Assembly (NCBI GenBank): GCA_963751345.1
Contig: CAVVUS010000010.1
Span: forward strand, 192,001-256,000
Direction of reading: 5' to 3'
Source of the DNA: an uncultured Chloroflexia bacterium
Lineage (GTDB): Bacteria > Chloroflexota > Anaerolineae > B4-G1 > SLSP01
DNA length: 64,000 nucleotides
In this document: in pieces, positions 1 through 64,000 of the stretch
Numbering within the stretch: the first letter of the stretch is position 1
Layout: the number at the start of each line of letters is the position of its first letter
Made by a program: the position numbers and the translations under genes
The notes under the pieces: generated by a model
The model's database searches: none
Told to the model about the DNA's origin: nothing
What the model saw: the letters and a program-made list of their open reading frames with translations, nothing else

Positions 1-249
1 GAGACCAGTGCATCGACCCGCGAGGTCGAAGGACTGACGTCGCGCGAGCTTGAGGTGCTGGCCCTTATTGCCCAGGGCATGACCAATCGCGGGATTGCGG
101 AGGCCCTTGTCATCTCGACGAACACGGTCAAACGTCACCTCAAATCCGTCTTCGACAAGCTGGGCGTTCACACACGTGCCGCTGCCGCCGCCAAGGCGAT
201 CAGCGTTGGTATTCCCCCCGATGCGTCCTCTTACGAGGGTGTGAATTGA
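1..249 (+). CDS. LuxR/NarL-family transcriptional regulator, C-terminal HTH (5' truncated by window edge)
   Basis: Frame open from base 1: GLTSRELEVLALIAQGMTNRGIAEALVISTNTVKRHLKSVFDKLGV, a typical LuxR HTH. Confidence 0.9.
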   Translation, partial: ETSASTREVEGLTSRELEVLALIAQGMTNRGIAEALVISTNTVKRHLKSVFDKLGVHTRAAAAAKAISVGIPPDASSYEGVN

Positions 250-278
250 GCTATGTCCTGATCTTCCGAGAAGGGACG

Positions 279-307
279 TAGACGCCCTTCCCTCTTCTGT
301 GTATAAT
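279..307 (+). promoter_or_regulatory. sigma70-like promoter with extended -10; probably gives a leaderless EamA mRNA
   Basis: TAGACG-17nt-TATAAT with TG upstream of the -10; ATG lies 8 nt after the -10 and has no RBS. Confidence 0.5.
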
Positions 308-315
308 GCGTCGCG

Positions 316-1194
316 ATGACCACGATCAAGCCATCGCCCCGCATCGCCGCCCTTCCGGACCGGACCCGTGCCGTGCTCGCGCTCGTGCTGACGGCGTCCC
401 TATGGAGCACCAGTGGCGTCCTCATCAAGGTCCTCGACTGGCAGCCCATGTCCATCCTGTGCGGGCGCAGCATCTTCGCGATCTTTGTCTTCCTGATCTA
501 CCTGCGTGGCACGCGCCTGCGCATCACCTGGATGCACGTGCTGGGTGCGGCAGCCTTCCTGGTCACCCAGATCCTCTATATCTCGGCCACCAAGATGACG
601 ACCGCCGCAAACGCCATTTTCCTGCAATACACCGCGCCCATCTACGTCATCTTGTTGAGCGTGTGGTGGCTCAAGGAGCGCCCCGAACGCGCCGATTGGC
701 TGGTCCTCGCCGTGATCCTTGCCGGCATGGGCTGCTTCTTTGGTGAGCGGCTGAGCTTCACGGGGTTAGCGGGCAACGTGCTGGCCTTGGTCAGCGGCGC
801 CACCATGGCCCTGATGAACATGACGATGCGGAAGATCTCGATTGGTAGCGACGGGAACACCGCCCAGGGCCAGACGATTCTCCTCTCCTTCATTGCAGGT
901 TCCCTGGTCGGGCTCCCCTCGATGGTGCACGAGAGCTTCGCCCCCCGCAACGTGGCGATGATCGTCTTCCTGGGTATCTTCCAGATCGGCTTGGCCTTCG
1001 CACTCTACGCGTCGGCGATGCGCCACGTGCGTGCGCTGGAGGCGACCCTCATCCTCGGGCTGGAGCCCATCCTCAACCCAATCTGGGTCTTCCTCGCCAT
1101 TGGCGAGACCCCCGGGCCGGTCGCCCTTCTCGGCTGCACGCTGGTCATCGGCGCTGTGGCGCTCCGCGCTTTCCTGAGCGCTCGGGCGGCGTAA
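316..1194 (+). CDS. DMT/EamA family transporter
   Basis: About 10 hydrophobic segments; EamA repeats with TTAANAIFLQYTAP and LEPILNPIW motifs. Confidence 0.9.
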   Translation: MTTIKPSPRIAALPDRTRAVLALVLTASLWSTSGVLIKVLDWQPMSILCGRSIFAIFVFLIYLRGTRLRITWMHVLGAAAFLVTQILYISATKMTTAANAIFLQYTAPIYVILLSVWWLKERPERADWLVLAVILAGMGCFFGERLSFTGLAGNVLALVSGATMALMNMTMRKISIGSDGNTAQGQTILLSFIAGSLVGLPSMVHESFAPRNVAMIVFLGIFQIGLAFALYASAMRHVRALEATLILGLEPILNPIWVFLAIGETPGPVALLGCTLVIGAVALRAFLSARAA

Positions 1195-1307
1195 GGGGGC
1201 CGACAGCGGAGTCCTGCTCCGCTGCCGCGATCTGTGAGAACACCTCAAATGGTTTGCTGCTGCTCCACACGCCCAACGCCGGCGCCGGCGTCATCATACC
1301 CCTATAC

Positions 1308-1335
1308 TTGCTCAGACGGTGAAGGAAGGTATACT
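1308..1335 (+). promoter_or_regulatory. sigma70-like promoter
   Basis: TTGCTC-16nt-TATACT upstream of a structured leader and the FmdB-like gene. Confidence 0.55.
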
Positions 1336-1490
1336 TCGCCCTACGATTCGATGCCGTAGGCTCACAGCAAGTCGGTGTGAGCCTACGCTAGCGCTAGAGC
1401 TTGGGGGCAGGGACGCGGGCCCGATGGCTTCCGGGTGTGTCGCGGGTCCTGCATAGCTAAGCGATTCGGTCGCCTTCGTCTGGTATTGGC

Positions 1491-2066
1491 ATGCCGATCT
1501 ACGAATACTATTGTCGTTCGTGTCGTGTCCGGTTCAGCCATCTGGCCCGTAGGCTGAATGCCGGCGCTCCTGCCTGCCCTCGATGTGGGGGTGACGAGGT
1601 GGAGCGATTGATCTCCGCGGCTCACTTTGTCCGGGGAGAGGGAGATCACCGGCGCGAACTACACCAGGATGCGTCACGGGTGGGTGGTGAAGATCCACAG
1701 GCGATGGCGAGGTTTCTCAAGGAATCGGGGCGGTTGGAGGATGCTGCCGGGCTATACGGAAGCAAGGCGTATCGCGAGCTAATCGAGCGCCGCATCCAGG
1801 GCGCGACCGATGCAGATCTTGCCGATCTCGTGGGCGATCTCACCGATGAGATGGCCTCCAATGAGCTGACACAATTGGCCGGCGCGGTGGCCCTATCCGA
1901 GCAAGTTGAGAACCGCATGGCAGCCGAGGGGCCGCCGCACGAACACGGTGCAGTGGAAGCCGAGCCTGAAAGCCGTGGGGATACAGACCGTACGATCGCC
2001 GATGCTGAGTCCGGACCCAGAGAGACGCACTCGCGCAGAAGTGCCCCCGATTTGGGTTGGGGTTAG
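1491..2066 (+). CDS. FmdB-family zinc-ribbon regulatory protein with C-terminal extension
   Basis: MPIYEYYCRSC...CPRCGG...RLIS N-terminal signature. Confidence 0.85.
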   Translation: MPIYEYYCRSCRVRFSHLARRLNAGAPACPRCGGDEVERLISAAHFVRGEGDHRRELHQDASRVGGEDPQAMARFLKESGRLEDAAGLYGSKAYRELIERRIQGATDADLADLVGDLTDEMASNELTQLAGAVALSEQVENRMAAEGPPHEHGAVEAEPESRGDTDRTIADAESGPRETHSRRSAPDLGWG

Positions 2067-2096
2067 CCACGGCGTGTTTGATTCTATGGGGGTGGT

Positions 2097-3491
2097 ATGC
2101 AGAATCCGTTTTGGCAGCACTTGAAGGACCTCTTTTCTAGACTTTCGGGACGATCGCTGATCGGTGCCGGTGTTGTATGGATTGTGCTGATGGCCATAGG
2201 GTTGTCCTGCGCGTTTGGGGTCATCGACCTTCCTGCCCTGTCCGCGAAATCTACCCCAAACATTCCTACCCAGATACCTACACCTGGCGATCCGTTTTCT
2301 CCCGGAGTTGTGACCGTTCCGCCGGATGCTACGCCGACCACCGGCGCATCTATTTCACTGCCCACACCGACACCCAGTGTTACGGATAGCGCCAGCACCT
2401 TGCCGCCCTTGCCCTGGGGGGACTTCGGGTACGGCATCGCGGCCCATGGCATCGGCATGCCGGACTATACGATGGATCAGATCAAGAATCAGTTGGGGCT
2501 TTCTTGGGTGAAGCAGCAGGTTCGCTGGGACGATTTCTCCACCGCGCCCGGGCAGATGGACTGGAGCGGCTATGATGCGATGGTCCTCTACGCGACCGAG
2601 CGAGGCCTCAACGTGATGATGAGCATCGTGGGGGCTCCCGACTGGTCGCGCTCCTATTTCGATGCCAATCCCCAGGCTGCGCCGCCCGACGACCTATCGC
2701 TGTACGTCAGCTTCGTCGGCGAACTGGTTGATCGGTACAAGGGCCAGGTCCAGGCGATTGAGGTCTGGAACGAGCAGAATCTGGATCGAGAGTGGGACAC
2801 CGAAGAGGGTGTGAACGCAGATCGATATGTCGAGATGCTGCGCCTGACCTACCAGGCCATTAAGAGCCGCGACCCCAGTATCATCGTGATCAGCGGCGCG
2901 CTATCTCCTACGGGCGTGACCTCCACCGACCCACAGAATCCCAATCGTTACACGGTCATGGACGATTACGCCTACTTCCAGCAGATGATCGAGGCCGGGT
3001 TCCTGAACTATGCCGACTGCGTCGGGGCGCATCACAATGGCTATAATATGCCGCCCGACGTTACCTGGGACGAGGGGTACAACGATCCCACGGCCACCTA
3101 CCGGGGACCCTTTGACTCGCCGCATCATTCCTGGTCGTTCAAGAGCACGCTCTGGGACTATCATAATATGATCACTGCGGCTCAACGTGATACGCCGATC
3201 TGCGTGACCGAGTTTGGCTGGGCGACGTCCGAAGGCTTCGATGGCACGCCGGCGGGGTTCGAGTTTGCCCAGGATAATACCCTGGCCGAGCAAGCACAGT
3301 GGGATGTCGAAGCATTCCAGTTGATGCGCGAGTGGGGTTTCGTCCGGCTCGCTTTCCTCTGGAACCTGGACTACTCGTATAAGGGCGGCATGGGTGCCCT
3401 GGACCCGAATTCGCCCTACAGCATCCTCGATCTCAAGGGAGCGGCTCGTCCCGCCTATGGCGCGATTGGGTCGATGCCAAAGGTGCCGTAG
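2097..3491 (+). CDS. Secreted or membrane-anchored clan GH-A glycoside hydrolase (GH5/GH39-like)
   Basis: N-terminal TM/lipobox-like segment, Pro/Thr linker, EVWNEQN acid/base and VTEFGW nucleophile motifs. Confidence 0.8.
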   Translation: MQNPFWQHLKDLFSRLSGRSLIGAGVVWIVLMAIGLSCAFGVIDLPALSAKSTPNIPTQIPTPGDPFSPGVVTVPPDATPTTGASISLPTPTPSVTDSASTLPPLPWGDFGYGIAAHGIGMPDYTMDQIKNQLGLSWVKQQVRWDDFSTAPGQMDWSGYDAMVLYATERGLNVMMSIVGAPDWSRSYFDANPQAAPPDDLSLYVSFVGELVDRYKGQVQAIEVWNEQNLDREWDTEEGVNADRYVEMLRLTYQAIKSRDPSIIVISGALSPTGVTSTDPQNPNRYTVMDDYAYFQQMIEAGFLNYADCVGAHHNGYNMPPDVTWDEGYNDPTATYRGPFDSPHHSWSFKSTLWDYHNMITAAQRDTPICVTEFGWATSEGFDGTPAGFEFAQDNTLAEQAQWDVEAFQLMREWGFVRLAFLWNLDYSYKGGMGALDPNSPYSILDLKGAARPAYGAIGSMPKVP

Positions 3492-3597
3492 GTGTGGGTA
3501 GACGTTACCCAAACGTTTTCTAGCGCTTGATATCAGGCATAACCGGGGGCGGGGCGGCACCCGCCCCGCCGGCCCCACGGATAAGAACGTTACGTCC

Positions 3598-4830
3598 ATG
3601 ACACAGACGCCTCACCATCGCCGCGTGCTTCCTCTGGTGCTCATCCTCGTGGTCATAGCCTACCTGTTTGCCTTTGGCAGCCTTCCCGGCTTTGACCATG
3701 CGAAGCCGCGCCCTCAACCCACACCGGTGCCCACGCCGACCTCCTGGCCCTTGGAAACCAGGCTTCGCTCACCCGAGTATGGCATCAACGTGCATATGTG
3801 GTGGGATCCGTGGGCCGCGATACGTCGTGACTGGCATCTGGTCGAGGATGCAGGTTTCACGTGGGTCAAGCAACGCCTCGCTTGGCAGGATGTGGAAGGG
3901 GCCGGCCCCGGTGCGTACGAATGGCAGGCCGCCGACAGGATCGTCGACGAAGCCGGAGACGCGGGTGTCCAGCTCATCTTCCGGGTGGATCGTCCTCCTG
4001 TTTGGGCCGTGCCTCAGGTGCCTGAAGGGCAGCAACCGGTAGTCCCGGTGTCGCTTGAGGCATTCGGGGATTTCTGCTCCACCCTGGCCTCGCGATACGC
4101 GGGGCGGGTTCGGGGGTATCAGATCTGGAACGAGCCGAACCTGGCCCGCGAGTGGGGCGGCTACGCACCCGATGCCCAAGGCTACGTTGAGTTGCTCAAG
4201 ACCTGCTACGTCGCGATCAAGCGTGCCGATCCCCAGGCTCTCGTCATCTCTGCCGGCTTGGCTCCCACGGGCTCGGCCCCGCCCGATGCGATACCTGACG
4301 TTGATTACCTTGTGGCGCTCTATGAGGCCGGTGCGTCACCCTATTTCGATCTCCTAGGCCTGAACGCACCGGGCTACAAGGCAGCTCCTGAGATATCGCC
4401 TGAAGAAGCGGCAGATCCCGAGAATGGCTATGGCGGCCAATCGTTCTTCTGCTTCCGGCACGTTGAGGAAATGCGGGCGATCATGGTGCACTACGGTGAT
4501 GCGGACAAGCAGGTCGCGATCCTGGAGTTCGGCTGGCATACGGCAACGAGTCCCGAGCATCCGGACTATGCATGGTTTGCCGTAACCCCTGAACAGCAGG
4601 GCGATTATCTTGTGCGCGCGTTTGCTTACGCCCACCAGAATTGGGCTCCTTGGGTCGGCCCGATGTTTGTGTGGAATCTACCTGATTCGAAGTGGACGCC
4701 CGATAACGAGGAATATTGGTGGTCAATTGTCGATCCTTTCTGGTGGGGATTCGACGGTGATTTTGCCGACTGGGCCGGCGGCGCTGTGCGCCCGGCGTAT
4801 GAGGCGCTAAAGGCCATGGAAAAACCATAG
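3598..4830 (+). CDS. Clan GH-A glycoside hydrolase (GH5/GH39-like), paralog of the upstream gene
   Basis: N-terminal TM segment, QIWNEPN and ILEFGW motifs. Confidence 0.8.
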   Translation: MTQTPHHRRVLPLVLILVVIAYLFAFGSLPGFDHAKPRPQPTPVPTPTSWPLETRLRSPEYGINVHMWWDPWAAIRRDWHLVEDAGFTWVKQRLAWQDVEGAGPGAYEWQAADRIVDEAGDAGVQLIFRVDRPPVWAVPQVPEGQQPVVPVSLEAFGDFCSTLASRYAGRVRGYQIWNEPNLAREWGGYAPDAQGYVELLKTCYVAIKRADPQALVISAGLAPTGSAPPDAIPDVDYLVALYEAGASPYFDLLGLNAPGYKAAPEISPEEAADPENGYGGQSFFCFRHVEEMRAIMVHYGDADKQVAILEFGWHTATSPEHPDYAWFAVTPEQQGDYLVRAFAYAHQNWAPWVGPMFVWNLPDSKWTPDNEEYWWSIVDPFWWGFDGDFADWAGGAVRPAYEALKAMEKP

Positions 4831-4870
4831 AGGGGCTAACCTTCGCAAGGTTTGCGGGGGAGCCCAACTC

Positions 4871-4898
4871 TTGCTGAATCATTGTTCGGCGGTATAAT
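4871..4898 (+). promoter_or_regulatory. sigma70-like promoter of tRNA-Leu
   Basis: TTGCTG-16nt-TATAAT ending 10 nt before the tRNA. Confidence 0.7.
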
Positions 4899-4908
4899 CG
4901 ATGGGAAC

Positions 4909-4990
4909 GGGGAAGTGTCGGAATTGGCAGACGAGCATGACTTAGGATCATGTGCCGCGAGGCGTGCGGGTTCAAGTCCCGCCTTCCCCA
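4909..4990 (+). tRNA. tRNA-Leu (anticodon TAG); CCA not encoded
   Basis: Acceptor stem GGGGAAG/CTTCCCC, D-loop GGAATTGGCAGAC, anticodon arm CATGA-CTTAGGA-TCATG, long variable arm, T arm GCGGG-TTCAAGT-CCCGC, discriminator A. Confidence 0.97.
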
Positions 4991-5056
4991 ACGGAGGGGC
5001 GAGATCGTTCTCGCCCCTTGACTTTGTGGAGCTTGCTTTTTTGAGGAGGTAGTCCC

Positions 5057-5686
5057 GTGACGAGACAGTCTCGGATGAACGGGGGAAGTCAGCTGCCTGA
5101 GGTTCCTCCTGAACTTCAATCATCGGTACGACTCACCACGTTGGATCAAGTCTACGCCTGGGCCCGCAAACGATCACTCTGGCCAATGCTGTTTGGGCTT
5201 GCTTGTTGTGCATTTGAGATGATTGCTATGGCAGCGGCACGATATGATACGGCACGCTTTGGAATGGAGATCATGCGTGCCAGCCCAAGGCAGTCAGATC
5301 TGTTGATTGTCAACGGCACGGTGACGAAGAAGATGGCGCCGCTCCTGGTCCGGCTCTACAACCAGATGGCAGAACCCAAATACGTCATAGCGATGGGGGC
5401 CTGTGCCATTTCCGGCGGGCCGTTTAAGGAAGGCTATAACGTTGTCTCAGGTGTCGATCGCCTGATTCCGGTCGATGTTTATATTCCTGGATGTCCTCCT
5501 CGGCCCGAGGCGTTGCTGCACGGCATTCTCACGCTGCATGCTCGCTTCGATCACGAGACAATCAAGGATATCCGCGCTTTCCAGACCGGCGAGGATGAGG
5601 GGATTCCCGAGCCGACCCTTGGCCTGGATCTCGTTAGCTGGCGCGATTTGGAGGGATTGGTCGGCCCCCGCGAGGAGGACGTCTAG
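5057..5686 (+). CDS. nuoB: NADH-quinone oxidoreductase subunit B
   Basis: [44 protein letters not shown]; RBS GAGGAGGT. Confidence 0.95.
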
Positions 5687-5688
5687 GC

Positions 5689-7560
5689 ATGGCAGAGATG
5701 ATCTACGATATGCCGGCCGATGTGTGGGAGAGCTTGCAGGCCCGGTTCCCCGGAGTCTTGCAGCCGGCTGAGCCGCCCGATCAGGGAGACGCCGAGACCT
5801 ATTCTGAGGGCAAGGAGCACCGGATGACCCGTTCGGTCTCGCGCTCCCAGTTGATGAATCGGCCGCGGTATGAAGGAGTGTTGGTTCACGCTCGGCATCT
5901 GGTGTCCGTGCTCCAGTTCCTGCGGGACGAGCTTGGCTACAACATGCTCTCCAACCTCACGGCTGCCGATTACCCGGAGGCCCTGGATGAGTTCCCGCCG
6001 CACATTGACGTCGTGTACCACCTGTTCCGACAGGCAGGCGGCGGTTATGTCGTGCTCCACGTGCATACTACCCGTGATGGTGCCGTCCTACCATCCGTGA
6101 CGCCTGAGTTCCCATCGGCCAATCTGCAGGAACGCGAAGTCTGGGACATGTTTGGTGTGCGCTTCGAGGGTCACCCGGATCTGCGCCGCCTTCTGATGTG
6201 GGAGGGATTCGACGGATTCCCACTGCGCAAGGACTGGAGAGAGGCTTATTACGAGGAGGAGCACAAGCCATATCGCAGTCGCTTCCCCGATGGCAGCAGT
6301 CCACTCTATGCAGAGGAACGCACCCCGAGCCACGCGAACATCCGGTTCAGCGAGGAATTTGCCGAGAGTTGTCCGCCACCGGCCGAGGATTTCAGCGACG
6401 CTGACGAGTTGCTCTACGAGCGAATGCTGTCCGCAGACCGCACTCCTGACAAGCCCCTCAAGACCGAGGAGATGATCCTCAACATGGGCCCGCATCATCC
6501 CAGCACGCACGGCGTCTTCCGGATGGCCGTGCGGCTGGACGGCGAAACCGTCCAACACCTTGAGCCGGTGTTTGGGTACCTGCATCGCTGCCACGAGAAG
6601 ATCGGTGAGCGCAACACCTGGTTGCAGAACATCCCATACACGGATCGCCTGGACTATCTCAATGGGATGACCAACAACTTGGCCTATTGCCTGGCGATGG
6701 AGAAGCTCCTGGGCTGGGAGGTGCCGGAGCGGGCGGAGTACATTCGTGTCATCATGTCCGAGTTGTCGCGTCTGGTCAACCACATGCTTGCCGCCGGCTT
6801 CTTCAGCAACGAGATAGGGATCTACTTCACCGGCTCCCTGTATGCGCTCGAAGAGCGGGAGCTCGTGCTTGATCTCTTCGAGAGTGTCTCCGGTTCGCGT
6901 ATGATGTTCAACTACATGCGGCCCGGGGGAGTAGTCCGTGACGTTTCGCCCGAGTGGCTGGACCGGGTACGAACGTATCTCCACGACCGTCTCCCCAGCA
7001 AACTTCGCCAGATGCAGGGGTTTCTGCTCGACAATGAAATTGTTCGCGCGAGGAGCATCGACGTCGGCGTTTTGCCGGCGGATGTAGCGGTTGCTTCCGG
7101 GGTCACCGGCCCGATTCTACGCGCGAGCGGTGTTCCCTATGACATTCGGCGCGCTGAGCCGTATAGCATTTACGATCGTTTCGACTTTGACGTCGTAAGC
7201 CGGCAGAACGGGGACGTTTTCGATCGCATCGCGGTGCGCTTTGACGAGGCCTGGGAGAGCATGCGGATCCTTGATCAGGCCCTGGATGGGATACCCGAGG
7301 GTCCGATCCAGTCCAATAGGCTTTCACCAAAGATGCGCATCCCGCCCGGCGAAACCTACGGGCGCATTGAGGCCCCCAAGGGTGAGTTGGGCTTCTATCT
7401 CGTTTCCGACGGTGGTGCAAATCCGTACCGCTATCATATCCGGGCGACGTCGTTGATCAATCTCACGCCGCTGAGTGAACTGACCCGGGGGGGAAAGATC
7501 GCGGATGTGGTCGCTGTCTTGGGCAGCATTGACCTGACTATGGGGGAGGTGGATCGCTAA
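5689..7560 (+). CDS. nuoCD: Fused NADH-quinone oxidoreductase subunit C/D
   Basis: NuoC motif EREVWDMFGVRFEGHPDLRR...PLRKD fused to NuoD NMGPHHPSTHGV, GYLHR, DRLDY and C-terminal GEVDR; no hydrogenase CxxC Ni ligands. Confidence 0.93.
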   Translation: MAEMIYDMPADVWESLQARFPGVLQPAEPPDQGDAETYSEGKEHRMTRSVSRSQLMNRPRYEGVLVHARHLVSVLQFLRDELGYNMLSNLTAADYPEALDEFPPHIDVVYHLFRQAGGGYVVLHVHTTRDGAVLPSVTPEFPSANLQEREVWDMFGVRFEGHPDLRRLLMWEGFDGFPLRKDWREAYYEEEHKPYRSRFPDGSSPLYAEERTPSHANIRFSEEFAESCPPPAEDFSDADELLYERMLSADRTPDKPLKTEEMILNMGPHHPSTHGVFRMAVRLDGETVQHLEPVFGYLHRCHEKIGERNTWLQNIPYTDRLDYLNGMTNNLAYCLAMEKLLGWEVPERAEYIRVIMSELSRLVNHMLAAGFFSNEIGIYFTGSLYALEERELVLDLFESVSGSRMMFNYMRPGGVVRDVSPEWLDRVRTYLHDRLPSKLRQMQGFLLDNEIVRARSIDVGVLPADVAVASGVTGPILRASGVPYDIRRAEPYSIYDRFDFDVVSRQNGDVFDRIAVRFDEAWESMRILDQALDGIPEGPIQSNRLSPKMRIPPGETYGRIEAPKGELGFYLVSDGGANPYRYHIRATSLINLTPLSELTRGGKIADVVAVLGSIDLTMGEVDR

Positions 7561-8117
7561 TGTACGGTTGGGGGATTATCAAGACATTGGCGAGGACTCT
7601 CTACCATTTCATCCTCACCTACGTTGGCGATGCTCAGGTACTGTGGAGCAAGCTCAGCGGACGCAAAGCCGACTCCGGGGAAACGCGGGCACACGGGCGA
7701 GGTGTTTTCACGATCGAGTACCCCGGCGAGCAGCGAAAGCTTCCCGAGGCCTACCGTAATCTGCCCTTTATGGTTGTTGACGCTGAGACCGGGCAACTGA
7801 GGTGTACTGCGTGTGGCATCTGCGCGCAGGTCTGTCCTGTCCAGTGTATCTGGATCGAGCGCGCCAAGGACCCCGAGACGGGGCGTCCGCGCCGCTATCC
7901 TGTCTCATACTATCTCGACGTCAGCCTATGCATGACCTGCGGATTCTGTGCTGAGTTCTGTCCGTTTGATGCTATCAAGATGGATCACGACTTCGAGGTT
8001 TCTTCTTACCGTCGCCTCGGCTTTCAAAGCGCCAGAGATCTGGCAAAACCCGAGTCCTACCACGCAGCCATTCACCCACTGGCGTACGCAGAAGAGACGA
8101 AGCCCAAGGCTGAGTAG
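7560..8117 (+). CDS. nuoI: NADH-quinone oxidoreductase subunit I (2x[4Fe-4S])
   Basis: TIEYP, CTACGICAQVCP and CMTCGFCAEFCPFDAI. Confidence 0.9.
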   Translation: MYGWGIIKTLARTLYHFILTYVGDAQVLWSKLSGRKADSGETRAHGRGVFTIEYPGEQRKLPEAYRNLPFMVVDAETGQLRCTACGICAQVCPVQCIWIERAKDPETGRPRRYPVSYYLDVSLCMTCGFCAEFCPFDAIKMDHDFEVSSYRRLGFQSARDLAKPESYHAAIHPLAYAEETKPKAE

Positions 8118-8120
8118 AGC

Positions 8121-8160
8121 AAGCGCCCCAAACCCGAGCAGCCTCGAGGGTGGGGCGCTT
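8121..8160. terminator. Hairpin between convergent nuoI and epimerase genes
   Basis: AAGCGCCCCA...TGGGGCGCTT inverted repeat. Confidence 0.55.
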
Positions 8161-8178
8161 CTGTATCCGGCGGCTGGA

Positions 8179-9417
8179 TTAGTCTGAAATCACGCCGGCG
8201 CCAACCTGGTGCAGCCGCTCGGTGAGCTCCATACAGGCGCGCCCGTTGTGGTACGGGCACTTCCAGAAGCTCACCTTGGCGTTGTCCTCGTCGACGCCGG
8301 TCGGGCGCGTGTGGTCCCGCTCGACGTACCTGAGCCACTCGCCGTATTCTCGGTCGACCAAGAAGGCCTCGATGAAGTCCCAACTGCCGAGGGATGCTTC
8401 CAGGAAGTGGCCCTCGCCACTTAGCTGGTAGGCGTTGAGAAATCCGACGGCGGCCTCGGCCTGTGGCCACCACTGCTTCGTGGAATCCACGAGTCCCTCG
8501 GGCCCCGATTCGTAGACAATGGCCCCATCCGGATCGAGTCCTTCATCGTAGACGGCCTGTGCCATCTTGACTGCGAGCACTTTTGCCTGCTCGAGGAGCG
8601 CCGGATCGCCGGCAACCTCCGTCGATTCTACCAGAAGCCAGCTTGCCTCGATATCGTGGCCGTAGGAGACATTTCGAGATCTGGGGGCCCAGGTCTCGTC
8701 GAAAAACATCGTCATATGGTACGTTTCCGGGCCGATGATGTGCGTCATCATCACGCCGAGAAGCTCCTTTTGGCGATTCAGAAGCGAATCATCACGCCAG
8801 ACGCGGAGCAGGTTGGTGAAGGCCTCCATGACGTGGAGGTGCGTGTTCATCGACTTCATCTCCGCCATGTCGACGGCGCTCAACCGCACATTTTGCTCCA
8901 GCTTCCAATCGCGCGTGAAGGACTCGAAGTAACCCTTGTGCGTCCGGTCGTAGCTGTGGGCCTCCATCGCCTCATAGATGGCGATGGCTTTCTCGAGAGC
9001 GCTCTCGTTTCCCGTAGCGGCATAGTACTCGGCCAGGGCGTAGATGCCGAAGGCCTGACCGTAGATCTGTTTCCGGGGCACGAGAGGCGTTCCATCGACG
9101 TCCACCATCCAATAGAGCCCACCGTACTCGGAATCCCAGAACCGCTGGATCAGATCCTCAAATGCCCAGTCGGCCATATCCAGATAGGCGGCATTCTGGT
9201 AGCGTCGATAGGCGGAGGCGTAGGTCCACAGAATCCGTGATGTCAGCAGGGCGCCACGTGGAGCATCCGCCTGAACCGCCAGATCGTTGGTGATTTGGCC
9301 ATAGAAGCCACCGCGCTCCTTGTCTACAGCATGTCTCATCCAGAAAGGGAGAATATCCTCTCGCAGCTCGGCTTCCGCCTGCTGCATCATGGCTCGCATT
9401 CTGGCATCATTGGACAT
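8179..9417 (-). CDS. AGE-family epimerase (cellobiose 2-epimerase-like)
   Basis: ILPFW, KQIYGQAF, KSMNTHLHVMEA, SYGHDIEASWLL, WWPQAEA, FWKCPYHNGRAC. Confidence 0.92.
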   Translation of the reverse strand: MSNDARMRAMMQQAEAELREDILPFWMRHAVDKERGGFYGQITNDLAVQADAPRGALLTSRILWTYASAYRRYQNAAYLDMADWAFEDLIQRFWDSEYGGLYWMVDVDGTPLVPRKQIYGQAFGIYALAEYYAATGNESALEKAIAIYEAMEAHSYDRTHKGYFESFTRDWKLEQNVRLSAVDMAEMKSMNTHLHVMEAFTNLLRVWRDDSLLNRQKELLGVMMTHIIGPETYHMTMFFDETWAPRSRNVSYGHDIEASWLLVESTEVAGDPALLEQAKVLAVKMAQAVYDEGLDPDGAIVYESGPEGLVDSTKQWWPQAEAAVGFLNAYQLSGEGHFLEASLGSWDFIEAFLVDREYGEWLRYVERDHTRPTGVDEDNAKVSFWKCPYHNGRACMELTERLHQVGAGVISD

Positions 9418-9553
9418 CGATCACTCCTTTGGCACGGTGAACGCCGCCAACGGAGCCGGCTGGCTCTTCTGGGAATGGGTAGACAGGCAACTCTCAGAAC
9501 GACGACTGCCAACTCGACGGATCCTCTATCGGTCCGTCGACCTGTTTCATAGG

Positions 9554-9626
9554 AGTTGTCATCCTGAACGAAGTGAAGGATCTAAGCCTGCAGCATAGAT
9601 CCTTCACTTCGTTCAGGATGACAACT
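9554..9626. repeat. Long palindromic REP-like element (GTCATCCTGAACGAAGTGAAGGATCT family), copy 1
   Basis: Perfect 31-bp inverted repeat (9554-9584 / 9596-9626) with an 11-nt spacer; homologous copy at 26562-26631. Confidence 0.9.
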
Positions 9627-9643
9627 TCCAGCTTAACTGACCC

Positions 9644-10411
9644 TTACGCCAGGGCCTCTACGGCGTTCTTGACGATGGCGGCAAAGTCTTCCACTTTGAG
9701 ACTCGCCCCGCCGACCAACGCTCCGTCGATCTCGGGCATCACGATGAAGTCCGCCATGTTGTTGGGCTTCACACTACCGCCGTATTGGACGCGGATGGTC
9801 TGGGCCGTCGCCTGATCGTAGAGGTCCGTCAGGACATCGCGGATGGCCTCGCGGATCGTGCGATCTGCGTCCTCGGGCATCGCCGTGCGGCCGGTGCCGA
9901 TGGCCCAGATGGGCTCGTAAGCTAACACGACCTTCCGGGCGTCGGCCGATGAAAGCCCCGCGAACGCTCCGCGAATCTGCTTCCCCACGAAGTCGACCGT
10001 CTCCCCGGCCTCATTCTGCGCGAGGCTCTCGCCAATGCAGACGATCGGCAGCAATTCGTGGCTCAGGGCAGCCTTGAGCTTCATGTTGACCGTCTCATCG
10101 GTCTCGCCAAAGAGCTGGCGGCGCTCTGAGTGGCCGATGATCACGTAGGTTGCCAGTTCCTTGACCATCAACGGAGAGATCTCCCCGGTGTAGGCACCGC
10201 TCTCCTCCCAGTGCATGTTCTGGGCGCCCACCCCGATGTTGGAGCCGGCCAATGCGTCGCTTACGGCGCTCAACGCGGTCGCGGTGGGGCAGACGGCGAG
10301 GTCCACGCCGGCGACGTCGGCGAGGGCGGCTCTGAGCCCGCGGGCGAGCTGCGTCGCTTCAGCCGCGGTCTTGTGCATCTTCCAGTTTCCGGCAATAAAC
10401 GGTTTGCGCAT
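9644..10411 (-). CDS. tpiA: Triosephosphate isomerase
   Basis: AGNWKM, GHSERR, AYEPIWAIGTG, YGGSVK, DGALVGGASL. Confidence 0.98.
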   Translation of the reverse strand: MRKPFIAGNWKMHKTAAEATQLARGLRAALADVAGVDLAVCPTATALSAVSDALAGSNIGVGAQNMHWEESGAYTGEISPLMVKELATYVIIGHSERRQLFGETDETVNMKLKAALSHELLPIVCIGESLAQNEAGETVDFVGKQIRGAFAGLSSADARKVVLAYEPIWAIGTGRTAMPEDADRTIREAIRDVLTDLYDQATAQTIRVQYGGSVKPNNMADFIVMPEIDGALVGGASLKVEDFAAIVKNAVEALA

Positions 10412-10486
10412 GGATATTCCCTTTCAGGGGCCGGGCACTGGGATCCCAGTGCCCGGCCTCTCATCTCAATCACGCCGATATGGAGT

Positions 10487-11659
10487 CTACTTGTCGTTGA
10501 GCGCGGCAATGCCGGGCAGCGTTTTCCCCTCAAGGAATTCGAGACTGGCCCCCCCGCCCGTGGACACGTGGCTCACCTTATCCGCGACGCCGGCCTGGTT
10601 CACGGCTGAGGCGGAGTCGCCACCGCCGATGATGGTTACGGCATCAAGGTCCGCCAATGCATGTGCGATAGCGAAGGTGCCCTTGGCGAAGTTGGGCATC
10701 TCGAAGACACCCATCGGGCCGTTCCATACCACGGTCTTGGCATCGGCTAGCTTCCGGATGAAGAGCTCGACGGTCTGGGGACCGATGTCCAGGATCCGCC
10801 AACCCGCCCCGACGTCGTTCACGCTGACCACCTTCGTGGCTGCGTTGTTGTCAAAAGCATCTGCCACGACGGCATCCACCGGGAGCACCAACTTCCCCCC
10901 TGCCTTGGCCATCAGCTCCTTAGCCGTGTCCAGGACATCGTCCTCGACCAGCGAGTCGCCCATCGCCAGTCCCTGGGCCTTGAGGAAGGTGTTGGCCATA
11001 CCTCCCCCGATCAAGATGGCGTCGGCCTTTGAAAGCATGTTCTCGATCACACCGATCTTGTCGGAGATCTTCGCGCCACCCAGGATGACAACGTAGGGAT
11101 GCTCGGCGTCTCCCGTGGCTTTTCCGAGGTACGTGATCTCCTTCTCAATCAGGAAACCGGCCACCGCGGGCAGCCTTTCGGCGACGCCGACGGTGCTGGC
11201 GTGTGCACGGTGGGCGGAACCAAACGCATCGTTGACGTAGACATCGCCCAGGCGGGCCATTTTGTCAGCCAGATCCGGCGCGTTCTTGGTCTCGCCGGGA
11301 TAGAAGCGGGTATTTTCCAGAAGCATGACGTCGCCTGGCTTCATAGCCTTGGCAAGTGCTTCTACCTCATCGCCCACGACATCAGGGGCCATTGTGACCG
11401 TCTTTCCCAGGAGTTCGCCGAGCCGGTCGGCGACGGGCTTCAGGCTGAACTTGGGATCGGGGCCGTTCTTGGGACGGCCGAGGTGCGACATCAAGATGAG
11501 CGATGCGCCGTGATCAAGGATGTAGTTGATCGTCGGCAGCGCCGCTCGAATGCGGGTATCGTCGGTGATCGTGCTGCCCTCAAGGGGCACGTTGAAGTCT
11601 GCCCGCATCAGGACCCGCTTGCCCTGGAGGTCAATGTCACGAACCGTTTTCTTGTCCAT
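10487..11659 (-). CDS. pgk: Phosphoglycerate kinase
   Basis: [41 protein letters not shown]. Confidence 0.98.
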
Positions 11660-11736
11660 AGTGTCTCCTTACCTAGCAAAAAGGGATAAGGAGACTCTCC
11701 TTATCCCTTCCTTACGGATTGCTTGCAGGATTCCTT

Positions 11737-12774
<1,038 letters not shown>

Positions 12775-12840
12775 TTAACTGAGTAGAGATCCAAGATTGA
12801 TGGCTAAACGTACGTGTAGTCATCAATCACACATCCCCAA

Positions 12841-14130
12841 TCACTGTGCGATCAGCGCAAGCAGTATCTTGGCTAGTTTCTCGCTGTCGTGATGCCCGGC
12901 CAACGTCTCATCGACGAGGTCGGCCCGTATGACGCGCACGTGGTCGGACTCGACAAAGTCCGGAACGACCCAATCTATGCCTTCCAGCGCCGGAATCCCG
13001 GTTGGCGTGCGGTCATTGATGATCACAGTGTCGATCACGTCCTCGCCGATATGTTGCTTCAGTGCGTCAAAGTGTTCTTGTGCACAATAGTGATCGGTTT
13101 CACCCGGCTGTGTCGCCACGTTGCATACGTAAACCCTGTGGGCGTCAGTAGCCCTTAGCGCTTCCAGAATTTGCGGCACGAGCAGGTTGGGCAGAATACT
13201 GGTGAAGAGACTGCCGGGCCCGATGACAATCATCTCTGCCGATAGGATGGCCTGTATTACGCCCGGATAGGCGTGCGGGGGGCTTGGATCCAGAGTGACC
13301 CGAAGAATGCGCCCGCCGACCTCAGGAATCCTGGATTCTCCACACACACGGACCGCTGTCTCACCATCCTGGCTGATATCGGCACACAGTACCACGGCTT
13401 GCAGCGTGCTGGGAAGAACTCGACCCTGCACGGCCAGAACCTGACTTGACTCTCTCAGGGCAGCCTCGAAGGACCCCGTGATCCCGGCCATTGCCGTGAT
13501 GAAGAGATTCCCAAAGCTGTGTCCGCTTAGGTCTTTGCCCTGGGCATACCTGTATTGGAAGAGCCGCGTAACAAGCGACTCGTCGTCAGCCAGGGCCGCG
13601 ATGCAGTTACGGAAGTCCCCCGGCGGCAGGATACCGATCTCGCGGCTCAGCCGTCCGGACGATCCGCCGTCGTCAGCCACCGTGACCACAGCCGTCAGAT
13701 TCGACGTGTAGGACTTGAGTCCCCGCAGGGCCGTGGCCTGGCCATGCCCGCCACCGATAACGACCACCTCGGGGCCCCGTTCGCGCCGGCGATAGTCGTG
13801 GAGGACCGTTGGGACGGGCACGTGGTTTCCGACGATGAAGGGCTCGAGGATGGCACGGTTCAAGCCCCAGACCCCGTACGAGAGTACCCAGAGCCCCAGC
13901 ACGAAGGTCAGCCCCGCCCTTAGCCACGGCGGCAAGAATTGGAGCGTCAAATAGTAAAAGTACTGTGGGAGGGGATAGAATGCACGCAGAGCTACCGCAC
14001 CGCTCAGGCTCAGCAGCCCAACACCGAGGGCCAATATGATCAGCCAACGCTTGACGCCGATGCCTGGCGTAAGCCACTGCAGGTGGGTTTGCCAGCTCTG
14101 CGTTGCAGCTTGGAGAACCCTCCGCTTCAT
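12841..14130 (-). CDS. yvcK: YvcK/CofD-like UDP-GlcNAc-binding gluconeogenesis factor with N-terminal TM extension
   Basis: [12 protein letters not shown]-terminus, [39 protein letters not shown]. Confidence 0.92.
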
Positions 14131-14137
14131 CGCAGAA

Positions 14138-14165
14138 ATTATACCTAGATTAGCAAACGTGTCAA
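14138..14165 (-). promoter_or_regulatory. Consensus sigma70 promoter; leaderless yvcK transcript likely
   Basis: TTGACA-16nt-TATAAT on the minus strand; ATG 7 nt downstream of the -10. Confidence 0.75.
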
Positions 14166-14180
14166 ACGAGCGCTAACCAA

Positions 14181-14237
14181 ACAGAGAGCCCAAAGTCACG
14201 CCCGAGCTAGCTCGGGGCATGACTTTGGGCTCTCTGT
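14181..14237. terminator. Long palindrome downstream of rsfS
   Basis: 18-bp arms ACAGAGAGCCCAAAGTCA/TGACTTTGGGCTCTCTGT enclosing the palindrome CCCGAGCTAGCTCGGG. Confidence 0.6.
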
Positions 14238-14261
14238 GGCTTCAAAAGTAGATCTTCACGG

Positions 14262-14612
14262 CTATTGAATGTGAGCGACGACCCGAGCGTTTTTCCAGAG
14301 ATCCTCGAGGCGATAGAAGTCGCGCATTTCGTCGGTAAATAGATGTACGATCACACTGTTGTAGTCGATCAGAATCCATCCCGATTCCGGATCACCTTCC
14401 ACATTGACCGCAAGTTGTCGAACGTCTTCCTGCTTCAGAGCCTCTCGTATCGCGCTCTGCAGAGCATCCAACTGGCGCCGGCTGCCTGCAGTGCAGATGA
14501 CGAAGTAGTCGGTGAAGGTCGTCACCTCAGTCAGGTCAAGGATGAGCGTATCCTCTCCTTGTTTCTCGACAATGATCTCGGCAATCTGGCTGGCTAGTTC
14601 TCTACTCTCCAC
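14262..14612 (-). CDS. rsfS: Ribosome silencing factor
   Basis: EKQGEDTLILD, TDYFVICT, WILIDY...VHLF...RDFYRLEDLW. Confidence 0.95.
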   Translation of the reverse strand: MESRELASQIAEIIVEKQGEDTLILDLTEVTTFTDYFVICTAGSRRQLDALQSAIREALKQEDVRQLAVNVEGDPESGWILIDYNSVIVHLFTDEMRDFYRLEDLWKNARVVAHIQ

Positions 14613-14656
14613 TCCACCTCCTCTGTTTCACAACAGCGTGCGCAGGGCCCAGATCC

Positions 14657-15142
14657 CTACTGCTGTAGCAGCAGCATCTGCACGCGCGTCGTCTGGGACA
14701 AATCGTTGTCCTGCATACTGATGGTCACCCGGCTCTTGCCCATCTGCATGTTGAGCGTTGCCAGATGCCCCATCACAGTTGGCTGGCCCAATGGTTCCCA
14801 ACCCTTGGCCTTGAGTTCAGTCTGGATATAGTCCATTGTTTCAGCGACCATTCCGGGCACGACATAGACGTAGGTACCGGCAGCATCGTTGGCCTGAACG
14901 TCCATGGCATCAGGATGAAGCACGAGGATGTCAGGAAAGGTACTGCTCGCCTCTTCCGCACCGCCGGCGGTATCCGCAGTGGCATCAGGCTGGTCGTCGA
15001 CAACCACAGCCTGGCCGTTGCCGGCAACCGTGTCGCCCTGTGTGGTTGGGCTGCTTGTGGCCCCCCCGGCACAAGCAGCTAACAAGAGGGTGACACCCAT
15101 GACGACCCCCAAAAAGATGCGTAGATTCCTCTTCCTCTCCAT
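14657..15142 (-). CDS. Hypothetical lipoprotein
   Basis: ATG at 15142 after the RBS AGGAGG; signal peptide with lipobox LLAAC. Confidence 0.75.
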   Translation of the reverse strand: MERKRNLRIFLGVVMGVTLLLAACAGGATSSPTTQGDTVAGNGQAVVVDDQPDATADTAGGAEEASSTFPDILVLHPDAMDVQANDAAGTYVYVVPGMVAETMDYIQTELKAKGWEPLGQPTVMGHLATLNMQMGKSRVTISMQDNDLSQTTRVQMLLLQQ

Positions 15143-15281
15143 GACTTTCCTCCTGGCGTGGGACTGAATGGTAACGATCGTATCATAACATAGAATGAAG
15201 GCCGAAACCAACAACTCGACGGCTGCACAAATCGCGGCCGTCGAGGCTACGTCCCTGTGACGAGGAATACCCCTGTATGGG

Positions 15282-16280
15282 CTACATCGGCTCGCTGAGG
15301 AGCGAAAGGAGTACCTCGATGCCGTGCTCGACATCCGCTTCGTCGACCATCTCGGATGTGGAGTGGACGTAGCGACATGGCACACTCAGACAGCCGCTGG
15401 GTATGCCGGATCGCACGAGCTGCATGGCGGCAGCGTCGGTGGTGCCTCCCAGGAGGATCTCCATCTGGTAGGGAACGTGCGCTCGTTCCGCCGCATCGAT
15501 CAGACCATCCCTGACCTTGGGATGGGCAATCATGCCGCCATCTTTGACCTTGATGGCCGGGCCCTCGCCGAGGCTGACGTCCATCGGGAGCGACTTCGGG
15601 AGATCACCGGTCGCCGTGACGTCCACCGAGATCGCGATATCGGGATCGGCTCGGTAAGCTGACGTCCGGGCGCCGGACAGCGTGATCTCCTCCTGCGTCG
15701 TGAAGGCGAAAGCGACGTCGTGAGCGGGTGCTTTTAGCCGGCGCATGACCTCGATCAGGATGTAACACCCAATCCGATCGTCAAGGGCTTTGCTCATCAG
15801 GCGCGTACCTTGCTGGACCAGGGGGCCGACGAAGCTCGCCGTGTCTCCAACGTGGACCGGGCAAGACGCGCGATCCTGAGCACCCACATCGAGATAGAGA
15901 TGGTGCAGGAGCGGCAGCTTGGATGCGTCATCGCGTCGTTCCACATACATAGGGCCCGTGATCCCATTGGCGAATCTTGCTCGCCCGCCAACGCAGTTTA
16001 TGGCTCGGACGCCACCGATGGAGGTGAAGCGCACGAACCCTTTCTCTTCCACGTGGGTTACCATGAGCCCGATCTCGTCCATATGAGCGGCCAGCAGGAT
16101 TCGCTGGCCCCCATCTGTGGATTTTGAAGCCCTGCGATGGGCTACCAGGCTGCCCAAGGCATCCACACGTGTCTCGTCCGCGATTGCCTCAATCGCCGCG
16201 CCGATGACAGCACGGATTTCATCTTCGTAGCCGGATGGCCCGAACGTCTGGGTGAGTTTCTCTAGCAGTGGCAGGTCCAA
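15282..16280 (-). CDS. M42-family aminopeptidase (paralog 3)
   Basis: GPSGYE, AAHMDEIG, KALDDRIG, TQEE, GGTTDA, RYVHS. Confidence 0.92.
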   Translation of the reverse strand: MDLPLLEKLTQTFGPSGYEDEIRAVIGAAIEAIADETRVDALGSLVAHRRASKSTDGGQRILLAAHMDEIGLMVTHVEEKGFVRFTSIGGVRAINCVGGRARFANGITGPMYVERRDDASKLPLLHHLYLDVGAQDRASCPVHVGDTASFVGPLVQQGTRLMSKALDDRIGCYILIEVMRRLKAPAHDVAFAFTTQEEITLSGARTSAYRADPDIAISVDVTATGDLPKSLPMDVSLGEGPAIKVKDGGMIAHPKVRDGLIDAAERAHVPYQMEILLGGTTDAAAMQLVRSGIPSGCLSVPCRYVHSTSEMVDEADVEHGIEVLLSLLSEPM

Positions 16281-16300
16281 AGTTCTCTCCTTGTTTAGTC

Positions 16301-17345
16301 TCAAGCCGTCAGTTCACGCGGGAGCTCACGGATGGCTGCATCAACCAGACGAATGTGCTCAGCCAGGTCGTGTTCGCGCAGCAGTGAGACCGGGCTGTGG
16401 ATGTAGCGACAGGGGATTGCCACGGTAATCGAGGGTACGCCGGCCCTCGTCCGGTGAATGCCGCCCGCGTCGGTCCCGCCGATGCCCGGCTGCTTGATTT
16501 GATACTCAATGCCTTCTGTCTCGGCAACGCGCATAAAGTGCGAAAGCAATCTGGGGGGGGTGATGTACGAGCGGTCCATTGCGGTGATGGCCGGCCCTTT
16601 CCCGAGCTGTGTCGTCGGGCTCACGTCCGTCTCTTCCTTCGGGAGGTCGTCGGCCAAGGTGCCCTCCAGGGCAATACCGACATCAGGCGCCACGGCGTAG
16701 GCGGCAACCTGGGCGCCCCGTAGGCCAACTTCCTCCTGGACGGTGAAGACTCCGAAGAGATCGAACGGATAGGGTGTACCTCGCAGGAGTTCGATCAGCG
16801 CCGTGCAGCCCGCACGATCGTCAAACGCCTTGCCCATACAACTTCGACCCACGGTCTGAAACTGCGTCGCGAAGACAACCGTCCGTACCCATCGGGGCGA
16901 GTCGCTCGGCCTCTTCCCTACCGGCGGCACCGATGTCGACGACAAGTTTGTCGACAGTCGGAGCCTTGTTCAGAGTACCCTTATCCGCACGATGGATGGC
17001 CTGGAGTCCAATGACGCCCGGAAGGGAGTCCTTCCCCACCCGAACCGTCAGGCCTGGGAGCAGCCGCGAGGGGATGCCGCCCACGGTATCCACACGCAGC
17101 CCACCGTCGCTCGTATGGCCGACGACCATGAAGCCAACCTCGTCCATATGTGCCGACACGAGGACTCTCAGCCCCGAAGCTCCTGTTCCGGCTTTGCGCA
17201 CGATGAGATTCCCGATGGCATCGACGTGCATCTCATCGACGTATTCCTCTATCATCGGCCGAATGGCGCGCCGGACCTCGGTCTCGTTCCCCGAGATGCC
17301 GGGGACATTGGAGAGGGTACCCAGGCGATCTGTCAGATCACTCAT
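16301..17345 (-). CDS. M42-family aminopeptidase (paralog 2), split by a frameshift near 16880
   Basis: N-terminal half in ORF 16821-17345 (GISGNE, SAHMDEVG); C-terminal half in ORF 16301-16945 (GKAFDDRAG, VQEEVG, GGTDAG, RYIHSP). Confidence 0.88.
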
Positions 17346-18445
17346 CCTTCATCCTCCCATTCGGGCCGGTACCCCGGTTCCAGCCGGGTAACGAAGCCTG
17401 ACAATAGGCGCCCGGCTCGCTCGATATCGCGCAGTGCGACCACCTCGACCGGCTGGTGCATATAGCGCACCGGAATCGAGATGAGGCCCGAGGGAACCCC
17501 TTCTCTGGTAAGCTGAATCCCCCACGCATCGGTTCCGCTGGACCCGGAGAGGGGCTCGATCACGAAAGGGACCTCATCCGCCTCGGCGGCTTCCTTAAGA
17601 CGCTTCACCATATCGGGGTGGAAGTTCGGGCCAACGCCAATCGTGGGGCCTTCGCCCAACTCAAACACACCCGGGTCACTATCGCCGTGCTGCTTCGCGA
17701 AGGTCACATCCAGGGCCACGGCGATGTCTGGGTCGATACCATAGGCACTCGTGATCGCCCCTTTGATCCCGACTTCTTCTTGCACGGTGGCGACAGCGTA
17801 GAAATCCCAGGCGTGCTTCCGGTGCCGCAGGGCCTCCAGTGCCAGGGTGAGGGCCGCCACCGAGGCCCGGTTATCGAAAGCCTTGCCGGCAGCGCGCCCG
17901 TTCTTCAAGGCGACCAACGGCTGTCGCACGGTTACATAGTCGCCTACTCTCACACGCGCTTTGACTTCCTCGGCGGAGAGCCCGAGGTCGACGAAGATCT
18001 CGTGCCACGGCAGCACGTCCTGGCGCTCCGAGGCCGGCAGGACGTGGGGCGGACGGCTTCCGATCACGCCTGGCAGGCAGCCTGCAGGTTCGCCTGTCAG
18101 GCCGCCTGACGGTTCGCCGGGCAGATCCTCACGACCGTGCACGCAGACTTCCAGCCCCAGCAGCACGCGCCTGTCCACGCCGCCGAGGGCGTGAAGATGT
18201 AGGAACTCATTCTCGATACCGGTGACGATCAGCCCAATCTCATCGATGTGTGCGGCTGCCATCACGGTCTGTCGTGGTGCGGGCCCGGTGCCTCGCTGTA
18301 CGGCGACGAGACTCCCCATCGCATCAACGCGGATCTCGTCGACGAAGGGCAGCCACAGCTCTCGCACGACGTTGCAGACTGATTCCTCGTATCCGGTAGG
18401 GCCAGTAGCCTCGGACAATAGGGTGAGTAAGTTCAGTGTCTCCAA
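17342..18445 (-). CDS. M42-family aminopeptidase (paralog 1)
   Basis: GPTGYE, AAHIDEIG, GKAFDNRAS, VQEEVG, SGTDAW, RYMHQP. Confidence 0.92.
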   Translation of the reverse strand: METLNLLTLLSEATGPTGYEESVCNVVRELWLPFVDEIRVDAMGSLVAVQRGTGPAPRQTVMAAAHIDEIGLIVTGIENEFLHLHALGGVDRRVLLGLEVCVHGREDLPGEPSGGLTGEPAGCLPGVIGSRPPHVLPASERQDVLPWHEIFVDLGLSAEEVKARVRVGDYVTVRQPLVALKNGRAAGKAFDNRASVAALTLALEALRHRKHAWDFYAVATVQEEVGIKGAITSAYGIDPDIAVALDVTFAKQHGDSDPGVFELGEGPTIGVGPNFHPDMVKRLKEAAEADEVPFVIEPLSGSSGTDAWGIQLTREGVPSGLISIPVRYMHQPVEVVALRDIERAGRLLSGFVTRLEPGYRPEWEDEG

Positions 18446-18466
18446 AGGGCTCCTCTCCGGCTTAGC

Positions 18467-19060
18467 TCAGGGTGTGATCACGACCGTGTCGGTAATCGAG
18501 GGGGTCGCGGTGAACGTCGCCGTGGGCAAGGGCGTCCAGGTTGCCGTGGGCAATCCCGTCGTTGGCGTCAAGGTGGGGGTAGGTGTCGGCGTGGATGTGG
18601 ACGTATTCGGTGCAGGGGTCATGGTGAATGTCGGTGATGGTGTAAAGGTTGCCGTGCCTGTGGCCGTTGCTGTAGCCGTGGCCGTTGACGTACCCGTGGG
18701 GAGCGGCGTCTCGGTCGATGTTGGGGTTGGCGTCTCGGTCGGCGTCTCGGTGGCTGTCGGCGTCTCGGTGGCCGTCGGCGTCTCAGTTGACGTTGGGGTC
18801 GCCGTGCGTGTGGGTGGGAACCACTGAGTCGGCGTCGGCTCGAGTGTCTTGTCAGGCGTACCGGTGCCCGGTCCAACTTCAAACGGCGTTGGGCTGGCCG
18901 GTGGCGTCGATGTCGTGGTGGGTGTAGGTGACGCCTCCGGCGTCGCAGAAGGAGGACGAATCGCCAGTGCCACGAATCCGAGGCAATAACACGGAATCGT
19001 GGCGATGATGATAGCGATCAGCACGGTATAGATCGGCTTCTGCTCGCGCAGCTTTTCCAT
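18467..19060 (-). CDS. Membrane-anchored Thr/Pro-rich low-complexity protein
   Basis: N-terminal TM segment containing IPCYCLG, followed by TETPTA/TATA repeats with no terminal globular domain. Confidence 0.75.
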
Positions 19061-19071
19061 TGGCGGATCGA

Positions 19072-19359
19072 TCAGTCCAGAAGCGTCTGCGCATCGTCGA
19101 TGATGTGCCGGCCCGCGGCTACCTCGTCGACGGAGTGGATCGCGCCTCCCATCTCCTCAATCAGACGCGAGACGACATCGAAGTCGACGGCCTCTCCCTC
19201 AATCGTGATCTTTGCATTCTCGACTTTGCGGTCCATCTCGTAGATGCTGATATTGACGGCGGAAATCCCCTCCAGATCGCTGAGTTGGTCTGCCAGCTCG
19301 ATAATGCTTGGCTCGTGAGGTTTCAGCGTGTCCAATACCAGCCTTCTGATCCTTCCCAT
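19072..19359 (-). CDS. DUF211-family protein
   Basis: [16 protein letters not shown]...KITIEG...[14 protein letters not shown]; RBS GAGGAG before the ATG at 19359. Confidence 0.88.
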
Positions 19360-19413
19360 ATCTCTCCTCGCTCTTCTCGACCGATCCACATCTCGCGCGG
19401 CGCTCAGACGTAC

Positions 19414-19548
19414 AAAAAAAGACTCAGTCGTCCGGAGCCCGCATCGCCTGCCGCACCGGACAACAGGATGGCCCTGCTGTTAGGACGGGGCGCCCCTCCG
19501 TTAGTCCCGGTCGCGGTACGCTCGATGCCTTGGCACTTACTGAGTCTT
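19414..19548 (-). ncRNA. Candidate structured cis-regulatory leader RNA upstream of the DUF211 gene
   Basis: Outer stem AAGACTCAGT/ACTGAGTCTT followed by a U-run; nested stems and an alternative stem; promoter upstream. Confidence 0.5.
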
Positions 19549-19569
19549 CTCACACTTCAATGTGTCCCA

Positions 19570-19597
19570 ATGATAGTACGAATCACGCCAGATGCAA
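19570..19597 (-). promoter_or_regulatory. sigma70-like promoter of the DUF211 leader
   Basis: TTGCAT-16nt-TATCAT. Confidence 0.55.
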
Positions 19598-19620
19598 GTA
19601 TTCGCGAGTGGGGGAAACAC

Positions 19621-19651
19621 AAAAAAGCCGTCTGGGGTCTCCAGACGGCTT
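19621..19651 (-). terminator. Intrinsic terminator of the csp gene
   Basis: AAGCCGTCTGG-stem-CCAGACGGCTT followed by a T-run on the minus strand. Confidence 0.85.
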
Positions 19652-19678
19652 CACTATAGGCTGGCGCGCGAGATCGCG

Positions 19679-19888
19679 CTACAGGGCAACGACGTTGCTC
19701 GCCTGAAGTCCCTTGTCGGTCTCTTCGAGGGAGAACTCCACCTGCTGGCCCTCCACCAACTTCTTGAAGCCTTCGGACTGAATTGCCGAATAATGTACGA
19801 ACACGTCCTCGTTGCCTTCTCGGGAAATGAAACCGTATCCCTTCGCGGCGTTAAACCACTTGACAACACCAATCTCTCGCTCACTCAT
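19679..19888 (-). CDS. cspA: Cold-shock protein
   Basis: [31 protein letters not shown]; long 5' leader typical of csp genes. Confidence 0.95.
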
Positions 19889-20028
19889 CGCTATATGCTT
19901 CCTTTCAACATCGCGAATTTCAGGATGCCTGAGTTCTCCAATCCAGTCCACAGAAAACGCCCGGATTCCGATTAACGCAGATCCAGGCGCTGCCCGACTC
20001 AGGATTTGGCTGCATCCAACTGGCGAGA

Positions 20029-20056
20029 TTTATACCAGATTCAGCCAATCTGTCAA
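20029..20056 (-). promoter_or_regulatory. sigma70-like promoter of csp
   Basis: TTGACA-16nt-TATAAA. Confidence 0.7.
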
Positions 20057-20228
20057 CTTGCTGCAAACGCGTTGTTAGGTAGACTCGTGACGGGTACCGT
20101 CAGAAGTGGCAGGCGGTTTGGCCGTGACGTGAGCCGGCTCAGCCTGCCTCTGTTGTTGTTTGTTGGAAGTGGTATCTAATGTCGGTGCCCAAGGATTCTG
20201 TTAAGGCGCGATCAAGGGGGCGAATACT

Positions 20229-21605
20229 GTGATTAGCACGAACACCGGAATCTCTGGAAGGGAATTGCTGCTGAGGACCCTTCGCCATGAGCAGACTGAC
20301 CGCATCCCCTGGGTACCCTTTGCGGGCGTGCACGCCGGCAAGCTCGTGGGGTACTCGGGGCAGGAGCTCCTTACCGATAGTGACAAACTGATCGAGGCTC
20401 TCCTGGCTGTAAATCGTACCTACGACCCCGACGGACAGCCCGTGGTCTTCGACCTACAGATTGAGGCCGAGATCTTGGGGTGTGATCTTCTCTGGGCAGA
20501 CAAAGCGCCCCCCACCGTCGCTTCCCATCCGCTCGCGGCCTCGATGACCCTCCCCGATCGGTTGCCGGAGCCTTCAGATGGGCGCTTACCGATGATCCTG
20601 GACGCGATGCGGAGGATGAAGGCGGAAGTCGGTGGGCGGACGGCGCTCTACGGCTTGGTCACCGGCATCCTGACGCTGGCCTCCCACCTACGGGGCACCG
20701 AGATCTTCATGGATATGTACGATCATCCGGAGTACCTCGGGCAGTTGCTCGCCTTCAGCCGTGACGTCGCCAAGCGCATAGCAGCGTTCTACATCGAAGC
20801 GGGCATGGACGTCATCGCCATCGTGGACCCCCTGGTCTCCCAGATCTCTCCCCGCCATTTCCGAAAGCTGCTCTCCGAGCCCTATCAGGACGTCTTCGAT
20901 TTCATCCGGGAGCAGGGCGTCTTCTCCTCGTTCTTTGTGTGCGGGGATGCCACCAAGAACGTCGAGGTGATGTGCCAGACGGGTCCGGATTCAATCTCAA
21001 TCGACGAGAATATCGATCTCGCGGGGGCCAAGGAGATCACCGACCGCTACAATATCATCATTGGTGGCAATATCCCCCTGACTACCCACATGTTGTTGGG
21101 CAACCAGCAGGACAACATGAAATTCGTGGTTGACCTCCTCGACAAGATCGACCCGCGCAACTTCATCCTGGCACCGGGATGTGATATGCCGTACGACGTG
21201 CCCACCGAGAATGTGGTCGGTGTGGTGCAGGCCGTCAGGGACCCCGAAGGGACCCGGGCGATGCTGGCGAACTACCAGGCCGAGGAAATGGATCTGGACG
21301 CTGTGCATCTGCCCGACTATGCCAACCTTGACAAGCCTCTGGTCGAGGTGTTCACTCTGGATTCGGATACGTGTGCTGCGTGTGGCTACATGAAGGACGC
21401 GGCGCAGCGAGCAGCCCAGGAGTTGGGCGGGCGCGTGAACATGATCGAGTACAAATTCACAGAGAAGGCGAATGTGGCCCGCGTCGTGAAGATGGGAGTC
21501 AAGAACCTCCCGAGCATCTACATCAATGGAGAGTTGGCCTACTCCTCGCTGATCCCGAGCAACCGGGAGTTGGTCGAGAAAATCAAGCACCGTCTTGAGG
21601 AATAG
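20229..21605 (+). CDS. UroD/MtaA-family methylcobamide methyltransferase-like protein with C-terminal thioredoxin-like domain
   Basis: FDLQIEAEILGC, FFVCGD, GGNIP, LAPGCDMP; C-terminal TCAACGYM...GVKNLPSIYING thioredoxin-like fold. Confidence 0.85.
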   Translation: MISTNTGISGRELLLRTLRHEQTDRIPWVPFAGVHAGKLVGYSGQELLTDSDKLIEALLAVNRTYDPDGQPVVFDLQIEAEILGCDLLWADKAPPTVASHPLAASMTLPDRLPEPSDGRLPMILDAMRRMKAEVGGRTALYGLVTGILTLASHLRGTEIFMDMYDHPEYLGQLLAFSRDVAKRIAAFYIEAGMDVIAIVDPLVSQISPRHFRKLLSEPYQDVFDFIREQGVFSSFFVCGDATKNVEVMCQTGPDSISIDENIDLAGAKEITDRYNIIIGGNIPLTTHMLLGNQQDNMKFVVDLLDKIDPRNFILAPGCDMPYDVPTENVVGVVQAVRDPEGTRAMLANYQAEEMDLDAVHLPDYANLDKPLVEVFTLDSDTCAACGYMKDAAQRAAQELGGRVNMIEYKFTEKANVARVVKMGVKNLPSIYINGELAYSSLIPSNRELVEKIKHRLEE

Positions 21606-21606
21606 C

Positions 21607-22692
21607 TTGGATCTACATATCGTTGGGGGATTCCTGGGTAGCGGCAAAACGACCGCGATCATTGGTGCGGCAAAGCATCTCATGGCCCAGGGAAAGCGCG
21701 TTGGTGTCGTTACCAACGATCAAGGTCGGTATCTGGTGGATACGGCGTTCTTCAGGAGCGAGGCCGTTCCCGCCGTGGAGGTCACCGGAGGGTGCTTCTG
21801 CTGCAACTACGCCGACCTCGACGCACAATTGGCCCAACTCAAGGAGACGGCACAGCCGGACGTGATCTTCGCCGAATCGGTCGGGTCGTGTGCTGATATC
21901 GTGGCCACCGTCGTCAAGCCCCTACTGCAACTGCGCGAGTCTGCGGCGGGCACCCCGACCAGCTTCTCGGTCTTCGCCGATGCCCGGCTCCTGCGCCGGC
22001 GGCTGTTGGACCAGCCCATGCCCTTTGGTGACAACGTGACCTATCTCTTCGACAAACAGATCGAGGAAGCCGGGATCCTGGTGATCAATAAGCGGGATCT
22101 TCTCTCTGAGGAGGCTGTGGATGGGGTCGCGGTGTTGGCTCGCGAGCGTTTCCCCCACGCTTTGGTCCGCACGCAGAACTCGCTGGTTGAAGAGGAGGTC
22201 ATGGGGTGGATCGCTGCGATCGCACCGGGGCGAGCTCTATCTCCCGGTCGGTCGCTGGATATCGACTACGAGCGCTATGGTGCCGGTGAGGCGGCGCTGG
22301 CCTGGTTGGATGAGCGCCTGGTCTTTGAGATGTCCGAGGGCCGTGGTCGAGAGGTCGTGATTGGCTTTATGTCCGAATTGCTGCACACGTTGGAGCATCG
22401 CCGCCTCGCCATTGGGCACTTGAAGTTCATGGTGACGAGCGGGGGCGTTGAGGTCAAGATCAGCTTTCCGACGCTGGGCACAGACGATTGGAAGGCGGGA
22501 ATCCCGGAGTTGCCCGGCGGTCACGTCGAACTGATCGTCAATGCGCGCGTCGAGGCTCCTGCGCCGGTGCTGCGCCAACTCGTGCAGCAAGCCGCTGAGA
22601 GCACGGCAAGTGCGTTGGGTGTCACGTGCGAGGTTCACGATGTGGCTTCGTTCCACCCGGGGTTTCCGAGCCCGACACACCGCATCGGCTGA
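21607..22692 (+). CDS. CobW/G3E-family P-loop GTPase (metallochaperone)
   Basis: GGFLGSGKTT, VTNDQG, GGCFCC, AESVGSCAD, INKRD; TTG start at 21607. Confidence 0.9.
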   Translation: MDLHIVGGFLGSGKTTAIIGAAKHLMAQGKRVGVVTNDQGRYLVDTAFFRSEAVPAVEVTGGCFCCNYADLDAQLAQLKETAQPDVIFAESVGSCADIVATVVKPLLQLRESAAGTPTSFSVFADARLLRRRLLDQPMPFGDNVTYLFDKQIEEAGILVINKRDLLSEEAVDGVAVLARERFPHALVRTQNSLVEEEVMGWIAAIAPGRALSPGRSLDIDYERYGAGEAALAWLDERLVFEMSEGRGREVVIGFMSELLHTLEHRRLAIGHLKFMVTSGGVEVKISFPTLGTDDWKAGIPELPGGHVELIVNARVEAPAPVLRQLVQQAAESTASALGVTCEVHDVASFHPGFPSPTHRIG

Positions 22693-22790
22693 CCCTCACT
22701 CGTCTGTACCAGAATAGGGCGCGCGGCCCGAGGCGCGAAGGAGGCTACCGGTAGGGATAGATGTTGAGCATCGTGGTGAAGCGGTGGTTT

Positions 22791-22818
22791 TTGGATTTGA
22801 CTCTATTTGCTATATAAT
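22791..22818 (+). promoter_or_regulatory. sigma70-like promoter of the corrinoid protein gene
   Basis: TTGGAT-16nt-TATAAT. Confidence 0.55.
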
Positions 22819-22871
22819 ACTGGGCTAATGCTGGCCCGTCGTAAACACATCGGCTATTAGGAGGAAGCAGT

Positions 22872-23510
22872 ATGGCGAACAAGCTAGAAGTCATCCGCGA
22901 AGGCATCATGGATGGAGACATGCATTTGGTCGAAGATACCGTAAATGCAGCCCTGGAGGAGGGGATTTCCGCCCCCGAGATCCTGAACGAGGGTCTGATC
23001 AAGGCTATGGCCGAGGTGGGGCGCCTCTTCGAGGAGGGCGAGTACTTCGTCCCCGAGATGTTGATTGCCGCGCGTGCGATGAAGGCCGGACTGGCCATTC
23101 TCAAGCCAAAGCTGATCGACGCTGACGTCAAGCCCGTCGGCAGAGTGGCTGCCGGGACGGTCAAGGGTGACCTACACGACATCGGCAAGAACCTGGTCTG
23201 CATGATGCTGGAGGGCGCCGGTTTTGAGATCGTCGATCTCGGCACGGACGTCTCGCCTGACCAGTTCGTCGATGCCGTCCAGAACAAGGGCGTGCAGGTC
23301 ATCGCGATGTCGGCGCTGCTGACGACGACGATGCCGAATATGAAGAACACGGTGGATGCCCTGGAAGAGGCCGGGATTCGCGATTCGGTCAAGGTGATGA
23401 TCGGCGGCGCGCCGGTTACCCAAGCCTACGCCGACGAGATCGGCGCTGACGGCTATGCCCCCGACGCCAGCCGCGCTGCGACATTGGCCAAGCAGCTCTT
23501 GGGGGCCTAG
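22872..23510 (+). CDS. Methyltransferase-cognate corrinoid protein (MtbC/MttC-like)
   Basis: GEYFVPEMLIAARAM cap domain; GDLHDIGKNLV, SALLTTT and IGGAP B12-binding motifs. Confidence 0.95.
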   Translation: MANKLEVIREGIMDGDMHLVEDTVNAALEEGISAPEILNEGLIKAMAEVGRLFEEGEYFVPEMLIAARAMKAGLAILKPKLIDADVKPVGRVAAGTVKGDLHDIGKNLVCMMLEGAGFEIVDLGTDVSPDQFVDAVQNKGVQVIAMSALLTTTMPNMKNTVDALEEAGIRDSVKVMIGGAPVTQAYADEIGADGYAPDASRAATLAKQLLGA

Positions 23511-23593
23511 GCTCACACTCCCCTGCTTTACGACTCGACCCTGCGAAGGTGACCTGAGCGATCCATCGGGTTACCTTCGCAAGCTTTGTTGTC

Positions 23594-23989
23594 TCAGCCG
23601 GGTACCTGATAGAGCTCCAGTAGCACACCGTGGGCGCTCTTGGGGTGGACAAAGGCATACCGCGTGCCGTCAGGATGTTGCCTGATCTCGCTCACCATGC
23701 GAGCTCCCTCTTGTTCCAGTCGCGCAACGGTGGCCTCGATATCGTCCACCTGTAGGCAGACATGGTGTAGTCCCTCGCCCCGCTTCGCCAGGAAGCGCGC
23801 GATCGAGTTGTCCGGGTCAAGGGGCTCCACCAGCTCCAGTTGTGACTCGCCCATCGGTAGGAAAGCAATCTCGACTCCCTCTACCGGGACCTCGTGACGC
23901 TGCGCGACGTCCGCGCCCAGCGCGTCACGGTAGAACGCCAAGGCGTCGTCCAGGTCCTCGACCGCGATGGCGATGTGGTGGATGTGCAT
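23594..23989 (-). CDS. mce: Methylmalonyl-CoA epimerase (VOC family)
   Basis: HHIAIAV, LELVEP, IARFLAKRGEGLHHVC, FVHPKSAHGVLLEL. Confidence 0.9.
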   Translation of the reverse strand: MHIHHIAIAVEDLDDALAFYRDALGADVAQRHEVPVEGVEIAFLPMGESQLELVEPLDPDNSIARFLAKRGEGLHHVCLQVDDIEATVARLEQEGARMVSEIRQHPDGTRYAFVHPKSAHGVLLELYQVPG

Positions 23990-24069
23990 GGTATTCCCTC
24001 CCTCGATGTACGCTGCTTTGCCTCTATCGTAGCCGCCCTCATCGATTGTCAAGGAATGCAAGGGTGCAT

Positions 24070-24097
24070 TTGACTCATGCAGTCCGGGCCTTATACT
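24070..24097 (+). promoter_or_regulatory. sigma70-like promoter
   Basis: TTGACT-16nt-TATACT. Confidence 0.65.
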
Positions 24098-24126
24098 CCC
24101 CATAGCAACCCAGCGGAGGTGGAGGC

Positions 24127-24780
24127 ATGTTTCATGAGGCCGATCGGGTTCTGGTCGGTGTGATGACCGACACCCGCGATTTCCACGTGGCGCGGGACGA
24201 GGGTTGGTATCGCGTGCCGGTCCGACACGCTCCCGAGTCCGTCATGGATGCTGCCGTGCTGGCATTTTACTTCACGGCCGCATTCGAAGATGAGAAGTGG
24301 GCCATCCACTGGTATGCAGAGGTCAGGGGGCATGAGCTCGTGCTGCGCCGGGACCTTTTCCCCGATGCCGCCGATCACCCGCACGCCGATCATCGTTACT
24401 TCAAGATGCAGATTGGCCCGCTGATCCGGCGTGAGCCCCCCATACCCAGCCTGCGATGGCGTAGGATCAGCTTCATTTCCACAAGTTGGGACAGGTTCTC
24501 CGCGGCGGAAGAGGTCAACGATCTCTACGAGTCAGGGGCGGATGGTCTGTACGTAACGCTCAAGGAGAGCGGATTCTTCCCCGAACGTGAGTATCTGATC
24601 CGAGACGACGCCGAGACCTATACCGCAGATCTGGCCGTGCCCTGCAAGGATGGCGTGGTCAAGGTTGTATGGGGCAGCGGACCCGCCCCCAGCGATGCCC
24701 TCCGCAATCCCAACGCCGACATGGTTCGCCGGGAGGTCGCGCGGCTTGGAGGGCCCCTCATGCCCCCGACGGGCATATAA
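24127..24780 (+). CDS. Hypothetical protein; PUA/EVE-like N-terminal domain plus degenerate DUF559-like C-terminus (tentative)
   Basis: RVLVGVM...GWYRVP...LAFYF...YAEV N-terminus; EREY...YTADLAVPC C-terminus; strong RBS GGAGG. Confidence 0.55.
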   Translation: MFHEADRVLVGVMTDTRDFHVARDEGWYRVPVRHAPESVMDAAVLAFYFTAAFEDEKWAIHWYAEVRGHELVLRRDLFPDAADHPHADHRYFKMQIGPLIRREPPIPSLRWRRISFISTSWDRFSAAEEVNDLYESGADGLYVTLKESGFFPEREYLIRDDAETYTADLAVPCKDGVVKVVWGSGPAPSDALRNPNADMVRREVARLGGPLMPPTGI

Positions 24781-24797
24781 GTCGCTCAGCGTTTGCC

Positions 24798-25670
24798 GTG
24801 CCCTTTCGAAATCTCACTCCGACCTGCTGGGTCGCACAAAGCCCCACCTTCGCGACGAATACCGGCCTTTTCATCGCCGACGATGAAGCGTACCTCGTAG
24901 ATCCCGGCATTGCGCCTGCCGAGCTCGATGCAATCGAGGCCTTTGTCGCGGCTCGAGGTGCAGCGGTGCGGGGCATCATATTGACCCACGCGCATTGGGA
25001 CCACCTCTTGGGTCCATCCAGGTTCCCATCCGCTACCGTTATCGCCCACGCGGCCTATGGGGCTGTCGTCCGACAGCATGGGGCGGACCTCCAACGTCAG
25101 GTGATGCATTGGCGATCCTCAATTGCAGGGCCGGGAAAGCTGCAGCCTTTCATACCCCCCAGGCCCGACATCACCTTCCAACAGCGCCTCACGGTGCATC
25201 TGGGCTCTCTTTCACTGACCGTGCTCCACGCGCCGGGGCATGCGCCGGATCACTGTGCGGTCTACGAGCCCTCAGCCGGGCTGTTGTGGGCCGGCGACAT
25301 GCTCAGTGACCTCGAAGTGCCGATGCCTATGTGGCGATTCTCTGCCTATCGTGCCACACTGCGCCACCTCTCGGAGTTGGACGTCAGGATTCTGGTGCCC
25401 GGGCACGGCACGCCAACCGGTGATCCGGACGTCATCTCTGGTCGTTTCAGTCAAGATCAGGCATACTTAGCGGCAGTGCAGACCTGTGTCTCGCGCGAGG
25501 TCGACCGCGCGGCATCTTTGGCTGAGGTTGTGGGGATGTGCTGCGGGGTTCCCTTTGCCCAGCCGGATGACTACCCCCACGCCCGCGAGTGGAATATCGA
25601 GCAAGCGTACCTGGAGGCGGGGGGGAAGGCTGCGGGTGTTGTGGGATGGGAAAAGGACTGGATAACGTAG
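24798..25670 (+). CDS. MBL-fold metallo-hydrolase
   Basis: VDPG, THAHWDH, PGHAPDH, AGDML, VPGHG. Confidence 0.9.
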   Translation: MPFRNLTPTCWVAQSPTFATNTGLFIADDEAYLVDPGIAPAELDAIEAFVAARGAAVRGIILTHAHWDHLLGPSRFPSATVIAHAAYGAVVRQHGADLQRQVMHWRSSIAGPGKLQPFIPPRPDITFQQRLTVHLGSLSLTVLHAPGHAPDHCAVYEPSAGLLWAGDMLSDLEVPMPMWRFSAYRATLRHLSELDVRILVPGHGTPTGDPDVISGRFSQDQAYLAAVQTCVSREVDRAASLAEVVGMCCGVPFAQPDDYPHAREWNIEQAYLEAGGKAAGVVGWEKDWIT

Positions 25671-25678
25671 GAGAGGGT

Positions 25679-26533
25679 ATGCTGACTTTGGAGCATGTGG
25701 AGGCGTATCGCACACGGACCTATCGTATGACCGATGAACTGCGAGTCAGGTCGAAGGAGGAGGCGATCCGGTTCGTCGACGCGCGTGGATATGTGATGTT
25801 CTGGCCGATCAAGGATATCGTGATGCCGAGCCTTTGGTCTGCGGTGGCGGGCGACCGCCCCGTCGCCGACGCTCACGATGATCCCGGTCACGTGACGTGG
25901 GGCTGGAAAGACTCGCTGCTCAGCGAACGGCGTTGGTACTATGGCAAGGTTCTCCGTCGGAGGGCGACCATCATCTCGCTTGGGGTTGCCCCCCTATTCT
26001 ACGCGCTCAGCGAGAATTTCGGCTCCCCGGAGGAGGACTATCTCGACCAGTACCGCGATGGCACCATGACGGCCGAGGCGAAGAGCATCTACGAGACCCT
26101 GCTGCAGGAGGGGCCGCTCAATTCCGTGGCGCTTCGCCGTGCCGCTTCGATGGCCGGCAACTCGTCGAGTTACCGGTTCAACAAGGGATTGGACGAGCTC
26201 CAGGCAGATTTCAAGGTGCTGCCGATCGGTGTTGCGCAGGCAGGTGCGTGGAACTACGCCTTCATCTACGAATGCGTCCACCGGTACTATCCGGAGCTGC
26301 TCGAACAAGCGCGGGCGTACAAGATCAGTCAGGCCCAGCAGCGACTGCTCAAGCTCTACCTGCGCTCCGTGGGGGCTGCCACCTTTGGGGACATCGTCAA
26401 GGTCTTCTGGTGGCCCAAGCGCGAGGTCGAGAGTGCCCTGGCCGCGCTCTCCGCGGAAGGGCAGGTGGTACGGGATCTGCATATCGACGGGCAGACGGGT
26501 GAGTGGGTGTCGCTTCCCGAGCTTGCATCCTAG
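25679..26533 (+). CDS. AlkZ/YcaQ-like winged-helix DNA-binding protein (putative crosslink-repair glycosylase family)
   Basis: PSLWSAV...TWGWKD...YYGK, winged-helix segment, YLRSVGAA C-terminal pattern. Confidence 0.65.
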   Translation: MLTLEHVEAYRTRTYRMTDELRVRSKEEAIRFVDARGYVMFWPIKDIVMPSLWSAVAGDRPVADAHDDPGHVTWGWKDSLLSERRWYYGKVLRRRATIISLGVAPLFYALSENFGSPEEDYLDQYRDGTMTAEAKSIYETLLQEGPLNSVALRRAASMAGNSSSYRFNKGLDELQADFKVLPIGVAQAGAWNYAFIYECVHRYYPELLEQARAYKISQAQQRLLKLYLRSVGAATFGDIVKVFWWPKREVESALAALSAEGQVVRDLHIDGQTGEWVSLPELAS

Positions 26534-26662
26534 TGGTCAGCTAAACTGATTCGTGGGGACTGTCATCCTGAACGAAGTGAAGGATCTATGCCTCGCAAGG
26601 GTAAGATCCTTCGCCTGCGGCTCAGGATGACGACTCTAGTCTTCAACCTAACTATCCACTAG
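26530..26662. mobile_element. MITE-like element: imperfect terminal inverted repeats enclosing REP-like palindrome copy 2
   Basis: CTAGTGGTCAGCTAAACTGA...TCAACCTAACTATCCACTAG (14/20 inverted match) around GTCATCCTGAACGAAGTGAAGGATCT...AGATCCTTCGCCTGCGGCTCAGGATGAC. Confidence 0.6.
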
Positions 26663-26678
26663 CGGTAAGGAGCTGGTC

Positions 26679-27138
26679 ATGGATGACAAGGATGTAGTAG
26701 AGCAGGTCGAACTGCCGGCATCGGAGCCCGTTGCCGGTCGCGGACTAGAGCCCACGGAGGCGCGGACCGCGCAAGGTGAATCTCGATGCGTTGTTCGGGG
26801 CGACGGCCCTGGTATGGATGGGCGTTGTGCTTCTGGCCTCCAACTTGGGCTATCTTGGCTGGTTCACGTACCAGGGCGGAAGGCTGGCGTGGGATCTACC
26901 GTTCCGACCGGCTGCGTGGCGGCTGGTCTTCCTGGGTGTAGCGGTGATTGTCGGGGCTGAGATCGCCGTGCGTTTGCTCGTTCCCCGATATCGCCGGAAT
27001 GTCCTGGGTTACACGATCCTCGTGATTGTCTTCGTCTCGCTTGGCCTGGGCTACGTCAATGTCATCTGGCCGGCGATCCTGATCGTGCTGGGCGCCGCGT
27101 TGATGCTGCGCAGACGACGCGGTAGGTCCGAGGAGTAG
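26679..27138 (+). CDS. Small multi-TM membrane protein; probable frameshift near 26770 or start at 26776
   Basis: RBS AAGGAG before ATG 26679; hydrophobic helices and WPAILIVLG in ORF 26776-27138. Confidence 0.6.
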
Positions 27139-27260
27139 CGGACCGACCTCGGTACTATCTGGGCGCTCTGGGCATCTATCCGGGAGAGACTATCATCATC
27201 ATTGACGGCGAAGGCGAGCCGGAACGATGAGCGCCGGACAGACGCGCCGTTTTTCGTTGC

Positions 27261-27288
27261 TTGACATCTGGCACGCTGCCCCTATAAT
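27261..27288 (+). promoter_or_regulatory. Consensus sigma70 promoter of the aspS-gatCAB leader
   Basis: TTGACA-16nt-TATAAT. Confidence 0.85.
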
Positions 27289-27347
27289 CTAGGCTAATGG
27301 ACTCGGTGGCAGCGAATCGTCCAATTCTCATAGGAGGCACGTGCTCG

Positions 27348-27425
27348 ATGTTGTTGTTGAATCAGTACCAGCAGATCAACGATAACGATAATCCCGGCGT
27401 GCGCCTGTGGGAGGGTCGAGCCTAG
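27348..27425 (+). CDS. Asn/Gln/Asp-rich attenuator leader peptide MLLLNQYQQINDNDNPGVRLWEGRA
   Basis: RBS AGGAGG at 27332-27337; 9 of codons 5-15 are N/Q/D; overlaps the antiterminator sequence. Confidence 0.8.
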   Translation: MLLLNQYQQINDNDNPGVRLWEGRA

Positions 27426-27450
27426 CCGCTCAGAAACTAGCCAAGGACCC

Positions 27451-27539
27451 AAGCCACGGGCGCACGCAGGTGCTCGTGGCTTTTTTCGTGCTTCAGTCTA
27501 GCGAAAGCCACGGACCGGCGTAAGAGCCCGTGGCTTTTT
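27451..27539 (+). terminator. Two tandem intrinsic terminators (attenuator) upstream of aspS
   Basis: AAGCCACGGGCGC...GTGCTCGTGGCTTTTTT (27451-27486) and AAAGCCACGG...CCGTGGCTTTTT (27504-27539). Confidence 0.85.
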
Positions 27540-27571
27540 GCATAACTCGGGCACAAGAGGGGGGATGTCGA

Positions 27572-29348
27572 ATGGAGAAACGGACGCATCGATGCGGGGC
27601 CTTGCGGTCGGAGCACATCGGTCAGCACGTCACGCTGATGGGGTGGGTGCGCACGCGACGTGATCATGGTTGGCTGATCTTCCTCGATCTATGGGATCGC
27701 GAGGGCGTGACCCAGATTGTCGCCGATCCCAACGATTCCGCCGATGCCCACGCGGTGGCTGGGGACCTCAGGGATGAGTATGTCATCGCCGTAAGCGGCG
27801 TGGTGCGCGCGCGACCACAGGGCACGGAGAACCCCAGCCTGGCCACCGGAGAGATCGAGGTGGTCGCCAACGCTATCGAGATCCTGAACGCCACGACGCC
27901 GCTCCCCTTTCCCGTCGAAGATGCGCCGAAGGTGGATGAGGTGGTACGTTACCGTTACCGCTACCTGGACCTTCGGCGTGAGGCGATGCAGCGGAACTTT
28001 CGGCTCCGCCATCGCGTGGTCAAGACGCTGCGTGATTTCCTGGACACAGAGGGCTTCCTGGAGGTTGAGACGCCGGTCTTGACCCGGAGCACGCCCGAGG
28101 GTGCCCGAGACTACCTGGTGCCCAGCAGGATTCATCCCGGTGAGTTCTACGCGTTGCCGCAGTCGCCCCAGCAGATGAAACAGTTGCTGATGGTCGCCGG
28201 CGTGGACCGCTACTATCAGGTGGCGCGCTGCTTTCGCGATGAGGACCTCCGGGCCGACCGCCAGCCCGAGTTCACGCAGTTGGACCTGGAGATGAGCTTT
28301 GTCGAGCAGGAGGACGTCCTTTCCATGGTCGAGGCGATGGTCCGTGAGATCGTCGCGACGGCGGCGCCCGACCGTCCTCTGGCGACGACGCCCTTCCTCC
28401 GGCTGACCTACGACGAGGCGATGGCGCGGTACGGGACGGACAAGCCCGATCTGCGTTTCGGCATGGCCTTCGTCGACTGCTCGGCGATTCTGTCAGAGAG
28501 TGAGGTGCGGATCTTCCGGGACGTCACCGCGGGGGGCGGGGCCGTCAAGGGATTCCGCGCTTCGGGGTACGGCGCGACCTCTGCGACGGAGCTGGAGACG
28601 CTGCAGACGTTGAGCAAGGAGTTGGGCGCCCAGGGCGTGATCTGGTTCCGCGTTCGGGACGGCGGGTTGGACGCTCCTGTTGCGCGCCATCTCAGCGCCG
28701 AGGAGCAGCGGGCGCTGATCGAGGCCTTCGACGCCGGGGATGGGGACCTGCTGCTGCTGGTGGCAGGTGCCCTCGACGTCGTCAACGGCGCGCTCGACGG
28801 GCTGCGTCGGGAAATGGGTCTACGTCTGGGTCTGATCGATTCGGGAGCCCTGGCCTTCGCCTGGGTGGTTGACTTTCCCGCTCTTCAAATGGGACGCAGA
28901 CAATCACCGTTGGGATTCGGAGCACCATCCGTTTACCAGCCCGCGACCGGAGGATCTTGCGACACTTGAGTCGGATCCGGGTGGGGCACGCGCCAGTTGC
29001 TACGATCTGGTCTGTAACGGTTGGGAACTCGGGTCGGGCTCGATCAGGATCCATCAGCGGGCGCTTCAGGAACGCGTGCTCAAGTTGTTGGCTTACACGC
29101 CCGAGGAGGCAGAGGCCAGCTTTGGTCACTTGATGGAGGCCTTCGAGTATGGCGCGCCGCCGCACGGTGGGTTCGCTGTGGGCATCGATCGCCTCGTCGC
29201 GATATTGGCCGGGACTGACACGATCCGGGATGTGATTGCCTTCCCGAAAACGCGTCAAGCCACCGACCTGACGATGCGCGCGCCGGCGCCCGTCACGGCT
29301 GCCCAACTGGAGGAAATCCACATCCGGATTGCAGGACGCCGCCGTTAG
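27572..29348 (+). CDS. aspS: Aspartate-tRNA ligase, probably non-discriminating; +1 frameshift at about 28875-28880
   Basis: [46 protein letters not shown]; continues in ORF 28869-29348 (HHPFT, GAPPHGG, GIDRL, VIAFPK). Confidence 0.95.
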
Positions 29349-29423
29349 GGGACAGCCCAAAGATCAAGTTAGCTGAGCACCAACGTGGCGGGAGGAAGGG
29401 CATTTAGGGACGAGGAGGTAGAG

Positions 29424-29747
29424 ATGACAACCCCTGACGAAGGGCACGTGATCGATCAAGCGTTGGTCGAGCACGTCGCTTTCCTGATTCGACTGGCGTT
29501 GACGGATGACGAAGTGGAGACCTTTACCGAGCAGTTGAGCACGATCGTGGGGTACTTCGATCGGCTGGCCGAGGTCGATGTGACCGACGTGCCACCGTAT
29601 CGCCAAGCTCAGATGGGACGTGCACGCCTCCGTGACGACGAGGTGAGGCCTTCGATGGCCCGCGAGGACTTCCTGGCAAATGCGCCACAACAACAGGATG
29701 GGTTTGTGCGTGTTCCCGTCGTCCTGGATGTTCCTGACGAAGGCTGA
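29424..29747 (+). CDS. gatC: Asp/Glu-tRNA amidotransferase subunit C
   Basis: VEHVAFLIRLAL, LAEVDVTDVPP, LRDDEV, LANAP...FVRVPVV; RBS GAGGAGG. Confidence 0.92.
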   Translation: MTTPDEGHVIDQALVEHVAFLIRLALTDDEVETFTEQLSTIVGYFDRLAEVDVTDVPPYRQAQMGRARLRDDEVRPSMAREDFLANAPQQQDGFVRVPVVLDVPDEG

Positions 29748-29756
29748 GGAGGCGCC

Positions 29757-31236
<1,480 letters not shown>

Positions 31237-31240
31237 CGCC

Positions 31241-32704
31241 ATGGCGAACGACACATACGAAGTAGTCATAGGGATGGAAATCCACGCCGAGCTGCGGACG
31301 GCCTCAAAGATGTTCTGCGGCTGCCCTGTGGTCGATACGACCGTAGCCGAGCCGAATACCGCCGTCTGCCCCGTTTGCACGGGGCTGCCGGGTGCGATGC
31401 CGGTTGTCAACAAGCGTGCCGTTGAGCAGGCGATGATGGTGGGGCTGGCGCTCAACTGCCGGATCAATGAGTTCACCAGCTTCGCCCGCAAGAACTACTT
31501 CTACCCCGACCTGCCCAAGGGATACCAGATCTCACAGTACGATCATCCCATCGCGACCGACGGCTGGCTCGAGATTCGGACCGATGACGGCGAAACGGTG
31601 CGGGTTGGGATCACGCGCGCGCATCATGGAGGAGGACACGGCCAAGAGCTTCCACCACGGAGCCGGTGGGTACACGCTGATCGACTTCAACCGGTCGAGT
31701 GTGCCGCTGCTCGAGATCGTCTCAGAGCCCGACATGCATTCGGTTGCTGCGGCTCACACCTATGCGACGAAGATCCGCGAGATCCTTCGCTACCTCGGCG
31801 TCAACACGGGTGACATGGAGAAGGGGGTGCTGCGCTTCGAAGCCAACGTCTCCGTGCGCCCACGTCGGCAGCGAGATCCTCGGCACCCGGACGGAGATCA
31901 AGAATCTGAACAGCTTCCGGGCACTGGTGCGGGCATGCGAGTACGAGATCGACCGCCAGATTGACGTCGTCGAATCCGGCGGCATCGTGGCGCAGGAGAC
32001 GCTGGGATGGGACGAGGCGCGCGGCGTAACCTATTCCCAGCGCAGCAAAGAACACGCCCACGACTATCGATACTTCCCGGAGCCGGATCTGCCTCCGCTC
32101 TACATCGATCGCGCCTGGGTTGAGGAAGTGGCGGCGACACTGCCCGAGCTGCCCGATGCAAAGTACGCTCGACTGGTCAAAGCCTATGGTCTCCCGGAGA
32201 ACGACGCCCGCATCCTAGTCGGCGACCAGACGCTCGCCGACTACTTTGAGGCAGCCGCCGGAATCTACGATGGAGAGGCCGCGTCGGTGAGCAAGTGGAT
32301 CGTGGGCGAATTGGCAGCGCTGATGAACCGGCAGGGAGTGGCCGTCGACGACATCCGCGTGACGCCGGAGGCGCTCTCGTCGCTGGTCGCGCTCGTCGAC
32401 AAGGGCACGATCAGCCAGAACAGCGCGAAGGACGTCTTGGGTGCCATGTTCGAGACCGGCAAAGCCGCCCAACGTCATCGTACAGGAGAAGGGACTTGTT
32501 CAGATCTCCGACCAGGATGCACTCTCGCAGGTCGTCGATCAGGTGCTGAGCGAGCACCCAGGTGAGGCGGCAGCATACCTCGAGGGCAAAGAAAGCCTGC
32601 TACAGTGGTTCATGGGCCAGGTGATGCGTGCGACGCGTGGCCGTGCCCAGCCGCAGACGGTCCTCGGACTGCTGCGCGAGAAACTCGAAGCCCGTCGGTC
32701 CTGA
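31241..32704 (+). CDS. gatB: Asp/Glu-tRNA amidotransferase subunit B; frameshifts at about 31620, 31860 and 32470
   Basis: [52 protein letters not shown] and [13 protein letters not shown], spread over four ORFs. Confidence 0.93.
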
Positions 32705-32711
32705 GACGCCA

Positions 32712-32748
32712 AAGATTGGACCAATCTTCCGAAGATTGGTCCAATCTT
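32712..32748. repeat. Double palindrome (REP-like) between convergent genes
   Basis: AAGATTGGACCAATCTT-CCG-AAGATTGGTCCAATCTT: two self-palindromic 17-mers that are also inverted copies of each other. Confidence 0.75.
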
Positions 32749-32807
32749 GCCTTCTTCGGAGGGGGATTCCTCCTCCCCGTCCCTCACCCACGGGGAGAAG
32801 GTGTCTG

Positions 32808-33533
32808 TTACTCGGCCTTCGCCTTCTTCTTCCGCAGCACCAAGATGACCACGATCGCGACGACCACACCCATGATCGCACCGGGCAGCCACGCAGGCGG
32901 CTCAGGTAGCGGCTCAGGCAACTGCTCCGGCGGCACCTTCGCCGCCGACCAGTCGACCTTGCCGGAGCGCGTGCCGGTGGTGTCCACATCGCTGAAGTCA
33001 GCGCCTGTGACATCCACTCTCTTTAGCGTGGCGCTTGTCAGATCGGCACCGGTGAAGTCCGCGTTCTTGAAGTTGCTGCCGGCGACCTTGGCCGCCGTGA
33101 AATTGGCGCCGCGCGCGACGGCGCCCTCCAGGTTGGTGCCCATCAATGCGGCGTCCGTCAAGTCCGCATCCGTGAGGTCGACCTTCTCCAGATTGACCCC
33201 CGCGATCTTGGCTGCCGTCATTCGCGCCTTGCGGAGCAATGCTCTGGCCAAGTTGACGCCCATGAACTTCGCGTTCGTCAGGTCAGCGCCCGTGAGGTCG
33301 GTCTGATTCATATCGGCGCCCGCGAACAGGCCGCCCGCCACGTTGGCCCCGGCCAGACTGGCGCGCTGCATCTTGAGACCTGCGAACTTCATCCCCGTGA
33401 GATCCACACCGCTCATGTCGGCGCCGCTGAGGTCGCGCTGGGCAGCCATTTTCTGGGCGATCTCCGCCCTGGTAGCCAACCGCGCCGGAACCTCTGCAAC
33501 CACCGCATCTTCCTGTTTACTCTCTTCGTTCAT
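32808..33533 (-). CDS. Pentapeptide-repeat protein with C-terminal membrane anchor
   Basis: Long run of A(D/N)LxG-type repeats, then a Pro/Glu linker, a TM helix and a basic tail RKKKAK; RBS AAGGAG. Confidence 0.9.
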   Translation of the reverse strand: MNEESKQEDAVVAEVPARLATRAEIAQKMAAQRDLSGADMSGVDLTGMKFAGLKMQRASLAGANVAGGLFAGADMNQTDLTGADLTNAKFMGVNLARALLRKARMTAAKIAGVNLEKVDLTDADLTDAALMGTNLEGAVARGANFTAAKVAGSNFKNADFTGADLTSATLKRVDVTGADFSDVDTTGTRSGKVDWSAAKVPPEQLPEPLPEPPAWLPGAIMGVVVAIVVILVLRKKKAKAE

Positions 33534-33633
33534 CTCGTTCTCCTTTTCGCTTCCGCTTACTCTGCTGAGACTCCCGCCAACCAGAATATACGAATTCCCC
33601 AGGCCAAGGTTGCACCTGAAGGCACCCTGTATT

Positions 33634-36156
33634 CTACCGCGTGCCGACTCGACTTTCCAGCCTATCCAGCATCTGTAACATAGCGCTGCGCCGGCGACCG
33701 TCGTGGGGATCGACCGCAGCCAGTGCCTCGTGCAGCGGCTGGACTGCTGTTGCGCCAAAGTGCTCCAGTGTCTCTGCCGCTAGCTTCCGGACCTTGCGAT
33801 CGGGGTCCGCCAGGGCATCGATCAGCGCGGGGATGGCGACGGGATCTCTCGCCACGGCGAGTCCACGGACCGCGCCCCGCCGCATCATGGCAGCATCGCG
33901 TGACAGTGTCTCGATCAGGGCGCGGACTGCGACTTCACCGCCGATGGCGCCCAGCTCCTGGGCAAGCCATGTGCCGCGCCAGTCCGTCGCATCCCTTACT
34001 TGCTCGACCAGATAGGGAACACAGCGTGGGTCGCGAAGCTCACGCAGGAATTCCACGGCGTCGTCGCGGTTATCATCGTCTTGCAGCTGCTCGACGAGGA
34101 TTTCCGCGCCACGAGGATCGCCCTGTCGCGCGATGAAGTAGGCGGCCGCGGGGATGCGTTCGGTGATGGCCATCTGCTGGAGCGCCCCGGTTCCTTCACG
34201 CCCAGTCCCTCGATGATCCCGGACGCTTCGATCGCGTGCTCCGGGCTGGCGTCCCTTAAGTATGTGGTCAGGGTTTTCAGGTCCGCGGGCGTGGCCAACT
34301 TGGCCATCGCCCGGACCGCGGTGCGGCGTACTGCCTCCTCGCTGTCCCAGAGGGCCCCTGCGATGGTTGGCTTAACATGCGCCGCCACGTCCGGCCTTGA
34401 CATCGCGATTCGGCTCAGGCACAGGATGGCGTAACGGCGAATGCGCGCCTGGTCGCTGTCCGCTGCATCGAGAAGGGGAGCTACGGCGGGCTCGCCGATC
34501 CGCACCAGTCCCGTCATAGCTTGCTGCCTGACCTTTGTGTAGTCGTCGTTCAGCGTACGGATCAGCATATCCGTGGCGCGCGGATCGGCGAGGGATGCGA
34601 GGGCGGACACAATCGCGCGCCGGAATCGCCGCTCCGGGCTGTTGGCCGCGATCAACAGGAGGTCCGTGATGCCGGGCCCCAGCGCCGTGAGTTTTTGGGC
34701 TTCGCGAGCTATCTCCACCCTGTTCCACCCGCCGAGGGTGCTCATAACCTCCAGGGCTTTGATTCCCCTCCGGAGCCTGGCTCGCTCCTGGGGCGGCAGA
34801 TCCTGATTCGCCTTAAGCGGTTCGACGAGTCGCAGCGCCGCGACCCAGTCATTGCTCACCGCACCGGTCGAACACGCCACGACGAGACGTGCTTCGTGGG
34901 CACTTTCGGCGTTGGCGATCAGAGTGTCAAACACTGCCTGTCTCAACGATGGGCTCTGCGCCAGCAGATAAGTGGCGCCGGAGCCGATAGACGCGTGGCT
35001 GCTCAGATTCTCGATGGCCGAGGCCACCATGGGCAGAATCGCTGCCTCGAACCGGAGCAGGGCATCGATAGCGGAAGCCCGAGTGTACTCCTCGTGTTGT
35101 GCGAGCAGGCTGTCGAACACCTCGGGTGAGATGCCTGTGCCGTGGAACACGTAGGCTTCTGCCGAGAGCCACGTCGCGTCCGGGTCGTCCTGTGAGAGCC
35201 CCTCAAGAAGGTCACGCGTCGTCATCGGGACGTCGCTTGCCAGCTGTGCCCACGCGTGGCCGATCGTGCCACTGCCGTTGAGGCGCGTCCAGCCGGTCCC
35301 GATAGCGATCCAGGATGTCCCGCGGGTTCTCGATCGTAAGGTATCAGTCTGTCGGGCACGGGCTTTGGCGACGGTTGCTCTGATGTCTCCGATGTGAGAT
35401 CGTGGATGAGCTCGGCTAGGCGTTCTTGATCCTCCTCGTCCGGTTCGAGATCCCAAGAGGTTCGGGCACGTCGACCAGATGGAGGTTGGCCTGCCAGGGG
35501 CGGAAGGCCGAAAGCTCGCCTCGTTCGATGGGGAGGCAGGCGAGGCCGGAATCCTCGTTGAGGCTGTAGGGCATCCGCGTGATCCTGGGCAAATGGTGCG
35601 CCTGGCTGTTGCTCCAGCCGAGCAGCGCCCCCGCGAGTTTCCGCGTCGATTTCCCACGGTATCCCGAGGGGACGATCTCACCCGGAATGACGATGTGCAG
35701 GCTGCGATGTCCGCTGAACTTGTGCTGGTAGGGAACGCCATACCGCTCGAAGAGTGAGATGACGGCACTCACGTCCTGGAACGAGTCGCGCCAGGTGGGC
35801 AGATCGGCCTCGAAGACGCAGTCCATGTGCTGGTCTCGGGCGTGCGGGCCCTCACCGCCGGGACCCTTCCGGACCGACTGGTGGAACGCCGGGTAGAACT
35901 CCGGTCGTTTGTCCGCTCCGACCTCGGGCAAGTGTGCTTCGATCTTGCGCTCGATGAACTGTCGTAAGGCCGCGACGTCATCGCCTACGACCTCGTCCTT
36001 CTCCCAGTTCGGTTCCCAGTGCTTTCTCTCGGAGATGATGAGCACCACGCGCCGCCTCCGCACGGTGTCCAGGAGATAGCGCAGGAACGAGTCCTGGGTG
36101 TAATACTCGATGACTTCGCCAAGGGTGGGTCTTCGGCCGAGTGTGATTGTGTTCAT
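33634..36156 (-). CDS. Putative AEP (primase-like) domain fused to HEAT/PBS-lyase repeats; several apparent frameshifts
   Basis: N-terminal ORF has DCVFEAD, KFSGHRSLHIVIP and RMPYSLNEDSGLACLPI; downstream ORFs 33996-35768 and 33634-34173 are HEAT repeats; coding looks continuous across frame changes at about 35450, 35340, 35290 and 34190. Confidence 0.65.
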
Positions 36157-36376
36157 AGGATCCTTTGGGGTTTTCTCGTCGAGTAGGCACCCGCTTGTGA
36201 AGGCCCGAGGCTGCTCGGGCTTGACCCGAAAGGTCTTCGCCGACCGTCGCAGGTTTCCCGAGGACGCCGCCTGATCTTGCACCAGGCATGGTCAAGCGAC
36301 GCCACCTCGGTGGAGATGCCGAAACGTTGACAGGTGCCTGAGGCTGGAAAGGCATACTCCCGCAGCCTGATGCCCT

Positions 36377-36956
36377 TCAGGTGCTTTTCGTCCTCCGGCG
36401 ATCCGTCAGGAGCCATTCGCCCAGTACGACCAGCGTCAACGACCCTGCCATCGCACCGGACCATACCACAAGGGTGATCAGTCCCATCTGATCTATTCGC
36501 TTCTCCGCCTCACGTAGAGACCGACCCGCAAGCACATAGCCTGGCTGTGCACCTTCGTTACGAACGATCACGGAAGCAATGCGGACGCCCGGCTCGGGCT
36601 GCCACGTGATACGATCCTCCCCATGCTGCAGCGACGTAGCCAAAGACGCCCTCAGGCACGCCGGGAGTCTGGTCACGCAGCTGCACCGACGACGCAAGCA
36701 CGTTGCTCTGGGCATCATAGACCACGATGAACGGCGCCAGGCTCTGAGCCAAGTCGACCTCGTGGCTGGGAATCACAGACTCGACTGACTCGCCTCGCGT
36801 CAGCGCCGCCGCGGCATCCTCAGCCATCTGGATCTGCGGATCGTTCGCTCCCATCCTCAGCAGCTGCTGGGCGATCGTGTAGACAAGGCCACTGGCTGCC
36901 GATATCGCCAGGGCGATCGGAAGCCATCGCTTCAGAGTATTCCTAATCATATGCAT
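36377..36956 (-). CDS. Two-TM membrane protein with extracytoplasmic domain; frameshift at about 36630
   Basis: TM-QQLLRMGANDPQIQMAED...GVFGY then HGEDRITWQPEPGVRIASV...GRSLRE-TM, in two overlapping ORFs. Confidence 0.7.
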
Positions 36957-37010
36957 GACAGATCTCCACCAAAAGGTCGCCAGCACAGCTCGCCGGGCCT
37001 CGACCATCGG

Positions 37011-38437
37011 TCACTTATTGTGCATCACCACCGGCACGTAGATGCGTTTTAGCGAACCGGGCGCCCAATATTCGTCGGCTCCCAGGTCGGGAACGCCGAA
37101 TCGCGGCTGGCTGTCGATGTCGGTGAGGATCCCCGCGGGCACACCTGCATCCGCCGCCGCGGAAGCCGATCCGATGTGATAGCCGTCGGAGCCGAATTGG
37201 GGATTGCCGTTCACCTGGTGCTGCACGGATAGAGCGCCGCCTGTCAGGGAGGCGGTGACGGGCGTCCCGTACCACAGCACGCCATCGAGCGCCACGGTGC
37301 TGCTCGTCGTAATGCTGACGCCGACTGCGTGGCTGGACATCACCGTGTTGGTCATGGACAGCGTACTGTGGGTGGTTCCGGCGTCGGTGACGAAACGTTG
37401 CGCTGCCGTCGCCCCCGGCGTTGCGGGCCATGGTCGTATGCAGCGCCTGCGGCTTGGATCCTCCGACCCACAGGCCACTCCCCGACATGCCGGCCTCGTT
37501 ATCGATCAGCGCGTTGTTGACCAGGAGGCTGTGGCTGTACCACAGGTAGATACCGCCACCCTTCTTCGCACTGTTGTCGGAGATCACGTTGGCATAGAAC
37601 GTCGGGCTGCACGAGGCGACGTCGATCCCGCCGCCAAAGTTCAACGTAGCATTGTGACTGATCGTGTTTCCCTTAAGCGTCGCGGCGCTGGAGAACAGAT
37701 ATACGCCGCCGCCGATGTTGCCGGAGGTGTTGGAGATGATGTGGGCTGGCCTCCACGTCCACGGCGCCCTGGTACGAGAACAGCCCGCCGCCTCCGGTGT
37801 CCGCGTGGTTGTCGGAGATCACACTGTCCAGGACCCTGCCGCTGCTGCCGGCAATGAATGCACCACCTCCATGCCTGGCAGTGTTACTGTATACCCGAAC
37901 ATCGATCAAAGTCGCGGTCGCGGTCATCACGTAGATGCCGCCGCCTGCGTCAGATGTTCCAGAGTACTCGTATCCGCCCAGGCCAGTGGCATCTCCGTTG
38001 GTGATCCGTAGCCCATCGAGGGTGGGCTGGATGTCACCGACGATGTAGACGCCCCGGCCCCGCCCCTCAGCGTCCAGCGTCGTGGGATAGGCCTCCGTGT
38101 CCCGAGTTGAGAAGTCGGCGCTGTAGCCGCCCCGTATGACCACGGTCTTGCTGATGTAGACTGTCTGCGTGACGAGGCCCGCAGATGTCGCGTCGTGCCG
38201 AGGCCGGGTCGTGGTCTGGGTGTAAAGGCCGGTGGCGACGCGGATCTCGTCGTTCGGTGCCGCGGCGTCCACCGCTGCTTGCAGATCGCCAAAACATGGC
38301 GCTGCGCCACCGCAATTGCTGCCTGGGGCGACGTAGAGCACACCCGGGTCTGCCCGTGCACCGGGCGGATGCATAGCGAGGAACAGCGCGACGGTAACCA
38401 GACAGGAAACGCAGAGCAAGGCAGCCGGTCTCTTCAT
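37011..38437 (-). CDS. Secreted right-handed parallel beta-helix (pectin-lyase-like) protein; frameshifted
   Basis: Signal peptide, LQAAVDAA, repeated NxAxxGGG units, DIDSQPR...PDLGADE and C-terminal RIYVPVVM motif, across three ORFs. Confidence 0.8.
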
Positions 38438-38487
38438 AGGTAGACCTCCCGGAACTATAATGTCCAGACATACACTCGCGCAGGGCC

Positions 38488-38515
38488 ATTATACGCGTCG
38501 CCCCTTGCAGTTCAA
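38488..38515 (-). promoter_or_regulatory. sigma70-like promoter
   Basis: TTGAAC-16nt-TATAAT. Confidence 0.6.
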
Positions 38516-38686
38516 TGAGAGACCTGGCGCCGGCGGATCCCGGGAAGGCGCGAAGGAATGTGGAAATGGTGAGGATCTGAGCACGCAGACGCTTGACACG
38601 TAGCCGAACCGGGGTGAACCTGGTGTCGCCTTCAGGAGTAGTATTAACATGGTGATTCTTCGTCTCGCGGGAACTGAGGTGATCGG

Positions 38687-39844
38687 GTGAGATACGCTGT
38701 GCTGCTGGTAGCTGTGCTCTTGGTCGCGTGTAGTGCTACCGCTGAGTCGACTCCATTGCCTACTCCCACCGCGGCCCCGACGGCAGCACCGACGGCCATG
38801 CCGCCTGACGTGATGGCCCAGGCTCGACGCCTGGGGCGCGGTGTCAACCTGGGAAACGCGCTGGAGGCTCCTGAAGAGGGCGAGTGGGGCATGGTCATCG
38901 AGCCTGAGTTCTTCCCGCTGATCCGTGAGGCCGGCTTCGATACCGTGCGCGTCCCTATCCGCTGGTCGGCCCACGCGATGGTTGCGGCGCCGTATACCGT
39001 CGATGCTGCGTTCTTCGAGCGCGTCGACGAGGTGATCGGTCAGGCCCTGGACCAGGGACTCAACGTGGTGATCAATATGCACCACTATGATGAGATCTTT
39101 GTCTCGCCCGCCGATCACGAGGACCGGTTTGTCGCGATGTGGGAGCAGATCGCGGCGCGCTACCAGGACATGCCGGACAGCGTCTACTTTGAGCCGCTGA
39201 ATGAGCCCAACGGGAGCCTGGACGCCGTCACCTGGAACGCCCTGCTGGCGAGGACCATCACGGCGATTCGCGAGGCGGATGGGGGTCGCCATACGCTGAT
39301 TGTAGGCGGCGCCGACTGGAACAGCATTGCGGGTCTGCGGTACCTGGTGCTGCCCGACGGTGAGGACAACGTCATCGCGACCTTCCATTACTACGAACCT
39401 TTCCTCTTCACCCATCAGGGCGCGGAATGGGTCGGGCCGGAGTATGGCACTCTGGGGGTCACGTGGCCGGGGCCGCCCGACGCGGAGATCGCATTGACTC
39501 CGGAAGCAAAGGCAACTGATTGGGTTCGCAACTGGTTCAACCGCTACCAGCAGGTATCAGGGCGCGAGAATCCGGCAAGTCCGGAGCAGATCGCCCGCGC
39601 ATTTGACGATGCAGCGGCATGGAGCGAGCGACAGAGTGTACCGCTCTGGTTGGGTGAGTTCGGTGCCTACAGTACCGCCGACATGGCCTCTCGCGCGCGC
39701 TGGACCGCCACAGTGCGGGAGGAAGCGGAGGCACGGGGCATTATGTGGGCCTACTGGGAGTTTGGCGCCGGATTTGGGGTCTATGACCGTAAGTCGCAGA
39801 GCTGGCGCACGCCGCTGCTTGAAGCCTTGGTTCCTGCGGAGTGA
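38687..39844 (+). CDS. GH5 endoglucanase/mannanase lipoprotein
   Basis: Lipobox LVAC, LGRGVNLGNALEAP, VRVPIRW, NEPN, HYYEPFLFTHQGAEW, GEFG. Confidence 0.93.
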   Translation: MRYAVLLVAVLLVACSATAESTPLPTPTAAPTAAPTAMPPDVMAQARRLGRGVNLGNALEAPEEGEWGMVIEPEFFPLIREAGFDTVRVPIRWSAHAMVAAPYTVDAAFFERVDEVIGQALDQGLNVVINMHHYDEIFVSPADHEDRFVAMWEQIAARYQDMPDSVYFEPLNEPNGSLDAVTWNALLARTITAIREADGGRHTLIVGGADWNSIAGLRYLVLPDGEDNVIATFHYYEPFLFTHQGAEWVGPEYGTLGVTWPGPPDAEIALTPEAKATDWVRNWFNRYQQVSGRENPASPEQIARAFDDAAAWSERQSVPLWLGEFGAYSTADMASRARWTATVREEAEARGIMWAYWEFGAGFGVYDRKSQSWRTPLLEALVPAE

Positions 39845-39985
39845 GATCCTGGCCCTTTGCCTTTTCCGGGGAACGCGGTAATCTATCTGCCATAGCCATT
39901 ACAGCTTTTCCCGCCTCATCACGTGGCGCGGGATGGTATATTGTTATTCCCTTTGAGAGACTTTCCATTGTGGAGGAATAATTCC

Positions 39986-41230
39986 ATGTCACCGAATCAG
40001 CGTGACCGTGCCATATCGACGTCGTCAACTTCTCGCATATCGCGACGACGTTTTCTTGAGCTCGCCGGCGCCGCCGCTGCGGGCCTGCTGATCTCGAGCT
40101 GCACGCCGGAACCGTCGGCAGCGCCCGTAGAGAGTGTCCCCACGTCCGGCCCCACGGCTGCTGCGCCGGCCGTTGCCGACGCGACGCAGGTGGCGTCGAC
40201 GCCCGCGGCAACGACCGAAGCTGCCGTGGCGCAATCGGCGCCGACCGGCTTATCGAGCCAGGTGGCAATCGCCACTGCCCAGGACTACGATCGCACGCGG
40301 ATCTACAACGCCATACGCGATATGCTGGACAACCTCGGTGGGTTTGGCGACGTGGTCAGGCCTGGTGATCGCGTCGCGATCAAGACCAACCTCACGGGGG
40401 GACTGGGCAATAACGCGCCGGCCGGTCTGACGCCGATGCAGTCCTTTGTTACGCATCCCGAGGTCGTGCGGGCGCTGGGGGCCCTCGTGCTCGATGCAGG
40501 GGCTGCCGAGGTCTTCATCGTTGAGGCCGTCTACCAGTGGGGGTCGTATACACAGTGGGGCTACGAGGAAGCTGCCAAGGATATCGGTGCGACCTTGATT
40601 GACCTCAATTCCCCGGATCCCTACGATGAGTTCGTGGACGTCCCTGTTCCTGGGGGCGGCCGATTTTACGATGCCTTTAGCCTGAATCCCCTCCTACAGG
40701 AAGTCGACGCGTTCATGTCCGTTTCGAAGATGAAATGCCATTGGGTTGCGGGGGTCACCCATACGATGAAAAACCTGTTTGGGATAGCTCCCTTGCAGGT
40801 CTATCGCTCGGGCAGTCGGGACACCTATCGCTCGGGCTTTCACGGCCCTTCGGACGAGACAGCAGGACAACGAGTGCCGGAGATTATTGTCGATCTCAAC
40901 AAGACGCGCCCGGTCAACTTCTCTCTCATCGACGGCGTGATGACGTCCCAGGGAGGGGAGGGCCCGTGGATCCAGACCTTCACCTCAATCGCGCCCGGCG
41001 TGCTTTTCGCGGGCAAGGATCCCGTTGCGACCGACTCCGTCGCGACGGTTGCCATGGGCTTCGATCCGACCGCGGCCCCGATGACCGTGCCTTTCGTCCG
41101 GGGCAAGAACCACATCGCCATTGCCGCTGCGGCCGGGTTGGGGACCAATCGGTTGGATGAGATCGAGATCGTGGGCTCGAGTCTCGATGAGGTGACGCGC
41201 GCCTTCAATCCGTGCGTAGTCGGCCTGTAA
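39986..41230 (+). CDS. Tat-exported DUF362-domain (lipo)protein
   Basis: SRRRFL twin-arginine signal, VAIKTNL, THPEVV, KMKCH, TMKNLFG, DPVATD. Confidence 0.85.
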   Translation: MSPNQRDRAISTSSTSRISRRRFLELAGAAAAGLLISSCTPEPSAAPVESVPTSGPTAAAPAVADATQVASTPAATTEAAVAQSAPTGLSSQVAIATAQDYDRTRIYNAIRDMLDNLGGFGDVVRPGDRVAIKTNLTGGLGNNAPAGLTPMQSFVTHPEVVRALGALVLDAGAAEVFIVEAVYQWGSYTQWGYEEAAKDIGATLIDLNSPDPYDEFVDVPVPGGGRFYDAFSLNPLLQEVDAFMSVSKMKCHWVAGVTHTMKNLFGIAPLQVYRSGSRDTYRSGFHGPSDETAGQRVPEIIVDLNKTRPVNFSLIDGVMTSQGGEGPWIQTFTSIAPGVLFAGKDPVATDSVATVAMGFDPTAAPMTVPFVRGKNHIAIAAAAGLGTNRLDEIEIVGSSLDEVTRAFNPCVVGL

Positions 41231-41242
41231 TAGGGCCGGTTG

Positions 41243-41270
41243 TTGCGATTTCCGCGAGTCCGTGTAGAAT
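41243..41270 (+). promoter_or_regulatory. sigma70-like promoter
   Basis: TTGCGA-16nt-TAGAAT with TG upstream of the -10. Confidence 0.55.
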
Positions 41271-41353
41271 CGGACCGTTCACCTTTCCCAATGTCCAGCC
41301 ACCCGGCCGGCTAAGTTGGCATCATTTCCTTGAAGGAGACAGGGCATCCCGTC

Positions 41354-43911
41354 ATGGCGACACCATTTCTCGAATACGAACTTCAGGATGGCTTTGTTAA
41401 CAATTGGCTTGTAGTCGGTCCCGTGGAAACCGCTATCGCCCCCGCGTCCGATGGCGGCCTGAGTGAGTCCGAACGCAAGTTGCACATTGTACAGGAATAT
41501 CAACGCGAGCGTGGGTTGGCAGGGTCAGGCACGGGATTGGTCGGCGAGCCCGTCGACCGGGGTGCTGTGACCGTCGATGGGGAGGGGTTCCGGTGGTCCT
41601 ATGTACGGTGTCTGGATGACCACTTCGTCGATCTATCGACCTTCCGTCACAATTGGACGTATCTTCGGGCTTGGGCCTACACACGGTTGAGCCTGTTTGA
41701 CCCGGCGGAAGTCACCTTTGTACTCACTACCAACGGGCCGGCGGATGTGTGGATCAATGGGCAGCCCGTCCATCGCCACGAGCACTTCCACCATCAGGAC
41801 CCGAAGAGCGTCTCGTTTCAGGCCTCGCTGCAAGCCGGTGATAACGAGATCCTCGTGCGGTTCGAGGAGGTGGCGGCTCGTGAGTGCCCCTACGTGATGG
41901 CCTTGGCGCTGGAAGGTGACTTTGAAGCTGAGGATGTCGAGGTTAAGATTCCCTCGGCAACCGGAGCGCACCGTACGTCATCAGATGTTCGAGCAAGTCT
42001 TCGAGCAATCCTCTATCGAGGATGTGGCTAACTACCGTGGCAAGGTGCTCAACCTGCACTGGTCCGACGATCTGGAAGCCAACTTCAGATACCAATACAG
42101 CATCCAGGGACCCGGCGACCGCATCAATGTGGACGGCAAAGTGGAGGCGGCACCGGGTGTGGTGGTCGACATTGGCCACGGCTTCCGAATCTGGCAGGGA
42201 CCGTATCGTGCGGTCGTTCGCCCGATTCCCAAGGAGTACTACGAATACGATATCCGCTACCAATGGGATATGCCGGTTTACATCCTGGACAACGAGTATT
42301 CCGAGACGCCCTATGGCACCCTGGAAGAGCGCAGCCAGGAGGCACTGGAATACGCGGTAACCCAGAAGGACGACCTCTACGCCGAGATTGCCAAGTTCAA
42401 GCTGGGCAAATGGGCGGATGTTGACCAGGACGTGATCCTCAGTGCCATCGAGTCGATCAACCACCGTGAGGATTGCAGCGATTTCTATCTGGTCGGTTTG
42501 TTGGGCGCAATCGCCCGCTTTGGCGGCGAGGACGGATTCCCCGATGCGCTCAGATCAGCAGTCAAGGAGTGCGCGTTAGGCTTCAAGTACTGGCTGGATG
42601 AGCCTGGTGTGGATGCGATGGCTTACGCCACGGAGAATCACTCCATTCTCTTTCACACCTGCGAAATCCTGGCCGGCCAGCTCTATCCTGACGACGTCTT
42701 CACCAATGTGGGGGAGGCGGGCGGGTGGCACCGTGAGAAGGGCGAGAAGTTGGCCACGGCATGGCTTGAGCAGCGTGCCAAGGCCGGTTTCTGGGAATGG
42801 GACTCCAACTGCTACTTTCGATGAGGATGTGTTGGCGCTCTCACACCTGGCCGGGCTTGCCGAGGCCGAGGATGTCGGCGAGTTGGCCGCGGTCGTGATG
42901 GACAAGCTCCTCTTCACACTCGCTCTGAGTTCGTATAAGGGCGTCTTCGGCTCGACCCATGGGCGGACCTATGCCCAGATGATCAAGACCGGAAAGTTGG
43001 AGCCCACGTCGGGCATCGGTCGGCTTCTCTGGGGCACCGGAGTCTACAACCAACACCTGCGCGGGCTGGTGGGTTTGGTGTGCTCGGAATACACTTTCCC
43101 TCTGATGATCGGCCTCATTGCGAACGATGCTTCCGCCGAAATGTGGGATCGCGAGCGGCACGTCATCAGTGATGCCGGCGACGAGGTGAATAAGGTCACC
43201 TACAGGACGCCCGACTACATGCTCGCGTCGGCACAGGATTTCCGCCCGGGTGAGAAGGGTTACCAGCAGCATATTTGGCAGGCCACCCTTGGTCCCGACG
43301 CGGTGGTCTTCGTCAACCATCCCCCCTGTGTGAGCGAAGACGGCGCGCACCGGCCAAACTTTTGGTCGGGCAACTACGTTTTGCCGCGGGTTGCCCAGTG
43401 GAAAGATACCTTGATCGCGCTACACGACCTGCCCGAGGACGATTGGTTGGGCTTCACTCATGCTCACTTTCCCGTGTATGCCTTTGACGAGTACGTGATC
43501 CGTGGCGACTGGGCATTCGCGCGCAAGGGCGACGGATACGTAGCATTAGGGGCTTCGCAAGGGCTATCCTTGATCAAGCGCGGTCCCGCAGCCTATCGAG
43601 AGCTCCGCTCTCCAGGACGCCAGAATGCCTGGGTCTGCCAGATGGGACGTGCCGCGGTGGACGGTGACTTCGACGCATTTCAGGACAGAGTGCTGGGCCT
43701 CACGTTTGACGTCGAGGGTTTGAACGTGCAGTTCGAGACGCTCCGAGGTGAGATGCTGTCGTTCGGATGGCGGGGCCCGCTATTGCGCGATGGGCAGGAA
43801 GAGCCCATCGCCGGGTTCAAACACTACGAGAACCCATTCTGCACAGCCGAGCTGGGCGCCGAGACAATGGATATCCAACTGGGTGGATATGTGATGCGTT
43901 TGCAGTTCTGA
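41354..43911 (+). CDS. Large cytoplasmic hypothetical protein, possibly carbohydrate-active; frameshifts at about 41965 and 42818
   Basis: NWLVVGP...GPADVWING beta-sandwich-like N-terminus; REDCSDF, KYWLDEPG, TENHSILFH, EWDSNCY, STHGRTY, GYQQHIWQAT and RPNFWSGN, across three ORFs. Confidence 0.7.
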
Positions 43912-44114
43912 GGCGTTCACCCCAAACCTGGGGGCCTATGAAGCACCTTAACAGGCGGCCTTCGCGAGGATGTGATGGTCTGGCTGTTGTGATCCGTCAC
44001 GGTGGAAATGACGGTGACGTGCCTACATGCGGTCCAAACGCCGGATTGGCGATAGAATTCGCACGGAATGGTAGCCGATTATGACATTTGGCGCCAAAAT
44101 GGCCGAACATTCTC

Positions 44115-44170
44115 TTGTAATGCGCAAAAACATGAGTATAATGGCCTTATGACGTTGTGACGGCTCACAA
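44115..44170 (+). promoter_or_regulatory. Promoter with lac-operator-like palindrome (LacI autoregulation site)
   Basis: TTGTAA-16nt-TATAAT (44115-44142), then TTGTGA-CGGC-TCACAA (44155-44170). Confidence 0.7.
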
Positions 44171-44190
44171 TTTCTGAAAGCCCACACTCG

Positions 44191-45204
44191 ATGCCCGAAT
44201 CTCAAGTGAAGCTCGCAACACTGCGTGATGTGGCCGATATCGCCGGGGTCTCGTACCAGACGGTATGGCGTGTGGTGAATGAGCATCCCCACGTAGCGGC
44301 AGATACGCGGGAGCGTGTGCTTCAGGCAGTTCGTGAATTGGACTACCGACCCCATCGCGCGGCACAGGTGTTGACTACGGGGCGCTCTTTCATTCTCCAG
44401 TTGGCGATTTTTGAGCAACGCTACGGCAACCCGCTCTCGTCTATCCTGCATTGGGCCTGGGAGTTCGGTTATACGATGGTCGTGACGGAACTCCGAGATG
44501 CCACGTCGGAGGAATCCATCCGGACGATGCTGCGCGACACTGCGCAGATTATCGATGGCCTGTTGATGGTGATGCCGTACCCGCATCTCTCCTATGAGGC
44601 ACTCGAAGAGCTTTGCCAGGGAAAGCCCTTTGTCATCGTAAGTACAGAGTTGGGCGCGAAAATGCCCTCGGTCGTGTTTGATCAACGTCACGGTACACGC
44701 CTGGCGGTGGAGCACTTGCTCTCACTAGGTCACCGCCAGATCGCCGAGATCAGCGGACCGCTTGACAATTGTGACGCCCGCGCGCGGCATAGCACCTGGC
44801 TGAAGATGGCCAAATGCCAGGGCCTTGAACCGGGGCCGAGCGTGGCCGGGACCTTCGACGTGCGCAGTGGGTATACGGGCGCCAAGCGGCTTCTGAGCAG
44901 CCAGCAGCCGTTTTCGGCGATCCTCGTGGGTAACGATCTGATGGCTCTGGGCGCTATGCACGCTCTGAGTGAAGCCGGGCTTCGTGTGCCGGAGGATGTT
45001 TCGATTGTGGGCTTCGATGATATCGAGGAAGCCGCCCATTTCGCCCCGCCCCTGACCACGGTGCGGCAGCATTTCGACGTTTTAGGCAGGGAGAGCGTGG
45101 AGTACCTGGTCTCCCTGATCGAGGACACGACCACCCCCATTCAACAGCGTGTCCTGTATCCGGAGTTAGTGATTCGGCAAAGCGCGCAGAATATCATCGT
45201 CTAG
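44191..45204 (+). CDS. LacI-family transcriptional regulator
   Basis: TLRDVADIAGVSYQTVWRV HTH, LGHRQIA, NDLMALG, VPEDVSIVGFDD, PPLTTV. Confidence 0.96.
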   Translation: MPESQVKLATLRDVADIAGVSYQTVWRVVNEHPHVAADTRERVLQAVRELDYRPHRAAQVLTTGRSFILQLAIFEQRYGNPLSSILHWAWEFGYTMVVTELRDATSEESIRTMLRDTAQIIDGLLMVMPYPHLSYEALEELCQGKPFVIVSTELGAKMPSVVFDQRHGTRLAVEHLLSLGHRQIAEISGPLDNCDARARHSTWLKMAKCQGLEPGPSVAGTFDVRSGYTGAKRLLSSQQPFSAILVGNDLMALGAMHALSEAGLRVPEDVSIVGFDDIEEAAHFAPPLTTVRQHFDVLGRESVEYLVSLIEDTTTPIQQRVLYPELVIRQSAQNIIV

Positions 45205-45310
45205 GGTTGCGTGAACAGAAAGGAGGTGACGCAAGGAGAGCGAATAATCGAAGTGACCCCGCGATGTGCATCGCTTTAGTCTGAGTATTCCCAAGTCTCT
45301 AGGAGGAAGA

Positions 45311-47207
45311 ATGATGAAGAAGATTTCACGTCGGCAGTTCCTGCGCATCTCAGCTGTTGCTGGAGCAGGTGCTGTGTTGGCGGCCTGTGGGACCGCAGCT
45401 CCCACGGAGGCTCCTACGTCGGCCCCCGGAGGGGCAGCGGTGGAGCCTACGGCGACTGCCAAGCCTGTGATCCCCCCGACCGCTGCGCCGGCGGCTGTCG
45501 ATACCCCGACGCCGGTGGCCGAAATGGTTTGGCCCCGAGTTGACGTAGCGCGCGAGCGCACGATGGCCTGCATGAACGGCGTCCATCCCGTTGGCATCGG
45601 CAACCCGTACGCCTCCGGCTACAGCCACCAGCAAGGTGCTGCCTCACAGCATGAAGCGCTGTGGTACTACGCTGCAGGCAACGACAAGACCTATCCCTGG
45701 CTGGCTGAGAGTTACGAGTACAACGACGACGCCACCGAGGTGACCTTCTACTTGCGCAAGGGCGCGAAGTGGAACGACGGTGAGGACTTCAATGCAACAG
45801 ATGTTGCCTTCACCTATCAGATGCTGATGGATTTCGCCCCGACACTGCGAAACTCGACGGATACCAAGAACAAGGTGTCCAAGGTCGAGGCTCTGGACGA
45901 CTACACCGTCAAGTTCACGCTGAGCGAGCAGAACTACCGCTTCCAGTTCACCGAGGGTACCTTCCGCTTCGACCTCGGCACCTATCTGGCGGCCGAGCAC
46001 GTCTTCAACCAGTTCGCGACTGCGGAAGATATCCAGAATGGCTTGGAGTGGGATCCGGACAACGGCGTACATCCCGTCCACACGGGTCCGTATCTGATGA
46101 CTCGTACGGAGGAGAACTTCACCGAGTTCCAGTTGCGCTATGAGTGGTGGGCGGTCGACGTCGGCCTGGCCGATGGGATGCCCTGGCCTCAGGCGATCAC
46201 CGACATCGCTTATCCCAGCGACGAGTTAGGTGCGCAGCTCCTCATCAACAACGAGGTGGACGCGACGCTGGACCTGCGACCCGCGACGATCCAGTCGATC
46301 CTGGAGCAGGCAAGCGACCATATCATATCCCACACCGGCCTCGAGAAGCCCTATGGCTACACCGACTGGTGGCCCATCTCGCTCTATCCGAACAACCTCG
46401 AGTGGCCGTATGACGATGTTCGCGTTCGCTGGGCACTGGCCTACGCGATCGATCAGCAGACCCTCGTGGACGTCGGCTGGAACGGTGCGGGCACGGTGGC
46501 CTATGGCCCCTTCCCCAACTATCCGGGCATCGTGCCAGTACTTCCAGAGTCCGGCGATGAAGACGTTGTTCGAGACGTACAATGTGCTCGAGTCCAGCCA
46601 GGATAAGGTCGATGCGTTGATGACCGACGCCGGCTTCAGCAAGGACGGTGATGGCTTCTGGGCCGATGCCGATGGCAATAAGCCGGACAGCACGGTCTAC
46701 GCTGCAGTCCCGCTCTTTGGCGACATCGGACCCATCACCGCTGAGTTGCTGCGCAGGGCCGGGTTCGACAGCAATCACGCTTCGCCGCCCGACGTCTGGA
46801 CGTTGAAGGACAATGGCCAGGCGCTGCTACATATGTTCGGTCACGGAGGCAGTGTCAAGGAGCCCTTCCGGACTCTTGACTACTACCACAGTCGATGGAA
46901 GAAGCCCACGGGCGAGTCCTGCGGCAACAACCGCCCCCGCTGGTCCGATGATCAGTACGATGCCCTACTCGAAGAGATGGGCCGCACCAGCCCGGACGAC
47001 ACCGCGAAGATGCAGGACCTCTTCGATCAGTCGATGGCAATCTGGTACGAGAAGTTGCCCGAGATCCCGCTAGTCCAGTGGTTCCATCGCCTGGCGATGA
47101 ACACCACCTACTGGACGAACTGGCCCAACGCCGACAACTGGTACAACACCGCTTTCTGGCACTTGACGTTCCCCATCACTCTGTGGAACATCGAGCCGAC
47201 ACAGTAA
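45311..47207 (+). CDS. ABC transporter family-5 substrate-binding lipoprotein (Tat); frameshift at about 46530
   Basis: SRRQFL...[38 protein letters not shown]; C-terminus in ORF 46230-47207. Confidence 0.9.
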
Positions 47208-47225
47208 GCTGGCAGTAGATCATAT

Positions 47226-47267
47226 CCTATGGCGGGGAGCTCGTCGGGGCTCCCCGCCCTGATAGGA
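47226..47267 (+). terminator. Stem-loop after the SBP gene
   Basis: TCCTAT-GGCGGGGAGC...GCTCCCCGCC-ATAGGA inverted repeat. Confidence 0.55.
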
Positions 47268-47331
47268 AGCTGAGAGACGGCCTCGGGTAAGATGGAGTCC
47301 ACCTAAGGCCGAGAGAGCCCGGAGTCGAAGT

Positions 47332-47416
47332 GTGAAACGTGAAACGTGAAACGTGAAATGAATGCCGTCCGGTGGAGCCTGTGCCGGGGCAGTGGTTCAC
47401 GTCTTACGTTTCGCGT
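47332..47416. repeat. Inverted heptamer tandem-repeat element
   Basis: (GTGAAAC)x3 plus GTGAAAT at 47332-47359, and degenerate inverted units TTCACGT-CTTACGT-TTCGCGT at 47396-47416. Confidence 0.75.
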
Positions 47417-47484
47417 ATTCTGGTGCAGCACAGGTGCTGAGCCAATCATGGCTCTGGGCAAGACACTAACTAAGAGGTGCATTT

Positions 47485-48519
47485 ATGCGAATTCCACCGA
47501 TGTATGTCATCAAGCGGCTGGGGTTTCTTGTCGCGGTGATGTGGACGGCGGCAACGCTCAACTTCCTCCTGCCGCACCTGAGTCCGAAAGATCCGGTCGC
47601 AGAGCAGGTGACACAGAAGATTGCGTCGGGCGGGCTGACCGCCGAAGCTGCACAGCAGATGATGGTGGGCCTGCGAACGCTCTACGGCCTGGACCAGCCG
47701 CTGTGGCGGCAGTACCTCAAATACATCTGGAACACTTTCCGCTTTGATCTCGGCAATTCGATCTACTCCTGGCCGCGGCCGGTTATGGACATCATCAACC
47801 AAACGATCTGGTGGACCCTCGGCTTTGCCGGTATGGCCACAGCGTCTTGCCTTCCTCCTCGGTACGGTGCTGGGAGCGTTGGTGGGGTGGTCCAAGGCGC
47901 CGCGGTTCTTTGGCTGGCTGATTCCACCGCTGGCCGTGTTCTCTGCGATACCGGGCTTCGTGTTGGCGCTCCTCTTGATCTACTTCGGCGCCTTCAAGGC
48001 GCAGCAATGGTCGAACGGGACCCTCTACTTCCCGCTCCGCGGTGGCTATTCGGATAGTACCCTCATCAACTACGCGATTGGGGGTTCTGGAAGGACGCCT
48101 TGTGGCACTCGGTCCTGCCGATGCTTCTCGATGTTGATGGTAAGCCGGGAGGCTGGGCGCTTGGCATGCGCGCAATGATGGTCACTGTCGAGGGGGCGGA
48201 CTACATTACCTTCGCGGAGGCCAAGGGGCTGAAAGGTACCAGGGTCTTCTTCCGCTATGCCCTGCGCAACTGCCTGCTGCCCCAGACGACAGCGCTGGCC
48301 ATGCAACTTGGCGGGATTGTCACGGGTGCAGTGCTGGTGGAGACGATGTTCAACTATCCGGGCATCGGCAACCGCCTCAGCACCGCCATCTCGCAGTTTG
48401 ACTACTACGTTATGTACGGGATCATCTTCTTCCTCGTCTGCGGTATCGCGCTGGCGACCTTCCTCGTGGACATCGTCTATCCCCTACTTGACCCGCGCAT
48501 TTCGTATCAGGAGGATTAA
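47485..48519 (+). CDS. ABC permease DppB/OppB family; several frameshifts between about 47845 and 48130
   Basis: NFLLPHL...DP, GLDQPLWRQY, FDLGNS, FAEAKGL, YALRN, VETMFNYPGIG, YPLLDPRI. Confidence 0.88.
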
Positions 48520-48521
48520 CG

Positions 48522-49382
48522 ATGAAGCTCAAGAGTTTTGCCAGTTACGTGCGCCGCAACCCAATGTTGGGGGTGGGGCTGGGCGTGCTGCTCTTCCTCC
48601 TCCTCTTCACGACGGTGCCGCGGCTCTTCATCAACACGGAAGACGCTTATGCTCTGTCGGTACCGATCAACTTGCCGCCTTCGGCCGCACATCCGTTTGG
48701 GACGGATAGCCAGGGTAAGGATCTCTTTGCCGGGATGGTCGTTGGCACGGGGATGACGCTGACCATCGGCCTGATCGCAGGGGCAATCGGACTGGGACTT
48801 GGCGCGTTTCTCGGCTTCACCACCGGCTACTTCGGTGGCATCTTTGATACTGTGATCAAGTTTATGGTCGATGTGTTGCTCACAATACCGGGTTATCTGC
48901 TGTTGTTGTTGATTGCGACCACGCTAACCGACCCGTCGACGATGAAACCGGTGGAGATGGCGCTGATCCTTTCGATTGTGGCCTGGGTGCAACCAACGCG
49001 CACCATCCGCGCCCAGGTACTCAGTATGAAGGAGCGCGCCTTTGTGATGATGGCGAAGCTCTCCGGGATGAGCGGAATCGAGATCATCCTCAAGGAGATG
49101 ATGCCAAATCTGTTGCCTTTCCTGGCCATCAGTATGGCGGGAGCGGTGTCCGGCGCCGTGCTGGGTTCTCTGGGTCTCGAGGCCCTGGGCATCGGCAACC
49201 GGCGCGAACCGACCCTGGGAATGATGCTCTACTGGGTCCGCTACTACGCGGCTTTTATTCGTGGTATGTGGTGGTGGATACTGGAACCGGTGGTAGCTAT
49301 TGCCCTGGTCTTTATCGCCTTCCTGTCGCTATCCATCGGACTGGATGAGATCGCGAACCCGAGAACGCGGAGGACAGTATGA
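48522..49382 (+). CDS. ABC permease DppC/OppC family
   Basis: PPSAAHPFGTDSQGKD, RTIRAQVLS, TLGMML, DEIANPR. Confidence 0.93.
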   Translation: MKLKSFASYVRRNPMLGVGLGVLLFLLLFTTVPRLFINTEDAYALSVPINLPPSAAHPFGTDSQGKDLFAGMVVGTGMTLTIGLIAGAIGLGLGAFLGFTTGYFGGIFDTVIKFMVDVLLTIPGYLLLLLIATTLTDPSTMKPVEMALILSIVAWVQPTRTIRAQVLSMKERAFVMMAKLSGMSGIEIILKEMMPNLLPFLAISMAGAVSGAVLGSLGLEALGIGNRREPTLGMMLYWVRYYAAFIRGMWWWILEPVVAIALVFIAFLSLSIGLDEIANPRTRRTV

Positions 49383-50350
49383 GCGAGCTCGCACCCGCAC
49401 TGCTGCAGGTTCGAGACCTGCGTGTCTACTACCATGTGGTAGCCGGCGCTGTGAAGGCCGTCGATGGCGTAACCTTCGACTTACGGGCCGGGACCAAGAT
49501 GGGTCTCGTGGGTGAATCCGGCTCCGGTAAGTCCACGATGGCGTTGGGATTGATGCGGATGATCAAACCGCCGGGCAAGATCGAGGGCGGTCAAATGATC
49601 CTTGATGGCGTCGACTTGGTCGGACTTTCAGAAGAGGAGATGCGCCAGACGCGGCTGAGCAAGGTCGCGATGATCCCGCAGGGCGCGATGAACTCCCTCA
49701 ACCCCGTGACGAAGATCGAGCGTCAGATTCTCGATGGGATGATGGATCACGGGATGGTCTTCTCCAGGGATGAGCGCAAGGACAAGATCGCGGAGTTGCT
49801 CCGAGGGGTCGATCTCGATCCCAAGGTCGCGCAGATGTTCCCTCACGAGCTGAGCGGTGGGATGAAGCAGCGGGTGACCGTCGCAATGTCCATCGCCATG
49901 AAGCCGGACCTGATCATCGCGGATGAGCCGACGAGTGCGCTTGACGTGGTGATCCAGCGTCGTGTGATGGAGACGATCAACCACATTCAGGAGACACTTG
50001 GGTTGGCCGTGATCCTGATCGGCCACGATATGGGACTGATGGCGCAGTCCGTGAACCGCTTAGCGGTGATGTACGCAGGCAAGATGATGGAGATCGGGGA
50101 CACGGAGGTCATCTTCCGCGATCCGCTGCATCCGTACACGCAGTTGCTGATCAGTAGCTTGCCGGTGTTGGAGAACAAGGGCGTGTTCAGTGGCATTCCC
50201 GGAATCACGCCCTCTCTGTTGGATCCGCCGCCGGGTTGCGTCTTCCACACGCGATGTCCCAAAGCCTGGGATCTCTGTCGTGAGGTGACGCCCGAGTTCG
50301 CCGAGGTTCAGCCGACACGGTGGACCGCCTGCCACTTGCAAACGGCATAG
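49379..50350 (+). CDS. ABC ATPase DppD/OppD family
   Basis: GESGSGKS, ELSGGMKQR, ADEPTSALD, HPYT, GCVFHTRCP. Confidence 0.95.
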   Translation: MSELAPALLQVRDLRVYYHVVAGAVKAVDGVTFDLRAGTKMGLVGESGSGKSTMALGLMRMIKPPGKIEGGQMILDGVDLVGLSEEEMRQTRLSKVAMIPQGAMNSLNPVTKIERQILDGMMDHGMVFSRDERKDKIAELLRGVDLDPKVAQMFPHELSGGMKQRVTVAMSIAMKPDLIIADEPTSALDVVIQRRVMETINHIQETLGLAVILIGHDMGLMAQSVNRLAVMYAGKMMEIGDTEVIFRDPLHPYTQLLISSLPVLENKGVFSGIPGITPSLLDPPPGCVFHTRCPKAWDLCREVTPEFAEVQPTRWTACHLQTA

Positions 50351-50364
50351 ATGAGGGTTGAGAC

Positions 50365-51402
50365 ATGAACGAACCACTAATCGAGCTGAATCACGTAACG
50401 AAAATCTTCGGGGGTAGCAAGGACGCCACCGTTGCCCTGCAAGATATGACTTTTTCCTTCCCTGAGAAGTTCCCGAAGATTGTCACAATCGCAGGGGAGA
50501 GCGGCAGCGGCAAGACCACGATGGGCATGCTGATGCTGGGGTTCTACGGACCGACGTTCGGAGAGGTGAAGTTCCGGGGCAAGGCGCTTCCGGAACTGAG
50601 CCGGTCGGAGATGTGGACGTACCGGCGGCAGGTCCAGGCAGTTTTCCAGGATCCGTTTGCCGTCTACAACCCGTTCTATAAGGTGGACAATCTTCTGAGT
50701 ATCCCGATCAAGAACTTCAAACTCGCCGGCTCCAAAGCGGAGGCACGCGAGATGATGGAGAATGCGCTGGAGCGGGTCGGACTCAGGCCGGACGAGACCC
50801 TGGGTCGGTTTCCTCACCAACTGAGCGGCGGTCAACGCCAGCGTATTGCCGTGGCGCGTGCGCTGCTGTTGCAGCCCAAGCTGCTGATTACGGATGAGCC
50901 GGTCTCTATGGTGGATGCGTCGCTGCGTTCCACAATCCTGAAGAGCCTCCGGACGCTGAATCAGGAGTTCGGCATCCCCATCTTCTACATCACCCACGAC
51001 CTCACGACGGCCTATCACATCAGTGACTCGATCATTATCCTGTATCGGGGAAATGTGATGGAGGCAGGGGATGTCGACGCGGTGATCCGGGATCCTCAGC
51101 ATCCCTATACCCAGTTGTTGGTGGCCTCGATCCCCTGGCCTGATCCGGATCTCCACTGGGGCAACATCAAGATCATCACTCCCACGACGAAGATCGCCTA
51201 TCATCAGCTCAAGGGATGCAAGTTCGCACCTCGATGCCCGCACGTGATGGATATCTGCCACGAGGCTCCGCCGCAGCTCTACCGTGCCGGCGAAGGGCGT
51301 GTCGCCGCCTGTTACCTGTACAAAGACAACGACTATCTCAAGCGTGAGGACCTGAGCATGCTCTTCCAGGAGAATCTTGAGCCGGAGTACCATACGCAGT
51401 AG
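50365..51402 (+). CDS. ABC ATPase DppF/OppF family
   Basis: GESGSGKT, QLSGGQRQR, DEPVSMVD, HPYT, GCKFAPRCP. Confidence 0.95.
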   Translation: MNEPLIELNHVTKIFGGSKDATVALQDMTFSFPEKFPKIVTIAGESGSGKTTMGMLMLGFYGPTFGEVKFRGKALPELSRSEMWTYRRQVQAVFQDPFAVYNPFYKVDNLLSIPIKNFKLAGSKAEAREMMENALERVGLRPDETLGRFPHQLSGGQRQRIAVARALLLQPKLLITDEPVSMVDASLRSTILKSLRTLNQEFGIPIFYITHDLTTAYHISDSIIILYRGNVMEAGDVDAVIRDPQHPYTQLLVASIPWPDPDLHWGNIKIITPTTKIAYHQLKGCKFAPRCPHVMDICHEAPPQLYRAGEGRVAACYLYKDNDYLKREDLSMLFQENLEPEYHTQ

Positions 51403-51465
51403 CGATGGCGCCGGTAGACCGCTCGTTCTGAGGAAGAGCGATGTAGGGTATAACCAAATCCACGT

Positions 51466-51506
51466 GCGGCACCGCAGGACATTCACCGTCTTGCGGTGCC
51501 GCTTTT
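51466..51506 (+). terminator. Intrinsic terminator after the ABC operon
   Basis: GCGGCACCGCAGGAC...GTCTTGCGGTGCCGC followed by TTTT. Confidence 0.8.
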
Positions 51507-51615
51507 AGTCAGGTTCGCACGTAGTCTGTGTGACGACGTCTTTTCTGGTATCATACGCTCCTAAGTCATTTGCTGGCGCCCGGATACCAACTCTTCCTGG
51601 AAAGATAGGTGACTA

Positions 51616-53244
51616 GTGAGCAACACCGTTTCCAGAGGCAGGTCCGTTGGTCGAAACGATCCCTGCCCATGTGGTAGCGGCAAGAAATTCAAGCACTGCT
51701 GTGGTCGGCCCAGGCCTCCCGCCGATGTGGTCTATGTGCATCCCGCCAAGCAGGATGTCGACTTCTACGTGCAGACGATGGGCGCACGGGATCTCCAGAT
51801 GGGCCGATCCTATAACCTGATTCCTGTGGGCGTCCCTGCCTTGGCGCACGTGCTCCAGGCAGCCGGCATTGAGGTTCGGGGTGTGAACTATACGGTGGAA
51901 CTCGGGATCAACCGGACCTTCGATCTCCGCCGCTGGCTTCGAACGCAGTCGCAGGCGCGTATGGTGCTGATCGACCTCCACTGGTACGAGCACAGCTATG
52001 GCGCGATCAGCGTGGCCAACGTCTGCAAGGAGGTGCTTCCTGATGCGTGGGTGGTCCTGGGGGGGCTGACCGCTTCCGCGTTTGCCCGCGAGATCCTTGA
52101 GCACTTTCCGTCGGTCGACTTCGTGGTGCGGGGCGATGCTGAGGTACCGCTGCTGACACTGGTGCAGCGCTGTCTCGCCGCTTCTTCTGAGGTGCCTCCG
52201 GATCTCGTCGACGTGCCCAATCTCACCTATCGACAAGGGCATCAGGTGGTTGAGAATCCCATTGGCTACTGCGCCTCGACGGAGGACCTCGACCGCCTGG
52301 ACTTCGCCGACCTCAGTTTCCTGGACCATCACGATGAGTATCTGGCCTATGAATACATCGTCACGGACTTGCCCAAAGCCCGCGCAGCTTTGGCAACTGA
52401 CCCGTACCAAGGTCGATGGATAACGACTGCCCGGGGTTGCAAGTACGAGTGTTCGTATTGCGGTGGCTGTAGAAGCGCCCATCGCGTGCTCGCCACGCGG
52501 GAGGGGATCGTGCCCCGGTCGCCGGAGGCCGTTGTCGATGAGATCGGGCGATTGGCCACTGCAGGTGTTGACCAAGTCTCGCTCTCGTACGACATCGCGG
52601 AGTTGGGGGACGACTACTGGCGAGCGTTCTTCTCGCTGCTGCGATCGAGCGGGATCAAGATAGGGCTCTACAACGAGTGTTTTCAATTACCGCCGCTCCG
52701 GTTCATCAAGCAGTTTGCCCGCGTTGCAGATCCCGAGCACTCCTGTCTGACGTTCAGCCCGCTGTCAGGTTCGGAGCGGGTACGCCGGCTCAACGGCAAA
52801 CTCTTCTCCAATGCTGAGCTGATGAATGTCCTGGATTATGCGGACCTCAACGAGCTTTATATGGTCGCCTACTTCTCCCTGAATCTGCCCGGGGAGACGG
52901 AGGAGACACTGGCCGAAAGCATCGCGCTGGCTCGGCAAATGGTTGATCTCTATCCCGCCTCACGCATCAAGATCCTGAGTTCCTGTCATACGCTTGACCC
53001 TCTCTCGCCTATGGCCGTGCATCCGGAGAAGTATGCTATCGAGGTGACGATGCGGAGCTTCGCGGATTGGTACGCGTACTGCCGCGATACGCAGCTAGGG
53101 GGGCCTGAGGCAAGAACAGAGGCGCACCGCGGATTCGCCCCGAGCACGGACGGGGCACGACGCCTGGAGGCGATGGCCGACACCTGGGATGCCGCCCGCC
53201 AAGGCCACGAGGAGTGCTGGTGGCCTATACCCCCAAGCTGGTGA
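51616..53244 (+). CDS. SEC-C motif + B12-binding + radical SAM protein
   Basis: GRNDPCPCGSGKKFKHCCG; IDLHWYEH...VLGGLTAS...RGDAE cobalamin-binding domain; RGCKYECSYCGG. Confidence 0.9.
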   Translation: MSNTVSRGRSVGRNDPCPCGSGKKFKHCCGRPRPPADVVYVHPAKQDVDFYVQTMGARDLQMGRSYNLIPVGVPALAHVLQAAGIEVRGVNYTVELGINRTFDLRRWLRTQSQARMVLIDLHWYEHSYGAISVANVCKEVLPDAWVVLGGLTASAFAREILEHFPSVDFVVRGDAEVPLLTLVQRCLAASSEVPPDLVDVPNLTYRQGHQVVENPIGYCASTEDLDRLDFADLSFLDHHDEYLAYEYIVTDLPKARAALATDPYQGRWITTARGCKYECSYCGGCRSAHRVLATREGIVPRSPEAVVDEIGRLATAGVDQVSLSYDIAELGDDYWRAFFSLLRSSGIKIGLYNECFQLPPLRFIKQFARVADPEHSCLTFSPLSGSERVRRLNGKLFSNAELMNVLDYADLNELYMVAYFSLNLPGETEETLAESIALARQMVDLYPASRIKILSSCHTLDPLSPMAVHPEKYAIEVTMRSFADWYAYCRDTQLGGPEARTEAHRGFAPSTDGARRLEAMADTWDAARQGHEECWWPIPPSW

Positions 53245-53317
53245 CGAAGCCGCAGAGAAGCGCGCGGCCGAGCGTATCACGGTTATACTTGTCATCATTG
53301 GACAGGAGGACGTTGCT

Positions 53318-54856
53318 GTGAACGATGCACCCATCGCGCTCTACATCCACCCGTCGAAGCAGGCGGTGGAGCTCTACGAAACGCCGGTCCGCCGGAAATT
53401 CGGGCGCCCCTATTGGCTGCTGCCCATGGGCGTACCCGCGCTGATGAACCTGCTTCAGGACGAGGGCATCCCCGTCAGGGGGATCAACTACCCGATGAGG
53501 AAGCAGCTGGATCCCAACTTCAGTATTCGGCAGTGGTTGGAGAGTTACCGGCAGGCGAGGATAGTTCTGATCGATCTGCATTGGTATGAGCACTGCTATG
53601 GTGCGATCAAGATGGCCGAATTGGTGAAGGAGGTCCTGCCCGACGTCTGGGTGATCATTGGTGGCCTGACGGCGTCAGCATTTGCGGAGGAGATCATCCG
53701 TGATCACGCGGCGGTTGATTTCGTGATACGTGGCGATGCCGAACGCCCACTCCTGTCGCTGGCTCAGGCTCTCCTCTCCGAAGAACACCCCCGGGTCCTA
53801 CCGGACCTATCCGGAGTTCCGAACCTAACCTACCGCCGGAATGACCAGGTGGTGGAGAACCCCCGTACATATTGTGCCGCGCCCGAGGATTTTGCAGACT
53901 TCAACTTCATTGATCTGGACTGGCTGGAGCATGGGGAAGATTACTACACCTATGAATACCTGGTCATTGATATGAAGCTCGTCGAAGACGCCCGTCAGGG
54001 GAAAGATATCAGTAAGTACCGGGGCCGGTGGATCACGACGGCCCGTGGTTGTGACTTCGAGTGTTCCTACTGTGGCGGCGCGCGAAGTGCGCACAAGGCC
54101 ATCGCGGGGCGTAATGGCATCGTGCCCGTGCCGGTGGAGACGGTGGTCGACGAGATCAAGCACCTGCTGGAGCTCGACGTGATCCAGGTCTGTTTCTCCT
54201 ACGACCTTGCGGCTATGGGCGAGCGATACTGGAAAACGCTCTTCCGCACCCTTCGCAAGGAAGGCATCAAGATTGGCCTCTACAACGAGTTCTTCCAGCT
54301 CCCTCCGGCGGGTTTCCTCAAGGAGTTCACACGCACGGGCGATCCGGAGCATTCGTGCCTGGCGGTGAACCCCTATTCGGGCTCGGAGCGTGTGCGACGC
54401 CTCAATGGGAAACGCTACAACGATATCCAGCTTCTCAATGCCCTGGATGAGGTCAACTCCTACAATGTCCCGATCATTGTGTACTTCTCCCTCAACCTGC
54501 CGGGAGAGGATGAGGAGGTAGTGCAGCAGTCCGTCGGCCTTGCGCGAACTATCTACGACATGTACCCGCACTCCAAGGTGAAGATCCTCAATTCTTGCCA
54601 CACGGTCGAGCCTCTGTCGCCGATGGAGCAGCACCCTGGTCGCTACGGGGTGGACGTGAAGTGGCATACCTTCAAGGACTGGTACGAATACTGCCGAAAC
54701 ACACAGCTGGAGTTGCCCGGGGCGCGTACCGGCGAGTGGCGCGGGTTCGATCTGTTGCCGCCTGCTGAGCGCTCCGTGGAGGCGATGGCCGACGCCTGGG
54801 ATGCGGCGACCGAGGGGAACGAAGCCTGCTGGTGGCCGATCCCACCCCGTTGGTAA
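53318..54856 (+). CDS. B12-binding radical SAM protein, paralog of the upstream gene
   Basis: IDLHWYEH, IIGGLTAS, RGDAE, RGCDFECSYCGG; RBS AGGAGG before GTG 53318. Confidence 0.9.
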   Translation: MNDAPIALYIHPSKQAVELYETPVRRKFGRPYWLLPMGVPALMNLLQDEGIPVRGINYPMRKQLDPNFSIRQWLESYRQARIVLIDLHWYEHCYGAIKMAELVKEVLPDVWVIIGGLTASAFAEEIIRDHAAVDFVIRGDAERPLLSLAQALLSEEHPRVLPDLSGVPNLTYRRNDQVVENPRTYCAAPEDFADFNFIDLDWLEHGEDYYTYEYLVIDMKLVEDARQGKDISKYRGRWITTARGCDFECSYCGGARSAHKAIAGRNGIVPVPVETVVDEIKHLLELDVIQVCFSYDLAAMGERYWKTLFRTLRKEGIKIGLYNEFFQLPPAGFLKEFTRTGDPEHSCLAVNPYSGSERVRRLNGKRYNDIQLLNALDEVNSYNVPIIVYFSLNLPGEDEEVVQQSVGLARTIYDMYPHSKVKILNSCHTVEPLSPMEQHPGRYGVDVKWHTFKDWYEYCRNTQLELPGARTGEWRGFDLLPPAERSVEAMADAWDAATEGNEACWWPIPPRW

Positions 54857-54863
54857 GCCGGCG

Positions 54864-55886
54864 ATGGGAAGACGCCTCCCCTTCCGGTATGTGCTGACCC
54901 GCATCTTCTACCTCATTGCCGTGGTGTGGGTCGCTGCCACCGTCAACTTCGTCCTGCCGCGGCTCGCCGCTCGCGATCCGGTGCTGGAGCATTTCAGCAA
55001 GCTGCAGGCCAGTGTGGGGAGCAGGCAGGGCGATTTGGTCTCCGAAGCCCTGGATAGCTACCGGCAGTGGGCCGGACTCAACCAGCCGCTCTTGCGGCAG
55101 TACGTTACATATCTGAATAACATGCTTCGGATGGACTTCGGCCTATCGTTCACCCGATTTCGTCCGGTCATCGATATCGTCGGTTACGCACTGCCCTGGA
55201 CCATTGGGCTTTTGGGCACCACGACCCTCTTCTCCTTTGTGCTGGGCACCGTGCTGGGAGCGGCCGCCGCCTGGCGACGCTCGGCACGCTTGCTGAATAT
55301 CACCGTGTCTTTCCTGATGGTGCTGGCCGTGATCCCGCCCTTTGTCATCGCCCTGGTTTTGGCCTACGTCCTCGCGTTCCGTTTGAAACTTTTCCCCATT
55401 GCCGGCGTCTTCACGCCTGGGCGCATCACAAATCTCCTCGACGTGGAGTGGTGGCTTGACGTAATCCACCATGCCGCTATCCCCGCCATATCCCTCATGT
55501 TGGGGACGGCGGGAACCTGGGCGATGGGCATGCGGGGGATGACCATCACCACGTTAGGAAGTGACTTTCTGCTCTTCGCGGAGGCCAAGGGGTTGAGACG
55601 GCGGCGACTGCTGCTGGGGTATGCGATTCGCAATGTATTGCTGCCCCAGATCACGTCCCTGGCGATGTCGCTGGGCACGCTTGTGGCGAGTGCCACCATC
55701 GTCGAGATGCTATTCGGTTATCCCGGCGTAGGCAGCGTACTCGAGAATGCAGTGGTTTCGTTCGACTACAATTTGATCCAGGGCTGTATCTTCTTCTTGA
55801 TCGTCGCGATCGGCATCGCGACGTTCGTCATCGATCTATCGTATCCTTTGCTGGACCCCCGAATCACTTACGGCAAGGCGATGTAG
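54864..55886 (+). CDS. Stand-alone DppB/OppB-family ABC permease
   Basis: NFVLPRL...DP, GLNQPLLRQY, FAEAKGL, VEMLFGYPGVG, YPLLDPRI. Confidence 0.9.
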   Translation: MGRRLPFRYVLTRIFYLIAVVWVAATVNFVLPRLAARDPVLEHFSKLQASVGSRQGDLVSEALDSYRQWAGLNQPLLRQYVTYLNNMLRMDFGLSFTRFRPVIDIVGYALPWTIGLLGTTTLFSFVLGTVLGAAAAWRRSARLLNITVSFLMVLAVIPPFVIALVLAYVLAFRLKLFPIAGVFTPGRITNLLDVEWWLDVIHHAAIPAISLMLGTAGTWAMGMRGMTITTLGSDFLLFAEAKGLRRRRLLLGYAIRNVLLPQITSLAMSLGTLVASATIVEMLFGYPGVGSVLENAVVSFDYNLIQGCIFFLIVAIGIATFVIDLSYPLLDPRITYGKAM

Positions 55887-56011
55887 AGGTGCGTCAGCAC
55901 TCGAAGCATGCGCACTCCATGTCACGATTTGCACATTCTGCGAGTTTCGGGCACTATACACAGGTGATGCACAGATTGGCGGGGTGCGGGATTCGGAGAT
56001 GGAGGGTGTTT

Positions 56012-56302
56012 ATGGTGATGCGGTCGGAAATAAAGCGGTGGTTTGCTGTGCTGGTCATAGCACTCTCGGTACTGGTGGCAGCGTGTGGTGGGGATCCGCC
56101 TGCCGGCGGGAGCTCGGATGGCCAGATGCTTCTTGAGACACGGTGCACTGCGTGTCATAGTCTGACCCGTGTCACAAGCGTCCGCAAGACTGAGGCGCAA
56201 TGGCGTGTAACCGTCACGCGAATGGTTCAGCGCGGAGCAAGGCTCAGCCCGGCAGAAGAAAATACGCTCATTACCTATCTGGCACAGACTTATGGGAAAT
56301 AG
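56012..56302 (+). CDS. Small monoheme cytochrome c lipoprotein
   Basis: Lipobox LVAAC, CTACH heme-binding motif, W...VTRM distal Met. Confidence 0.85.
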   Translation: MVMRSEIKRWFAVLVIALSVLVAACGGDPPAGGSSDGQMLLETRCTACHSLTRVTSVRKTEAQWRVTVTRMVQRGARLSPAEENTLITYLAQTYGK

Positions 56303-56344
56303 CAGCATTGACGAGCCCTCTCGACAGGGTGATTCCGATGAGTC

Positions 56345-57820
56345 ATGGCGTCAGTTAGCATGAACCAGATCGTCAGGATTCTATATACCTGCATCCTGGC
56401 AGGGCTCGCGCTCTATGCGCTCTACGTCGTTGTGCTCATCGTTCTCTATCTGCTGCATCGTAGGGATGACCCCCCCGTGCTTCCGGTGATAACGGATGCA
56501 CAGTTGCCGTGCGTGACCGTCCAGATTCCGCTTCGGGACGAGCGGTATGTCGTTCGCCGGGTCCTGCAGGCCGTCGCCGGTCTGGACTGGCCCCAGGACC
56601 GCCTGGAGATTCAGGTGCTCGACGATTCTGATGATGAGACCGTCGTCGAAGTGGACGACGAGGTTGCACGATTGCGGGAGCAGGGCCTGTCCATCGTGGT
56701 GCTTCGTCGAGCGCAGCCGACAGGTTTCAAAGCCGGCGCACTCGCCGAAGGGGTCGTGCTGGCCCGAGGGGAGTATCTCGCCATCTTTGACGCCGATTTC
56801 CACCCCGCACCGGATTTCCTGCGCCAAACGGTGCCCTACTTCCTGACGGATCCGACGTTGGGGATGGTTCAGGCGCGGTGGACCCACCTTAATGCCGACT
56901 ACTCGCTCATGACGCGCATCCAGGCGCTCGCTCTGGACGCTCACTTTTCGGTCGAGCACATTGCGCGTGGAAACTCACGACTGCTGACGAATTTCAATGG
57001 GGCGGCCGGCGTGTGGCGCAAGGCCACGATTACCGACGCCGGTGGGTGGCAGACGGACACGGTGACGGAGGACCTGGATCTCAGCTACCGCGCGCAGTTG
57101 GCAGGTTGGCGGGTCCTCTACCTGCCGGATGTCACCGCGCCCGCGGAGCTGCCCCCGCTCGTCACAGCGTTCAAGGCACAGCAGATCCGCTGGGCGAAGG
57201 GTGCCTTCCAGTGTCTGCGCAAGTTGGCCAGGCCCATCCTACGCTCCCGACGCTATAACGCCGCGCAGAAGGTGATGGCTTTGCTGCACCTGGGCGGCTA
57301 TGGGAACCAACCGTTGATCCTGCTGATGATTCTGTTGACACTACCGATGGTGTTGACCGATCCGAGATTCTCCGACTTTACCATCTGGTTGGGGGCCCTG
57401 GCGTCCGTGCCTCCTGTGCTATATGTGCTCGGTCAGATGCACTTCTATCGCGACTGGTTGCGCCGGATTCTCGTCTATCCGGTCCTTATGCTGTTGTGGA
57501 TTGGCTTGGCGTGGAGCCTGACGATTGCCGTCTTCCAGGGCTTGTTCAGTTGGGGCGGGACGTTTGTTCGCACCCCGAAATTCGAGATCACAGGACGCAC
57601 GGGCGACTGGCAATCCTCTGCCTATCGACCGCGAATCAGCCCCAGCTGGATCGGCGAGGCGCTTATCGGCGTCTACGTCTGCGTCGCGATCTGGTTTGCC
57701 GTGAAGTTGCAGCACAATCACCTTGTCCCGCTGGTGCTGGGGTACGCACTCGGCCAGCTCATGATCCTGGCTATGACGGCTTCTCAGGCATTTGCGGCCC
57801 GGCGATCGGAGGCCGGTTAG
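56345..57820 (+). CDS. Processive GT2 glycosyltransferase (cellulose-synthase-like)
   Basis: QVLDDS, GFKAGAL, FDADF, TEDLD, QQIRW; N- and C-terminal TM helices. Confidence 0.93.
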   Translation: MASVSMNQIVRILYTCILAGLALYALYVVVLIVLYLLHRRDDPPVLPVITDAQLPCVTVQIPLRDERYVVRRVLQAVAGLDWPQDRLEIQVLDDSDDETVVEVDDEVARLREQGLSIVVLRRAQPTGFKAGALAEGVVLARGEYLAIFDADFHPAPDFLRQTVPYFLTDPTLGMVQARWTHLNADYSLMTRIQALALDAHFSVEHIARGNSRLLTNFNGAAGVWRKATITDAGGWQTDTVTEDLDLSYRAQLAGWRVLYLPDVTAPAELPPLVTAFKAQQIRWAKGAFQCLRKLARPILRSRRYNAAQKVMALLHLGGYGNQPLILLMILLTLPMVLTDPRFSDFTIWLGALASVPPVLYVLGQMHFYRDWLRRILVYPVLMLLWIGLAWSLTIAVFQGLFSWGGTFVRTPKFEITGRTGDWQSSAYRPRISPSWIGEALIGVYVCVAIWFAVKLQHNHLVPLVLGYALGQLMILAMTASQAFAARRSEAG

Positions 57821-57907
57821 CGAGTCCGGAGTTGCCAAAGGCATACGAGCCCCTATAGGTATCTGGGACTCTAATTACTGCAGGGCATCGACGAAGCAGG
57901 AGGCTGG

Positions 57908-59125
57908 ATGTTACGCCGCGATATGGGGAAGTGTGTGTTAGGGCTGTTTTTATGCGTGTTGCTGGTGGCGGGCTGCTCCCAGGTCCTGCCGAAGCAGGAT
58001 CCTGTGACCATCTCGTTCGTACACCCCGAAGATCCGACGGGCTCATACGAGCAGTGGGCGCAGCAATTCCACCAGCAGTTCCCCAATATCACGGTTGAGC
58101 TCCGTACCGACACCTCGACAACGTCGGAGGATGCTTTCGTCGCGACGCAGTTTGAGCTGGGTCAATATCTGGCGGACCAGTCGGTTCTGGATCTGTCGAC
58201 CTTTCTTGATGAGAGTCAGGACATCAATGCCGTTGACTTCTATCCTGCGGTCAGCGACGTATTCAAGAGCCAGGGACGTCAGTGGGCTCTGCCGTTTGGT
58301 ATCGACATGATGATGATGTACTATAATCAGGATCTCTTCGACCGATACGGTGCGGCCTATCCCACAGTCGGTTGGAACTGGGAGGACTTCCTGAACGCTG
58401 CGCTGGCGACCACCGACGTCGATGCAGGCATCTTTGGCTACGGACTCAACCACGCGACCGATCTGGGGACCTTCGAGCCGGTGATGTTTATCTACCAACA
58501 CGGCGGGCAGATCTTCGACAGCTTCAGTGCTCCAACACGGATGACGCTCGACACTCCCCTGAATATCGAGGCTATGGATTTCTACGCGAGCCTGATCCAT
58601 GAGTATCACGTTGCGCCGACCCTGCAGGAGGCGCAAGGGCTTGGGCGCCAGAATGCCTGGTATGCGATCTTCCAGGGACATTTTTCGATGTGGTCGATGC
58701 TTTTCTCCGAACGCGGTGGAACGCGCTGGCCTTCACCCTGGGAGATGGCCTGGGGTGTGGTGCCTATGCCGAGGGATGCGACCGCGGCCTCGCTGGCCAT
58801 CGCCGACGGGCTATACATCTCAGCAGATACCGAGCATCCGAAAGAGGCCTGGGCGTGGATATCGTTCTTGAGCCGGCAAATGCCACCTCTCGCCATGCCG
58901 GCACGCCGGTCTCTCGCCGAATCGCAGCAGTTCGAGCGCACTGCAGGGGCCGCTGCGGCTGAAGCAGCCCGCGCGGCGTTGTCCGATGCGATCCTCGTCA
59001 ATCCCGATCTGCTGGGATTCGACACTGGGTTGAGTGCAATGGCAGAGGCCTTCGCACGGATACGCAGCGGTGAGGTTACGCCTGAGATGGCCTTGGCCGC
59101 CGCGCAGGAAAAGTCGGGATTCTGA
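57908..59125 (+). CDS. Sugar ABC substrate-binding lipoprotein (family 1)
   Basis: Lipobox VAGC, WALPF...YYNQDLFD, WNWEDF, WGVVPMP. Confidence 0.88.
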   Translation: MLRRDMGKCVLGLFLCVLLVAGCSQVLPKQDPVTISFVHPEDPTGSYEQWAQQFHQQFPNITVELRTDTSTTSEDAFVATQFELGQYLADQSVLDLSTFLDESQDINAVDFYPAVSDVFKSQGRQWALPFGIDMMMMYYNQDLFDRYGAAYPTVGWNWEDFLNAALATTDVDAGIFGYGLNHATDLGTFEPVMFIYQHGGQIFDSFSAPTRMTLDTPLNIEAMDFYASLIHEYHVAPTLQEAQGLGRQNAWYAIFQGHFSMWSMLFSERGGTRWPSPWEMAWGVVPMPRDATAASLAIADGLYISADTEHPKEAWAWISFLSRQMPPLAMPARRSLAESQQFERTAGAAAAEAARAALSDAILVNPDLLGFDTGLSAMAEAFARIRSGEVTPEMALAAAQEKSGF

Positions 59126-59139
59126 CAAGAAACAGGGGT

Positions 59140-60397
59140 ATGTTGCACATGGTGCGGAGAGATCTGGCTCGCTTGGTGTGGCGTGCGGTGAGACGTGGCC
59201 TTGCTGTCGGCTGTCTGATGATGCTGCTCGCGGGATGCGGCGATCTGTCCATCCTCGCCCCGAGGGAGCCGGTGACGATCAGGTTCGTCTATGCAGGTGA
59301 GGCGGCCTATTATCAGCCGTTGATCGAGGAGTTCCAGCAGCAAGAATAAGTACATCACGGTAGAGTTGGTGTCGCCCAACTCACTCCGCTCCGGTCAGAT
59401 TGGCGACATTGATGTGGTGGTGGTGCCTCAGAATGCTATGAGCTATCTATTGGACGCCTCTTTCCCGATAGACCTCCGTACCTTCATCATGGAGGACTCG
59501 AGTTTCTCACTCGATGATTTCTACCCCACCGGTGTCCAGCTCTGGGGCACGGGCGGTCAGCAGTGGGGTATTCCCTATATGGCCGATCTGATGGTGATGG
59601 CCTATAACAGGAACCTCTTCGACCGGCACGGCGTGGCTTATCCCGATCTCAACTGGACGTGGGATGGGTTCCTGGAGCGAGCCATCAACCTGTCAGATCC
59701 CACGCACGGTGAGTACGGTTACGCCTATTATCAATCGGGCGAGTTGAGCTTGTACGAACCTATGCTCTTTATGTACCAGTTGGGCGGGCGGCTCTTTGAC
59801 GACCTCGACGAGCCCACTGCCATGACCATCAATGATCCCGCGAATATCACGGCCATGCAGGGATATGCCGATTTGATCTACCGGTATCACGTGGCCCCGG
59901 CACCGAGCAACCGGCGCGTGCCCTTTCCGCAGAGCGGGATTGAGGGCGGCAAGTACGCGATGTGGATGTCGTGGCTGTCCGACATCGACACGTACGGCGA
60001 TGACCTGGATGTCGGCGTGGCGACCATTCCGGCCGGCCAGATTCCTGTGACCATGGGGACGGTATACGGCATCGTGATTTCGTCGCAGACCGTGGACCCG
60101 GAGGCGTGCTGGAAGTGGGTGAGCTTCGTCAGCGGGAAGGCGCCCCCGATGCTGATGCCGTTGCGCCGCTCGTTGGCTGAATCGGATAGTGGTGTGACGG
60201 CCATTGGTTCGGAGGCCGCGGAAGTCGGGCGGGTCTCGTTACCCTATATGATCGGGATGAACTTCAGCTTGCAGGGCCAGCTCGGATCGCAGTGGGGCGT
60301 CGCGATGCAAGCCTTCAACGCTGCGCTCGTAGCGATTCAAAATGGCGATCCTGTCGGGCCCGCGTTGGATGCAGCACAAAGTAAGGTGAACTTCTAG
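59140..60397 (+). CDS. Second sugar ABC substrate-binding lipoprotein; frameshift at about 59345
   Basis: Lipobox LAGC in ORF 59140-59349; body WGIPY...YNRNLFD, WTWDGF in ORF 59366-60397. Confidence 0.85.
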
Positions 60398-60413
60398 ACA
60401 AGGAGATGTTAGA

Positions 60414-61388
60414 ATGCCGCTGACCTTCGATTACTCTCTGGAAAAGCTCAAGACTTACAAGGGGATGAATCCCCGCCCTGCCAACTTCGACGCCTACTGG
60501 GATAGCGGGCTGGCAGAGATGCACGCGTTGGATCCGGAGGTGGAGCTGGTGCCGGCGAGCTATCAGACCTCGTTCGCCGATTGTTACCATCTCACCTTCA
60601 CCGGTGTCGGCGGCGCCCGCGTCCACGCCAAGTTCCTGCGTCCCAAGGGCATTGTCGAGCCAAGCCCGGCCGTACTGATGTTCCACGGCTATTCCGGTGA
60701 CTCCGGGGACTGGACGGATAAGCTGGGCTACGTCGCCCAGGGCTACGTCGTCGCGGCATTGGACTGCCGGGGTCAGGGCGGGCTTTCACAGGACGTCGGC
60801 GGCGTGACGGGATGGACCTTGCGCGGTCACATCATCCGCGGGCTGGACGATGCGCTTGCGGGCAGTCCGCAGAAACTGCTCTTCCGCGACATCTTCCTGG
60901 ATACGGCGCAGTTGGCGAACATCGTCATGGCGATGGACGAGGTCGACGAGACGCGAGTAGGCGCGACCGGGGGCAGCCAGGGCGGGGCTCTGACGGTCGC
61001 CTGTATGTCGCTGGAGCCGCGGATCAAACGGGCCGCTCCCGTTTTCCCTTTCCTGAGCGATTACAAGCGCGTCTGGGATATGGATCAGGACAAGGACGCT
61101 TACGCCGAGCTGCGTGAATACTTCCGCAAGTTCGATCCCACCCATCAGCGCGAGGATGAGATCTTCACCGCGCTGGGCTATATCGACGTCCACAATCTCG
61201 CTCCCCGCACGCGGGCCGAGGTGCTCTGGTTCACAGGCCTGATGGACACGATCTGCCCGCCGTCGACGCAGTTTGCGGCCTACAACGCCGTCACCTCCAC
61301 AAAGTCGATGGTGATCTATCCCGACTTTGGTCACGAGGGTCTGCCGGGCAGCAGCGATCGGATCTTCCAGTTCATGATGGGAATGTAG
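60414..61388 (+). CDS. CE7 acetylxylan esterase / cephalosporin-C deacetylase
   Basis: FHGYSG, DCRGQGG, GGSQGG nucleophile, DTICPPSTQFA, DFGHE. Confidence 0.95.
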   Translation: MPLTFDYSLEKLKTYKGMNPRPANFDAYWDSGLAEMHALDPEVELVPASYQTSFADCYHLTFTGVGGARVHAKFLRPKGIVEPSPAVLMFHGYSGDSGDWTDKLGYVAQGYVVAALDCRGQGGLSQDVGGVTGWTLRGHIIRGLDDALAGSPQKLLFRDIFLDTAQLANIVMAMDEVDETRVGATGGSQGGALTVACMSLEPRIKRAAPVFPFLSDYKRVWDMDQDKDAYAELREYFRKFDPTHQREDEIFTALGYIDVHNLAPRTRAEVLWFTGLMDTICPPSTQFAAYNAVTSTKSMVIYPDFGHEGLPGSSDRIFQFMMGM

Positions 61389-61404
61389 GCAAAGGGGGCC
61401 ACGG

Positions 61405-62100
61405 ATGGTACTAACCAAGAAGAAGCGCGATGAATTGCTCGAGCTATACGCCGACCTGCGTGTCGCCGACGTTCGCGACGGGATGGATTGGATGATGCGG
61501 CACAACTACGGTTCCATGATTCCTGAGATTCGACCTCTCTGGCGCACGCGGGCGGTGGGAATCGCCAGAACGGCGCGCTATCTGCCCTATCAGGGCGAGG
61601 TGCCAAAGATGACGCCGAAGGAATACACCAAATGGTCGGGTTGGTACTACCGCGAGGTGTGCACGTATCCCTGGATGGCTGACATCGAGAAGGGTGACTT
61701 CTGTGTCATCGACCAGAGCGGGGTAGATGTCGGGCTGCTGGGCTCAAACAACGCCATGGACGGCATCATCAAGGGCGCAACGGGCTACGTGACCAACGGT
61801 GGCGTGCGCGATACCGACGAGGTCATCCTTGAGAAGATCCCATTTTGGTCACGGATGATCTCCCAGGGCATGGTGCAGGCGCGACTGCAGTTCGACGCCC
61901 ACAATATCCCGGTGGAGGTCGGGGGAGTCCTGGTTCATCCCGGTGACGTTGTCGTGGCCGATGGCGATGGTGTCATCGTCGTGCCGCAGGACATCGCTGA
62001 AGACGTGGCGAAATATGCTCACCAAGAGTTGAGCAGTGATAAGGTCTCTCGCCGTCAGAAATACGAGGCGTTGGGGCTGGAGTTGGACGAGACGGTATAA
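61405..62100 (+). CDS. RraA/HMG-aldolase family protein
   Basis: LRVADVRD, GGVRDTDE, VEVGGVLVHPGDVVVADGDGVIVVP. Confidence 0.88.
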   Translation: MVLTKKKRDELLELYADLRVADVRDGMDWMMRHNYGSMIPEIRPLWRTRAVGIARTARYLPYQGEVPKMTPKEYTKWSGWYYREVCTYPWMADIEKGDFCVIDQSGVDVGLLGSNNAMDGIIKGATGYVTNGGVRDTDEVILEKIPFWSRMISQGMVQARLQFDAHNIPVEVGGVLVHPGDVVVADGDGVIVVPQDIAEDVAKYAHQELSSDKVSRRQKYEALGLELDETV

Positions 62101-62113
62101 GGAGAGCTCATAG

Positions 62114-62551
62114 ATGTTCACAGATTCGTACGCCGGCGACCTCGAGGTCGTCGTGGTTGGGATTGCACCCGGCGAGATGCTGTTGGAGACGATTGAGGCG
62201 GCGATTAAGGAGCACGGCGTCCGGAACGGCGCCGTGGTGTCGGGGATTGGAACCCTCAAGGTTGCTCGGATGCACCATATCGAGCACGATCGATTCCCGC
62301 CCGATGATCGGATCTTCATCGTCGAGAAACCCCTGGAAGTGTCGAGCATCAGCGGCATCATCGCTGATGGCAAGCCACATCTGCACATGACGGTGGGATT
62401 CCGCGACGAATGGTCGATCGCCGGACATCTCGAACCCGGCTCGGAGGTGCTATATCTGGCCGAAGTGGTGATCCTCCGGTTCGATGGCTTGGAGTTGGAT
62501 CGGCACTTTGATGCCGAGCGGCGGATCAGCCTGCTGGGAAGGAAAGGCTGA
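62114..62551 (+). CDS. PPC-domain (DUF296) protein
   Basis: PGEMLLETI, SGIGTL, EVSSISG, PHLHMT, GHL...LAEV. Confidence 0.88.
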   Translation: MFTDSYAGDLEVVVVGIAPGEMLLETIEAAIKEHGVRNGAVVSGIGTLKVARMHHIEHDRFPPDDRIFIVEKPLEVSSISGIIADGKPHLHMTVGFRDEWSIAGHLEPGSEVLYLAEVVILRFDGLELDRHFDAERRISLLGRKG

Positions 62552-62579
62552 TTGACAAGCCGGGAACCTGGTTTAGAAT
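62552..62579 (+). promoter_or_regulatory. sigma70 promoter of the GNAT-operon leader
   Basis: TTGACA-16nt-TAGAAT. Confidence 0.8.
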
Positions 62580-62608
62580 AGAAGCACCATTCTTTTAGGA
62601 GGCGCACG

Positions 62609-62677
62609 ATGTCGATGAACAATAGCTCTGCTGTCGCAACCAACGACCGACAAGTGCGCCTGTACCTGGCAGGATAA
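62609..62677 (+). CDS. Attenuator leader peptide MSMNNSSAVATNDRQVRLYLAG
   Basis: RBS AGGAGG; shares GTGCGCCTGT (VRL) with the aspS leader; followed by double terminators. Confidence 0.72.
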   Translation: MSMNNSSAVATNDRQVRLYLAG

Positions 62678-62706
62678 CCACGATCTGCTAGCATAGGTTT
62701 CCAACC

Positions 62707-62812
62707 AAGCCACGGGCTCACTTCGGCCCGTGGCTTTTTTGTTCCCTCATCCAGAGACAACGCCTCCGCGTCTGTTATAGCCACGGGCCCACCGGGTCTC
62801 GTGGCTTTCTTT
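62707..62812 (+). terminator. Two tandem intrinsic terminators (attenuator) upstream of the GNAT gene
   Basis: AAGCCACGGGC...GCCCGTGGCTTTTTT (62707-62740) and AGCCACGGG...CTCGTGGCTTTCTTT (62779-62812). Confidence 0.85.
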
Positions 62813-62932
62813 GTTTCCATGTGGGAGGTGAGTGATGTCAGAACGACGGATGGATGTGCCAAGTGCTGAAATGGCGGAAATGAGCACCGAATGGGTACCT
62901 ATTCATGAAGCTGGAAACCAGGGAGTTGAGGA

Positions 62933-63916
62933 ATGTTTGATGAAGTAGACGATCTCACCCTCAGGCCGTTCAAGCCTGAGGATGCGTCGAAGATGGTGGA
63001 ACTGCAGCGGCGCTGCTTGGAGGAGTCCCGCGATACCAGCCTGCTGCCTGAGGGTTTCTATTTCAGCCCCGGCTTTGCCGGTGGGGACAATATCCTGTGT
63101 GCCGTTGACAGCGCCGGGACGCTCGTCGGGCACGCGATGGTCTACCCGAGCCATGTCCATCCACAACTGGGCGTCTGGATGCTATGGCTGGACTTGCGGG
63201 TGGATCCCGACTATGCACCTGCGGATCAACTCAGGGATCGCCTGCTGGAGCGCATCCAGGTGCGCGCGCGAGAGATCCAAGCCGGGTTGGACCGGCGGGC
63301 GATGCTCTACGCTACGTATCTCTCTGAGGGCGGGGCTAGCCTCGCCTATCTGCGATCCAGAGGATTCGAGCTCGTGGAACGCATCTACCAGATGCAGCGG
63401 GACCTATCGAAGCCTGTCCCGGACTATCCTCAACCGGAAGGTGCGGAGGTTCGGGACTGGCGGATGGAGACTGAGGAGGAGCAGCGCCGCTACCTGGAGG
63501 CCTATGATGCCTCCTTCGAGAACGAGAGCAAGCCCCTGGAGCGACTGCAGCACTTCATGGGATGGTCGGCGTGGGCGCCCGGCACAACCTTCACTGCCTT
63601 TGTCGATGACCGGGTGGTGGGGAGCGTGATGGTCTACTACGAGCCTGACCTGGAACAGAACGAGGAGCGTGTCGGTTACACGGAGTACGTTTTCGTCCGT
63701 CCCGGATGGCGGCGGCAAGGCCTCGCCCGCCACCTCGTGACGCGGGGACTCCACTTCCTGAAGGAACGGGGGCTCGCTTACGCGCGGCTGGAAGTTGCCG
63801 CGCACAACGAGGGGGCTGTCGGGCTCTATAGGTCGCTGGGATACGAGCGCCTGCACGAGGAGATCACACTCGGTCTGCGCCTCGACGATCCGGTGGGCGC
63901 AGGGGGCAACGTATGA
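62933..63916 (+). CDS. Tandem-domain GNAT acetyltransferase
   Basis: Two GNAT folds; VFVRPGWRRQGLA acetyl-CoA motif, NEGAVGLYRSLGY. Confidence 0.92.
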   Translation: MFDEVDDLTLRPFKPEDASKMVELQRRCLEESRDTSLLPEGFYFSPGFAGGDNILCAVDSAGTLVGHAMVYPSHVHPQLGVWMLWLDLRVDPDYAPADQLRDRLLERIQVRAREIQAGLDRRAMLYATYLSEGGASLAYLRSRGFELVERIYQMQRDLSKPVPDYPQPEGAEVRDWRMETEEEQRRYLEAYDASFENESKPLERLQHFMGWSAWAPGTTFTAFVDDRVVGSVMVYYEPDLEQNEERVGYTEYVFVRPGWRRQGLARHLVTRGLHFLKERGLAYARLEVAAHNEGAVGLYRSLGYERLHEEITLGLRLDDPVGAGGNV

Positions 63917-64000
63917 CTCCGCCGAGCACACTCGAGGATCATACATCCGTGACGTCCGACTCCACGACTGACACCGATCTCCCGCGCGTGCAGGGGCTCG
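63913..64000 (+). CDS. Start of the next operon gene (3' truncated)
   Basis: ATGA overlap with the GNAT stop; frame open to the window end (MTPPSTLED...PRVQGL). Confidence 0.5.
   Translation, partial: MTPPSTLEDHTSVTSDSTTDTDLPRVQGL

Follow-up and report, generated by a model that had tools for sequence, protein, structure and literature searches.

The window (the whole 64,000-nt stretch of DNA that was analyzed) carries, on the forward strand, a sigma-70-type promoter that matches the consensus at 12 of 12 positions and, just 3′ of it, a short ORF with its own ribosome-binding site (RBS) and start codon. Two U-tailed terminators separate this leader ORF (uORF) from aspS, which encodes an aspartyl-tRNA synthetase (AspRS) and precedes the genes gatC, gatA and gatB (Table 1). 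All the leader elements named in a first-pass annotation of this DNA (promoter, RBS, 25-codon ORF, control codons and both terminators) were present, with small corrections to their coordinates. The AspRS encoded here, referred to as paralog A, is of the bacterial type, and its Pfam tRNA-synt_2, GAD and OB anticodon domains are spread over two frames in this assembly, the break being due to a short run of C that is one base longer than in the closest relative, G002. The frame of gatB is broken as well; in the pairwise alignment with the same relative, it shows three single-base insertions (near 31624, 31864 and 32465). The gatA gene is the only copy in the genome, and gatCAB the only set. Some 120 nt before the promoter lies the 3′ end of a gene encoding a small membrane protein.

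Table 1 Features of the leader and of the genes that follow it, in positions of the window.
Feature	Position	Strand	Details
Sigma-70-type promoter	27261-27288	+	-35 at 27261-27266, -10 at 27283-27288, 16-nt spacer
Region 1 (candidate anti-antiterminator)	27324-27337	+	overlaps the RBS; candidate partner of region 2 (3′ half)
Ribosome-binding site	27332-27337	+	
Leader ORF (uORF)	27348-27425	+	25 codons plus TAG; ATG at 27348, TAG at 27423-27425
Control codons 5-15	27360-27392	+	Asn ×4, Gln ×3, Asp ×2
Region 2 (antiterminator 5′ strand)	27397-27417	+	inside the ORF; outer arm 27397-27410, inner arm 27413-27417
Region 3 (antiterminator 3′ strand)	27446-27467	+	inner arm 27446-27450, outer arm 27454-27467
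Terminator 1	27451-27486	+	stem 27451-27482, U run 27481-27486
Terminator 2	27503-27539	+	near-copy of terminator 1; hairpin 27503-27537, U run 27535-27539
aspS (paralog A)	27572-29348	+	ATG at 27572; frame broken near 28877
gatC	29385-29747	+	Pfam GatC, 1.3e-22
gatA	29757-31265	+	Pfam Amidase, 1.2e-154
gatB	31241-32704	+	Pfam GatB_N and GatB_Yqey, in pieces

The uORF is far from a chance occurrence. Given the proteome frequencies of Asn (2.2%), Gln (3.7%) and Asp (6.1%), the probability of finding at least 9 such codons out of 11 is 2.3e-7, and when all the ATG-started ORFs of 10–45 codons were scanned over the whole genome (51,540 ORFs), only the uORF and its in-frame extension reached 9 of 11, the runners-up having 8 (one ORF) or 7 (six ORFs). 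Among the control residues of 23 distinct leaders, Asn accounts for 28.5%, a 13-fold enrichment over the proteome, and Gln for 16.1%; every one of these leaders has at least three Asn, 21 of them have at least one Gln, and aligned positions use both Asn codons. Asp, however, is not enriched (4.8% of the control residues, below its proteome frequency), and its codons are missing from 9 of the 23 leaders. The three-input sensor proposed earlier for Asn, Gln and Asp would then keep its first input, which is universal, and its second, which is frequent, and lose the third, which is at background.

The same cassette was found before the paralog-A aspS in 18 of the 19 genus genomes with a readable upstream region; in the nineteenth, G016, that region is cut by the contig end. 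The gatC and gatA genes directly follow aspS in the window and in all 12 relatives' loci with downstream sequence, and among 19 cassette matches from metagenomes, aspS lies downstream in 16, two being cut off and one preceding asnA. The leaders of the relatives have a similar promoter at the same relative place.

Conservation along the leader is uneven, which bears on whether the switch could work as RNA only, that is, as a leader binding a ligand, a tRNA or a protein through its arms, with an incidental ORF. Regions 2 and 3 hardly vary, though the AspRS proteins are only 59–95% identical, which exceeds what base pairing alone demands and is what such a binding site would predict. Yet the stretch from the start codon to region 2, poorly conserved in nucleotides, always keeps a Shine-Dalgarno sequence, an ATG and an Asn/Gln-rich frame, and the 13-fold excess of Asn likewise speaks against an incidental ORF. 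Rfam searches of positions 26500-28500 with E values up to 10 returned neither a T-box nor any leader family (His, Leu, Thr, Trp, Phe and others), the lone match being IRES_Bip at 27068-27108, upstream of the promoter and far below its gathering score (12.3 bits, E 0.54), and searches of 11 related loci with E values up to 0.1 returned no T-box or leader family either. We consider an RNA-only switch improbable on these grounds. A T-box riboswitch, considered as a candidate, was rejected since the T-box covariance model (stem I, specifier loop, T-box sequence) gave no match in these searches of the locus and of the 11 related loci, in keeping with the initial view of the leader as a leader-peptide attenuator rather than a T-box.

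Terminator 1 consists of 13 pairs followed by six U (hairpin of -22.9 kcal/mol), and its pairing is kept in 91.7% of the cells across 19 leaders. Terminator 2 (hairpin of -17.2 kcal/mol, followed by five U) is skipped by a simple terminator scanner because its loop exceeds 8 nt; it was found in most relatives and is lacking in L006. In terminator 1, region 3 also provides the 5′ arm together with the loop. The 14-bp pairing of the outer arms, with one G-U, that the first-pass annotation had predicted is correct and is extended by a 5-bp helix of the inner arms, giving an antiterminator of 19 bp in total, whose whole hairpin has a predicted energy of -41.6 kcal/mol. The stretch that serves only as loop in terminator 1 is conserved, and it is complementary to region 2. 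Of the DNA contigs from four runs, none reaches the frame-break sites of aspS and gatB; one contig, from run X5, spans 27286-27643, and none of the differences listed for it falls at 27397-27500.

Across 33 leaders, 91.1% of the antiterminator cells are paired, against 24–54% in slid controls. One outer pair changes from U-A (25 rows) to C-G (8 rows) and is never unpaired, the 8 rows being related, so that the outer-helix covariation counts as one evolutionary event, while 10 of the 14 outer pairs are invariant. Another pair changes from U-G to C-G in two rows, and one inner pair is found as A-U (8), G-C (7) and G-U (4). Altogether, three pairs changed on both sides, and none of 500 shuffles reached the observed covariation score; the pattern used for the metagenome search left three pairs free on both sides, so pairing was not selected there. 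Judged by this comparison of sequences, the antiterminator is real. The alignment of related leaders that had been suggested as a check of the first proposal thus showed a retained uORF, enriched in Asn and Gln, and a covarying antiterminator.

The last ten residues of the leader peptide are highly conserved, as a nascent arrest peptide would be if its C-terminal part acted in the exit tunnel and RNA pairing were secondary. In the 33 leaders, however, the third codon positions of region 2 are invariant, and the amino-acid changes coincide with base changes that keep or improve the base pair. Because these base changes alter the leader peptide, the antiterminator constraint acts on the RNA. The partner strand (27454-27467), which is non-coding, is equally conserved. 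An arrest peptide has, in our estimate, the slimmest chance of all the explanations considered.

A further helix was examined between region 1, at the RBS, and region 2. The duplex of region 1 with 27395-27420 has a predicted energy of -28.6 kcal/mol. The register taken from the fold of the own genome alone was discarded, as only 33.7% of the alignment cells pair in it. In a consensus register, 88.7% of the cells pair across 19 leaders, against 38–56% when slid, and this pairing is no better than that of column shuffles. We retain this helix as a proposal.

Then we modeled the folding of the RNA downstream of a ribosome placed along the uORF, with a thermodynamic model that includes only this downstream RNA. 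The predicted fold is the antiterminator for A-site positions at codons 5–13 and terminator 1 for those from codon 14 on, stop codon included. A ribosome at control codons 14–15 covers part of region 2 in the model and favors termination, which means that only the earlier control codons can act as proposed.

This would couple ribosome position to folding as follows. Transcription would start from the consensus promoter, with the leader ORF being translated as the RNA polymerase advances. When charged tRNAs are plentiful, the ribosome would pass through codons 16–25 and occupy region 2 as region 3 emerges; with region 2 covered, region 3 would pair with region 4 to form terminator 1, terminator 2 serving as a backup. 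When the tRNA for Asn or Gln is scarce in its charged form, the ribosome would stall at codons 5–13 and leave region 2 free to form the 19-bp antiterminator with region 3, and the polymerase would read into aspS-gatCAB. If no translation takes place, region 1 could sequester region 2, and termination would be favored. Taken with the codon enrichment and the comparative evidence, this makes it quite likely that the leader is a leader-peptide attenuator that responds mainly to Asn-tRNA(Asn) and secondarily to Gln-tRNA(Gln), and that the operon under its control, formed by paralog A and gatCAB, serves to make asparagine in a tRNA-dependent manner.

The distribution of leaders in other loci provides natural controls. 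No leader was found before the housekeeping aspS, paralog B, in the 15 loci read, before gatC in 14 of 14 loci from other genera (two of them with less than 100 nt upstream), or in the upstream regions of asnS and glnS in the own genome. Without an outgroup, the AspRS tree separates paralog A, paralog B and the sister-family genes into three clades. The same cassette, with Asn but almost no Gln codons, precedes asnA in a sister genus (G022) and in the metagenome contig L227; the G022 copy has a promoter with 11 of 12 consensus positions, a 24-codon Asn-rich uORF and two alternative hairpins (-37.5 and -20.7 kcal/mol). That the cassette precedes asnA as well shows asparagine supply to be the conserved logic.

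These placements also bear on whether the terminators merely end or insulate upstream transcription, or whether AspRS or GatCAB regulates its own synthesis, in either case with no sensing of amino acids. Insulation would fit the membrane protein gene ending shortly upstream, and autoregulation has a precedent in the Escherichia coli thrS synthetase, known to bind its own leader (PMC2965389). But the terminators are placed 3′ of a promoter with a full consensus match and accompany aspS or asnA irrespective of the upstream neighborhood; the leader showed no tRNA-like fold, and neither idea would explain the codon bias. We therefore regard insulation or autoregulation as very unlikely, slightly more so than the RNA-only switch, and keep the attenuator as the preferred reading.

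In sister families, Asp/Asn leaders precede a lone aspS, and their RNAs are unrelated to the cassette. An automated check passed 9 of 12 of these leaders, the other three (L019, L022 and L023) failing only the U-tract rule and being judged by eye. A Glu/Gln leader precedes the second GluRS paralog (GluRS2) in all three genomes that have this paralog, the own genome included. That unrelated leaders have codons matching their synthetase (Asp/Asn for aspS, Glu/Gln for GluRS2) is a further point against an RNA-only switch. A genome-wide scan for leader peptides with a terminator gave 22 candidates, of which only the GluRS2 leader looked real. A class-wide aspS survey, covering 60 of the 95 matches outside G000, G026 and G028, identified two cases, both from one family, in which an evident Asp/Asn leader is accompanied by a strong terminator. 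Scores of at least 3 were as common as 12 of 60 on the forward strand against 10 of 60 in reverse-strand controls, so that three-codon clusters are indistinguishable from background and this survey may undercount.

Then we considered what the operon would do for the cell. The own genome encodes AsnRS and GlnRS, both above curated cut-offs, so Asn-tRNA and Gln-tRNA do not come from aspS-gatCAB alone. The earlier claim of an exact match between the control codons and the three aminoacyl-tRNAs made by the operon is supported only in part, Asp showing no enrichment. Neither AsnA nor a full AsnB was found in the own genome, which is 93.4% complete, so that absence is not proven; the best AsnB match is a fragment of 141.9 bits, against a cut-off of 267.1 bits. 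With no AsnA and no full AsnB found, the likely job of the operon is asparagine biosynthesis on tRNA, and it looks like a tRNA-dependent asparagine-biosynthesis operon. It would not be the sole route to Asn everywhere in the genus, since a full AsnB is present in 8 of 22 genus genomes (G000 included) and AsnA in 4 of 21 genus relatives. Paralog A is probably a non-discriminating AspRS. The tRNA-Asn of the own genome has U1-A72 and its tRNA-Asp G1-C72, the former pair being named as the mark of genomes using GatCAB (PMC4206432). Since 20 of 21 genus relatives encode GlnRS, the Gln codons have no settled explanation; they could reflect Gln-tRNA(Gln) as a product of GatCAB, or glutamine as its amide donor.

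The leader resembles the attenuators of trp, his, leu, thr, ilv and pheA in two respects: its short translated ORF contains a series of codons for the amino acid under control, and its intrinsic terminator and antiterminator exclude each other, the 5′ strand of the antiterminator being one that would be exposed or covered depending on the position of the ribosome. It differs from them in sensing, as proposed, Asn and Gln, in targeting a tRNA-dependent amidation operon or asnA, in placing the antiterminator 5′ strand inside the ORF, after the control codons, in using the RBS region rather than an ORF segment as the candidate anti-antiterminator partner, and in having two near-identical tandem terminators. 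Synthetase genes with a leader-peptide attenuator are known in E. coli pheST. A 2017 survey of structured RNAs is said to include an "aspS RNA motif", and Saad et al. reportedly described in 2012 and 2013 the T-box control of the tRNA-dependent amidation genes of Clostridium acetobutylicum.

A candidate attenuator is mentioned for Streptomyces avermitilis trpS2 (PMC1262725). In C. acetobutylicum, a T-box controls the genes for tRNA-dependent amidation (PMC4206432, PMC4574755). That system shares with the present one an extra AspRS together with GatCAB genes and the making of asparagine on tRNA, and the dual tRNA specificity described for its T-box, tied to the service of several pathways by one operon, offers another likeness; however, the T-box binds uncharged tRNA directly, whereas the leader studied here would gauge charging by way of the ribosome that translates it. 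Thermus thermophilus, Deinococcus radiodurans and Bdellovibrio also make asparagine in a tRNA-dependent manner (PMC4206432). The own genome is like theirs in having AsnRS and GlnRS beside GatCAB, a second AspRS, U1-A72 in tRNA-Asn and no asparagine synthetase found, and differs in that its extra AspRS is bacterial-type with a GAD domain instead of archaeal-type and lies in one operon with gatCAB, under a putative attenuator. In the full-text literature searched (the likely source Lopatovskaya et al. 2010 apart), no Asn/Gln leader peptide was found before aspS, gatCAB or asnA. As far as found, the mechanism would be an ordinary one, apparently undescribed for the tRNA-dependent amidation pathway.

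The regulation of tRNA-dependent amidation is known mainly from one Clostridium T-box case; here it would apparently follow the older logic of ribosome stalling, in a phylum whose attenuators are hardly charted, and Asn and Gln would be new as sensed amino acids. The leader on paralog A and not on B, the cassette before asnA and the codons matched to the synthetase amount to directly testable predictions. Hence, these natural experiments predict the AspRS and GluRS paralogs that should be non-discriminating and, for GatCAB in these cells with GlnRS, a role mainly in making asparagine.

A wider reading is offered tentatively, with the odds somewhat against it: uncultured Anaerolineae might have a small regulon of four leader kinds, written in the codons of indirect aminoacylation. 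The Asn-sensing cassette would have moved between asnA and aspS-gatCAB, with Gln codons added only where GatCAB came under its control; Asp/Asn leaders would serve lone, presumably non-discriminating AspRS genes, and Glu/Gln leaders the second GluRS. If so, GatCAB would still make Gln-tRNA(Gln) in cells that own GlnRS, and the codon content of leaders could predict non-discriminating synthetase paralogs. The same tentative reading includes one antiterminator opening both terminators through an arm-exchange domino, region 4 pairing with region 5. For the bypass of terminator 2, equilibrium folds go either way, and the 3′ arm of terminator 1 pairs with the 5′ arm of terminator 2 at -19.6 kcal/mol, compared with -17.2 kcal/mol for terminator 2 alone.

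The leader in front of aspS comprises a sigma-70 promoter, a ribosome-binding site, a 25-codon uORF and two terminators (see table). The run of Asn, Gln and Asp codons that the first-pass annotation had read in codons 5-15, both terminators and the 14-bp pairing between the uORF and terminator 1 were all recovered, and a second, 5-bp helix was found to extend that pairing. The codon run is not a chance occurrence (P = 2.3e-7 under proteome frequencies), and of the genome's 51,540 small ORFs this one stands out most. The folding energy of the antiterminator hairpin is -41.6 kcal/mol versus -22.9 for terminator 1, and the fold of the whole leader beats 200 of 200 shuffles (z = -3.7). The leader had been proposed to stand in place of a T-box, and an Rfam search of this stretch at E values up to 10 matched neither a T-box nor any leader family, the lone match being a sub-threshold IRES_Bip upstream of the promoter. 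The element has the defining sequence-level features of leader-peptide attenuators but lacks those of T-boxes and of every Rfam leader family. Upstream lie genes for an AlkZ-related DNA glycosylase (25589-26533) and a small membrane protein (26776-27138) that resembles LiaF-TM weakly, scoring under the Pfam cut-off; in relatives neither gene keeps this place beside the leader.

Features of the aspS-gatCAB leader and of related leaders on other genes (window positions unless a contig or locus is named)
Feature	Position	Strand	Remarks
Sigma-70 promoter	27261-27288	+	12/12 consensus positions matched; downstream of small membrane-protein gene
Ribosome-binding site	27332-27337	+	
Leader uORF	27348-27425	+	25 codons; codons 5-15 include Asn x4, Gln x3, Asp x2
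Antiterminator outer helix	27397-27410 (inside uORF) with 27454-27467	+	14 bp, one G-U
Antiterminator inner helix	27413-27417 with 27446-27450	+	5 bp, extends outer helix
Terminator 1	27451-27482, then six U	+	hairpin -22.9 kcal/mol
Terminator 2	27503-27537, then five U	+	hairpin -17.2 kcal/mol
aspS start	27572	+	
asnA cassette, sister-genus genome G022	L240 65-200; uORF 126-200; asnA 439-1479		promoter 11/12
asnA cassette, metagenome contig L227	about 1534-1760; asnA 1810-2913		AsnA domain E = 7.6e-104
Second-GluRS leader, genome carrying the window	contig C44 about 54860-54932; gene 53474-54769	-	counterparts L153, L154

Across 33 distinct leaders, 91.1% of the antiterminator cells are paired, versus 24-54% with one strand slid, and the covariation score was equalled by none of 500 shuffles. 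Ten of the 14 outer pairs are invariant and hence uninformative either way. The pair-preserving changes for which the first-pass annotation had advised looking do occur: one outer pair, unpaired in no row, occurs as U-A (25 rows) or C-G (8 rows), two genomes have G-C in place of the lone G-U, and one inner pair occurs as A-U, G-C and G-U. Both partners of three pairs had been left free in the pattern used to search metagenomes, so pairing there was not forced. The pair-changing substitutions alter the leader peptide, third codon positions there being otherwise fixed, and region 3 (the antiterminator 3′ strand) is conserved, and complements region 2 (the 5′ strand, inside the uORF), even where it forms mere loop in terminator 1, which argues that the constraint is on RNA pairing and not on the peptide. 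In an alignment of 19 leaders, 91.7% of the terminator 1 cells are paired. The ribosome-binding-site region could plausibly pair with the 3′ half of region 2, 88.7% of cells pairing across 19 leaders, a value not distinguishable from column conservation.

To follow the leader during translation, a ribosome was modelled as covering 16 nt ahead of the P site, and the downstream RNA was folded as far as the terminator 1 U tract. With the A site at codons 5-13 the RNA folds into the antiterminator, and from codon 14 through the stop codon terminator 1 folds; these modelled folds fit classical attenuation logic. A ribosome stalled at hungry codons would free region 2, while a running one would cover it just as region 3 appears. 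A way past terminator 2 may lie in its arms, which nearly duplicate the terminator 1 arms: once freed, the 3′ arm of terminator 1 can pair with the terminator 2 5′ arm (-19.6 kcal/mol, versus -17.2 for the terminator 2 hairpin), and at equilibrium the folds go either way between the two. The leader-peptide attenuator is solidly supported as an element, and its ribosome-mediated mechanism moderately so.

The codons sensed were evaluated in 23 distinct control peptides, in which Asn makes up 28.5% of the control residues versus 2.2% of the proteome, Gln 16.1% versus 3.7%, and Asp 4.8% versus 6.1%. At least three Asn occur in all 23 peptides, Gln in 21 and Asp in 14. By these counts, every leader has Asn as an input and most have Gln as a second; the proposed three-input sensor is therefore supported for Asn and Gln but not for Asp, and the pair of Asp codons seen in this genome is, judging from the peptides compared, not conserved. 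The Gln codons beside gatCAB may sense Gln-tRNA(Gln), the second product of the enzyme, a reading that calls for a mischarging GluRS alongside GlnRS in the same cells, or they may anticipate scarcity of glutamine, the amide donor of GatCAB.

By Pfam, the genes behind the leader encode a bacterial-type AspRS, then GatC, GatA and GatB. Compared with the 95%-identical relative G002, aspS has one extra base (about 28877) and gatB three (about 31624, 31864 and 32465), four single-base insertions that break both frames. Because these aspS and gatCAB copies are the only ones in the assembly (93% complete, 49 contigs), the insertions are probably assembly errors.

Most genomes of the genus have two aspS paralogs, the one behind the leader (paralog A) and a housekeeping copy (paralog B), which is typical of the genus though not found in this 93% complete assembly. 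An unrooted AspRS tree resolves paralog A, paralog B and sister-family genes as three clades. gatC and gatA lie directly 3′ of paralog A in the window and in all 12 relatives' loci with downstream sequence, and the genus relatives surveyed have one gatA per genome. The whole cassette of promoter, Asn-rich uORF, alternative pairings and terminators, the conservation of which the first-pass annotation had left to be checked, is upstream of paralog A in 18 of the 19 genus genomes whose upstream region was read, the nineteenth being truncated at a contig end; terminator 2 is usually, not always, part of it. Paralog B lacks a leader and terminator in 15 of 15 loci and has just a promoter, consistent with constitutive expression. 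That promoter is conserved (L057-L071) and lies about 30-40 nt 5′ of the start codon; its -10 box is of the extended type. In other genera of the order, no such leader precedes gatC in 14 of 14 loci (two with <100 nt upstream).

An exact-pattern scan of species representatives returned 14 loci, 12 of them copies of known loci and two new. A degenerate-pattern scan of metagenomes returned 54 stretches, comprising 19 true cassettes (aspS downstream in 16, cut off in two, asnA in one) and chance matches in GC-rich DNA. Some chance matches (L185, L201, L206, L209, L222 and L224) lie within a palindromic GC-rich repeat whose flanks are also conserved and which turns up on several contigs from a single metagenome.

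AsnRS and GlnRS are present in the genome above curated cut-offs, and in nearly all genus relatives, while profile searches of the genome found no AsnA and only a fragment-sized AsnB match. Its tRNA-Asn has U1-A72 and its tRNA-Asp G1-C72, end pairs described in PMC4206432 for bacteria making asparagine on tRNA. On this basis, aspS-gatCAB appears to be a Thermus/Deinococcus-type operon for making asparagine, controlled by an asparagine attenuator. Some members of the genus have other routes to asparagine: a full AsnB occurs in 8 of 22 genus genomes (this one counted) and AsnA in 4 of 21 genus relatives.

Leader-peptide control of a synthetase gene has a precedent in pheST. Another is the candidate trpS2 attenuator outlined in PMC1262725. 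The nearest functional analogue is the T-box reported to control amidation-pathway genes in Clostridium acetobutylicum (PMC4206432, PMC4574755). A full-text literature search, with the 2010 comparative survey of synthetase-operon attenuators outside it, found no Asn/Gln leader peptide described before aspS, gatCAB or asnA.

The same cassette, including the antiterminator/terminator alternative, precedes asnA in G022 and L227; the L227 uORF has no in-frame ATG, and the aspS and gatC of G022 are without leaders. The asnA-linked uORFs are Asn-rich with no Gln codon or one, and AsnA uses ammonia, which fits both ideas on the Gln codons. In two sister families, a GC-rich, classical-looking attenuator unrelated to the cassette precedes a lone aspS, its uORF carrying an Asp/Asn cluster in 12 of 12 full upstream regions (L015-L023, L025, L026 and L029; nine by an automated rule, three by eye). 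Such leaders were found in 2 of 60 further genomes sampled class-wide (L094 and L118, one further family). Several of their ORFs begin a few bases from the -10 box. In one sister-family genome, aspS is closely followed by a gene for 6S RNA (L029 3422-3599; Rfam RF00013, 63.6 bits).

A second GluRS paralog is present in 3 of 41 related genomes, including the one studied; in each of the three, an ORF of 21-23 codons with many Gln/Glu codons and a terminator lie upstream of it, and the housekeeping GluRS (contig C22) has no leader. As the asnA, lone-aspS and second-GluRS leaders illustrate, codon content tracks the controlled synthetase or pathway, a match not easily accounted for by chance or by an RNA switch that works without translation. 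With the -10 box of the second-GluRS promoter ending 6 nt 5′ of the ATG, translation of this ORF may start on a leaderless mRNA.

Follow-up and report, generated by a model that had tools for sequence, protein, structure and literature searches.

Does the minus strand between positions 33634 and 36156 of the window (the whole stretch of 64,000 nucleotides analysed here) encode a single protein in which an AEP (primase-polymerase) catalytic domain is joined to a long array of HEAT repeats, and what would such a protein do in its bacterial host? Three settings are known for AEPs in bacteria: NHEJ and gap repair, mobile-element replication, and a small number of defence systems. The context of the gene described here, termed AEP-HEAT, fits none of these three.

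Gene structure and frame breaks

As assembled, the AEP-HEAT gene runs through three frames of the minus strand, from an ATG at 36156 to a stop codon at 33634-33636, and is split into two ORFs of 288 and 179 aa and one of 590 aa that is partly spurious. The three peptides quoted by the first-pass annotation of this DNA lie in one minus-strand frame, and the interval that it proposed proves to be that of the gene itself. By tblastn, the assembled gene is collinear with the intact 837-aa orthologue of a related genome (G002) over residues 1-837. The AEP domain of about 233-235 residues (35458..36156), supported by the AF2 model, VIA and the profile search against the PDB, is followed by a linker (35286..35464) that is poorly conserved in the nucleotide alignment with G002 and contains three of the four single-nucleotide indels described below, as well as an in-frame insertion of 9 nt near 35384 relative to the G002 orthologue. 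The first alpha-solenoid/HEAT part (34197..35285; 363 codons), which is out of the start frame as assembled, is stop-free and 66% identical to residues 288-650 of the G002 protein, and the last HEAT part (33637..34194; 186 codons), where the start frame is regained, is 85% identical to residues 652-837. HEAT_2 (PF13646) is matched in the first part with E = 1.1e-18 and in the last with E = 8.3e-18, with scores of 67.7 and 64.9 bits that exceed the Pfam gathering threshold of 27.7; HEAT_PBS (PF03130) is matched in the last part with E = 1.1e-15 (56.8 bits, gathering threshold 20.9), and HEAT is also scored in the C-terminal 590 or so residues. The division read from the letters by the first-pass annotation, an AEP-like N-terminus ahead of a HEAT array, is upheld: about 235 N-terminal residues carry the quoted motifs, and the C-terminal 590 or so are HEAT repeats. 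The locus is a single gene whose product, about 840 residues long, carries the AEP domain and a long HEAT solenoid in one chain.

The several frame changes across which coding had seemed to continue were located by nucleotide alignment with G002 as four single-base indels: a loss of 1 nt near 35464, a gain of 1 nt near 35342, another gain near 35286, and a loss of 1 nt near 34195. Each may be off by a few bases, since three fall within the poorly conserved linker. The shifts cancel, so that the start and the end of the gene are in the same frame. All four breaks are most likely assembly errors, because the neighbouring genes are broken in the same way (within the same 18 kb, gatB has three shifts relative to G002, and gatA and aspS have one each; the gene for an 859-aa protein has two), because the orthologues are intact, and because dN/dS is 0.14 in the AEP domain, 0.32 in the linker, and 0.18 and 0.30 in the two HEAT parts. 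The corrected frames of every segment are stop-free, and the gene is under purifying selection. Uninterrupted orthologues of 837-851 residues are found in relatives, with open frames of 850, 851 and 838 aa in G002, G015 and G027, and HEAT_2 is found in 44 of the 63 family rows scanned, as expected if the fusion inferred by the first-pass annotation is genuine. Metagenome contigs cover the gene in parts; a single one spans the first indel, and none is informative for the other three. This near-identical contig of 151 nt (depth 2.4, seven mismatches) has one extra base behind 35460, which favours a single gene weakly. A search of sequencing runs returned only two metagenome runs, in which fractions of 0.08 and 0.07 of the words occurred; the source reads were not found, and no RNA run was listed. 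For annotation, the locus is to be called one gene with assembly frameshifts and not three ORFs or a pseudogene.

The AEP domain, its active site and the solenoid

On the evidence of profiles and models, the N-terminal domain is a genuine AEP with a fold closest to those of LigD-Pol, Prim-PolC and PriS. When the family profile was compared to the PDB, LigD-Pol was the best match (E = 7.5e-8) and eukaryotic PriS was also matched (E = 5e-7); hhalign against LigD-Pol gave 88% and E = 2.9e-6. The AF2 model of the domain (pLDDT 91, pTM 0.88) had 17 Foldseek matches at E <= 1e-3, the best at 9.3e-6, and all of the matches listed were AEPs. Over model residues 4-242, the VIA Z score was 14.3 with LigD-Pol (2fao), 13.8 with Prim-PolC (6sa0), 13.2 with Sso PriS, 12.5 with Pfu PriS and 11-12.6 with human Pri1, and about 205-210 residues were aligned structurally with LigD-Pol/Prim-PolC; the Z score was 9.7 for a CAPP-type Prim-Pol versus approximately 14 for LigD-Pol. 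The AEP fold that the first-pass annotation had surmised is thus recovered by profile and by structure. Library models of these families do not reach the domain: the AEP domain of the window matches no Pfam family at E <= 1 and no entry of PHROGs, none of the 63 family rows matches PF21686 at 1e-5, and the NCBIfam PriS equivalog, whose cut-off is 577 bits, scores only 11.8. For short relatives, the scores with PF21686, with PF01896 and with a phage primase PHROG range from below threshold to marginal (13-31 bits for PF21686, with 1 of 16 above the cut-off of 27.4). Look-alikes in the ESM Atlas, which serve as leads only, are hypothetical proteins of small size from phages and Nitrososphaerota, and PF21686 or PF01896 is found in some of them.

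Conservation was counted over 63 family rows, or over 32 full-length members for the distal columns, and residues are numbered in the 248-aa piece. Motif I, DCVFEAD (D114, E118 and D120; 35803..35823), aligns with VLDLD or IVFDLD of LigD-Pol; D120 is present in 63/63 rows and D114 in 57/63, and the ExD that the first-pass annotation had read in place of DxD is typical of the family, the middle residue being E in 61 of the 63 rows and D in two. Motif II, KFSGHRSLHIVIP (S150, G151 and H156; 35683..35721), aligns with KTSGGKGMHLLVP of LigD-Pol, KFSGHRSLH being opposite KTSGGKGMH, with G151 in 63/63 rows and H156 in 62/63. The distal motif, RMPYSLNEDSGLACLPI (R196, Y199 and S200; 35527..35577), which was assigned from alignments to PriS and LigD-Pol, is matched in the family profile by LLKSPFSVHPKTGRISVPI of eukaryotic PriS and AAYSV of LigD-Pol; R196, S200, N202 and E203 are each found in 32/32 members and Y199 in 28/32 (F in the other four). 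The residues D, E, D, S, G, R, S, H, R, S, N and E are kept in 32/32 full-length members, and the strictly conserved patterns, those of nucleotide and metal binding, are D-x3-E-x-D, K-x-S-G-x-R-S-x-H and R-x-x-Y-S-x-N-E. No Asp aligns at motif III, where hhalign places the "IFID" strand of LigD in a gap. Judging from the alignments and from DSSP of the AF2 model, which has a short strand at residues 189-190, a conserved His (H189; 35596..35598) appears to stand in the place of the motif III Asp, the third metal ligand; this column is H in 26, D in three, E in one and R in two of the 32 full-length members. If His cannot replace this Asp, the AEP domain may be inactive or of different chemistry.

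The full-length model of the G002 protein (pLDDT 91.6, pTM 0.78) is all-alpha from residue 243, and the best PDB matches of its solenoid are alphaRep (designed alphaRep proteins being among the top), PP2A-A and karyopherin.

The nearest known proteins are the LigD polymerase domain and Prim-PolC (PF21686), AEPs that act in bacterial NHEJ and gap repair. AEP-HEAT resembles them in that motifs I and II align, as do the distal ..YS.. and an N-terminal ..YY.. element, but differs in having ExD instead of DxD and His at the putative motif III Asp place, in lacking any association with ligase, phosphoesterase or Ku, and in carrying a 590-residue HEAT solenoid. PriS/Pri1 (PF01896) has the same fold, and its LLKSPFSVHPKTGRISVP aligns with R-x-P-Y-S-L-N-E-D-x-G-L of AEP-HEAT, but the host of AEP-HEAT replicates with DnaG, no PriL-like Fe-S partner came to notice, and the NCBIfam PriS cut-off lies far above the score given earlier.

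Genomic context and distribution

By orthology with G002, the 27.5-45.2 kb region of the window contains aspS, gatA, gatB, and genes for a pentapeptide-repeat protein, GH5, DUF362, the 859-aa protein and LacI, and the ORFs of at least 140 aa at 12-27.5 kb and 45.2-60 kb were assigned by NCBIfam to metabolic and transport genes only. The first-pass annotation noted the lack of a nearby helicase, Ku, ligase or mobile-element gene, and this holds for the 12-60 kb of the window that was scanned. Neither ligase nor Ku was found at the loci of five relatives, and a helicase or mobile context is absent from relatives' loci and not recurrent in 58 metagenome loci. Among these 58 loci, the largest clusters of neighbours comprise five loci each (in the first cluster, L055, L056 and L058 are near-identical copies), there are no conserved partner genes, and the context offers no clue to function. 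PADLOC returned generic HEAT-ARM matches only, and no defence-island neighbours occur in the window or the scanned loci, the surroundings being housekeeping and carbohydrate genes. The gatB-pentapeptide locus is retained in genomes without AEP-HEAT, which makes this a case of presence or absence at a fixed chromosomal locus. The pentapeptide-repeat neighbour was considered as a partner and rejected: it occurs in 18/21 genomes of the genus versus 5/21 for AEP-HEAT, and it stays beside gatB where AEP-HEAT is missing.

The host genome (G000, 93% complete) encodes a canonical DnaG (415.8 bits, cut-off 283.6), and neither LigD-Pol (PF21686) nor Ku was found in it. Since DnaG is present, AEP-HEAT is not the replicative primase; the first-pass annotation had leaned to the same view, with which the patchy occurrence of the gene and the lack of a helicase or mobile context agree. 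PrimPol-helicase replicases such as PrimPol-PV1, which serve plasmids, phages and integrated elements, likewise place an AEP core in a bacterial genome, but AEP-HEAT comes without a helicase, a PriCT or Zn-binding domain, an integrase or attachment repeats, and its flanks are conserved and of housekeeping character across the genus.

The AEP-HEAT architecture is rare and unnamed, and its catalytic part is recognised by no Pfam or NCBIfam model. The family numbers 174 of 1.84 billion representatives. The gene is carried by 6/60 relatives, including 5/21 genomes of the genus; a profile search of a 400-genome sample of the phylum gave only three matches, all of them true LigD-Pol, with AEP-HEAT found in none of the 400, and an alignment-based search for related loci gave four genome loci only. 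Amino acid identity to G002 is 66-85% for AEP-HEAT and 88-98% for the neighbouring genes, and identity among the 32 full-length members is as low as 21%. Tandem paralogues are found in two genomes (G027 and G001) and two metagenome loci (L028 and L068). In one distant branch, the family lies in ECF sigma/anti-sigma cassettes, and a fusion to an ECF sigma factor is seen in one member. In the literature searched, neither a fusion of an AEP or LigD/primase to HEAT repeats nor a "TOTE conflict system" with a primase was found, and the passages found in a 2018 survey of PrimPol-helicase families (PMC5862659) do not mention a HEAT fusion.

Predicted function and rival explanations

The explanation preferred here, with a probability of roughly 0.55 for the whole, is that AEP-HEAT is an intact gene for a putative active, dispensable, non-replicative polymerase with a built-in solenoid. 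The AEP domain would be a divalent-metal-dependent nucleotidyltransferase and would synthesise short polynucleotides or lengthen them; the HEAT solenoid would be its accessory module and would hold the template, the product or a partner protein, as PriL, helix-bundle or alphaRep modules do for other polymerases; and the protein would be a dispensable factor that the cell uses under DNA damage or genetic conflict. The roles suggested by the first-pass annotation, those of a signal synthase or of a repair or defence factor, are candidates at this stage.

A more specific reading, possible but on balance rather unlikely, is that of a single-protein anti-phage conflict system, in which, upon a trigger, polynucleotide would be made without a template or from a protein primer and would remain bound to the solenoid. 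Class 1 UG/Abi reverse transcriptases are polymerases fused to a C-terminal HEAT-like alpha-repeat solenoid, and UG10 also contains an AEP domain, according to passages of PMC9226505 and of the DRT7/UG10 preprint. The combination of an AEP palm with an alphaRep/HEAT solenoid would be convergent with this arrangement, and a conflict system would be consistent with patchy distribution, presence or absence at a fixed locus, faster evolution of AEP-HEAT than of its neighbours, and the tandem paralogues in four loci or genomes. Against it, PADLOC offers no family beyond generic HEAT, and no DRT match in particular; defence-island neighbours are lacking in the window and the scanned loci; Pfam scans find no RT family, the protein being all-alpha after residue 243; and the AEP domain belongs to another branch, nearer to LigD-Pol and PriS (Z 13-14) than to the CAPP-type Prim-Pol (Z 9.7), which DRT7 resembles. 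Somewhat less probable is a repair or gap-filling polymerase of the LigD-Pol/Prim-PolC kind that dispenses with Ku and with fusion to a ligase, and is recruited by its solenoid to ends, gaps or a partner. LigD-Pol and Prim-PolC are the closest solved folds, LigD-Pol is the best sequence-profile match, and a repair niche could be open since no LigD-Pol or Ku was detected in the host genome; yet the scanned loci have no ligase, Ku or other repair gene next to AEP-HEAT, wider retention than in 5/21 genomes of the genus would be expected of a repair enzyme, and the PF21686 threshold is not reached.

The absence of the canonical motif III Asp would also suit a pseudo-enzyme, that is, a catalytically dead AEP-like module for binding or regulation on a HEAT scaffold, and the distant branch in ECF sigma/anti-sigma cassettes with its ECF fusion hints at regulation. 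This reading is improbable: the motif I carboxylates, SG..H and R..YS.NE are invariant in 32 members, which is unexpected of a dead site, and four of the six exceptions in the His column are D or E, as they would be for a metal ligand. Hardly credible is a decaying pseudogene, or a set of two to three separate genes whose fusion is only apparent. Four frame changes do split the gene into ORFs as assembled, but the same single-base shifts affect the essential neighbours gatA, gatB and aspS, the shifts in AEP-HEAT cancel to leave a shared start and end frame, the corrected segments are stop-free with dN/dS of 0.14-0.32, and the orthologues are single ORFs.

A further and doubtful proposal is that AEP-HEAT proteins form a class, so far unrecognised, of self-contained "polymerase on a solenoid" effectors. 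The RT of AbiK/DRT-type defence proteins would be replaced in them by an AEP whose metal site is of the carboxylate-carboxylate-histidine type. A cue of stress or infection would start synthesis of an untemplated or protein-primed polynucleotide or of a short signalling oligonucleotide, the HEAT solenoid would retain or present the product, and a sister branch with a small AEP would be wired into ECF sigma/anti-sigma cassettes. If this were true, primase-like enzymes would have a wider non-replicative use in bacterial signalling; a role for AEP-HEAT as a polymerase of defence or signalling would make it a convergent equivalent of the RT-alphaRep proteins. If it is active, AEP-HEAT would represent a new AEP architecture, perhaps with a new variant of the metal site, in an experimentally tractable single-protein system. 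The apparent change of Asp to His at motif III is an observation that was absent from the first-pass annotation.

Frame breaks in the AEP-HEAT gene

The AEP-HEAT gene, in which an N-terminal domain from the superfamily of archaeo-eukaryotic primases (AEPs) precedes a HEAT-repeat solenoid, occupies positions 33634-36156 of the minus strand (ATG at 36156, stop at 33634-33636). When this strand is read in three frames and compared with the ORF list, DCVFEAD, KFSGHRSLHIVIP and RMPYSLNEDSGLACLPI, the peptides quoted in the first-pass annotation, stand letter-perfect within one 248-residue N-terminal piece (35416-36162), after which apparent coding sequence shifts frames, as had been described, and closes with a 179-aa HEAT ORF. 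The HEAT/PBS-lyase repeats reported downstream are recognized by Pfam on both C-terminal pieces as HEAT_2 (1.1e-18 and 8.3e-18), HEAT_PBS and HEAT; the N-terminal piece matches no Pfam family at E<=1, and its sole NCBIfam match is to PriS (11.8 bits, over the RMPYSL region).

The AEP domain is present in six of 60 related genomes (five of the 21 in the same genus), and lies within open frames of 850 aa (G002), 851 aa (G015) and 838 aa (G027). The fusion that the first-pass annotation had proposed exists in these three genomes as single ORFs, the unbroken AEP-linker-HEAT proteins in the ORF listings being 837, 851 (about 836 from a conserved Met) and 838 aa long, respectively. From residue 1 to residue 837 the G002 protein is collinear with the window, where it is read successively in frames -2, -1, -2, -3 and -2, and nucleotide alignment to G002 locates single-base indels near 35464 (-1), 35342 (+1), 35286 (+1) and 34195 (-1), plus an in-frame insertion of 9 nt in the window gene. 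Within the same 18 kb, frameshifts relative to G002 number three in gatB, one each in gatA and aspS and two in an 859-aa gene, with none in GH5, DUF362 or LacI; the frameshifted neighbours (27530-32701 and 41330-43908) are 88-98% identical to their intact G002 orthologues. Because essential genes (gatA, gatB, aspS) cannot carry real frameshifts, the assembly must be error-prone, and from these alignments AEP-HEAT is most likely one gene with breaks that are assembly indels. ORF-based annotation of contig CAVVUS010000010.1, given such frequent single-base indels, would over-call pseudogenes. A low-depth contig of 151 nt from a roughly 95%-identical soil strain has one base more behind 35460, at the first indel, which weakly suggests an assembly error there.

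The corrected frames contain no stops, and dN/dS relative to G002 (0.14 for the AEP domain, 0.32 for the linker, 0.18 and 0.30 for the HEAT parts) shows purifying selection at the level of sequence comparison. In the last 186 codons (33637-34194) dS relative to G002 is 0.30, compared to 0.79-1.34 in the rest of the gene; recombination or gene conversion could account for this low value.

Fold and active site

A phmmer search of 1.84 billion representatives yielded 174 matches at E<=1e-3, with 103 remaining at 1e-10 and 35 at 1e-30; proteins of 800-930 aa are numerous among the matches. In the PDB, a profile built from 21 short members of the family matched LigD-Pol of Pseudomonas aeruginosa (7.5e-8) and the small subunits of eukaryotic primases (5e-7 to 1e-5), and more weakly LigD-Pol of Mycobacterium tuberculosis (3e-3) and PriS of Sulfolobus solfataricus (0.26), with motif I, motif II and the distal motif aligned; a profile of HEAT-clade N-termini was aligned by hhalign to three LigD-Pol domains with 88% probability (E 2.9e-6). 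The AlphaFold2 model of the window's AEP domain, built on a 63-row alignment (pLDDT 91.0, pTM 0.88), has LigD-Pol, NHEJ polymerase, Prim-PolC and PriS as its top PDB matches in Foldseek and phage AEP primases as its matches in BFVD, and VIA-align Z scores over model residues 4-242 are 14.3 (2fao), 13.8 (6sa0), 13.7 (5dmu), 13.2 (1zt2), 12.5 (1g71) and 9.7 (CAPP, 7nqe). Short relatives score marginally to PF21686, PF01896 and phrog_16345 (primase). The assignment of the N-terminal domain to the AEP superfamily is thus borne out by profiles and predicted structure, which show a real AEP fold; its fusion to the HEAT region is real as well.

Conservation was assessed in an alignment of the window piece with 62 of the 150 phmmer matches listed, chosen for near-full coverage of the N-terminal domain. 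In the numbering of the 248-residue piece, D120 and G151 are found in all 63 rows, H156 and S200 in 62, S150 in 61, K148 in 60, Y199 in 58, D114 in 57 and R196 in 56; E118 is found in 61 and replaced by D in two, so the earlier reading of motif I as ExD rather than DxD holds for nearly all of these rows. PrimPol-type enzymes tolerate Asp/Glu exchange in this motif. Across 32 full-length proteins that carry the HEAT fusion, with identities as low as 21%, there is no variation in D, E, D, S, G, R, S, H, R, S, N and E. No canonical motif III Asp was aligned: the 'IFID' strand of LigD is opposite a gap in the HEAT-clade hhalign alignment, as are 'LDS'/'VDD' of distant short members in the MAFFT alignment. 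A conserved Ala-His (H189) is predicted by the AlphaFold2 model on a two-residue strand directly before the R-I-T-R strand, and because His in this column exchanges with Asp or Glu (H26/D3/E1/R2 in the 32 full-length members), as a metal ligand would, we infer that H189 may stand in for the third metal-binding carboxylate. Residue conservation shows a catalytic centre that is maintained though altered.

In the full-length model of the G002 protein (32-row alignment; pLDDT 91.6, pTM 0.78) the AEP core reaches roughly residue 235 and the structure is purely helical at 243-837, with confidence briefly low at 264-269. The model's top PDB matches are designed alphaRep proteins, the A subunit of PP2A, karyopherin-beta2 and SF3B1; on this model the solenoid is a generic HEAT scaffold. 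Pfam detects HEAT_2 in 44 of the 63 rows and an AEP family at 1e-5 in none, and source databases leave family members nameless or 'hypothetical protein', in clusters of 1-5 sequences. The FGE-sulfatase domain occurs in two rows; P0061 (1141 aa) is an AEP-HEAT protein with an insertion in the N-terminal half of its AEP domain and a C-terminal FGE-sulfatase domain.

Genomic setting and possible role

The gene order, shared by G002 around AEP-HEAT, is aspS, gatA and gatB (plus strand), a pentapeptide-repeat gene adjoining gatB (32808-33530, minus strand; membrane-anchored by a C-terminal transmembrane helix), AEP-HEAT (minus strand), genes for a small membrane protein and a beta-helix-like protein, GH5, DUF362, the 859-aa gene and LacI. 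The pentapeptide-repeat gene is a core gene, found in 18 of the 21 genus genomes. Among 19 pentapeptide loci examined, gatB adjoins in 15 and AEP-HEAT was found inside the 1.5-kb flanks in only four; in G006, GH5 directly abuts the pentapeptide-repeat gene. The locus is thus fixed, and AEP-HEAT is polymorphic there, present in some genomes and absent from others. The pentapeptide-repeat gene is ruled out as an obligate partner, being kept next to gatB without AEP-HEAT.

AEP-HEAT is rare, and lacks a replication, NHEJ or mobile-element context. In agreement with the first-pass annotation that no helicase, Ku, ligase or mobile element is nearby, the window ORFs scanned farther out are solely metabolic and transport genes. 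The genome of the window (93% complete) carries DnaG, and neither LigD-Pol nor Ku was found in it. Four genome loci with AEP-HEAT relatives belong to Chloroflexota MAGs; a profile search of a 400-genome sample of the phylum matched three genomes, each of which encodes a true LigD_Prim-Pol. Scanning metagenomes turned up 106 relatives, of which 80 were kept; neighbours were clustered for 58 of these loci, and the remaining 22, whose short contigs offer little flanking sequence, were left out. The two largest neighbour clusters comprise five loci each, three of those in cluster 1 (L055, L056, L058) being near-identical copies of one contig region, and the Pfam names of the clusters (M48 peptidase, ABC transporter, dehydrogenases) are mutually unrelated. 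PADLOC returned generic HEAT matches to AEP-HEAT and nothing more specific.

The AEP domain would be an active, non-replicative nucleotidyltransferase, and the HEAT solenoid a built-in accessory or substrate-holding module. The evidence separating service in DNA repair from service in conflict is thin: the fold neighbours favour repair, and conflict is favoured by the patchy distribution, by the tandem paralogues and by divergence faster than that of neighbouring genes (66-85% versus 88-98% identity to G002). In the portions of PMC9226505 and of the DRT7 preprint covered here, Class 1 UG/Abi defence proteins have an RT-alphaRep design, to which DRT7/UG10 adds an AEP. By analogy of domain layout, this design is the closest architectural analogue in print, so far as those portions describe it; AEP-HEAT differs in having no RT and an AEP of another branch. 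No published AEP-HEAT fusion was found in the portions of the literature searched, which included passages of PMC5862659; AEP-HEAT is rated a new AEP family and architecture, of which an earlier mention in print is possible.

Tandem paralogues and small relatives

At L011:8170-12322 (G027) and L012:5003-9507 (G001), a paralogue of lesser length (543-673 aa, 31-37% identity) lies directly behind the AEP-HEAT gene. D-x3-E-x-D is retained in this paralogue, as is the His of motif II, and Asn takes the place of R196; the tandem pair may be a two-subunit form. A sister branch consists of small AEPs (~260-350 aa) with a classical DxD and a motif III Asp (L099:272-6070, L100:1253-4296, L092:7767-10405, L093:4232-6909, L088:1942-4586). 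L099 and L100 share a cassette of ECF sigma factor, zf-HC2-like anti-sigma factor, DUF4152, AEP and a protein of ~540-620 aa, which in L099 continues with a DUF4097-like protein; the small AEP and the ~540-620-aa protein are all that is seen in L092 and L093. P0128 joins the N-domain of the ~540-620-aa protein to the AEP, and P0089 (510 aa), named in its source as a sigma factor only, is an ECF sigma-70 factor directly fused to an AEP domain. At L090:4581-8840, an AEP-HEAT gene for 670 aa has, 559 nt upstream, a gene for an ECF sigma plus bifunctional-nuclease-domain protein.

Follow-up and report, generated by a model that had tools for sequence, protein, structure and literature searches.

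The classical leader-peptide attenuators are those of Proteobacteria: the trp, his, leu, thr and pheA leaders, and pheST. In Firmicutes, aspS, asnS and asnA are usually controlled by T-box leaders. We know of no leader-peptide control of rsgA and, to our knowledge, gene regulation is almost unexplored in the Anaerolineae, a class for which MAGs supply most of what is known. In Listeria monocytogenes, hflXr is preceded by rli80, a small-ORF attenuator with an anti-antiterminator, an antiterminator and a terminator that, in the available part of the report (PMC6310831), responded experimentally to lincomycin and erythromycin. For ABC-F resistance genes, among them msrD, regulation by a leader peptide is described in the accessible part of a further report (10.1101/2021.11.29.470318).

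We analysed a 64-kb window, that is, the whole stretch of 64,000 nucleotides from an uncultured Chloroflexia bacterium, and conclude that positions 62552-62816 probably constitute a ribosome-mediated (leader-peptide) transcription attenuator of an operon that has rsgA as its conserved member. Like the classical attenuators, this leader possesses a promoter-proximal short ORF led by a Shine-Dalgarno sequence (SD) and overlapping 1:2, 2:3 and 3:4 (terminator) helices, and the position of the ribosome on the upstream ORF (uORF) is predicted to select between terminator and antiterminator. A run of cognate (Asn) codons is present in its aspS/asnA paralogues. The rsgA leader differs from the classical systems in that segment 1 is the SD itself, in that its tandem terminators have the same stem core, and in that it lacks a regulatory codon run and matches no Rfam family. 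Moreover, its target is a ribosome-assembly GTPase rather than a biosynthetic operon or an aminoacyl-tRNA synthetase. With T-boxes, it shares a terminator/antiterminator switch before translation-related genes, with many loci per genome, whereas T-boxes read uncharged tRNA directly, without a uORF; the T-box models had no match in the window.

The resemblance to rli80-hflXr, as far as the available part of that source describes it (PMC6310831), includes a small ORF (14 aa, vs 22 aa in the rsgA leader), the three elements, a GTPase gene as target, and control of transcription via ribosome stalling, which for the rsgA leader is predicted. By contrast, HflX-type ribosome splitting in that system stands against 30S maturation by RsgA, and an RLR arrest motif and a single terminator stand against two terminators and no RLR in the rsgA leader. 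The likeness is one of architecture, and no sequence relationship is claimed. With msrD-type control, as outlined in the accessible part of that source, the rsgA leader shares its uORF and terminator logic, and one of its paralogues precedes an ABC-F gene, whereas the copy studied here precedes GNAT-rsgA and not ABC-F.

An initial annotation of this DNA had named a promoter, an RBS, a uORF and two terminators, and each of these was present where it had been placed (Table 1). The promoter-like site matches the consensus at 11 of 12 positions and was the only such site in the region, against 0.2 expected. The uORF has its own SD, is near the promoter and lies 5' of the regulated gene. Segment 2 (GTGCGCCT) is located at the 3' end of the uORF, and exact occurrences of the shared core, GTGCGCCTGT, are found in the window only at 27399 and 62654. 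The fold of 62590-62815 had a z-score of −5.0. In aspS-type leaders, the hairpin equivalent to that spanning the uORF stop codon shows an exchange from GGGTC/GACCC to GGATC/GATCC. With a script limited to 12-32 codons, each of the 49 aligned rsgA-type leaders yielded a comparable SD-led ORF, 14 to 28 codons in length; two of these ORFs start at GTG, likely in the wrong frame. The reading frame of segment 2 differs among relatives (VRL, WARL, GASLH, RRVSA); conservation there is therefore at the level of RNA and not of peptide.

Table 1. Coordinates of the rsgA leader, neighbouring genes and the aspS paralogue in the window
Feature	Position	Strand	Description	Basis
PCC-domain gene	62114-62551		promoter-like site begins directly 3' of its stop codon	
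Promoter-like site	62552..62579	+	TTGACA (62552-62557), 16 nt spacer, TAGAAT (62574-62579); sigma-70-like	
SD and segment 1	62596..62608	+	SD TAGGAGG (62596-62602); segment 1 AGGCGCAC (62600-62607)	MFE and centroid folds
Segment 1	62600-62607	+	anti-antiterminator arm; partner, segment 2	
uORF	62609..62677	+	22 codons, encodes MSMNNSSAVATNDRQVRLYLAG, stop TAA	ORF list
Segment 2	62652..62663	+	AAGTGCGCCTGT; alternative partners, segment 1 or terminator 1 5' arm and loop (62712-62723)	
Small hairpin	62666..62691	+	across uORF stop codon, between segment 2 and terminator 1	predicted fold only in rsgA copy
Terminator 1 (T1)	62707..62741	+	12-pair stem (62707-62736), 6-nt loop, T-run	terminator scan
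Terminator 2 (T2)	62779..62816	+	imperfect hairpin (62779-62806), T1 stem core, then tail TTCTTTGTTT	folding, −20.2 kcal/mol
SD and 37-codon ORF	62823..62948	+	strong SD GGGAGGTG; ORF (62835-62948) overlaps GNAT start codon	ORF list
GNAT acetyltransferase	62933..63916	+	327 aa, two domains, no specific subfamily	profile searches
rsgA (start)	63913..64000	+	346 aa, extends to contig position 256953; start overlaps GNAT stop	TIGR00157
aspS-gatC paralogous leader	27263..27540	+	promoter, SD, 25-codon Asn/Asp-rich uORF, segment 2, T1, T2	

Covariation in the 49 related leaders supports three helices that exclude one another: segment 1 (SD) with segment 2 (uORF 3' end), segment 2 with the 5' arm of T1, and T1 itself. 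In the rsgA copy, the predicted energies of the 1:2 and 2:3 helices are −25.2 and −25.3 kcal/mol, respectively. The pairing of 62652-62663 with 62712-62723 consists of 10 Watson-Crick pairs, one G-U pair and one C-U mismatch, and the 11 of 12 counted in the initial annotation is correct once the G-U wobble is included. In the alignment of the 49 rsgA-type leaders (A5), 80.1% of the antiterminator cells were paired, as compared with at most 57.6% when slid. Both-sided changes occur in 8 of the 15 antiterminator pairs (75 cells), and none of 500 shuffles, a control inflated by the kinship of the sequences, reached the observed cells or score. The 1:2 helix was 88.0% paired in A5, with both-sided changes in 5 of 9 pairs (e.g., GC:29/AU:13), and 98.8% of its cells were paired in 12 leaders; an extension of this helix, GTCG with CGAC, was weak (64.6% paired) and was discarded. 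For the 1:2 helix and T1 taken together, 91.1% of A5 was paired and 10 of 19 pairs had both-sided changes (0/500 shuffles).

The covariation is also chained. One segment-2 column covaries both with segment 1 (GC 29/AU 13) and with the T1 5' arm (CG 33/UA 10), and the partnering column of the T1 5' arm covaries with the T1 3' arm (GC 34/AU 10), the pattern expected for mutually exclusive helices. Across paralogue types (26 sequences), four antiterminator pairs had both-sided changes (27 cells; 0/500 shuffles). Retention of the antiterminator pairing by compensatory changes, as had been proposed from two copies, is thus seen among the rsgA-type leaders and between types. Within the genus, the helices are near-invariant, with one both-sided pair in each of two helix counts. 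Overall, the leader has a conserved antiterminator that excludes the terminator, and an anti-antiterminator tied to the uORF (62600-62607 with 62654-62661).

T1 and T2 are both predicted intrinsic terminators situated between the uORF and the gene. T1 has a predicted energy of −22.8 kcal/mol, and 93.9 to 98.5% of its cells are paired across relatives. T2, whose stem is imperfect, was missed by a simple terminator scan of the region. The motif AGCCACGG occurs nine times in the window vs 3.3 expected, a count reached by none of 100 shuffles. Hairpins of the form AGCCACGG...CGTGGCT with a T-run after them are confined, within the 5.4 Mb genome, to the rsgA and aspS leaders, four in total.

We propose that transcription starts at 62552-62579; in this species, the short ORF and GNAT lie between the leader and rsgA. 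In the OFF state, segment 1 (the SD region, AGGCGCAC) would pair with segment 2 (GTGCGCCT), T1 and T2 would fold, and the transcript would end. The switch would also be OFF once a ribosome has translated the uORF to its stop codon, as segment 2 would then be covered. In the ON state, a ribosome on the SD or early codons, or stalled before segment 2, would leave segment 2 free to capture the 5' arm and loop of T1 as they emerge; the released T1 3' arm could then pair with the identical T2 5' arm, and both terminators would be disarmed. Translation of the uORF would in this way decide between termination and read-through. The rsgA copy contains no run of codons for a single amino acid, as found in attenuators of the classical amino-acid type, and our best guess is that the signal would be a general slowing or stalling of early translation, general stalling having also been raised in the initial annotation, and not one amino acid. 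With the 5' part of the uORF masked, T1 remained in the MFE structure of the rsgA copy (−38.3 kcal/mol); antitermination in this copy would therefore need to be kinetic. The same holds for the classical trp leader.

The initial annotation presented the locus as the leader of a GNAT operon, a misleading label in that the gene that stays with the leader is rsgA. The rsgA product matched TIGR00157 with 222.9 bits against a cut-off of 100, identifying it as the 30S-maturation GTPase. Of the 52 leaders identified in related genomes, 17 lie 5' of rsgA, either directly or with GNAT in between, or 5' of a GNAT gene at a contig end; in the 61 genomes searched, 10 leaders are directly 5' of rsgA and 7 have GNAT between. 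The leader was also found 5' of rsgA in 39 of 80 rsgA loci that were retrieved by protein similarity, mostly from MAGs titled Anaerolineae, Anaerolineales or Chloroflexota. A locus was counted when a model match at E ≤ 1e-3 on the same strand preceded the tblastn match to RsgA by 45 to 500 nt or, with an intervening GNAT gene, by ∼1.2 kb. The conserved gene downstream of the leader is rsgA and, judged from sequence, the rsgA-type leader is conserved in many members of the Anaerolineae. If the attenuator model is correct, expression of a 30S-assembly GTPase would be tied to the performance of translating ribosomes.

GNAT is an insertion that some, but not all, members of the genus carry at this position. 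With respect to GNAT function, the searches yielded generic matches only: an MshD-like two-domain layout was below cut-off, and PDB 7q3a is a 'putative acetyltransferase'. The 37-codon ORF had no Pfam match; its position after T2, but not its sequence, is conserved in the related leaders read.

When a covariance model derived from leaders of relatives was run genome-wide, it recovered the rsgA site with E = 1.8e-19, and covariance model R1 identified three copies in the genome and 52 leaders in 30 of the 61 related genomes. The homology of the rsgA and aspS leaders and the existence of a reusable attenuator scaffold, both put forward in the initial annotation, were therefore upheld. The family extends beyond the two copies, the third copy preceding an ABC-F gene, one of the downstream targets that had been listed for checking. 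This ABC-F leader occurs in five relatives as well; its uORF ends in ...SLS-stop abutting segment 2, and its T1 stem differs. In relatives, copies precede aspS, asnA, rsgA, ABC ATPase, GNAT and RIO kinase genes. Each of the 12 aspS/asnA uORFs has between 4 and 7 Asn codons, which cluster 3 to 10 codons ahead of segment 2 (in one row, G017, the offsets are wrong and the count stands). When the 5' part of the uORF of the aspS leader was masked, the antiterminator was the MFE structure; when segment 2 was masked, T1 formed. These paralogues are thus in keeping with the model. The aspS gene itself has an apparent frameshift near position 28877.

If the model holds, these paralogues would represent an Asn-sensing attenuator in organisms where Asn-tRNA appears to be made via AspRS and GatCAB. 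The family as a whole would be a cis-regulatory RNA family for the Anaerolineae and a natural case of one terminator/antiterminator scaffold being reused with different uORFs. For annotation, the leaders would flag regulated translation-related operons as well as short ORFs skipped by gene callers. At gathering thresholds, Rfam 15 matched only a tRNA in the window and left the leader unmatched; at E ≤ 10, the region 62500-62950 had two chance-level matches (17.9 and 13.3 bits vs gathering thresholds of 61 and 41). In the full-text literature outside subscription journals, we found no description of the element for rsgA, aspS or Chloroflexi, and no asparagine-codon leader peptide of this kind. 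None of the papers matched for Chloroflexi was relevant, and one of them states that there were too few Chloroflexi genomes; the match for aspS leader peptides and terminators concerned Shewanella.

Several other explanations of the rsgA leader were considered. According to the initial annotation, the uORF might sense the supply of amidated aminoacyl-tRNA; that is, the rsgA copy would respond to Asn/Asp through its Asn and Asp codons, like the aspS copy. The aspS/asnA paralogues are clearly Asn-rich and, in the rsgA-copy peptide, codons 4, 5 and 12 specify Asn and codon 13 specifies Asp. The first two of these Asn codons lie ∼30 nt 5' of segment 2, so placed that a stall would free that segment. 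The N-D pair, moreover, is retained in 9 of 13 rsgA-type peptides of genus g1, and an RNA-level account of its conservation was not significant: a hairpin of 4 to 5 pairs in the uORF behind the N-D codons was 75% paired in place and still 70% paired after a slide of −3, and the observed value was reached in 126 of 500 shuffles. This hairpin was rejected. Nevertheless, Asn makes up 4.8% and Asp 2.9% of the residues in the 49 rsgA-type uORFs, as opposed to 19.0% Asn in the 12 of aspS/asnA type. Asn at both codons 4 and 5 is confined to this genome and its nearest relative, other members of the genus having S-Q, N-Q, S-K or S-I. The conserved N-D pair is just two codons before segment 2 and, given the size of the ribosome footprint, stalling at this pair would place the ribosome over segment 2 instead of exposing it. 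Finally, rsgA has no evident tie to Asn supply. We rejected Asn/Asp sensing by the rsgA copy on uORF composition and regard it as improbable. A drug-dependent arrest peptide, by which the leader would sense antibiotics in the manner of the rli80-hflXr, msrD or erm leaders and induce rsgA and GNAT as protection, is unlikely in our view. The architecture is like that of rli80-hflXr, which likewise controls a ribosome-associated GTPase in the available part of that report (PMC6310831), and a paralogous leader precedes an ABC-F gene in the same genome, ABC-F resistance genes being subject to published leader-peptide regulation (accessible part of 10.1101/2021.11.29.470318). A [VL][VLI]V triplet occurs in 26 of the 49 rsgA-type uORFs and draws on all four Val codons, suggesting a constraint at the amino-acid level; Val represents 15.7% of the residues in these 49 peptides. 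As an arrest motif, the triplet is only a lead. IAVV is a known stalling motif of the erm(A) leader in the part of the source at hand (PMC12698558), but the rsgA-copy peptide contains neither R-L-R nor IAVV, having V-R-L-Y and S-A-V-A-T instead. Furthermore, both rsgA and GNAT were below the cut-offs of all resistance models (AAC-type matches of 16 to 23 bits vs cut-offs of 140 to 350), and the fact that many lineages of the class conserve the leader ahead of a housekeeping gene would suit a physiological signal better than a drug.

The remaining two explanations dispense with the uORF as the decisive element or with the link to the downstream genes. If the CCACGG...CCGTGG hairpins were binding sites for a trans factor that decides termination, the uORF would be incidental or modulating. 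Across distant lineages and in every leader type, most leaders show an unusual degree of conservation of the stem core in T1 as well as T2, and hairpins with this core occur nowhere else in the genome. However, each stem position is bound by two or three alternative partners, which alone would suffice for conservation; an SD-led uORF is present in 49 of 49 aligned leaders, and Asn-rich uORFs precede exactly the Asn-related genes. In an unsystematic look, no candidate gene for such a factor was noticed travelling with the leaders, and we consider a trans factor very improbable. That the element is a free-standing small gene, encoding a protein or an sRNA and merely located 5' of GNAT-rsgA, would accord with the presence of a promoter, a strong SD and two terminators of its own. 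However, the element stays in the same place and orientation ahead of rsgA when its upstream neighbour changes; the PCC-domain gene is that neighbour in just two genomes, this one and its closest relative. The C-terminal part of the peptide is read in different frames among lineages, and the covariation backs a structure overlapping the terminator and in competition with it. These observations leave a free-standing gene exceedingly improbable.

Within the attenuator model, we also considered a more specific proposal, which we offer as a conjecture and judge rather unlikely: that the rsgA leader is a feedback sensor of small-subunit or early-translation competence, equipped with a relay between its terminators, on a scaffold retuned by uORF exchange. 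Ribosomes or immature 30S subunits on the strong SD, slow over the first codons, would occupy segment 1; segment 2 would then take the T1 5' arm and, through the relay, one event would disarm both terminators. RsgA, and here also GNAT, would rise when ribosome maturation falters. Exchange of the uORF would retune the scaffold: a uORF with Asn codons would serve aspS/asnA, and uORFs encoding other peptides would serve the ABC-F, ABC ATPase and RIO kinase genes. The relay itself was evaluated by folding. The cross hairpin between the T1 3' arm and the T2 5' arm has a predicted energy of −29.9 kcal/mol vs −20.2 kcal/mol for T2, and when the T1 5' arm was constrained to its upstream partner, the cross hairpin appeared and T2 was lost. 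These calculations suggest that a freed T1 3' arm may capture the T2 5' arm. If tandem terminators are indeed disarmed in this manner, the design could serve synthetic regulation. The relay was predicted in 24 of 61 leaders: 22 of the 32 in the G-handle set (31 of family f1 and one of f2) and 2 of 29 at other Anaerolineae loci, one of these two duplicating a G-handle leader. On these counts, the relay was rejected as a general feature of the family. In the leaders lacking a predicted relay, T2 was stronger and located further away.

The promoter, SD, uORF and two terminators with a common stem core described in the initial annotation are all present in the leader. The pairing claimed there, between segment 2 at the 3' end of the uORF (62652-62663) and the 5' arm and loop of terminator 1 (T1; 62712-62723), comprises 10 Watson-Crick pairs, one G-U pair and one mismatch. 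This 2:3 helix is the putative antiterminator; in the 1:2 helix, the putative anti-antiterminator, segment 2 pairs with segment 1, the SD region. Hairpins of the form AGCCACGG...CGTGGCT followed by a T-run occur four times in the 5.4 Mb genome, only at this leader and its aspS paralogue. The stem motif of the two leaders is thus not a common terminator of the genome.

Features of the leader, its surroundings and its copies in the same genome
Feature	Position	Strand	Remarks
PCC-domain gene	62114-62551	+	leader begins right after its stop codon
Promoter-like TTGACA, 16 nt, TAGAAT	62552-62579	+	11 of 12 consensus positions
SD TAGGAGG	62596-62602	+	
uORF	62609-62677	+	22 codons
T1	62707-62741	+	12-pair terminator with T-run
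Terminator 2 (T2)	62779-62816	+	imperfect hairpin, stem core same as T1
Strong SD and ORF	62823-62948	+	37 codons, no family match; directly 3' of T2
GNAT	62933-63916	+	327 aa, two domains
rsgA	overlaps GNAT stop	+	TIGR00157, 222.9 bits (cut-off 100)
aspS leader	27263-27540		paralogue
Third leader copy (locus L034)	contig 7, 4543-4674	minus	E=2.7e-6; upstream of an ABC-F gene

We counted the helices, as named from the leader's own sequence, in A5, for which 49 rsgA-type leaders were aligned with MAFFT. The antiterminator was paired in 80.1% of cells versus at most 57.6% when slid, a comparison biased toward the unslid register because the helices were taken from the own sequence. Both sides changed in 8 of its 15 pairs (75 cells), and none of 500 shuffles matched the observed cells or covariation score. 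The 1:2 helix and T1 were jointly paired in 91.1% of cells, with both-side changes in 10 of 19 pairs (0/500 shuffles). Most informative is one segment 2 column, which covaries both with its segment 1 partner (GC 29, AU 13) and with the T1 5' arm (CG 33, UA 10, UG 5), the latter column covarying in turn with the T1 3' arm (GC 34, AU 10). In a comparison of 26 sequences spanning the paralogue types, antiterminator pairs extending into the T1 loop are variously A-U, G-C or U-A; the compensatory changes originally noted between two copies now amount to 4 pairs and 27 cells (0/500 shuffles). Within the genus, the helices are almost invariant. Because kinship inflates the shuffle controls, the evidence rests mainly on the slid controls and the multi-partner pattern. 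All alignments were MAFFT-based, with a few rows shifted in the SD region.

The leader probably belongs to the class of classical leader-peptide attenuators. Its calculated energies are -25.2 kcal/mol for the 1:2 helix, -25.3 for the 2:3 helix, -22.8 for T1 and -20.2 for T2, and the MFE fold combines 1:2, T1 and T2. This fold would form when no ribosome is present or the ribosome has departed. Once it has reached the stop codon, which lies 12 nt past segment 2, a ribosome would cover segment 2, and T1 would fold. By contrast, a ribosome on the SD or early codons, or stalled upstream of segment 2, would block segment 1 and leave segment 2 free to take the emerging T1 5' arm. Every step of this read-through logic is inferred. 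When the 5' part was masked, the antiterminator was the MFE structure of the aspS copy (-46.2 kcal/mol); T1 remained the MFE structure of the own copy, so the choice of fold in the latter would be kinetic. Among the literature examined, the closest functional precedent is rli80-hflXr, which has a 14-aa ORF, an anti-antiterminator, an antiterminator and a terminator, controls the gene of a ribosome-associated GTPase and responds to stalled ribosomes (PMC6310831). Leader-peptide control is also reported for ABC-F genes such as msrD (10.1101/2021.11.29.470318). No Rfam family matches the leader, and no account of such a leader for rsgA, aspS or Chloroflexi turned up in full-text literature searches.

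The predicted terminator relay and the nature of the signal could take the leader beyond the classical class. T2 carries the same CCACGG core as T1 in most leaders of every type, and in some lineages the core is altered jointly in both (GTCACGG, GCCGCGG, GCCGTGG). A duplex of the T1 3' arm with the T2 5' arm reached -10 kcal/mol or lower in 56 of 75 leaders, versus 21% of shuffled arms. In the own copy, this cross hairpin has an energy of -29.9 kcal/mol versus -20.2 for T2, and forcing the T1 5' arm to pair upstream yields an MFE structure with the cross hairpin and no T2. Because the cross hairpin replaces T2, a single antitermination event could disarm both terminators: upstream capture of the T1 5' arm would release the T1 3' arm to take the T2 5' arm. 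Several partners per stem position would, in this model, account for the extreme sequence conservation without a protein. The relay is predicted in 24 of 61 leaders, namely 22 of 32 from the related genomes (31 from family f1, one from f2) and two of 29 at Anaerolineae loci outside that set, one of these two being a duplicate of a leader within it. The relay is therefore a hypothesis at the level of the family and not a rule for all leaders. At Anaerolineales-type loci (L098, L141, L144, L118, L124, L092), the stretch from T1 to T2 includes a conserved element, AGCCGCGTCT-like, with a resemblance to segment 2 as well as to the T1 5' arm. In the predicted fold its partner is the T1 3' arm, and it may be another way of handling T2.

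The initial annotation proposed a reusable leader family, to be sought with a covariance model and a table of downstream genes. Such a model, R1, built from 26 leaders and spanning segment 2 through T1, found three copies in the own genome and matches in 30 of 61 related genomes: all 21 of the genus, 28 of 36 in the family excluding the own genome, and one of 24 in the order's two other families. After removal of a T2-only partial match and a reverse-strand match, 52 leaders remained, upstream of AspRS (19), rsgA with or without GNAT, or GNAT at a contig end (17), ABC-F (6), AsnA (5), a single ABC ATPase (3), a second GNAT type (1) and a RIO kinase (1). The family is thus reusable, and ABC-F, one of the gene types anticipated, is among its partners. 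In a class-wide sample under stricter filters, at least 24 of 151 genomes were positive, a lower bound because R1 was built within one family. The ABC-F protein encoded behind the contig 7 copy has two ABC_tran domains and an ABC_tran_Xtn linker. In that leader the uORF ends in ...SLS-stop immediately next to segment 2, and the T1 stem is a different one (AGCGTGGGCG...); five relatives share this arrangement. The RIO1-type gene (Pfam RIO1, E=4.3e-36) lies behind the leader at G021:C14:313595-313697 (L073); in archaea and eukaryotes, RIO kinases contribute to maturation of the small ribosomal subunit.

The leader had been assigned to a GNAT operon. A GNAT gene does follow it here, but its constant companion in relatives is rsgA, which lies directly downstream of 10 of the 52 leaders and behind a GNAT gene in six; one further leader has GNAT at the contig end. 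The window's GNAT is generic: among solved structures its closest relative is 7q3a, an uncharacterised 'putative acetyltransferase', and its remaining matches are N-alpha-acetyltransferases and RimI-type enzymes with weak scores. Only in the own genome and its nearest relative does the PCC-domain gene lie upstream of the leader. Among 80 rsgA loci gathered by protein similarity, including ones labelled Anaerolineales, Bellilinea and Villigracilis, 39 had a same-strand R1 match upstream at E<=1e-3 and 42 at E<=2.5e-3. From the end of these matches to the tblastn match to RsgA downstream, the distance was 45 to 500 nt, or about 1.2 kb at L078, where GNAT lies in between. The second GNAT type (L012 2757-3041, L015 2656-2850, L063 1524-2771) is at most distantly related to the window's GNAT, sharing 27% identity with it over 63 aa. 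It lies behind rsgA in two of the 10 direct cases and directly behind a leader in a third genome; acetyltransferases thus recur near rsgA in differing arrangements. Downstream of T2, a strong SD of the form GGAGGTG, 5-6 bases and ATG open a short ORF in rsgA-type leaders; this has 37 to about 50 codons, is not conserved and overlaps the start of GNAT or rsgA. In aspS-type leaders the equivalent module is the start of aspS. The module may have a role in translational coupling. In one rsgA leader (L010/L060, G020:C2), an insertion of a tandem CCTAAGCG-like repeat separates the uORF stop from T1, and a run of N lies behind T2 in the sequence record.

An SD-led ORF of 14 to 28 codons was found in all 49 aligned leaders (scan limited to 12-32 codons; L124 and L125 began at GTG, likely in the wrong frame). 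The reading frame of segment 2 varies among lineages (VRL, WARL, GASLH, RRVSA), indicating that it is conserved there as RNA. The N-terminal half has a recurring hydrophobic core, with 26 of the 49 leaders encoding a [VL][VLI]V triplet whose first position draws on all four Val codons; the pattern hints at a constraint on amino acids or codon identity. Sensing of amidated aa-tRNA, as first suggested for the own copy, was not borne out, and we rejected an Asn sensor: rsgA-type uORFs contain 4.8% Asn (2.9% Asp, 15.7% Val) versus 19.0% in aspS/asnA uORFs (pooled, 305 residues; Gln 11.8%, Asp 4.6%). In the aspS/asnA leaders, all 12 uORFs have 4 to 7 Asn, with codons clustered 3 to 10 codons upstream of segment 2. 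From this composition, the aspS-gatC leader and the asnA leaders of other genera (L048, L059, L061, L062, L064) look like Asn-sensing attenuators of AspRS/AsnA genes; none was described in the literature searched. AspRS with GatCAB provides a route to Asn-tRNA, and Asn sensing fits an organism in which, as in the window, gatC adjoins aspS. The aspS gene is broken into two frames, 27530-28969 and 28869-29348, which overlap. Relative to the uninterrupted 605-aa aspS of the closest relative (L066), a C-run near 28877 is longer by one C (CCC versus CC), reflecting either misassembly or a genuine frameshift.
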